From a virus: a stretch of DNA of 25,581 nucleotides. Location: IMG/VR virus record IMGVR_UViG_3300035494_000142; one strand, 5' to 3'. Below are positions 1 through 25,581 of the stretch, piece after piece. The notes beneath the pieces were generated by a model. That model saw nothing but the letters and a program-made list of their open reading frames with translations. It ran no database searches and was not told the origin of the DNA. Each line of letters opens with the position of its first letter. Positions within the stretch are counted from its first letter, which is position 1. The position numbers and the translations under genes are program-made.

Positions 1-127
1 AATTCTTTAAGAGTAATATACTCGCTTGCTGCAACTATTACTTCTAACAACCCTATCCAATCTTCGTTTGTTAGTTTATGCAGCCAAGTCTTCCACAAAT
101 AACGATCGTCAATATCAATGCGGCCGT
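1..127. repeat. Terminal direct repeat copy 1 (identical to 25455-25581); circular-contig overlap or short terminal redundancy
   Basis: Base-by-base comparison of 1-127 with 25455-25581 shows 127/127 identity. An ORF reads straight through the junction. Confidence 0.95.
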
Positions 128-191
128 TTTCAATTATTTTATCGTTTAAGTATGTTGCAAGGTCATGCCATAAGTCTAGTGATTCGTTCAT
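1..191 (-). CDS. 5' part of a 130-aa hypothetical early protein that crosses the contig junction (continues at 25454 down to 25253)
   Basis: ATG at 191 is preceded by TAGGAGAAC with A-rich spacing. Translation (MNESLDLWHDLATYLNDKIIENGRIDIDDRYLWKTWLHKL...) joins in frame to the ORF listed at 25253-25552. Confidence 0.7.
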   Translation of the reverse strand, partial: MNESLDLWHDLATYLNDKIIENGRIDIDDRYLWKTWLHKLTNEDWIGLLEVIVAASEYITLKE

Positions 192-255
192 TTTGTTTTG
201 TTCTCCTAATGTAATAATATTTATAGAAGGAGGGTTTAAACCGGGTTATAATAGG
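185..255 (-). promoter_or_regulatory. Conserved leader and translation-initiation module, copy 1 (24-nt block 185-208 plus CCTATTATA box 247-255)
   Basis: Plus-strand cgttcattttgttttgttctccta at 185-208 is identical to 5439-5462. On the minus strand it reads TAGGAGAACAAAACAAAATGAACG. TATAATAGG at 247-255 recurs at 5495-5503. Confidence 0.55.
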
Positions 256-273
256 GTCAAAACGAATCGTTTT

Positions 274-486
274 TTAATATTTGCCATATATCATTGTGAG
301 ATACAATCGCGCAACTTCGCAAAGCTCGTGTGTTTTATCGCTGGCAATGTGTCTAACCATGGGAACATAGCCAACCTCTCTATTTGACGAGTTACTGTTG
401 TAATAGTCACTTAGGATCTTAGCAAGCTCTAACACACTCACACAAATAGTCCTGCAAATAGTATAAGTGTAATTAATGGCATGCAT
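274..486 (-). CDS. Hypothetical protein (weak call)
   Basis: A 70-aa ORF on the prevailing coding strand, but with no clear Shine-Dalgarno. An alternative 38-aa ORF at 438-554 (-) with a hydrophobic C-terminus overlaps it in another frame. Confidence 0.3.
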   Translation of the reverse strand: MHAINYTYTICRTICVSVLELAKILSDYYNSNSSNREVGYVPMVRHIASDKTHELCEVARLYLTMIYGKY

Positions 487-597
487 ATGTATACCATTGC
501 TGCAGCTCCGTTGATTAAACGGCTATCAATTGAAGAGTTTTCTATTCCACGCATTTGTTATAAAACCTTTAATTAGTTTATGTTGTTCGCGAACTTC

Positions 598-888
598 TCA
601 CGAGGGTAATTTATTATTATACGGAGGGAGTTTACACTGTTGCAAATACTCATGATATTCAATGTAATGACCGCTTAAAAAGAGAAATTCAATTTGGCGA
701 TACACTTCGCTATTTTTGAGTTTTTCAAGAACAAAATATTCACTGTTTAATACATCAAGCCAATCTTTAGCAAATTTAAGTTTACACGTTGGTTCAATTA
801 ATTCGTTTTGTGTTATTTCGCTGTTATACAGGTTGTTATTGAAACATAATTCAATTGTCTCGTTAACAATTTTAAGCTGCCATGTCAT
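598..888 (-). CDS. Hypothetical early protein, 96 aa
   Basis: ATG at 888 is preceded by AAGGGAG 7 nt upstream. Same strand and tight spacing with neighbouring genes. Confidence 0.65.
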   Translation of the reverse strand: MTWQLKIVNETIELCFNNNLYNSEITQNELIEPTCKLKFAKDWLDVLNSEYFVLEKLKNSEVYRQIEFLFLSGHYIEYHEYLQQCKLPPYNNKLPS

Positions 889-912
889 GATTGTACTCCC
901 TTGTAATGATAT

Positions 913-1317
913 TTATTTTAGTCCACGTGATGTTATTCTACACCCAATGTAATCATTATAGTACTCGTCACTTAGTAAGACATCGTGTTCAAATTGCAAT
1001 TTTGTCTCCCAATAGCTCATTGTTACTTTATTCTCACACATTACAAGTATTTCTCGCCGGAATTGGGATATTCCGTTCTTTGCAATAATACTTTTAATTT
1101 CGTTATTTGAGCCGTAATAATCTCGCCAATCTGTTTCTACCTTAACGTGACGTTTATTCTTCTTTCCTTTAAGTGGGGGGAGTTTCTTGGTTGTCCAAAA
1201 GTTCTTCTTGCCAATATACTTCTTATTGTTTACTGTATCATATATGATGTATACAAAACCTTGTGTGTTATTTGGGAGACTTGTTAGTGGTTTGTCTTTG
1301 TAAATCCAGCAATTCAT
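913..1317 (-). CDS. GIY-YIG nuclease-domain protein, SegE-like free-standing (homing-type) endonuclease
   Basis: GFVYIIYDTVNNKKYIGKK fits GIY-(10)-YIG. Downstream DWRDYYGSN...FRREIL...YWETK...YYN matches my recollection of the SegE-type GIY-YIG pattern. AAGGA sits 8 nt before the ATG. Confidence 0.65.
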   Translation of the reverse strand: MNCWIYKDKPLTSLPNNTQGFVYIIYDTVNNKKYIGKKNFWTTKKLPPLKGKKNKRHVKVETDWRDYYGSNNEIKSIIAKNGISQFRREILVMCENKVTMSYWETKLQFEHDVLLSDEYYNDYIGCRITSRGLK

Positions 1318-1633
1318 CGTTAATGTCCTTAAGGGCGTGTGTTGTAATATCTTTTAGCTCAGGATATGTTGGCCAACGTAGTAATTCAAATGTTGCGCTT
1401 TCATCATCGCCATGGATGTGATCAACAAGTTTCGTTTTAAGACTAGTATTAAGCGTATTGAATATAATAACGTTTAATAAATTTAATTTATTAAGTGCTC
1501 GTTTATTATTAGTTTTCCACATGATGTTGCGGAAGTTTCTTCGTATTGCCACAAGATGTTGTAGTATAGGGCTCTTTTCATACACATGTATGTATATAGG
1601 TATTAGTCTAGAAACCTCATCGTGGAGTGCCAT
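1268..1633 (-). CDS. Hypothetical early protein (start moved to MALHDE...)
   Basis: The ORF spans 1268-1645. The internal ATG at 1633 has GGAGA 5 nt upstream. Its 3' end overlaps the GIY-YIG gene by 50 nt. Confidence 0.55.
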   Translation of the reverse strand: MALHDEVSRLIPIYIHVYEKSPILQHLVAIRRNFRNIMWKTNNKRALNKLNLLNVIIFNTLNTSLKTKLVDHIHGDDESATFELLRWPTYPELKDITTHALKDINDELLDLQRQTTNKSPK

Positions 1634-1892
1634 AGTATTCTCCAATGATGTGATAAAAATGGTCTTTTTTAAACTGCATAAGAATGTCTCTTATTTCTGT
1701 TGACACTAGTGCATAGTATGTTAGTTCCTCGCGATCAAGTATAATACGAGCGAGGTTGTTTGTATATCGCGGGTTTTTTAAATGAACTCTCAATGAAACT
1801 GGTGTTGCAACTTCTGTTGTTCCATCGCTAAAGGTATGAACAAATTGATTATTTTGTAAATCAAGCCCGTTGTAAGTTGGTAAATCTGTCAT
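1617..1892 (-). CDS. Hypothetical early protein, 91 aa
   Basis: An ORF on the coding strand, the first gene after a terminator. No obvious SD. Confidence 0.5.
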   Translation of the reverse strand: MTDLPTYNGLDLQNNQFVHTFSDGTTEVATPVSLRVHLKNPRYTNNLARIILDREELTYYALVSTEIRDILMQFKKDHFYHIIGEYYGTPR

Positions 1893-1910
1893 ACAGTATT
1901 TAAGGGTATA

Positions 1911-1936
1911 AAAAAGCCCGGGGGTTAATCCGGGCT
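1911..1936 (-). terminator. Rho-independent terminator (minus strand)
   Basis: Stem agcccgg (1915-1921) pairs with ccgggct (1930-1936) around an 8-nt loop. The A5 run on the plus strand gives a U-run after the stem on the minus strand. Confidence 0.6.
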
Positions 1937-1976
1937 AAGGTAGGAAGGTAAAATATGGCAAGTTTTTGTTATTATT

Positions 1977-2012
1977 CTGTTTGGATTCAAAACTTGTAAA
2001 CAATCCAAACAG
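1977..2012. other. Perfect 10-bp stem hairpin (ctgtttggat / atccaaacag) with a 16-nt loop
   Basis: Inverted repeat read directly. The loop carries caaaacttgtaaa, which recurs at 3654-3666. Confidence 0.5.
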
Positions 2013-2032
2013 TACTATTTAGGAGATATTAT

Positions 2033-2077
2033 GAAATGGCATGTTTCACAAAAGTATTTATTATCGCATGCCATTTC
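2033..2077. other. Perfect 11-bp stem hairpin (gaaatggcatg / catgccatttc) with a 23-nt loop
   Basis: Inverted repeat read directly. It lies 17 nt beyond the stop of the 2094-3533 gene. Confidence 0.5.
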
Positions 2078-2093
2078 GTGTTTTACTTTTTGG

Positions 2094-3533
2094 TTATTTC
2101 CAGATGTTTGGTTCTGGGAACTTAGTAATGTCGCGCGCGAGTCTAATTGCAGTGTCTTGATACCATTTAAAGTCTTTCTCTTTAATACGATCGCCGTTGG
2201 TTAGTTTCTTTTCAATGCGATACAATTTAACGCGGTCGCTTGATGATAAGTTCTTAGAAACAACAACTTTATCTTCATTTGATAGTTTAACATTTAGTTT
2301 AACGATGTCCTTAGTTGCAATGTTGTAACGTTTTGCTAGATATTCTGCTTGAGCTGGACCAAATACAACAACGTTAACTGGATTGTTACTGTTGTATACG
2401 CGAACATTAGTGCGAGTAACAAATTGATGCATTGGCTCAAACTCGCGTGTTTGATCAAAGTCGTAACGATCAATACCAATAAACTCGGCTGCTGCTTTAA
2501 CGTGTTCGTTGCTTGTCTTCATTGAAGCAAGCCATACTGCAGTTGTTGAATCTTTATATTCGTTAGTACCAGCTTGTTTAGGAGTTAGGTATTGGCCATT
2601 AACGTTTAGGTTGCGCTTGAACTTAGAGTTAACAGTCCAAATAGTATTGTCAGTTGCAACTGAGTTAACTGCTTGTGCAATTGCTGCGAAGTCTGACTCT
2701 TTAAGTTTGTTAAACAGTGTCATTGACGGGTTTTGTTCACTTACTTGGTAAATTGTTACGCGCTGGCTTAGTTCTTTGTTACGAGCCACCCATGGTTTAA
2801 TAGGTAGAGTTTGGAACTTAATGTCGTATCCGCTAGTTAAGTGCTTATATAGTGGACTTGAATCAAATCCATCACAAAGGAATGTTACATTTGCAAAGTT
2901 GTTGAACATCTGGCCATTGATCAAGTTGAACACTTTTAAAGTATCACACTGCTGGAACATATCATAGCGTTTAATTGCAAGAATATTGTTCTTTGATAAG
3001 CCAAAAACATCGCGCATTTTGCTTGAATCAAAAATAACGTCATCGTTTTCTTGGAAACGGTCTTTTGCAGCCGCTGTAAAGTCTACTTGGACAAATCCTT
3101 CGTCTCCGCCTTTAAGTGAGAATAGGTTCCAAAAATCATTTGTTTGGCTTGAAATGCTAACTGGAATTTCAGTTTGGCCAAAGTACTCAAAATATTCATC
3201 AATGACAAGATCAAACTCGCTATTGATTGTAGACCATTTGTCATAGCTTAGTAATCCATTGTGAGTAATGAAGATAACGTGTTTATTGCTTGAAGTCTTA
3301 AGAACGGAAATTGCATCGCTCAGTTGCGCAGACACTGGTGCTTCGCAGTCTTTGCTGTTAACAAGGATTGCGCAGTTGTTGAAGAGTTTGCAGTGCTCAA
3401 GCATTTGGTCAATACGGGGAACTGCGATGATTGTTTTGCGTCCGCTCTTTGCGATTTGGTTGTAAACAGTTGTGCTCTTACCAGAACCGGCTGATAAACT
3501 TGATTGGTAATAATTGGTAAATACTTTTGACAT
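2094..3533 (-). CDS. P-loop NTPase, SF2-helicase-like; putative replication/initiator protein
   Basis: Walker A SAGSGKST near the N-terminus, an Ia-like IIAVPRIDQM, and Walker B/DExx-like LVIDEYFE. Strong RBS AGGGAGAAAG before the ATG. It is the only replication-type gene in the genome. Confidence 0.6.
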   Translation of the reverse strand: MSKVFTNYYQSSLSAGSGKSTTVYNQIAKSGRKTIIAVPRIDQMLEHCKLFNNCAILVNSKDCEAPVSAQLSDAISVLKTSSNKHVIFITHNGLLSYDKWSTINSEFDLVIDEYFEYFGQTEIPVSISSQTNDFWNLFSLKGGDEGFVQVDFTAAAKDRFQENDDVIFDSSKMRDVFGLSKNNILAIKRYDMFQQCDTLKVFNLINGQMFNNFANVTFLCDGFDSSPLYKHLTSGYDIKFQTLPIKPWVARNKELSQRVTIYQVSEQNPSMTLFNKLKESDFAAIAQAVNSVATDNTIWTVNSKFKRNLNVNGQYLTPKQAGTNEYKDSTTAVWLASMKTSNEHVKAAAEFIGIDRYDFDQTREFEPMHQFVTRTNVRVYNSNNPVNVVVFGPAQAEYLAKRYNIATKDIVKLNVKLSNEDKVVVSKNLSSSDRVKLYRIEKKLTNGDRIKEKDFKWYQDTAIRLARDITKFPEPNIWK

Positions 3534-3554
3534 TTGATCTTTCTCCCTAATATC

Positions 3555-3596
3555 AAAAGGCAGTTGCTACCCATAGCACTGCCTTTTTTCTTTTCT
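3555..3596. terminator. Strong hairpin with flanking T-runs (bidirectional terminator or attenuator) in the leader of the 2094-3533 gene
   Basis: aaaaggcagt (3555-3564) pairs with actgcctttt (3578-3587). An inner gcta/tagc pairing extends the stem. The plus strand continues ttcttttc; the minus strand continues ttttgata. Confidence 0.5.
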
Positions 3597-3684
3597 ACAC
3601 TTTTATTTATCTATTGTAACAGAAAAAGGCACAATTTCTAGGTATTTTTATCACAAAACTTGTAAATCAGGCGATTTTTTCTAG

Positions 3685-3716
3685 TTTTAGAAAAGTGTAC
3701 ATGGGTCCACCAGAGA
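3685..3716. repeat. Left arm of the perfect 32-bp inverted repeat
   Basis: The reverse complement of ttttagaaaagtgtacatgggtccaccagaga equals 4240-4271 exactly. Confidence 0.95.
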
Positions 3717-4239
3717 AAAAAGTGTTACAATTTATCTTAATATTAAAGTTATTTTGTGACACTTTTTGAGTGTCACTTCATGTGGCATAAAAGTGGTATT
3801 TCAACAAATTACACGCAACGAGTGTTAGCGAGTGGAGTGAGATACAATTAGCTCTTAAACAAGTAGATATTTCATTTGCGAAGAGGCCAGCTGGCAGCGA
3901 AGCGAAATGAAATGGATATGACTGGTTCACGTGAGCAAATGAGCGTTAGCGAATGGGCAGGCGAACACGGACTGGTCATATATTAACCACTAAGTCATAT
4001 AACAAATGGCATAGGAAATATCATATCAAATGGAGATGTCATCGTTGTGTGTTCGCCTGCTTCGCCGTCAAACATGTCATTGCCATTTTTTTGTCGCACT
4101 CGCTTCGCTCATCGCTCGCAAAATGGCCATTCCACTTAGACTGTCGTCTTTTTTGCTTCGCACTTCGTTCGCTAACACTCACTTCGCCATTTGGTATTGT
4201 TAGCAACTACTACCATGCTCTATGAAAGGAAAATGAACC

Positions 4240-4271
4240 TCTCTGGTGGACCCATGTACACTTTTCTAAAA
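4240..4271. repeat. Right arm of the perfect 32-bp inverted repeat
   Basis: tctctggtggacccatgtacacttttctaaaa is the reverse complement of 3685-3716. Confidence 0.95.
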
Positions 4272-4286
4272 AAGATTTTAGTCAAG

Positions 4287-4316
4287 AAAAACCCCAATTG
4301 ATGTAATCGCATGGGG
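4287..4316. repeat. 30-bp direct repeat copy 1; hairpin followed by a U-run on the minus strand (terminator-like)
   Basis: aaaaaccccaattgatgtaatcgcatgggg is identical to 4586-4615. It has a cccca/tgggg stem with an inner gat/atc pairing. The minus strand reads ccccatgcgattacatcaattggggttttt. Confidence 0.8.
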
Positions 4317-4515
4317 CAACAAAACAAACAATTTTTAGGAAACATGTAAGAAATGATCATCTTACAAAAATATTTATCTCTCTAAGATCATAGGGTCACG
4401 CAGACGGAACTTCACTAGACCAGAGTGGAATGGAACTAAGCTAAACTAAATGAACTAACACATATGAACTACATTAACACATATATGATATACCTTTCTT
4501 CTATTCTTTCTTCTA
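4287..4515 (-). ncRNA. Candidate ~230-nt minus-strand small RNA, from the promoter at 4522-4550 to the terminator-like repeat copy 1
   Basis: A TTGACT-17-TATAAG promoter lies upstream and a hairpin plus U5 at the 3' end. No ORF with an RBS lies in between. Inferred from signals only. Confidence 0.3.
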
Positions 4516-4529
4516 TTCTATCTTATATT
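4494..4529. repeat. Tandem 12-mer x3 (ctttcttctatt, ctttcttctatt, ctatcttatatt)
   Basis: Read directly. Two units are perfect and the third matches 10/12. Confidence 0.85.
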
Positions 4530-4550
4530 AAGCGTGTGTACCAAAGTCAA
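4522..4550 (-). promoter_or_regulatory. Sigma70-like promoter on the minus strand (-35 TTGACT, 17-nt spacer, -10 TATAAG)
   Basis: The minus strand reads ttgact (4550-4545), ttggtacacacgcttaa, then tataag (4527-4522). Each hexamer matches consensus 5/6. Confidence 0.45.
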
Positions 4551-4576
4551 GGGGCACCATTTGACGTGTGTACCAA
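4533..4576. repeat. 12-mer cgtgtgtaccaa x2 (4533-4544 and 4565-4576) flanking a small gtcaa/ttgac hairpin
   Basis: Read directly. The spacing is 32 bp, and the region overlaps the -35 area of the minus-strand promoter. Confidence 0.8.
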
Positions 4577-4585
4577 TCTGCCACA

Positions 4586-4615
4586 AAAAACCCCAATTGA
4601 TGTAATCGCATGGGG
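4586..4615. repeat. 30-bp direct repeat copy 2; the same hairpin/terminator-like unit
   Basis: Exact copy of 4287-4316, located 299 bp away. Confidence 0.8.
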
Positions 4616-4640
4616 TAAAAAGGTATGAAGATATTATAAT
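4611..4640 (+). promoter_or_regulatory. Possible promoter for the plus-strand ORF (-10 TATAAT at 4635-4640, poor -35 overlapping repeat copy 2)
   Basis: A perfect TATAAT lies 45 nt upstream of the ATG at 4685. The -35 region (ggggta) is weak. The palindrome attataat also gives a TATAAT on the minus strand. Confidence 0.3.
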
Positions 4641-4684
4641 GCAACAATATTTACCACCTTATAAATATTTCAAAGGAGAGTACC

Positions 4685-4987
4685 ATGAAGATTGGCATTA
4701 TTAACAAACATCGCGCATCAATTACGTTTAAACGATCCTACTCACGCCACTTGCTTGAATCACTTAGTGTTACTTCTTCGCAAGCTGATGTTATCAGTTC
4801 ATTAGTAATGGGCGACAACCAAATTGCACATTCTATAGGTTGGCTGTACAGCAATAATTGCACCGTTACAACTTCAATTGATATTGATTACAACATCGCG
4901 AGTATGAGCTATGATGTGTTCTTTAAACTAACTGTCCATTCTGCAAATATTGAAGAAGTTGTAACATTCCTCTCACTTTCTGGTTAA
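4685..4987 (+). CDS. Hypothetical 100-aa protein; the only convincing plus-strand gene
   Basis: Strong RBS AAAGGAGAG 6 nt before the ATG. The ORF ends before a shared bidirectional terminator. I recognise no family motif. Confidence 0.7.
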   Translation: MKIGIINKHRASITFKRSYSRHLLESLSVTSSQADVISSLVMGDNQIAHSIGWLYSNNCTVTTSIDIDYNIASMSYDVFFKLTVHSANIEEVVTFLSLSG

Positions 4988-5071
4988 CTAAGGTTTTTAA
5001 CCCAAAAACCACCAATGATTATTGGTAGAAACGTAAATTTCACGCTACTTTGCTGCGATCTTGTTGTTATC

Positions 5072-5158
5072 AAGTTGCTAAAAGTTGCTATTTGCAGCGA
5101 AAAAATCACTGGTTACGAAAAGTAAGGGTAATGGTTACTTTTTTTGACGTTTTTGACG
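5072..5158. repeat. Cluster of short direct repeats: aagttgcta x2 (5072, 5082), tggttac x2 (5110, 5132), ttttgacg x2 (5142, 5151)
   Basis: Read directly in the 213-bp non-coding stretch downstream of the plus-strand ORF. Confidence 0.7.
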
Positions 5159-5167
5159 AAAATGAAG

Positions 5168-5192
5168 AAAAAAGGAGCAATTGCTCCTTTTT
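5168..5192. terminator. Bidirectional rho-independent terminator between convergent genes
   Basis: Perfect palindrome aaaaaggagcaa/ttgctccttttt, with A-runs and T-runs on both sides. Confidence 0.75.
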
Positions 5193-5199
5193 GTGGGTA

Positions 5200-5445
5200 T
5201 TAGTGCGATGCTGCTCTTATCGCGCGATTAATTTTATTTTCAATTGAAGTTAGCTTATAACTGCGCCACGTCAGCTCAAGTAGTATTGCAAATAAATCAT
5301 CACGGTTAATTTCATTAATGATTGTACAACACTCGTCTTTTGTTAATTGTCCGCAGTAGTGTGTTGGGTTTGACAAGTATGTCAAGACGTCAACAAGCTC
5401 GTGATAAGAATACTTTAAGGTGAGGTAAGTTTTGATTTCGTTCAT
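5200..5445 (-). CDS. Hypothetical 81-aa early protein
   Basis: The ATG at 5445 sits in the conserved TAGGAGAACAAAACAAAATGAAC module. A terminator follows immediately downstream. Confidence 0.7.
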   Translation of the reverse strand: MNEIKTYLTLKYSYHELVDVLTYLSNPTHYCGQLTKDECCTIINEINRDDLFAILLELTWRSYKLTSIENKINRAIRAASH

Positions 5446-5503
5446 TTTGTTTTGTTCTCCTACTAGTATTTACCGTAATGTGTAAAAATCATGGTATAAT
5501 AGG
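5439..5503 (-). promoter_or_regulatory. Conserved leader and translation-initiation module, copy 2 (24-nt block 5439-5462 plus CCTATTATA box 5495-5503)
   Basis: Identical 24-mer and box as at 185-255. Both copies lie just downstream of a terminator and start a short transcription unit. Confidence 0.55.
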
Positions 5504-5516
5504 AGTGCAATGAAAG

Positions 5517-5539
5517 AAAAAGCCCATGAAGGGCTTTTT
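5517..5539. terminator. Rho-independent terminator ending the long structural operon (works on either strand)
   Basis: aaaaagccc / gggcttttt stem with loop atgaa. Confidence 0.7.
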
Positions 5540-5591
5540 AGGGAGAATAAACAAAATGGCATTAATGTTTACCATAATATTTATCAAGGGT

Positions 5592-5616
5592 GGGGGGTGC
5601 GCAAGTACATCCCCCC
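5592..5616. other. G6-loop-C6 hairpin
   Basis: gggggg, a 13-nt loop, then cccccc. It lies 37 nt past the stop of the 5653-5787 gene. Confidence 0.5.
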
Positions 5617-5652
5617 GTGGGTGCAAGGAAATAAACGACCCAACACGATTGC

Positions 5653-5787
5653 CTACTTGCGGCGTTTTTTCTTTGGCTTAATTGAATACGCAATAGCCAC
5701 AGCTTCTTCTGGCGTGTGGCCTTCTTTAATAAGAGATGCAATATTCTTTCGCCTTGCTGTTTTTGAGTTGCTTTGTATTAATGGCAT
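5653..5787 (-). CDS. Small basic protein, 44 aa (MPLIQSNSKTARRKNIASLIKEGHTPEEAVAIAYSIKPKKKRRK)
   Basis: Below the ORF-track size cutoff. Its ATG overlaps the upstream stop as TAATG. The sequence is protein-like with a basic tail. Confidence 0.6.
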   Translation of the reverse strand: MPLIQSNSKTARRKNIASLIKEGHTPEEAVAIAYSIKPKKKRRK

Positions 5788-6134
5788 TATTTAAAATAAA
5801 TTCCAATTGCTGCCATAATCACTGAAGAAATTAAAATCCATAGTAACTTTGTAGAAGTGTTTAAAAAGCGACTTGTGTCATTTAGCTTTATATCGTGTAT
5901 TTCAAGTTTTTGATGTATCCGTTCAATTGACCTGTGTACGTGAACTTTATCTTCTTCAAGTGATAGCAATTTTTCTTCAGCGCGAGCAAGAGCAATAACA
6001 GTTTCTGCAAGACTGTCAATTTTTGATTCAATACGATCTAGCCTGCGAGTATCTGTTGCAACAGCTTCAAGTAGCTGGCGATCTGCTTCCCTCCTCATGT
6101 AACTTTCCGTCCTGTAAAAATCTTCATCTTGCAT
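5787..6134 (-). CDS. Coiled-coil protein with a C-terminal transmembrane anchor; possible lysis-module (XhlA/holin-like) protein
   Basis: A heptad-like charged N-terminal region is followed by LLWILISSVIMAAIGIYFK at the C-terminus. AAGGA lies 7 nt before the ATG. The function is inferred from architecture only. Confidence 0.5.
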   Translation of the reverse strand: MQDEDFYRTESYMRREADRQLLEAVATDTRRLDRIESKIDSLAETVIALARAEEKLLSLEEDKVHVHRSIERIHQKLEIHDIKLNDTSRFLNTSTKLLWILISSVIMAAIGIYFK

Positions 6135-6144
6135 AACTTAGTCC

Positions 6145-6603
6145 TTACGTTTCGCTAATATTTGTATTGCCAATTGGGACGCGAATCCAAATTGCTTTTC
6201 CATCTACGTCTAGGAGCCCAGAAGCAACAGCGATGCATGGTGCACCACTATCTCCGTTTGAGCAAAATGCGATAGTTCCTAGTGTAGCTCCTATGAATTC
6301 TTTGAGCTCTGCTACTGTTTTATTAACAAATGCCAATTGACTGTTTACTTCAATTACTTCAGTTCCGGAGTTAAGAACTACTGGGTTTGAAGAGTTACTT
6401 GTCAATTGGCTTGAGGCATGTATTGCAGGTATTTGTCCACTGGCGTCCAGTGGACAAATACCATTTGGTACTGCGTATGATTCAACAACGTCTTTTAATG
6501 TTGCGAGCCCGTTGTGTAGCTCCGGACGCGCATTGCCAATAAAGTCGTAGTCGCTGTCAAGGTGTTCAAATGTTACTAGTGCGTTTTGTGGGAAATCTGC
6601 CAT
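6145..6603 (-). CDS. Small fibre-like or tail-associated protein, 152 aa
   Basis: NGICPLDASGQIPAIH resembles NGIAGLDSAGKVPAGQLP in the long tail fibre. It lies directly after the central fibre gene. Confidence 0.55.
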   Translation of the reverse strand: MADFPQNALVTFEHLDSDYDFIGNARPELHNGLATLKDVVESYAVPNGICPLDASGQIPAIHASSQLTSNSSNPVVLNSGTEVIEVNSQLAFVNKTVAELKEFIGATLGTIAFCSNGDSGAPCIAVASGLLDVDGKAIWIRVPIGNTNISET

Positions 6604-6606
6604 GTT

Positions 6607-9600
6607 TTATGATCCTGATGTAAAGTTTTCAATCTCGTTCGCCATATTAATACGATAATGTAGCGGGAAGCCTTCTTGGTCTGGTACTTGTTTAACTTCT
6701 GGGTAACCTGTTACTGTTATTTCAACCCATACACTTGATGCTGAAATTAATGCGTTATTTTGGTTGTAGAACTTAAACTTAATTTGATTCTGATCGCTAG
6801 GATTGCGAGGACCAAAGTCAGTTGGTACCAGTTTATATAAGCCATTGACTGTTACGTTATTTATTTTACCAAATTTAACTTCATCCCATGCAAAAGTATG
6901 TTCGCCTGTTGCTACGTTGTATGTAGTATACCCGTACGAATCACCAACTTGGATGCGGAAAGTTGATGTAATTTCGTTTGTGTATATTCCCATATCAAAG
7001 CTTAAAATACCAACTGGACTTTGCAAATCAGAACCGTCTTTGTTCTTAATTTCAACGCGCGGGCGAATGTAACGTCCTGTGCGTACATCACCATAAGGAC
7101 TATTTGCGAACGGTTGACCTTCATTCCACGTTACCATATCGTTACTAACGTCAAATGCTGCATGGTAGTATGTTCCAACATCAAAGTTTTCTCCTTGTTC
7201 TGACAATCGCTTTGGAGTAGTCTTAACTTCAGCAGTCCAGTAGAATTCTTTAACTTGTTTTAAGTCGTATGTTGGACCAACGTATGTCGCAGATTGGATT
7301 AGAGCAATTTGATTTAACCAGTGGTTGTGGTTACTCCAGTTGTCGCTTGCTCGCGCGCCAAGCCAAGTGCGGTGTAGCTTCTTCTTATACTGTTCAACAC
7401 CTTGGTAGTTTACGTAGTAGTCTTCTGTTTCTTTCTTAAAGTCATTCCATGTAATACCCCAACGTGTTTTACGCTCTTGGTAAGTGCCTTCTCCCGGGAA
7501 TCCTGAGTATGTTGTGAACTTCTCTCCAACATCTGGCAATCCAAGTGGATCATTGTCGTATTGATCCATTGAATCTGCATCCCAAACAGTCCCGTATGAG
7601 TCACCGTTGACGTCATGATTATTACCAGTTTCAATATCTGGGTTTAAATGCCCCCAAACAAGGTTTGGTGATGCATTAGCTTCAACTATTTGGCCAAGTC
7701 CGTTGTTGTACTCAAAATCCTTTAGTAACCAGTGAGCTTTGTGAACTTCACCAGTAATAACAATCCCATCAACGGTATATGTTGTGATCTTGCCGTTTTC
7801 TTCTATAGGTCCTTTTGAGTTGCGCGGAAATACTGAAATATAGTACGATGCACCGCGACGGGCGTTTGTAAATGTTAAAGTGTTGTTGCGTACAACACCG
7901 TTCCATCTCCAAACATTTGGCTCATCTGAAATCCGCTGAATGTATACTTGGTAACCCCATTCGTTGTTTGAATCAATAGTTGTCCAATTGATTTCTAGAT
8001 CAGTAGTATTGTCAGTTAGTTCGCCGCTTTCTGCTTTTAAGTCTCTTACAAAAATAGCTGTTACTTTATCAGGTAGCTCAGTATTTGGCAAGAACTGGTC
8101 AATTTGTGTGTTGGAATCCCACCCATAACCGGATGGTACTAATAGTCTATTACGATTCGGAGCAGGTAGACGACGTGCAGCTGTTCTCTCCCAGTTTTCC
8201 TGCAGGTTATTAATTTCAACGTTCTCTTTTATTGCAAGACGTTTTGCTGCAACGTCAACTGTGAAGTCTGGGTTGTACGTAATATCTGTGATATAGAACT
8301 TTTCGCCTTGCAAACCAGCAATATCATTAGTTATACTAACAACATCGTATATACGGGCATTCAATAAATCAGGAGTTGCTTTGAACGTTACTGTGTCTCC
8401 GTAATGACTTTCAATGATCATAGTACGGTATATGTCTAGAAGTCTAGAAGCATCGCTATTTGCTGATATAGTAACAACTTTCTCTGCATTTGGATCAATA
8501 AATTGTTTTTGTGCACTCCATAGAAACGAATCTCTTACTTCTTTTGCTGTTATTGAAATTTCTTTAGTTGATGTATCAAAATACTTAACAATGAGTTGCT
8601 TAATCTTTTCGCTTGCTGGGATTGCTTCGTACGAAATACCACCAATAATGTTATCTTCGTCAACTTCAAACAGTTTACAGTAGTTGTTGTAAAATGGGTT
8701 TCTGCCAATCATTAACATACAGTTAGGATTGATCCTTAAAGTGTACTTTCCGTCAACATATATTAACGCAGCATTCATATGCCCTAGGAGGTCCTTAATG
8801 TTTGAAGTAAACGACTTTGTAGTGTCTAGGCGATAGTACCTACTAGCATTAAAGGTGGCAGAGCTATCAGACTCTGACCAAACTATTGAATGTAATATTT
8901 TAGAAGCATCTATAAAGCTACTAACGTCTATTAAGTTTGTGTCAATACCATGACCAAACTTTGAATTGATGATATAGTTATATAATACATATGGTAGAGT
9001 TAAAGCAGAATCCCCGGGTACCCCAACACCGTCTACATGAAATTCAAAGTTTGGAATTCCTTGGAACGGCTTTGGGGTTGGGTTTACTTTTTCATAATCT
9101 GGCCATTCTAATCGCATTTTAACATGCGCGATGCCCGGGTATGTTGCTTTGTCTGTATGCCACGAAGGAGTGTGCGTGTTGTTGGTATCACCGCGATTGA
9201 CATAGATTTTTCCGTACGGGTTGAGGTTACTGTATTCGTACGCATTTACTTCACCATAGCCAATTCCGGATTTAAGACTACTAGCGCGTGTAATTAAAGG
9301 ATAAACATATCTGTGATCGTAAATGTTAAGTTCACCAATTGGCCCGTGGCATAAAAGATATGTTATGTAAAGGTACTTATTCTTAGTCCCGCTTGTTTCT
9401 AGATATACTTGCAAACCCCCTGTCTTAGCCCCTATCTTAGCCCCAAGCGATAGATAGCTAGGAATTAAGTTAAAAATTAACGGAACAGGATTAGATCCGC
9501 CGCGCCTATTAACAGTTGTGCCAACTTGCTGATTTAAATCATCTGCACTTGGCATGTCTGGCATGAATAGATCGCCAACAAAATCAAAAATTGGTTCAAT

Positions 9601-9678
9601 GATATTATCAGAAACCCAATCCCATGCTTTCTTAAATGGCTTTGTTACTGATTTCCATACTTTGCTAAAAAATCCCAT
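6607..9678 (-). CDS. Central tail fibre / host-specificity protein (gpJ-like), 1023 aa
   Basis: Size and position after the tape measure and two hub proteins. Its start overlaps the upstream stop as TAATG. Confidence 0.7.
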   Translation of the reverse strand: MGFFSKVWKSVTKPFKKAWDWVSDNIIEPIFDFVGDLFMPDMPSADDLNQQVGTTVNRRGGSNPVPLIFNLIPSYLSLGAKIGAKTGGLQVYLETSGTKNKYLYITYLLCHGPIGELNIYDHRYVYPLITRASSLKSGIGYGEVNAYEYSNLNPYGKIYVNRGDTNNTHTPSWHTDKATYPGIAHVKMRLEWPDYEKVNPTPKPFQGIPNFEFHVDGVGVPGDSALTLPYVLYNYIINSKFGHGIDTNLIDVSSFIDASKILHSIVWSESDSSATFNASRYYRLDTTKSFTSNIKDLLGHMNAALIYVDGKYTLRINPNCMLMIGRNPFYNNYCKLFEVDEDNIIGGISYEAIPASEKIKQLIVKYFDTSTKEISITAKEVRDSFLWSAQKQFIDPNAEKVVTISANSDASRLLDIYRTMIIESHYGDTVTFKATPDLLNARIYDVVSITNDIAGLQGEKFYITDITYNPDFTVDVAAKRLAIKENVEINNLQENWERTAARRLPAPNRNRLLVPSGYGWDSNTQIDQFLPNTELPDKVTAIFVRDLKAESGELTDNTTDLEINWTTIDSNNEWGYQVYIQRISDEPNVWRWNGVVRNNTLTFTNARRGASYYISVFPRNSKGPIEENGKITTYTVDGIVITGEVHKAHWLLKDFEYNNGLGQIVEANASPNLVWGHLNPDIETGNNHDVNGDSYGTVWDADSMDQYDNDPLGLPDVGEKFTTYSGFPGEGTYQERKTRWGITWNDFKKETEDYYVNYQGVEQYKKKLHRTWLGARASDNWSNHNHWLNQIALIQSATYVGPTYDLKQVKEFYWTAEVKTTPKRLSEQGENFDVGTYYHAAFDVSNDMVTWNEGQPFANSPYGDVRTGRYIRPRVEIKNKDGSDLQSPVGILSFDMGIYTNEITSTFRIQVGDSYGYTTYNVATGEHTFAWDEVKFGKINNVTVNGLYKLVPTDFGPRNPSDQNQIKFKFYNQNNALISASSVWVEITVTGYPEVKQVPDQEGFPLHYRINMANEIENFTSGS

Positions 9679-10292
9679 TATTCACCCCACATATATGCTA
9701 AGTTTTGGTCTATTGTTTTTAAATGACTGTAATCGCCTTTTTCGTACTGTGCGAGGTTGTTGTCAAGCAAGTATGCGCGATAACTGTCGTAGTTAGTGGA
9801 GAGTGTTCGCTTTGATTCGCGATCATACAAGTAGTGGCTAACTTGGAATGTAACTAGTGCATCATTTAAATCATGATCGCTATGTGCTCTTACAACATGT
9901 CCTTTGTAGTGGAGTACTGCATTTCCAATTTGAGTATACGGCTCGCTTTCAGTTAGGATTGCTTTTGACAACTCAACTTGAGCAAAAGCATATCTGCCAT
10001 CTTGCACAGAGTTTGTAAATGTTGCGCTCAGTCCACTAAACGCAAGGTCAACAGTTTTACGGCCAAAATTACTTGTTTGGTTAACTCGCGGCATGTTAAG
10101 TATTAACCCCTCCCCGGTATACAGGCGCGAAACACCTGTATGGTCGCGGAAATTAAAATCAACACCGGAGTTTGTTAAGTAATATGTCTCAGCTGCTTGA
10201 TTATCACGCGCAAGAAAAGTAATTTTAACAAGGTCTGCAACATAACAACCATTTTTAATCGCATCTATTTGTGTTTGCGTCCAGCCTGGCAT
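9678..10292 (-). CDS. Tail hub / baseplate protein, 204 aa
   Basis: Second gene after the tape measure and translationally coupled (TAATG). The resemblance to GTA g13-type proteins is from memory only. Confidence 0.6.
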   Translation of the reverse strand: MPGWTQTQIDAIKNGCYVADLVKITFLARDNQAAETYYLTNSGVDFNFRDHTGVSRLYTGEGLILNMPRVNQTSNFGRKTVDLAFSGLSATFTNSVQDGRYAFAQVELSKAILTESEPYTQIGNAVLHYKGHVVRAHSDHDLNDALVTFQVSHYLYDRESKRTLSTNYDSYRAYLLDNNLAQYEKGDYSHLKTIDQNLAYMWGE

Positions 10293-10951
10293 TAGATGTC
10301 CTCTCTTAAATTTAAAGCAATACTAGTACGACCAAGTAATCCTGAGCTCATTTGCGACACTTTATCATCAAGGAACACACGCCATCGCACTCCTCGCGCA
10401 ATGATCGCTGTGCCTGCAGGGACGTCCATAACAAGAGATGGGCTTATTTTAAACGCCCCGTGCGAAACTGATCCAACATCAATTGGGTTACTTACTTCAG
10501 TGATCTGATAAACTTTTGAGTGATTAAAAAATTGAATATAATCGCCAACGCTCAAAAAATCGCCCATTAATTGGTTATAATGTGTGTTTTGGAAGTTAGT
10601 TGAGTACTCAATAATTGAATTGCTTTTTGATTTAGTAAATCGCGTTGTTAACGTTGGGTCAACAACTCCATTATACTCAATTGCAAGATCGCTGTATACA
10701 CCGCTTGAATCGCTGTAGTAAGGAACTTCTACATCAAAATACGATAACTGCCCTTTTTGTGCTTGTAAAAAGCCCATTATTTCTTTTGCGCTTTTAACTT
10801 CTAAGCTTGGGTAGTTTACTTGTAGTTTGTAGTAGTGCCCCATGTAGTTAAGTCGTTGTGTTTGGCCACTATTGGCTTCAACAACAACAGTTGGGAAGTG
10901 ACTTGTTATCGTCACCTCCGCAAAGTTAGTGTTTGGTAAAATACCGCTCAT
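10292..10951 (-). CDS. Distal tail protein, 219 aa
   Basis: Immediately follows the tape measure with a TAATG overlap. Size is typical of Dit or GTA g12-type proteins. Confidence 0.6.
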   Translation of the reverse strand: MSGILPNTNFAEVTITSHFPTVVVEANSGQTQRLNYMGHYYKLQVNYPSLEVKSAKEIMGFLQAQKGQLSYFDVEVPYYSDSSGVYSDLAIEYNGVVDPTLTTRFTKSKSNSIIEYSTNFQNTHYNQLMGDFLSVGDYIQFFNHSKVYQITEVSNPIDVGSVSHGAFKISPSLVMDVPAGTAIIARGVRWRVFLDDKVSQMSSGLLGRTSIALNLREDI

Positions 10952-13209
10952 TATCGTAACATTCCTGGATTCTCATTGACAGCTTGACGAACCATATTAA
11001 CAATCATCGCGCGGCGACTTGCAAGTAATTCATCAAAGCTAGTAGAGTCAATGTTATTTATTGAGAAGGTTACGTTAACATCCTTCCCATTACCTAAGTT
11101 GCCGTTTGGAATGATTGTGCCACTCTGACTTGGTACGAACATCTCCGGACCACGCTCACCAACGATATATGGCTTTTTACCCATAACACTACCACCAGTA
11201 AATCGTCCGGGCGGCTGCTGACTTGCAATAGTTGCAATTTGAGCAGCACCTGCAGCAACAACAATACCAGCCAATATTGGACCAAAAATACCACCTTGTG
11301 CAAGTGCTTTAGTTGCACCTGTTGCAGTGTTCATAATCGCTTCGCTTATTTGCAAGGCTTGCTGTGCGCGGAATGCAGCTTTGTTAGTTTTAGCCATTTC
11401 ACTTAGCAATGCTTTACCACTTTCTTTAGCAAACGCAACTTGCTCATCGCCGCTCATTTTGCTAAATTCAATCTTTGCAAATTCACCATCTTTAAAATAT
11501 CCAACGTTACGCTGAACATTTGCTGCTTGGATTGATGCAAGTTTGTCTTGGTGTTGCTGTTCAAGTTCTTCTCGCATTGCGGCATATTCAGAAAATGCAA
11601 GGTTTTGAGTATTGTAGTACTCTTCAAGTGTTGACATACGCTCTTGGAAATTGATTGCTTCTTTTTCCTTTTCAGTACGTAAACTTTCTTGCAAACTTTC
11701 AAATCGCTTCTTAAGTTCGTCTTGGTACTTTTTAGTTCCTTCGCTCATTCCGGCGGGTGCAACACCGCCTGCAGTAAATTGAGGTAAACTATCTAACCCA
11801 ATTGGCTCTCCAACTCCGCTTGAGGTTTTTTGTTGCAATTTGTCGTATGCGTCACCTGCTTGGGTCCAAGCATCAGCAAGACCTAGTGCACCTTCTTTAA
11901 CATCATTTGGAACAGCATTAGCGAGAGCGTCTGTTAAGCTTTGTGCAGATTCTTTTGCATATTCTAAGCCGTTGTCAACCATATCGCTTACTGATTCTTT
12001 TGCACTATTAAATGCACTTTCAACGCGGTCCATACCCGGTATAAATTCAGCAATAGTATTGTATACATCTAGAAGCTTTTGTTTAAATGCTTCAAATCGT
12101 TCTTGTATACCTTTGATTACGGCTGCAACTTTTTCTTTAATAAACGAAGCAAATCTACTAAATGCCTGACCAACAAAATCAACAACTGCTGATATTTGTG
12201 CAAGTGTGCGGCCTAAGCCGTTTTCAAAACTTAAGTATGCAAGTAGTGCAACAACTGCACTAATTAAGAATCCAATTGGGTTTGCTCGTATCGCAATATT
12301 GAGTGCAAGGACAGCTTTTTGGGCCATTGTTACAGCACCAGCAAGTCCGCTTGCGCCAATATATGGTAGTGCAGCGGCAAATGCTGCTCCAAGTATACTT
12401 GTATTTTCAGCTGCAAGCTTGATTAGATACGTAACGCCATTAAGTGCACTTCCTAACACTGAACCAAATTGTTCAGCAAGTGGTTCGCTTGCATTAATTA
12501 AGCCAGTTACTGTAGCTATTAATTCTTTTAAAGCAGGAGAAGCACCATTGCCAACTGCAGCTGCAACATTAGTAACGCCAATTGAGAAGTTACTCATTAA
12601 CGTTGACAAGTTGCCAAGGCTGCTAGCAGTTGCTCCGCCAAACTGCTCTTCAATGCCACTACTTAGAGCATCAAGTATTTGGCGGGCGCCTTCTGCACTT
12701 TGTCCAAACTTACTAATTTCTAAGCGACTTAGGCCAAGCTTTTCTTGTAGTATTTGGAAAACAGGAATACCGCGGTCAGCAAGACGGTTTAAATCCTCTA
12801 ACCCCAAGCCACCTGCTGTTGTTCGCGAAAATAAGTCAGCCATAGCATTTAGTGTGCCAAGCTGATCAGTTGAAACTGCAGCAGTGTCAGTAAATAATCG
12901 CATTAATCGCTCAGTTGGCTGTATACCAGCACTGGCGAGTTTAACGTATGTTTGTGTTAGTTCTTCAACACCAAACTGTGTGCGAGTTGATAAATCTTGC
13001 AACGCCTTAAAAGCACGACTGCCTATATCTGCACTTTTAGTAACAGATGTAAGCGCACTTCTTAAGTCTTCAAAACGAGCAGTGACCCTGACGATGCTTG
13101 CTGCAACTGCGCCAGTTGCTAATGCTCCAAGCGCAGATGTTGCTCTGCTAATGCCTCTATCAAATTCGCTGGTGTCCAGTTTGAGTTTAACGGTTTCTTC
13201 AGTAGCCAT
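10951..13209 (-). CDS. Tail tape measure protein, 752 aa
   Basis: Ala/Gly/Leu-rich with hydrophobic central segments and a coiled-coil region. It lies after the chaperone frameshift pair. AAGGAG lies 6 nt before the ATG. Confidence 0.9.
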   Translation of the reverse strand: MATEETVKLKLDTSEFDRGISRATSALGALATGAVAASIVRVTARFEDLRSALTSVTKSADIGSRAFKALQDLSTRTQFGVEELTQTYVKLASAGIQPTERLMRLFTDTAAVSTDQLGTLNAMADLFSRTTAGGLGLEDLNRLADRGIPVFQILQEKLGLSRLEISKFGQSAEGARQILDALSSGIEEQFGGATASSLGNLSTLMSNFSIGVTNVAAAVGNGASPALKELIATVTGLINASEPLAEQFGSVLGSALNGVTYLIKLAAENTSILGAAFAAALPYIGASGLAGAVTMAQKAVLALNIAIRANPIGFLISAVVALLAYLSFENGLGRTLAQISAVVDFVGQAFSRFASFIKEKVAAVIKGIQERFEAFKQKLLDVYNTIAEFIPGMDRVESAFNSAKESVSDMVDNGLEYAKESAQSLTDALANAVPNDVKEGALGLADAWTQAGDAYDKLQQKTSSGVGEPIGLDSLPQFTAGGVAPAGMSEGTKKYQDELKKRFESLQESLRTEKEKEAINFQERMSTLEEYYNTQNLAFSEYAAMREELEQQHQDKLASIQAANVQRNVGYFKDGEFAKIEFSKMSGDEQVAFAKESGKALLSEMAKTNKAAFRAQQALQISEAIMNTATGATKALAQGGIFGPILAGIVVAAGAAQIATIASQQPPGRFTGGSVMGKKPYIVGERGPEMFVPSQSGTIIPNGNLGNGKDVNVTFSINNIDSTSFDELLASRRAMIVNMVRQAVNENPGMLR

Positions 13210-13353
13210 TTAGGACTCCTTTTGTAGTTTAAAATAAGCGCACCAGATTTCTAATTCTGCTACGCTCAGTTCAGCTACTTCTTCAAGGCTTTTGTGAAGT
13301 TCTAGACCCAACCTGCATAAAAGCAACATGTCAGGGTCACGTTTTAGTTTTTT
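13210..13353 (-). CDS. -1 frame extension of the tail assembly chaperone (gpT-like part of the G-T fusion)
   Basis: After a slip on A_AAA_AAC the -1 frame reads LKRDPDMLLLCRLGLELHKSLEEVAELSVAELEIWCAYFKLQKES. It stops at TAA 13210-13212, abutting the tape measure ATG. Confidence 0.75.
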   Translation of the reverse strand, partial: KKLKRDPDMLLLCRLGLELHKSLEEVAELSVAELEIWCAYFKLQKES

Positions 13354-13694
13354 GCAGTTGCCTCAACGTCAAAACTTTCACCCTCTCCGTTGTTTAGGAC
13401 AGTGGCGATTCGTAAAATAACATCTGGATCAGCTTGATTTAGGAGTACTGTGCGATCTGCAGGAGCAAACATTTTTGTACCATCTTCTTTCCGTGCTTTT
13501 GTTACGATTGTTTCAACAAGTGCTTCAACAACTTTGCCTTGATTGTGTAGTTGTAAGATTGCAGACTGTTCTTTAAATGAACTAACTGCTTTGTAGTAGA
13601 TTGTTGTACCCCATTCAGGTACTTCAATTGATAGCATCTTGTCGCCTACGCGATCTTTGAAATGTTCAATTGCTTTTGATAATACTGGGTTCAT
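13344..13694 (-). CDS. Tail assembly chaperone (gpG-like), 116 aa
   Basis: Lies between the tail tube region and the tape measure, is acidic, and carries the slippery site at its 3' end. AAGGAG RBS. Confidence 0.8.
   Translation of the reverse strand: MNPVLSKAIEHFKDRVGDKMLSIEVPEWGTTIYYKAVSSFKEQSAILQLHNQGKVVEALVETIVTKARKEDGTKMFAPADRTVLLNQADPDVILRIATVLNNGEGESFDVEATAKN
13347..13353 (-). promoter_or_regulatory. Slippery heptamer A_AAA_AAC for the programmed -1 frameshift
   Basis: The minus strand reads GCA AAA AAC TAA. The X_XXY_YYZ pattern sits directly before the zero-frame stop. Confidence 0.7.
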
Positions 13695-13984
13695 GGTTTT
13701 CTCCTTGCTTTAACTTCAGTAAGTGTTGGCTCTATCATGCCTTTTTTTGCTTGTTTGCTATGGCCTTTTTCTAGGTAACCTATATAAGGTACGTTGTTGT
13801 AAATCTCATAGCCGTCTGATATTTTTCTTAGTTTCCACCCGGCTCTTGCTCGCCCGGTTTTAACTGGAGTTCGCTTTGTAACACCTTCTAGGATGTGATT
13901 AGCAGTTTGGCGGGACAAAGAATCCCGCCGTTTACTTAGCTTTTGTTTGAGTTTAGAAGATTTAACCTCAACGCTAAGTTTCAT
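13691..13984 (-). CDS. HK97 gp10-like head-tail/tail component, 97 aa
   Basis: TPVKTGRARAGWKL...NNVPYIGYLEKGHS matches the remembered gp10-family pattern (pvdTG.lr..w...v.Ya..vE.G). Confidence 0.6.
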   Translation of the reverse strand: MKLSVEVKSSKLKQKLSKRRDSLSRQTANHILEGVTKRTPVKTGRARAGWKLRKISDGYEIYNNVPYIGYLEKGHSKQAKKGMIEPTLTEVKARRKP

Positions 13985-13989
13985 TTACG

Positions 13990-14400
13990 TTATGCCTTTA
14001 CACCAAATGTTAGACCATTAGTGCCTTGGAAGCTAGCAGTTGCTTCTACTAGACCGTCGTAACTTGCAGTAATTGAGAAACCAGTGATAATTACATTACC
14101 ACTAATCATCATATCACCAATAGTGTCACCTTCTGGGTAGAAAATAACTTCTACTTCCGGGTCACTGTCACTGAAAACATCAAAAGCAGCAATAGCAGAG
14201 TATTGCGGACTTGTGTCGTCTAGAACAAGATCCATACTTCCAGTGAAAGTACGCATACCTTTAATAAAACGGCGATTAGTGTCGCCCATATAACTCACGT
14301 CAAGCGTGTCTTGTGTTGTGTCAAGTGTAAAAGAACGAATTTGTGCAGCAGTATTACCACCAACACTTACGATCCCATCACTTCCTCTAATTGCGGCCAT
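13990..14400 (-). CDS. Major tail tube protein, 136 aa
   Basis: Size, position upstream of the chaperone and tape measure, and a beta-rich sequence ending in a SFQGTNGL-type motif. Confidence 0.7.
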   Translation of the reverse strand: MAAIRGSDGIVSVGGNTAAQIRSFTLDTTQDTLDVSYMGDTNRRFIKGMRTFTGSMDLVLDDTSPQYSAIAAFDVFSDSDPEVEVIFYPEGDTIGDMMISGNVIITGFSITASYDGLVEATASFQGTNGLTFGVKA

Positions 14401-14537
14401 TATTCAAGCTCCTCTGAATTGTTTTTTGGCACAGATTCTTCTGTCTTTTCAACGCGCTCCCACCCAGCAGCAATAAATTTATTAAGCTCTTTTTCTGGGA
14501 TGCTGCGAACACGTCTACCGTCTGTTACTTTAATCAT
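14400..14537 (-). CDS. Small protein, 45 aa (MIKVTDGRRVRSIPEKELNKFIAAGWERVEKTEESVPKNNSEELE)
   Basis: Below the ORF-track cutoff. It fills the gap exactly, with an ATGA overlap upstream and a TAATG overlap downstream. Confidence 0.65.
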   Translation of the reverse strand: MIKVTDGRRVRSIPEKELNKFIAAGWERVEKTEESVPKNNSEELE

Positions 14538-14956
14538 ACATTGCCTCTAGTCTGAATATAATCAACTCTTACAGTCAATATAATCTCACCGTGTGGGTTT
14601 GCTATATCATTATTTACATTAATTTCTTCAACCATTGTTTCAAGAGCAATTCCGCCGCGTGATTGGTCTGCTACAACAGCAACTTCAACCTTTCCTGCGA
14701 TATCGTTACGTAATTCATCAATGTTTGAGCCATTAACATAGCAATGAACAAAATAATCAACACTAGCGCGGTATTCGCTTGACTGAAAACCCATGGAAAA
14801 ATGGGTTCGCGTTTCTGGACCAGTTTCAACTAATACAGCTGGAAACTGGGTGCGAGCAAGCTTCTCAAGTTCAAGTTCTTCTCTTGTTACATATACCGGA
14901 AGTGTTTCTCTAATAGTTTTGACTATATTATCTGCAATTGAGTTTCGTATACTCAT
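14534..14956 (-). CDS. Head-tail joining / tail terminator-type protein, 140 aa
   Basis: Lies between the capsid and tail tube genes. GAGGT RBS. The function is from synteny. Confidence 0.55.
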   Translation of the reverse strand: MSIRNSIADNIVKTIRETLPVYVTREELELEKLARTQFPAVLVETGPETRTHFSMGFQSSEYRASVDYFVHCYVNGSNIDELRNDIAGKVEVAVVADQSRGGIALETMVEEINVNNDIANPHGEIILTVRVDYIQTRGNV

Positions 14957-15372
14957 CTAACTAACCTCAAGGGATTTATTTTAGTTTTTTCTTCTTCGCT
15001 GTAGATACTATCATTGTTGGCGTCGTAATTAACTCCGTCAGCGAGAACTAACTCAAACTCCTCATGAAATCTAGATTTGTAATAATCCATCATCACTGTA
15101 AAGTTGTCAGGATCACTGTCAAACTTTGTCATTTGTGGGAGAATATAATACGACAGTACATGGTATACTGCCGCTCTTGTTAGTTGTGATTCATCTAGGC
15201 GACTTGGATCAAACTCAGTAGTGCTGATCCCACTTTGAGGAAGCCAACGAATGCGTAACATACGAATTATATCTTGTTTAGTGAGCTCAATTTTTGATTC
15301 AAAACTTTCAGCTGAAGCTCCATAATCAAATATACTTGGCTCGTATTCTAATACATCATCAATTGTTAACAT
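14953..15372 (-). CDS. Head-tail connector (gp6-like adaptor), 139 aa
   Basis: First gene after the major capsid. GAGGA RBS. The function is from synteny. Confidence 0.55.
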   Translation of the reverse strand: MLTIDDVLEYEPSIFDYGASAESFESKIELTKQDIIRMLRIRWLPQSGISTTEFDPSRLDESQLTRAAVYHVLSYYILPQMTKFDSDPDNFTVMMDYYKSRFHEEFELVLADGVNYDANNDSIYSEEEKTKINPLRLVR

Positions 15373-15386
15373 TGTTCGTTGTCCTC

Positions 15387-15408
15387 AAAAAGGGGGGATG
15401 AACCCCCC
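15387..15408 (-). terminator. G6-loop-C6 hairpin plus U5 directly after the major capsid gene (probably a partial terminator)
   Basis: The minus strand reads gggggg ttcat cccccc ttttt. Confidence 0.6.
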
Positions 15409-15416
15409 AAGTTAGA

Positions 15417-16265
15417 TTAGATAGTAGCGTCCGCGGTAATAGCAACACCGTATGTAGGCTGAGTAGTTCCGGCACCACATGCAACAGTTGCAACCCATTC
15501 AGTAGCACGTAGACTTGCATCACGCTGAGATTCTAGACGAATATCACGTTTCATTGCAAGACCTAATGCATCACGAGTAAAGACGCCAGCAACAGCATCG
15601 CCGTTAACGTCAATTGGAAGCAAGCTTGACTGGTATACTTTAATACCAAATACTTCAGTAACAAAGCCAGCACGTAGAGCTTCGTTGCCTAGTTCACTTA
15701 CGCTGTTAGCATTAGTTGAGTAACCTGCATCAGCAAGTGATTTAGTTAGGTTGTAAGCTTGGTACGGGTGAACAACAGCAATTAACTCACCAACTGCATT
15801 CTGTGCGCGAAGCTTAGCGTGTGCAGCTAATAGCAAGTCCGGAGTAAGTTCAACACCAGCACCACCAACAGTGTTAGTAAAGTTAGCAAATTCAGCAAAC
15901 ACTAGCTCGTCTACTTTCTCAGCAACAGCACCGCCAATCTGACGACCAACAGATGCATAAACATCATCACCTGCAGATTCAGCCATCAAGTCAGTAACAG
16001 TGGTCATAACACCATATTCGCCAACACTGATATCTACTGAGCTAGCAGTTAGAGCACTGTTAGAAAGGTCAGTACCATCTGCAACAGAAGTAGCACTTAG
16101 TTTACCATAAACTGGTACTTGTACAGTTTTACCTTGTGAACCAGTGATGTCATAAACACGGGCAATTTCAGCGGCAATAGATGCTTCGTTAAATGTGTAT
16201 AGTGCTTCTTGCACTGCGTTTGCGTATAAACCACTTCCAGCGGTTGTATTAAATTCATTAGCCAT
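15417..16265 (-). CDS. Major capsid protein (HK97-fold type), 282 aa
   Basis: Follows the scaffold gene. Ala/Gly/Thr-rich composition and size are typical of this class. A hairpin/terminator follows. Confidence 0.8.
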   Translation of the reverse strand: MANEFNTTAGSGLYANAVQEALYTFNEASIAAEIARVYDITGSQGKTVQVPVYGKLSATSVADGTDLSNSALTASSVDISVGEYGVMTTVTDLMAESAGDDVYASVGRQIGGAVAEKVDELVFAEFANFTNTVGGAGVELTPDLLLAAHAKLRAQNAVGELIAVVHPYQAYNLTKSLADAGYSTNANSVSELGNEALRAGFVTEVFGIKVYQSSLLPIDVNGDAVAGVFTRDALGLAMKRDIRLESQRDASLRATEWVATVACGAGTTQPTYGVAITADATI

Positions 16266-16279
16266 GGATTAAGTTCCTC

Positions 16280-16954
16280 TTATTTTTGTTTAGATTCTTT
16301 CCATTTGCGATATAGATCCCTATGATCTTTTCGCGACATATCAAGTTGTGTAATATCAAGATCGTTAGATTTATTTCTAACTGAAGATTGAGAACCTGTA
16401 CCAGCTGGAGTGGCTGATACGAAGTGAGGGTTTTGTTCTAGAAATTCTTTGACGTAATCAGCAACTGTTAACGGAGTTCCTTCGTCGCTATAACGTACCT
16501 TGTCGCCATCTAGAATTTCTACTTGACCGTCTTCTGTTAAACGAACATTACTTTTTAAAAGCTGAGTTACTTGATCAGGGTTAACTGCTTTATTAGTACT
16601 TGCTGCATTTAATAGAGCACCTTCTACTTTGATACTGTGAATTTCCTTTTGCAGCTGTTGAATAACAGTGTCCTTTTTACTAACAGTATCCTTAAGGATT
16701 TGGTCAAATTCACCTCGCTTCTTTTTTTCCTCCAAGATGCGATTCTCGTCCGCTTCTAGCAATTTGCGATAACGGTCAACATCTACATCACCATATTGTT
16801 TCTCAAACTTTGCACGTTCGCGCTTTACTCGTTCAGTTACAATACGATCCAAGTCTTCTTGTGTAAATGTTTTACTTTCGCTTACTGCTTGATCCTGAGA
16901 TTCAACCGCGGAACTGTCTGTCTCAGTGCTAACCATCTCATTAGATGTAGTCAT
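16280..16954 (-). CDS. Capsid scaffolding protein, 224 aa
   Basis: Highly charged coiled coil. FTQEDLDRIVTERVKRERAKFEKQ resembles the DUF4355-type scaffold motif. It lies immediately upstream of the capsid gene. Confidence 0.75.
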   Translation of the reverse strand: MTTSNEMVSTETDSSAVESQDQAVSESKTFTQEDLDRIVTERVKRERAKFEKQYGDVDVDRYRKLLEADENRILEEKKKRGEFDQILKDTVSKKDTVIQQLQKEIHSIKVEGALLNAASTNKAVNPDQVTQLLKSNVRLTEDGQVEILDGDKVRYSDEGTPLTVADYVKEFLEQNPHFVSATPAGTGSQSSVRNKSNDLDITQLDMSRKDHRDLYRKWKESKQK

Positions 16955-17006
16955 AATTTTATCCTCGTTTTTTTCCTTACTTTTTATTTATTACTTGCGT
17001 TTATTA

Positions 17007-17495
17007 CTATTTTATCTTTAATAGCTTGATACTATGTCTATTTAGCTCCATATCAACTTGGTGGGAAAACCAAATGTTGAGAGCTTTTGTTGGAGCACTT
17101 ATGTATACTTCATCAATTAACATAAGGTCGCGTAAGTTCTTTAAAATCCATGGCTTAGTTTGTTCTGTAACTGTTATTTTAATCCACTTGTATTTGTTTA
17201 ATTTAAATTCATCTAGTGGTTTAAGTGTTGCTGTTACATTTGCCTTTTTTGCATACAAGTCAACTAAGTCTGCCATTATTTCACTGTCGTATATATCACA
17301 TGATTGTTTCCACACAAGTAATTCCACTCCACTAAACGTACCAATTATTGCTCCAAATCCTTTTGGAGCATATTTACTGATAGTAGTTGACGGAACGTGA
17401 TAATGAGCAATATTATTGTGCGTTATATTAAATCTGTTTATTATTTTCCAAAGATTCCCATACGTTGGATCACTCAGTAGTTGATATGTTATCAT
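17007..17495 (-). CDS. Hypothetical 162-aa protein between portal and scaffold (minor head protein or moron)
   Basis: A long ORF on the coding strand, AT-rich by eye, with no SD. Its start overlaps the portal 3' end by 26 nt. Confidence 0.55.
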   Translation of the reverse strand: MITYQLLSDPTYGNLWKIINRFNITHNNIAHYHVPSTTISKYAPKGFGAIIGTFSGVELLVWKQSCDIYDSEIMADLVDLYAKKANVTATLKPLDEFKLNKYKWIKITVTEQTKPWILKNLRDLMLIDEVYISAPTKALNIWFSHQVDMELNRHSIKLLKIK

Positions 17496-18792
17496 AGAAT
17501 AGTAATGTTTTGATTTTGTTTTTAATAAGCAGTGTCATTTCTGGATCATCTGGGAACAGAGACAGTGCTTCTTTTAATTGACGTAATTCTAATTCTGTAT
17601 CGCGTGTACTAAATGTAACCGGGTAGGTAACTTGACCATCAAACGTTTCATTCATCCATCGTGCAAACAATCTCCATATATGTTCTTCAGCAAGTTCTAA
17701 GTTTTTTGATTTTTCAATTAACTTAGCACTAAGAAGTTGGAATTCAGTTTGCATAGCTACGCCGCTTAAATTTCGCTGACTAGTAGCTCGCACTGAACCT
17801 AAGTGTGCCATACGATCAATGCTTGCAAGCTTTTCGTTGATTGAATTAATAATACCGTCAAGACTACCAGCATTTGGTTGAAGTAAGAATGGCACAAGGC
17901 CGGGGTCTAGGTTCTCATCTATTTCAATTATAGCGCCAGCGCCTGCTGCCGCTCGCGTGTTGCTTGTTTTAACCAAGCTTGGGTGATTACTTAGACGAAT
18001 AAGTTGTTCAATTTCAGAGTGTTCATCATATATTGCTCGCTGAACGTCTGCAATATCGTTAATGTCACTCACTCCAATTCCGCGCTCGTCAGTGCGGCTG
18101 TTGTATAAGATAACAATTGGAACAATACCTAGTGGATTTGGGAATGATTCAATAAGTTTGTATTTGTCTGTTTTCTTTCCTTCGTTAACATAATACACTT
18201 GTGTTTCTTCCGGAGTGTATATGCGAACATACATTTCGCCCGGGCCTATCTCTTGTTCAAGAATTTTAACCATTGTCAATTGGTAAGCTCCGTTGAGCTG
18301 TCTTTCAAATTCCCAATCAAGCACGTTAGGTGGCGTTACGATGCTAACATAAGGACGAATACCTTGTTCAAGCTCTTGTGCCCGTGTTGTTGCTGCTGTT
18401 GCTGGTTTGTCAACAATGATCCAAGCAGACCCGTATATAGATGCCAGTACTGACGCATCTCTCATGAATGCATCATATGAGCGGCCGTCTAAGTCAGCAT
18501 CAACGATAAAATCAGCCACAGCACCTAGGTTTTTAATTGATCCTAAGTCTCGTTGTGGTTCTTTTGCAAATAAAAAGCTTGAATACGTGTGAATTATATT
18601 CTTACAGTGGTTATCAAGTGGTGTTTGTTTTTTACGAAGAGTATATTCTTCGTCAGTTTCGTATACGTATCGCGTGAGATAATCGCCTGCTTGGTAGTCT
18701 GCGCCGCCTAGGTAACTATCATTTAAAAACTTCCATCGCTTTCTGTTTTCCTTGTACAAGGGATGGATACTTAAAATATGTTCTGAGTTCAT
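17470..18792 (-). CDS. Portal protein, 440 aa
   Basis: Follows the large terminase directly and has a typical size. GAGAGGA RBS. Confidence 0.8.
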   Translation of the reverse strand: MNSEHILSIHPLYKENRKRWKFLNDSYLGGADYQAGDYLTRYVYETDEEYTLRKKQTPLDNHCKNIIHTYSSFLFAKEPQRDLGSIKNLGAVADFIVDADLDGRSYDAFMRDASVLASIYGSAWIIVDKPATAATTRAQELEQGIRPYVSIVTPPNVLDWEFERQLNGAYQLTMVKILEQEIGPGEMYVRIYTPEETQVYYVNEGKKTDKYKLIESFPNPLGIVPIVILYNSRTDERGIGVSDINDIADVQRAIYDEHSEIEQLIRLSNHPSLVKTSNTRAAAGAGAIIEIDENLDPGLVPFLLQPNAGSLDGIINSINEKLASIDRMAHLGSVRATSQRNLSGVAMQTEFQLLSAKLIEKSKNLELAEEHIWRLFARWMNETFDGQVTYPVTFSTRDTELELRQLKEALSLFPDDPEMTLLIKNKIKTLLFYDNISTTE

Positions 18793-18809
18793 TGCAATGT
18801 TCCTCTCTG

Positions 18810-20051
18810 TTATTTAACTCTAGTTTGAACCTGCCAGCGCGAGGGTTCTGCATTGTCAGTAGTTTGGGTTTTAGTTATTGGGTGTAAGAATTCAATGCAA
18901 TACGTTGCTGCATCAAAAATGTGGTCAAGTCCGGATGATTTATCAACTTGTGTTGTGCCATCTTTGTATTGCAATTTTTCAAATGATTTGATCAAATGAA
19001 CGCATTTTCCATCTACTTTCAATCTGTTTTGCCCGTTTGAATTGAGTAATAAGCTGTTACAACTATTAATGCGATCGCGAATATAAGGGTGCTGGCGACG
19101 AAAACGACACTCAAAACCAGCGTTTTGAAGAATGTTAATATCAGTCTTACTACCTGCAGAAGTTTTTCGTTGAACACCTGCAGGATCTGGGTAAACAATA
19201 ATTCGTTTGTTTGGATATCGTGTTTTAATTTCATCAACCATTTCCTCTGTATTTGATACCGGAATCACAATTTCATCAATTGCGTGAAGTCCGTCTTTTG
19301 TTTGCGCAAAAACAACAGCACTCATTGGGTTGACGTTAAAGTCCATACCAATGTGTAATGTGCGATCATGGCCGTTATAATCACACAAGTAGTCACGTGA
19401 CCAGTTAGGTACACACAACCCTGCCCACTGTTCAAATGTAGCCATAAACTCTTGGTTGAAAACGCGCTGACTCATTGATCGCCTTGCTTCTTCAACTTCT
19501 TCCGGTTTTACATTTCCGCCTTGCAAGGTTGTAAACTGGTATACACCCCATGCTGGATCAGACTGTCGTTCGCGATACAAATCATACGCCCAGTTACCAG
19601 TGCCTTTAGGGGTTCCTAAAAATATTGCGCCGCCTTGTTGGTCAGCAAGTGCAGGGCGTAATACTTCTTCAAATGCATTAGCCGGAATGTCTGCAAATTC
19701 ATCAAGTACTACAAACGACAGAGACGCGCCACGGAGTGAATCTGGGTTGTCTGCTCCTCTTAAACAAATAGATGATCCGTTAACAAGATCAAGCCTTAAA
19801 TCGCTTTCGTCTTTCTTTGCAACCCACTTGAGACCTATTAATATCTCCTTAAGGGGTTTCCAGACGATTTGCTTCGCCATACGATACGTAGGCGCAACAT
19901 ACCAAACTGTTTTATCCGGTTCTTTTGCAGCGTGAGCCAACTCGCGAATTGCAAGGTATGTTTTACCAAAGCGGCGGCCTGCAACAAGTATACGAAAACG
20001 TTTATTGTCTCGCGCAACAATTCTCTGACACTGTGTTAAATTAATCGCCAT
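18810..20051 (-). CDS. terL: Terminase large subunit (start set at MAINLT...; the ORF extends to 20087 only through a TTG)
   Basis: Walker A AGRRFGKT, Walker B FVVLDEF, and a C-terminal nuclease-type region. The ATG at 20051 overlaps the terS stop. Confidence 0.9.
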   Translation of the reverse strand: MAINLTQCQRIVARDNKRFRILVAGRRFGKTYLAIRELAHAAKEPDKTVWYVAPTYRMAKQIVWKPLKEILIGLKWVAKKDESDLRLDLVNGSSICLRGADNPDSLRGASLSFVVLDEFADIPANAFEEVLRPALADQQGGAIFLGTPKGTGNWAYDLYRERQSDPAWGVYQFTTLQGGNVKPEEVEEARRSMSQRVFNQEFMATFEQWAGLCVPNWSRDYLCDYNGHDRTLHIGMDFNVNPMSAVVFAQTKDGLHAIDEIVIPVSNTEEMVDEIKTRYPNKRIIVYPDPAGVQRKTSAGSKTDINILQNAGFECRFRRQHPYIRDRINSCNSLLLNSNGQNRLKVDGKCVHLIKSFEKLQYKDGTTQVDKSSGLDHIFDAATYCIEFLHPITKTQTTDNAEPSRWQVQTRVK

Positions 20052-20490
20052 CTTCTTCGTCGTACTCTGGCTCTGGCCCAACGTCAACAGTTAAATCGTC
20101 TAAGTCTTCGTTCCATGGTAGTGGTTTATTTTCATCACTAGAACGTTCGCCATTGTCACTTTGACCTAGCATTTGCTTACCAAGCCAAACGAGCATAGTC
20201 TTGTCACCGTCCATAGCCGCTTGTAATTGGCGTGCACGAAGTTTCATTTTTGTTCCGGCTTTTGCTTGCGCAATAACATCGCGGTATCTGCGACTAATTG
20301 TAGACTTGTGTACGTTAAAGAACTGAGCCATTTCTTCCATAGAAGCACCTAACTCTGCTAACTTAATTAATTGTTTAAAATCAATTGAAGCACGTGGTGC
20401 TCCCATATTTGGGTTTTTGGTTCGTCTCTCTTCAACGTGTACATCAGCCGGGAGGTCTTCATATGAAGGGCTTAAATCGTTCTCGCTCAT
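20041..20490 (-). CDS. terS: Terminase small subunit, 149 aa
   Basis: HTH-like segment ELGASMEEMAQFFNVHKSTISRRYR, an acidic tail, and a position immediately upstream of terL. AAGGAG RBS. Confidence 0.75.
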   Translation of the reverse strand: MSENDLSPSYEDLPADVHVEERRTKNPNMGAPRASIDFKQLIKLAELGASMEEMAQFFNVHKSTISRRYRDVIAQAKAGTKMKLRARQLQAAMDGDKTMLVWLGKQMLGQSDNGERSSDENKPLPWNEDLDDLTVDVGPEPEYDEEDGD

Positions 20491-20816
20491 TAGATACTCC
20501 TTGCTTTTATTAATACACGGAATTCTCTTGCTTCTGTGTATGTTTCTGTTGTAATAATATTTTTAACAGTATACATTTTACCAATTGTCCCACCTGTTAA
20601 AACAATTGTAGTATACGGACTTATAAATGATTTTGTAACTTGAGCTAGTGGAGCTGCGTCGTCTGGGATTGATTCAATTTCCCATGTACTAGTGATAATT
20701 AATTGATCGGGTGGTAGTACTCCAGCCCAATTTAACGTGTAGTCAAGTGTTGCATCTGGAGATTTCTCAATCCAAACACCTTGCCTGTCTCGTTTAAATC
20801 CTGAAATTTCAAGCAT
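20490..20816 (-). CDS. Hypothetical virion-associated protein, 108 aa
   Basis: Beta-rich sequence (DATLDYTLNW...LTGGTIGKMYTVKN) in the fibre-proximal cluster. AGGA RBS. Confidence 0.6.
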   Translation of the reverse strand: MLEISGFKRDRQGVWIEKSPDATLDYTLNWAGVLPPDQLIITSTWEIESIPDDAAPLAQVTKSFISPYTTIVLTGGTIGKMYTVKNIITTETYTEAREFRVLIKARSI

Positions 20817-20820
20817 AATG

Positions 20821-21063
20821 TTATCCTATGTTGTAGTGGCGAGTTTCTTGTTCAATGTTATAAGTGCGAATTTGCGAACTAACTTCAAACGATCTTGTTT
20901 CTTGCATGATTTTATAAGTGCGTTCGTCGCCCGGGATCACACTTGAAAGTAATGTAATATTAGCATACACTGAAGTTGACGAGCGAATACCTTCACTAAC
21001 GTAGTTTGATTCTACATAATTAGTGTCTACGTATTCAGATGTTTTAAAATATAGTGTAGCCAT
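20821..21063 (-). CDS. Hypothetical protein, 80 aa
   Basis: TGGAG lies 6 nt before the ATG. Tightly packed with its neighbours. Confidence 0.6.
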   Translation of the reverse strand: MATLYFKTSEYVDTNYVESNYVSEGIRSSTSVYANITLLSSVIPGDERTYKIMQETRSFEVSSQIRTYNIEQETRHYNIG

Positions 21064-21066
21064 ATA

Positions 21067-21489
21067 TTACTCCATTGTAATACTCAAATCCCCAGCCAAG
21101 AAGACAACAACGTCAGTGTTTGCGACAGGTCTAGGGTATTCAAGTTCGCCAATGAATAAGCAATTACCACCAGTGCTGCTATCGTATATACCCACGTGGG
21201 TAATTTGACCCCAACTTTCTTGAGCTGGGTTAAAAGTAATATCATTTGTATTAATGATCGCATTTGTTGATGTCCTACTAAATTTATTATTGAGTGGGTT
21301 ATTAATATCAGTAATTAATTGACGCTGATATCCTAGCCCGCTTACTTCTGATGCAAACGGCTGTTCTAAGTCACTAACTGCTAGCAAAAGGCCTAGGTAC
21401 AAGTTCGTGTTGCCTAATACTTTTGGTTCTGCAGGACCTAAAAATAGTTCATTTAAGAACTGTGTTTCTAAATAATTTGTCGCTGACAT
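21067..21489 (-). CDS. Hypothetical fibre-associated virion protein, 140 aa
   Basis: An ORF on the coding strand downstream of the tail fibre. The pattern SGLGYQR...NDITFNPAQESWGQITHVGIYD...GGN is typical of small proteins found next to phage fibres (from memory). Confidence 0.6.
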   Translation of the reverse strand: MSATNYLETQFLNELFLGPAEPKVLGNTNLYLGLLLAVSDLEQPFASEVSGLGYQRQLITDINNPLNNKFSRTSTNAIINTNDITFNPAQESWGQITHVGIYDSSTGGNCLFIGELEYPRPVANTDVVVFLAGDLSITME

Positions 21490-21506
21490 AATGTACCTTA
21501 TTATTT

Positions 21507-21528
21507 AACAAGGGGGGACCCCCTTGTT
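21507..21528. other. GC-core hairpin (aacaagggg...ccccttgtt)
   Basis: A stem of about 9 bp in the 39-nt gap between two minus-strand genes. Confidence 0.5.
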
Positions 21529-21708
21529 TTACATTACAGTGAAAGTAATGTTTTTTGGCAAGCTCACGTTAAGCCATGCATCATATGAACCTGTTGCACA
21601 AACATACGTTGGTGTCACTTCGTTAAGCTCAAAACCAGTATTTTTAAGATTTTGTAAGATCATTGGTAGATGTGCTGGAGTAAAGTTTTCAAGTTTCTTT
21701 TTAGTCAT
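21529..21708 (-). CDS. Small protein, 59 aa (MTKKKLENFTPAHLPMILQNLKNTGFELNEV...)
   Basis: Just below the ORF-track cutoff. Its ATG overlaps the tail fibre stop region, and it fills an otherwise empty 210-nt gap. Confidence 0.55.
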   Translation of the reverse strand: MTKKKLENFTPAHLPMILQNLKNTGFELNEVTPTYVCATGSYDAWLNVSLPKNITFTVM

Positions 21709-24700
21709 AGTGTTGTATATCCCATTCTTTTACAGTAAAGTCAGAACCAAAGTATTCAATTTTAATACGATAAATGTCATATCCAGTAGTTGGGCGCGTT
21801 AAAGTTGCTTTGCGAGTTCCTGTATTATACCAGCTGGGAATATTTGCATAACTCACATACGATGATCCGCCATATGGATTTTGAATTGATCCGTCACGTG
21901 GAGGAGTAATATTGTATACTTCAACACTAGGACTTCCGTGCCACGAAGGAATTTTAATAAACACTTCGTGTGTCCAAGAAATACCAAATCCTTGGTTCCA
22001 AAACATTAACATGCTTTCTGGATTAACTGCCTCTAACCAAGCACCGCTTTCGTAATTAAATGTACTAACAGTAGGTTCAAATTCAGTAATAGTACGGCGG
22101 AATATTGACTTAGTGTTATACTCTGCTAGCTGGTAAAAGGCACTATCGTTGTCATTAAACACATAAGCAGCGTGATAATAATCATGTTGATTAACAGGGA
22201 ATCCCATGAATGTTGCAGCGTTTGACATTGTGAACGTTTGTGATGCACTATTGTGGTTCCAGAAACCATTTGTTGAGTACTGACTTGATTTGTTAACAGT
22301 TGTCCACATACTAAAGTCTGGGTGGTACAAGTTGCAACGGTGTGCATGGTTCACATTAAAATTTGGTGTTGTTGTTGAGCCAATTGGAATGTCGTCAATA
22401 CTAGCACGAATATCATAAACGTTTGATGGCTGTCCGGTTACGCTGTTTGCATCACGCGCTGTACGTAATACAATATTCGCACCGCCTTCGTTTGGTCGCA
22501 CGTGGTAGAATGCTGCGGCTAGGCCTGATCCCGGATCTTTTGCAGTAATGCCAAACGTTGATGTTGTTTGTACTTCTAATGGTACGTCAATTGACACTTT
22601 GTTATTGATTGAATCAGTTAATGTATTACCAGATAAGTCTCCATTGAAGCCGCCGCCGCCTAATTGTGTGTCAACATATTCTTTAGTGACTGCATCAGAG
22701 AGTAACAACGGTGTCCCTAGATTTGTAATGCGGTATCCGCTTGCATTTAAATCGCCGCCCAGTGACGGGGTTGTGTCTTCAGCAACTTCAGTTATTCCGC
22801 TAAGATTAACAGTTTCCCATTGCAGATTACCAACGCCATTAACAGTTAAAAAAGATCCTGCAGGGCCAGCTGGTAGGTCAGTCCAGTTTGTACCGTTGTG
22901 GGTTAACATTGACCCGTTTGTTGGAGTTCCAATATATGCAACGTCAGTTAATGCGCCTAGGTTTGTTGCTTGTGTTCCTGGCTCAAGCCGCTGCACAGAA
23001 GAATTCCAAACAAGGGTCTCACCGTCACTAATGCCTGTTGTTGACACATCAGAGAGTGAATCAATTGATTGCCCAACAATATCCTTAAGGTAGTTTTCTG
23101 ACGCGTGATCACCCCATGAGTAAGCTGTTGACCAGTTTGAAATTTGCGCCGCTGTAATACCACCTGCCGGACTTGCTGTGAAGACTGGATCAGTCTCACT
23201 TGTTAAGTAACCACTTGTTGCGTGATCACCCCATGAGTAAGCTGTATTCCAATTGGTGATGTTTGTACTTGTAATACCACTTGCAGGGCTTGCTGTGAAG
23301 ACTGGGTCAGTTTCGTTGAATGCTGACAATTCAAAATACGTTGTGCCGCTCCAACGATATGCTTTATTTGTATCAGTTGTTACGTAAATCTTGCCTACTT
23401 CCCCTACAGCTGGAAGTGTAGCATAAGACGAAGCTTCAATTACATCATCAACATACGAAGGAAGTTGCCCAGCTGGAACTTTTCCAGCACTGTCTAAGCC
23501 AGCAATACCGTTTGGTTGCCCAATATTGGATTGTAAAGCATAGCCCGCTGTTGAATGATCACCCCATGAGTAAGCTGTGTTCCAATTAGTGATGTTTGTA
23601 CTTGTAATACTACCAGCTGGGCTTGCTGTGAATATTGGGTCAGTTTCACTTGTTAAGTAACCACTTGTTGAATGATCACCCCATGAGTAAGCTGTGTTCC
23701 AGTTACCAATATTAGTATTAGTAATTGTATAAGATGGACTTGCTGTAAAGATTGGATCAGTTTCGTTAACTGTGGTGTTACCTGGTTCAAACTGGCCTGT
23801 TATATCATTGTATTGCAATACTTGGCCATTAGTAATACCGGCTGTGTTAACATCACTTAATGTATTGATTGACTGTGAAGAAATGTCAGTCAAATAACCA
23901 ACATCATTTGCAAATGCAGAAATATTTCCGGGGGTTACGTAACTTATAACACCAGTGTTTGGGTCATATGAAATATCACCGCTTGCGCTAATCGCATCCC
24001 GGGCACGGCTATTAGTGTAATATAGGTTATCACCTTCAACTAAATCGCTAGTTGTTTTTAATACAAAGCTTTGATCAAACAGTGCAGTATAAGCAGTGTT
24101 AACCCAAACATTGTTAGTACTATCCCAGCGTATAACGTCATTGCTTTGTGGGGATTCTGCAGATACGTCATCAAGGTTAGTAAAATCAGCCGATGTTTTA
24201 ACTTGGACAAATACTTGCCCAACAGTACCATGGCTGCGAACAACAAAGCCAACTAACACTGATTTACTTGGAAACTGCGGGCGCGTTGATGTAAATTGTC
24301 CCGGGGTTTCACTTAACCAAAGAACAGTGCCTTCCGGATATGCTAGTGTATTAACATCGCGAACAATACCAGCTGTTGTAACAAATCCAGTTTGGTTGTT
24401 AGCGATTTCTTGTGTTGCAATCGCAATTGTTGTATCACTTGATACATTAAACAGCGCTGAAGCTGGTTCAACAGTAAGTGTTTGACTAGATGCGCCAACA
24501 ACACGAACAACTGCGCCATTTGGTATAGTTGCACCTGTGACGTTTCTTACTTTTATTAATAGCTCTTGACCAACGTCTAGCGTGACTTCGTTATTCAATC
24601 CAATTGATATACAGGTGTGATCCGGATTCCACACCATTCTACCTGGAATTGGGAGTGTTGAAGTGTTTTGGTTTAAATCTACGTAATCAACTGTTGCAAC

Positions 24701-25033
24701 TCCGCCAGTTAATCCACTAAGTGACGTGATATCAGTGTTTGCACCATTTTCTGCTCGTGTTGCAATTTCTGTATCAGTGTATGTATTAGCTGTAGATAGC
24801 GTTGTAGCACTACTATCATCAACGTAGGCTTTGTTTGTTGCATGATCAAGCTCAACAGGAGTTGGTACGTTTGCAATAACATTTCCGTTAGCGTCTAGAC
24901 GTGCAGAGAGCGATGGGTTTGTATCTTGGCTTAAGCTTTCTAATTTATCGTTGTTTAAATTAGTAAAGTTATCGTCAAGCTCGCGATGAGTTAACGGTCT
25001 ACTTAAGCCACTTCGTGTCGTGATGTTTGACAT
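21701..25033 (-). CDS. Long tail fibre, 1110 aa, with internal repeat modules
   Basis: Four 39-aa ETDP(I/V)FTASP...NW(N/S)TAYSWGDH units, an NGIAGLDSAGKVPAGQLP motif and SLSDV modules. AAAGGAG lies 7 nt before the ATG. Confidence 0.85.
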   Translation of the reverse strand: MSNITTRSGLSRPLTHRELDDNFTNLNNDKLESLSQDTNPSLSARLDANGNVIANVPTPVELDHATNKAYVDDSSATTLSTANTYTDTEIATRAENGANTDITSLSGLTGGVATVDYVDLNQNTSTLPIPGRMVWNPDHTCISIGLNNEVTLDVGQELLIKVRNVTGATIPNGAVVRVVGASSQTLTVEPASALFNVSSDTTIAIATQEIANNQTGFVTTAGIVRDVNTLAYPEGTVLWLSETPGQFTSTRPQFPSKSVLVGFVVRSHGTVGQVFVQVKTSADFTNLDDVSAESPQSNDVIRWDSTNNVWVNTAYTALFDQSFVLKTTSDLVEGDNLYYTNSRARDAISASGDISYDPNTGVISYVTPGNISAFANDVGYLTDISSQSINTLSDVNTAGITNGQVLQYNDITGQFEPGNTTVNETDPIFTASPSYTITNTNIGNWNTAYSWGDHSTSGYLTSETDPIFTASPAGSITSTNITNWNTAYSWGDHSTAGYALQSNIGQPNGIAGLDSAGKVPAGQLPSYVDDVIEASSYATLPAVGEVGKIYVTTDTNKAYRWSGTTYFELSAFNETDPVFTASPASGITSTNITNWNTAYSWGDHATSGYLTSETDPVFTASPAGGITAAQISNWSTAYSWGDHASENYLKDIVGQSIDSLSDVSTTGISDGETLVWNSSVQRLEPGTQATNLGALTDVAYIGTPTNGSMLTHNGTNWTDLPAGPAGSFLTVNGVGNLQWETVNLSGITEVAEDTTPSLGGDLNASGYRITNLGTPLLLSDAVTKEYVDTQLGGGGFNGDLSGNTLTDSINNKVSIDVPLEVQTTSTFGITAKDPGSGLAAAFYHVRPNEGGANIVLRTARDANSVTGQPSNVYDIRASIDDIPIGSTTTPNFNVNHAHRCNLYHPDFSMWTTVNKSSQYSTNGFWNHNSASQTFTMSNAATFMGFPVNQHDYYHAAYVFNDNDSAFYQLAEYNTKSIFRRTITEFEPTVSTFNYESGAWLEAVNPESMLMFWNQGFGISWTHEVFIKIPSWHGSPSVEVYNITPPRDGSIQNPYGGSSYVSYANIPSWYNTGTRKATLTRPTTGYDIYRIKIEYFGSDFTVKEWDIQHYD
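23081..23314. repeat. Two tandem 117-nt coding repeats (fibre units 3 and 4)
   Basis: gtgatcaccccatgagtaagctgt recurs at 23105 and 23222. The unit boundaries come from the ETDP codons at 23197 and 23314. Confidence 0.85.
23531..23764. repeat. Two tandem 117-nt coding repeats (fibre units 1 and 2)
   Basis: atgatcaccccatgagtaagctgt recurs at about 23555 and 23672. The unit boundaries come from the ETDP codons at 23647 and 23764. Confidence 0.85.
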
Positions 25034-25082
25034 TAATGAGCTCCTTTCTATAGAATATATTCAACGTTATTTATAACCATAA

Positions 25083-25102
25083 TAAAAGGCCACTAGGCCT
25101 TT
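25083..25102 (-). terminator. Rho-independent terminator (aaaaggcc acta ggcctttt)
   Basis: An 8-bp stem with a 4-nt loop. A U-run follows on the minus strand. It separates the early unit from the fibre gene. Confidence 0.7.
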
Positions 25103-25260
25103 TATTCTACAACTTCTTCAACAACGTCCTCTTCGCTGCTCAACGTTGAAATATCTTGATCTGGCGGGTCTAAAACCCAACCGGCTTGTTCGTATTCTTC
25201 TAGAGCTGACACGTTTATCACGTGGTAAATTTGTCCATTGGTTACTGTTAGTTTAGTCAT
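25101..25260 (-). pseudogene. Small ORF split between two frames (MTKLTVTNGQIYHVINVSAL then, one base out of frame, EEYEQAGWVLDPPDQDISTLSSEEDVVEEVVE)
   Basis: The ATG at 25260 overlaps the upstream stop region. The starting frame turns into an AGA/CGA Arg-rich tail and stops at 25117. The adjacent frame gives a natural-looking acidic tail ending at 25101. The junction lies near 25198-25203. Confidence 0.4.
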
Positions 25261-25581
25261 GAAAAAATAATCTCTGTACGGGTTCGTTTGTTACTGGCGT
25301 TACATCAATCTTATTAATTTTGTTCCAAAGTTCGCGCGCGACCATTAGTGTGCGCCATGCTGTTTTTTTATGTTGTTTCTTATCAAGTACACGAGGATCA
25401 ACGTCTTTATATTTCTTAAGAGTAACAATTGCATTCATAATTGCATCTTCTTGGAATTCTTTAAGAGTAATATACTCGCTTGCTGCAACTATTACTTCTA
25501 ACAACCCTATCCAATCTTCGTTTGTTAGTTTATGCAGCCAAGTCTTCCACAAATAACGATCGTCAATATCAATGCGGCCGT
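25253..25581 (-). CDS. 3' part of the junction-spanning 130-aa hypothetical protein (true ATG is at window position 191)
   Basis: The ORF stays open to the window end, and 25455-25581 duplicates 1-127, where the ATG and RBS are found. Confidence 0.7.
   Translation of the reverse strand, partial: GRIDIDDRYLWKTWLHKLTNEDWIGLLEVIVAASEYITLKEFQEDAIMNAIVTLKKYKDVDPRVLDKKQHKKTAWRTLMVARELWNKINKIDVTPVTNEPVQRLFFHD
25455..25581. repeat. Terminal direct repeat copy 2 (identical to 1-127)
   Basis: Same comparison as for 1-127. Confidence 0.95.

Follow-up and report, generated by a model that had tools for sequence, protein, structure and literature searches.

Genomic context of the element

The window, i.e. 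the whole stretch of DNA that was analysed, is a viral record of 25,581 nucleotides (IMG/VR record IMGVR_UViG_3300035494_000142). Its first and last 127 nt are identical, and the JGI contig L001 carries the same sequence circularly permuted. It follows that the window represents the whole genome of the virus, which is about 25,454 bp long and either circular or terminally redundant. The source is a novel siphovirus-type phage, which encodes small and large terminase subunits, an SPP1-type portal, a scaffold, a major capsid and a tail tube protein, as well as a tape measure, a distal tail protein and a 1023-aa tail-tip protein. Nearly all genes are located on the minus strand. The portal shares about 50% identity with the portals of the lake phage DSL-LC06 and of Pelagibacter phages (HTVC111P group); the genomic relatives of the phage helicase all fall within the Alphaproteobacteria. 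Based on these two sets of relatives, the host is likely to be an aquatic alphaproteobacterium.

The genome contains only one large gap (3534-4684, 1151 bp), in which a non-coding element of 587 bp is located. The following features border the element ('no strand' marks features without orientation):

2094-3533, minus strand: gene of a 479-aa stand-alone SF2 helicase with an XPD/DinG-like fold (phrog_2467)
3555-3587, no strand: hairpin with a perfect 10-bp stem and A/T runs on its flanks; the helicase start codon lies to one side of it and the promoter-like site to the other
3597-3604, minus strand: AAAAGTGT copy beyond the borders of the element, directly downstream of the promoter match of the helicase gene
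3613-3640, minus strand: sigma-70-like promoter match with extended -10 (TG), directed towards the helicase gene; a consensus match only
4287-4323, no strand: direct repeat DR1, 37 bp, containing a CCCCA..TGGGG hairpin
4494-4529, no strand: three tandem CTTTCTTCTATT 12-mers, a candidate DNA-unwinding element
4533-4576, no strand: two CGTGTGTACCAA copies, 32 bp apart
4586-4621, no strand: direct repeat DR2, 95% identical to DR1 and 299 bp to its right; Logan contigs break here
4685-4987, plus strand: 100-aa ORFan, divergent from the gap, with a good ribosome binding site and a positive coding score

The start of the helicase gene is 152 bp away from the element, which is positioned upstream of the promoter-like site at 3613-3640. 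For the ORFan on the other side, a single-sequence structure model reached a pLDDT of 78, and its best fold match in the PDB was not significant (E = 0.13). The three tandem 12-mers fall into the second least stable distinct 100-bp window of the genome (4432-4532). The raw cumulative GC skew has its maximum at 4051, inside the element. This peak was given little weight, since the detrended skew forms a broad plateau and the peak largely reflects the composition of the element itself. No enrichment of DnaA, CtrA, IHF or GATC motifs was observed.

The element is spanned at 100% identity by two contigs from different samples, L001 and the ENA MEGAHIT k141 contig L003, and an assembly artefact is therefore ruled out. 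The phage is carried by the samples SRR11791769, SRR11791834 and SRR11791835, by those behind ERZ27315026 and by JGI 3300035491. In both, its orientation is the same as in the window, although these are consensus assemblies only. Look-ups with the neighbouring genes returned identical copies in the same orientation or contigs broken at the repeats, and nothing else; all other copies of the element are 100% identical. Logan contigs (k=31) break exactly inside the left arm of the inverted repeat described below and at the 37-bp direct repeat, as expected at k=31 for repeats of at least 31 nt. In a fragmentary ENA assembly, one contig ends at 4286 and another starts at 4244, in or adjoining the right arm. 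Other assemblies continue through the region without a break, and a 127-nt overlap allows them to be closed to a circle.

The 32-bp inverted repeat

The element is bounded by a perfect 32-bp inverted repeat, whose coordinates agree with those given in an earlier note on this DNA (3685-3716 and 4240-4271, with 523 nt between the arms). Its features, from left to right, are:

3685-3716, no strand: left arm, TTTTAGAAAAGTGTACATGGGTCCACCAGAGA, with one AAAAGTGT copy in its outer part
3717-3776, no strand: AT-rich sub-region adjoining the left arm on its inner side, with two further AAAAGTGT copies
3717-3738/3746-3767: local hairpin with 22-nt arms that are 82% complementary
3756-3763/3769-3776: 8-bp hairpin in the AT-rich sub-region
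3820-3832, plus strand: first copy of the 13-mer GAGYGTTAGCGAR
3828-3965, plus strand: left array of six GCGAR pentamers (3828, 3878, 3897, 3902, 3949 and 3961)
3941-3953, plus strand: second copy of the 13-mer GAGYGTTAGCGAR
3957-4060, no strand: apical unit, a perfect 12-bp inverted repeat GCAGGCGAACAC (3957-3968/4049-4060) around about 80 nt rich in GTCAT/TCATAT
4004-4192, alternating strands: four AAATGGC heptamers (4004 plus, 4082 minus, 4121 plus, 4186 minus)
4052-4187, minus strand: right array of eight GCGAR pentamers, read as YTCGC at 4052, 4061, 4099, 4104, 4115, 4157, 4168 and 4183
4168-4180, minus strand: third copy of the 13-mer GAGYGTTAGCGAR, in inverted orientation
4240-4271, no strand: right arm, the perfect 32-bp partner of the left arm

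The inverted repeat is real and far beyond chance. In shuffled versions of the genome (n=50), the longest perfect inverted repeat within 2 kb had a mean length of 12.8 nt and was at most 16 nt long. Apart from the two arms themselves, the arm sequence has no match in the window. We infer that the arms are either constrained or recent, because an interior identity of about 0.6, if it resulted from neutral decay, would give a chance of about 0.6^32 per position for a 32-bp run. A perfect match of 32 bp is longer than most binding sites need to be, a point that counts against an origin. Directly inside the left arm, the 40-bp window starting at 3715 is the fourth least stable distinct window of this size in the genome.

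The element is non-coding. The description as free of open reading frames has to be amended in so far as a 90-aa ORF with an ATG start is present (3953-4225, plus strand), but it is not a credible gene. Codon-usage scores of the small ORFs in the element range from -0.07 to -0.16, compared to +0.10 to +0.65 for the genes of the phage. None of these ORFs has a Pfam match, a Shine-Dalgarno sequence or a database record, and no gene was called within the element in the JGI annotation.

Mirrored repeat arrays in the interior

The complementary blocks that the earlier note had listed inside the repeat are perfect as reported (3820-3831/4169-4180 with 12 bp, 3896-3905/4100-4109 with 10 bp and 3957-3968/4049-4060 with 12 bp). 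Of the private hairpins of the two sides, 3756-3763/3769-3776 was confirmed and 4192-4196/4211-4215 was read directly from the sequence. What these blocks have in common is their core: each long inner 'helix' contains GCGA. The recurrence of GCGAA on the left and TTCGC on the right was also counted correctly, and the orientation of the pentamers is strictly mirrored, with six GCGAR on the plus strand in the left half, eight on the minus strand (YTCGC) in the right half and none in the opposite orientation. In the orientation of its arm, GCGAA was observed 11 times (expected: 0.68), and six of the 17 genome copies of GCGAAG are located in the element.

Other repeats show a similar concentration. 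The motif GTTAGCGA(A/G)TGG was found twice, as stated before, and its 13-mer form GAGYGTTAGCGAR adds the third, minus-strand copy at 4168-4180; these three are the only exact copies in the genome. Four of the 12 genome copies of AAATGGC cluster within 190 bp of the element. For AAAAGTGT, five of six genome copies are found between 3597 and 4265, including one in each 32-bp arm.

When the 523-bp interior was aligned with its own reverse complement, it scored 76, compared to 9.8 ± 20 for shuffled sequences, which is a modest self-complementarity. Deletion of the 14 GCGAR/YTCGC pentamers reduced the corresponding z-score from 3.06 to 0.28, i.e. to chance level. The inner 'helices' are a by-product of two opposed arrays of one short repeat. 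Since the self-complementarity is abolished together with the pentamers, the nested helices are no evidence for selection on pairing, and the proposal that the element is under selection for structure is contradicted.

The helicase and the search for related elements

The SF2 helicase is the only recognisable replication gene of the genome. Polymerase, primase, initiator and recombinase domains were found neither in ORF scans against Pfam, PHROGs and NCBIfam nor among the Pfam marks of JGI. The helicase contains Walker A, Walker B and Q..R..R motifs, and its structure model (pLDDT 90.5) has its best matches among XPD/DinG/CasDinG-type SF2 helicases and uncharacterised phage helicases. The family is uncharacterised and widespread in phages, with 293 remote homologs. 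All seven long homologs tested carry, in front of the helicase domain, an N-terminal stretch with a match to at least one PHROG family whose annotation is DNA primase or replicative helicase-primase. These primase-type N-termini support a probable replicative role of the family. Neither an initiator nor an origin-binding protein can be recognised among the gene products, and the DnaA, CtrA and IHF motifs are not enriched; both observations speak against an origin.

Comparison with sequence collections yielded no second element of this kind. Megablast and blastn searches with the region gave no match in 50,697 phage records and 72,556 plasmids. In exact-pattern scans, the 22-nt core of the arms had 0 copies in IMG/VR viral contigs and 0 in 185,579 species-representative genomes, collections in which the host genome may be absent. 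The 37-bp direct repeat was not found in an exact-pattern scan of viral contigs either. Diverged homologs of the element were found neither in viral contigs, genomes, phage and plasmid collections nor upstream of relatives of the helicase.

Helicase relatives were not detected in viral contigs; they occur at 15 metagenomic loci (22-28% identity) and at 10 alphaproteobacterial loci in genomes. The closest relatives form one cluster with 45% identity (L004-L006). None of the loci in metagenomes, genomes or this cluster features a comparable long-range inverted repeat. In the relative represented by L004 and L005, at least 1.2 kb of non-coding DNA is present upstream of the helicase gene, with no long inverted repeat and only two AGCGAG motifs. 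The foldback architecture is thus not demonstrably conserved among the sequences compared, since a relative with 45% identity and equally long non-coding DNA lacks it; this, too, weighs against an origin. DSL-LC06 and HTVC111P, the relatives based on the portal, have neither the helicase nor such an inverted repeat.

Interpretation of the element

Judged from its repeats, the element probably serves as a protein-binding region at the level of DNA. As a more specific and more tentative reading, it may be the core of a replication origin combined with an early control region. We regard the origin as the best single reading because the element lies beside the sole replication gene and is adjoined by easily melted tandem repeats. 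Region-specific short repeats, an adjoining AT-rich and easily melted element and a linked replication gene, by which iteron-type origins are recognised, are all present at the locus. An origin or initiator-binding array had been one of the earlier proposals, and it offers the best fit to the clustered repeats, the low-stability stretch and the neighbouring helicase; the cruciform that had been proposed along with it is unlikely. The 523-bp interior is non-palindromic beyond its mirrored pentamers, and because of this spacer, extrusion of a cruciform from duplex DNA would hardly be expected.

Identical inverted 32-bp sites bracket the opposed GCGAAG-type arrays, the three 13-mers and the four AAATGGC heptamers, and AAAAGTGT sites reach from the arms as far as the promoter region of the helicase gene; in the origin reading, the element would act as double-stranded DNA with closely packed binding sites. 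One or more proteins of phage or host may bind the repeats symmetrically. Melting would begin in the adjacent stretches of low stability (3715-3770 and especially the block of three 12-mers, 4432-4532), whereupon the stand-alone SF2 helicase would be loaded and host enzymes would provide priming and polymerisation. The anatomy, the enrichment and mirror orientation of the repeats, the non-coding status, the helicase fold, its primase-fused relatives and the low duplex stability are what the analysis shows; protein binding, origin activity and helicase loading are inferred.

Among the alternatives, a transcriptional control region without an origin role is unlikely, but fares best. The repeats would act as operators, and the 32-bp sites, 555 bp apart, would loop the DNA via a multimeric repressor or activator and thereby control divergent early promoters. 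The location between divergent genes, with the helicase promoter-like site a short distance downstream, is consistent with such a function, as are the AAAAGTGT copy directly downstream of this site and the further copies in the arms; the evidence for a repeat array at the DNA level is the same as for an origin. However, no DNA-binding regulator is recognisable in the genome. About 25 repeat copies of three families spread over 600 bp also go far beyond the known phage switches, and tandem 12-mers in the least stable duplex fit an origin better.

Unlikely as well is an interpretation as a MITE-like, non-autonomous foldback transposon that inserted recently, with the arms as terminal inverted repeats and the pentamers as subterminal transposase-binding repeats. 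Perfect terminal repeats around a degenerate, non-coding interior and a length of 587 bp would suit such an element, and the closest relative lacks the foldback. The borders can be read as TA/GAAAAG...CTTTTC/TA, so that a 2-bp TA duplication in the style of Tc1/IS630 may be nested in the inverted repeat, where it would be masked because TA is itself palindromic. A non-palindromic target-site duplication is not present, as the flanks TTCTAG and AAGATT do not form a direct repeat. The arm core is confined to a single locus in the window and had no copy in the 185,579 genomes or the IMG/VR viral contigs, and blastn with the region remained without a match in the phage and plasmid collections. The mirrored repeats are not confined to a subterminal zone but reach the centre, and the AAAAGTGT copy at 3597 indicates that element and flank have sites in common. 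The MITE hypothesis of the earlier note is hence weakened: terminal inverted repeats on a short non-coding element stand, but a further copy in the searched collections and a clear target-site duplication are missing.

It appears improbable that the element is a structure-specific start site, in which the 32-bp arms of a single-stranded region would snap together and the resulting hairpin of about 590 nt would load the helicase. Such a snap-back of single-stranded DNA is physically plausible. Single strands could arise from transcription, from breathing of the flanking low-stability DNA or from rolling-circle displacement. The hairpin would offer the XPD/DinG-like helicase a junction of duplex and single strand for loading, and could even serve host enzymes as a primer or promoter mimic.

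A structured non-coding RNA of about 590 nt, forming a long imperfect hairpin from one strand, is very improbable. Folding is predicted to be energetically very favourable for both strands, and transcription from two promoter-like sites on the minus strand, at 4544 and 4673 to the right of the element, could run through it. However, neither the energy z-score (-10.9 for the plus strand and -11.8 for the minus strand as RNA) nor the number of G-U pairs (18 on plus and 13 on minus) shows a strand asymmetry; the z-score for folding as DNA is -11.2. The large structured RNA in the size class of ROOL/GOLLD that the earlier note had proposed is unsupported, given that the strands fold equally well and that Rfam yielded nothing. 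No match to the covariance models of Rfam 15 (ROOL, GOLLD and all others) was obtained at gathering thresholds in the whole window, and at E<=10 none of seven weak matches in 3500-4700 overlapped 3685-4271. A scan for tRNA and tmRNA genes was negative. The inner pairing is fully accounted for by the mirrored pentamers, and the collections searched hold no homologs that could show covariation. A single near-perfect 32-bp stem is, to our knowledge, unlike the known ornate RNAs; a lone duplex stem of this kind is expected to be a substrate of RNase III.

Equally doubtful is a cis-acting site for genome ends or DNA transit, be it a packaging or terminus-proximal signal, an injection stop or a structure for protection against exonucleases like the T5 iss. 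The element occupies the sole large non-coding region, which precedes the early genes, a position at which the termini of many fixed-end phages are found, and the repeat-filled T5 iss region is a precedent (bioRxiv 10.1101/866236). Two ENA contigs end at 4286 or start at 4244, in or by the right arm. These breaks can be explained by low coverage and the repeat in a fragmentary assembly, however, and other assemblies are continuous, with the circle closed by the overlap. The terminase genes are 16 kb away.

The least probable of these readings is an inverton, in which the 523 bp enclosed by the 32-bp repeats would be turned around by a site-specific recombinase, so that expression of the flanking early genes is switched. 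A perfect inverted repeat of about 30 bp around a few hundred intergenic, non-coding base pairs is the standard signature of such elements, and possible viral invertons have been described (PMC13501310). Here, however, the genome contains no recombinase or invertase domain, the segment harbours no sigma-70-like promoter, the consensus contigs L001 and L003 have the same orientation as the window, and a flip would change little because the interior is mirror-symmetric in its motif content.

Telomere sites of protelomerases, retron ncRNA and poxvirus-type concatemer junctions were rejected, as the respective enzyme genes are absent and the two flanks are unrelated.

Significance and comparison with known systems

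If the element is an origin, it would show how replication is started in a minimal 25-kb, pelagiphage-related phage equipped with only an SF2 helicase of an uncharacterised family, and it would represent a cis site with an unusual mirror layout. A snap-back start site, if true, would provide a replication start for a tailed phage without initiator, primase and polymerase, and would be a dsDNA-phage counterpart of the single-strand origins of plasmids or of PriA assembly sites. In terms of methods, the locus illustrates that opposed arrays of short motifs alone can produce long-range 'nested helices' in non-coding DNA. Deletion of the motifs followed by re-scoring of self-complementarity is a quick control to distinguish selection at the level of structure from selection at the level of sequence. 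The practical value is limited, as the phage is uncultured and the element is unique to it.

With ROOL and GOLLD RNAs the element shares the length class and the location in a phage genome, but differs from them in lacking a covariance-model match and a strand preference, and in forming a simple repeat-based mirror instead of a multi-branched fold. MITEs and foldback transposons are similarly small and non-coding, with perfect terminal inverted repeats and a strong predicted foldback. In contrast to these, the element is single-copy in the collections searched, has no clear target-site duplication and contains repeat families that also occur in the flanking DNA.

The T5 iss region, with 1.66 kb of non-coding DNA rich in direct and inverted repeats, resembles the element in being large and untranslated and in its dense direct repeats, long-range inverted repeats and palindromes, and is likewise thought to be a cis-acting DNA site (bioRxiv 10.1101/866236). 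The T5 region contains conserved DnaA boxes and is itself kept across 25 relatives (bioRxiv 10.1101/866236), whereas the present phage shows no enrichment of DnaA boxes and its element recurs in none of the relatives.

A different parallel is one of analogy only, not homology. It concerns the core origins of polyomaviruses and papillomaviruses, in which GAGGC pentamers in inverted pairs are bound by a helicase-initiator. Common to both are pentanucleotides mirrored about a centre, an AT tract, a viral helicase and the borrowing of the host polymerase. The element described here is about ten times larger, and its helicase is of the SF2 instead of the SF3 type, with no origin-binding domain evident.

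Origins that contain iterons and inverted repeats have long been described for phages and plasmids. The element resembles iteron-type origins, such as lambda ori and the PLE origin (PMC7145576), in the clustering of short repeats in a large non-coding region and in the adjoining replication gene and AT-rich melting stretch with tandem repeats; the 2.7-kb non-coding region of PLE is a precedent for a large, repeat-rich origin or cis site (PMC7145576). It differs from them in that no initiator gene and no DnaA boxes are recognisable, in that its origin role is a prediction from sequence, and in having two arrays of opposite orientation enclosed by a perfect 32-bp inverted repeat whose arms are 555 bp apart. 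We know of no described phage origin with this arrangement. What sets the element apart as unusual is thus the combination of opposed pentamer and 13-mer arrays within such a repeat and a stand-alone SF2 helicase as the sole replication protein.

Genome form and ends

The first 127 nt of the window (1-127) recur without a difference as its last 127 nt (25455-25581), and the JGI contig L001 is a circular permutation of the window. It follows that the window represents an entire genome of about 25,454 bp that is either circular or terminally redundant. Contig L003 ends at position 4286 and contig L024 starts at position 4244, inside or beside the right arm (4240-4271) of the inverted repeat closing the foldback. 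Both belong to one ENA assembly and overlap by 43 nt. These breaks are probably due to low coverage together with the repeat; alternatively, they may mark a physical end of the genome.

Sequence features of the genome

The following features were observed outside the foldback:

2094-3533 (-): stand-alone SF2 helicase gene, 479 aa, XPD/DinG-like fold
3555-3587: hairpin with a perfect 10-bp stem and A and T runs on its flanks, terminator-like on both strands
4287-4621: second repeat-rich, AT-rich non-coding block, right of the foldback
5169-5192: perfect palindrome AAAAAGGAGCAATTGCTCCTTTTT
21701-25033 (-): tail-fibre-like gene, 1110 aa

GANTC is the CcrM methylation site of Alphaproteobacteria. 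It is absent from the 1151-bp non-coding gap that contains the foldback (3534-4684), compared to a genome mean of 4.2 sites per kb, and GATC is absent from the 587-bp foldback. The heptamer AAATGGC occurs four times inside the foldback and also forms an inverted pair at 2034-2076 (2034 on the plus and 2070 on the minus strand), directly downstream of the helicase stop codon.

The block at 4287-4621 features two 37-bp direct repeats spaced 299 bp apart, each containing a CCCCA..TGGGG hairpin, as well as CTTTCTTCTATT in three tandem copies and two copies of CGTGTGTACCAA. One of the genome's least stable 100-bp stretches falls within this block.

Located between the helicase start codon and the promoter-like site (3613-3640, minus strand), the hairpin at 3555-3587 is a candidate that could act as an attenuator. 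The palindrome AAAAAGGAGCAATTGCTCCTTTTT lies where the minus-strand operon and a short plus-strand unit converge and is likely a bidirectional terminator.

The tail-fibre-like gene is positioned between the packaging genes and the early genes and carries a 117-nt tandem duplication (23549-23764, 1.8 copies, 82% identical). Among the early genes, 913-1317 (-) encodes a 134-aa protein with a SegE-type GIY-YIG homing-endonuclease domain.

Helicase family and its closest relative

The helicase belongs to phrog_2467, an uncharacterised phage family, with 293 remote homologs. In homologs of 800-990 aa, an N-terminal DNA primase domain precedes the helicase domain. No polymerase, primase or initiator was recognisable in the phage genome.

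The closest relative of the helicase (45% identity) is found on two Logan contigs, on which no long inverted repeat is present upstream of the helicase. As in the present phage, this upstream region (L004 1-1199, L005 1-1181) is long, comprising at least 1.2 kb without a called gene, and the small phage group to which both belong may share an extended non-coding leader as a conserved feature.
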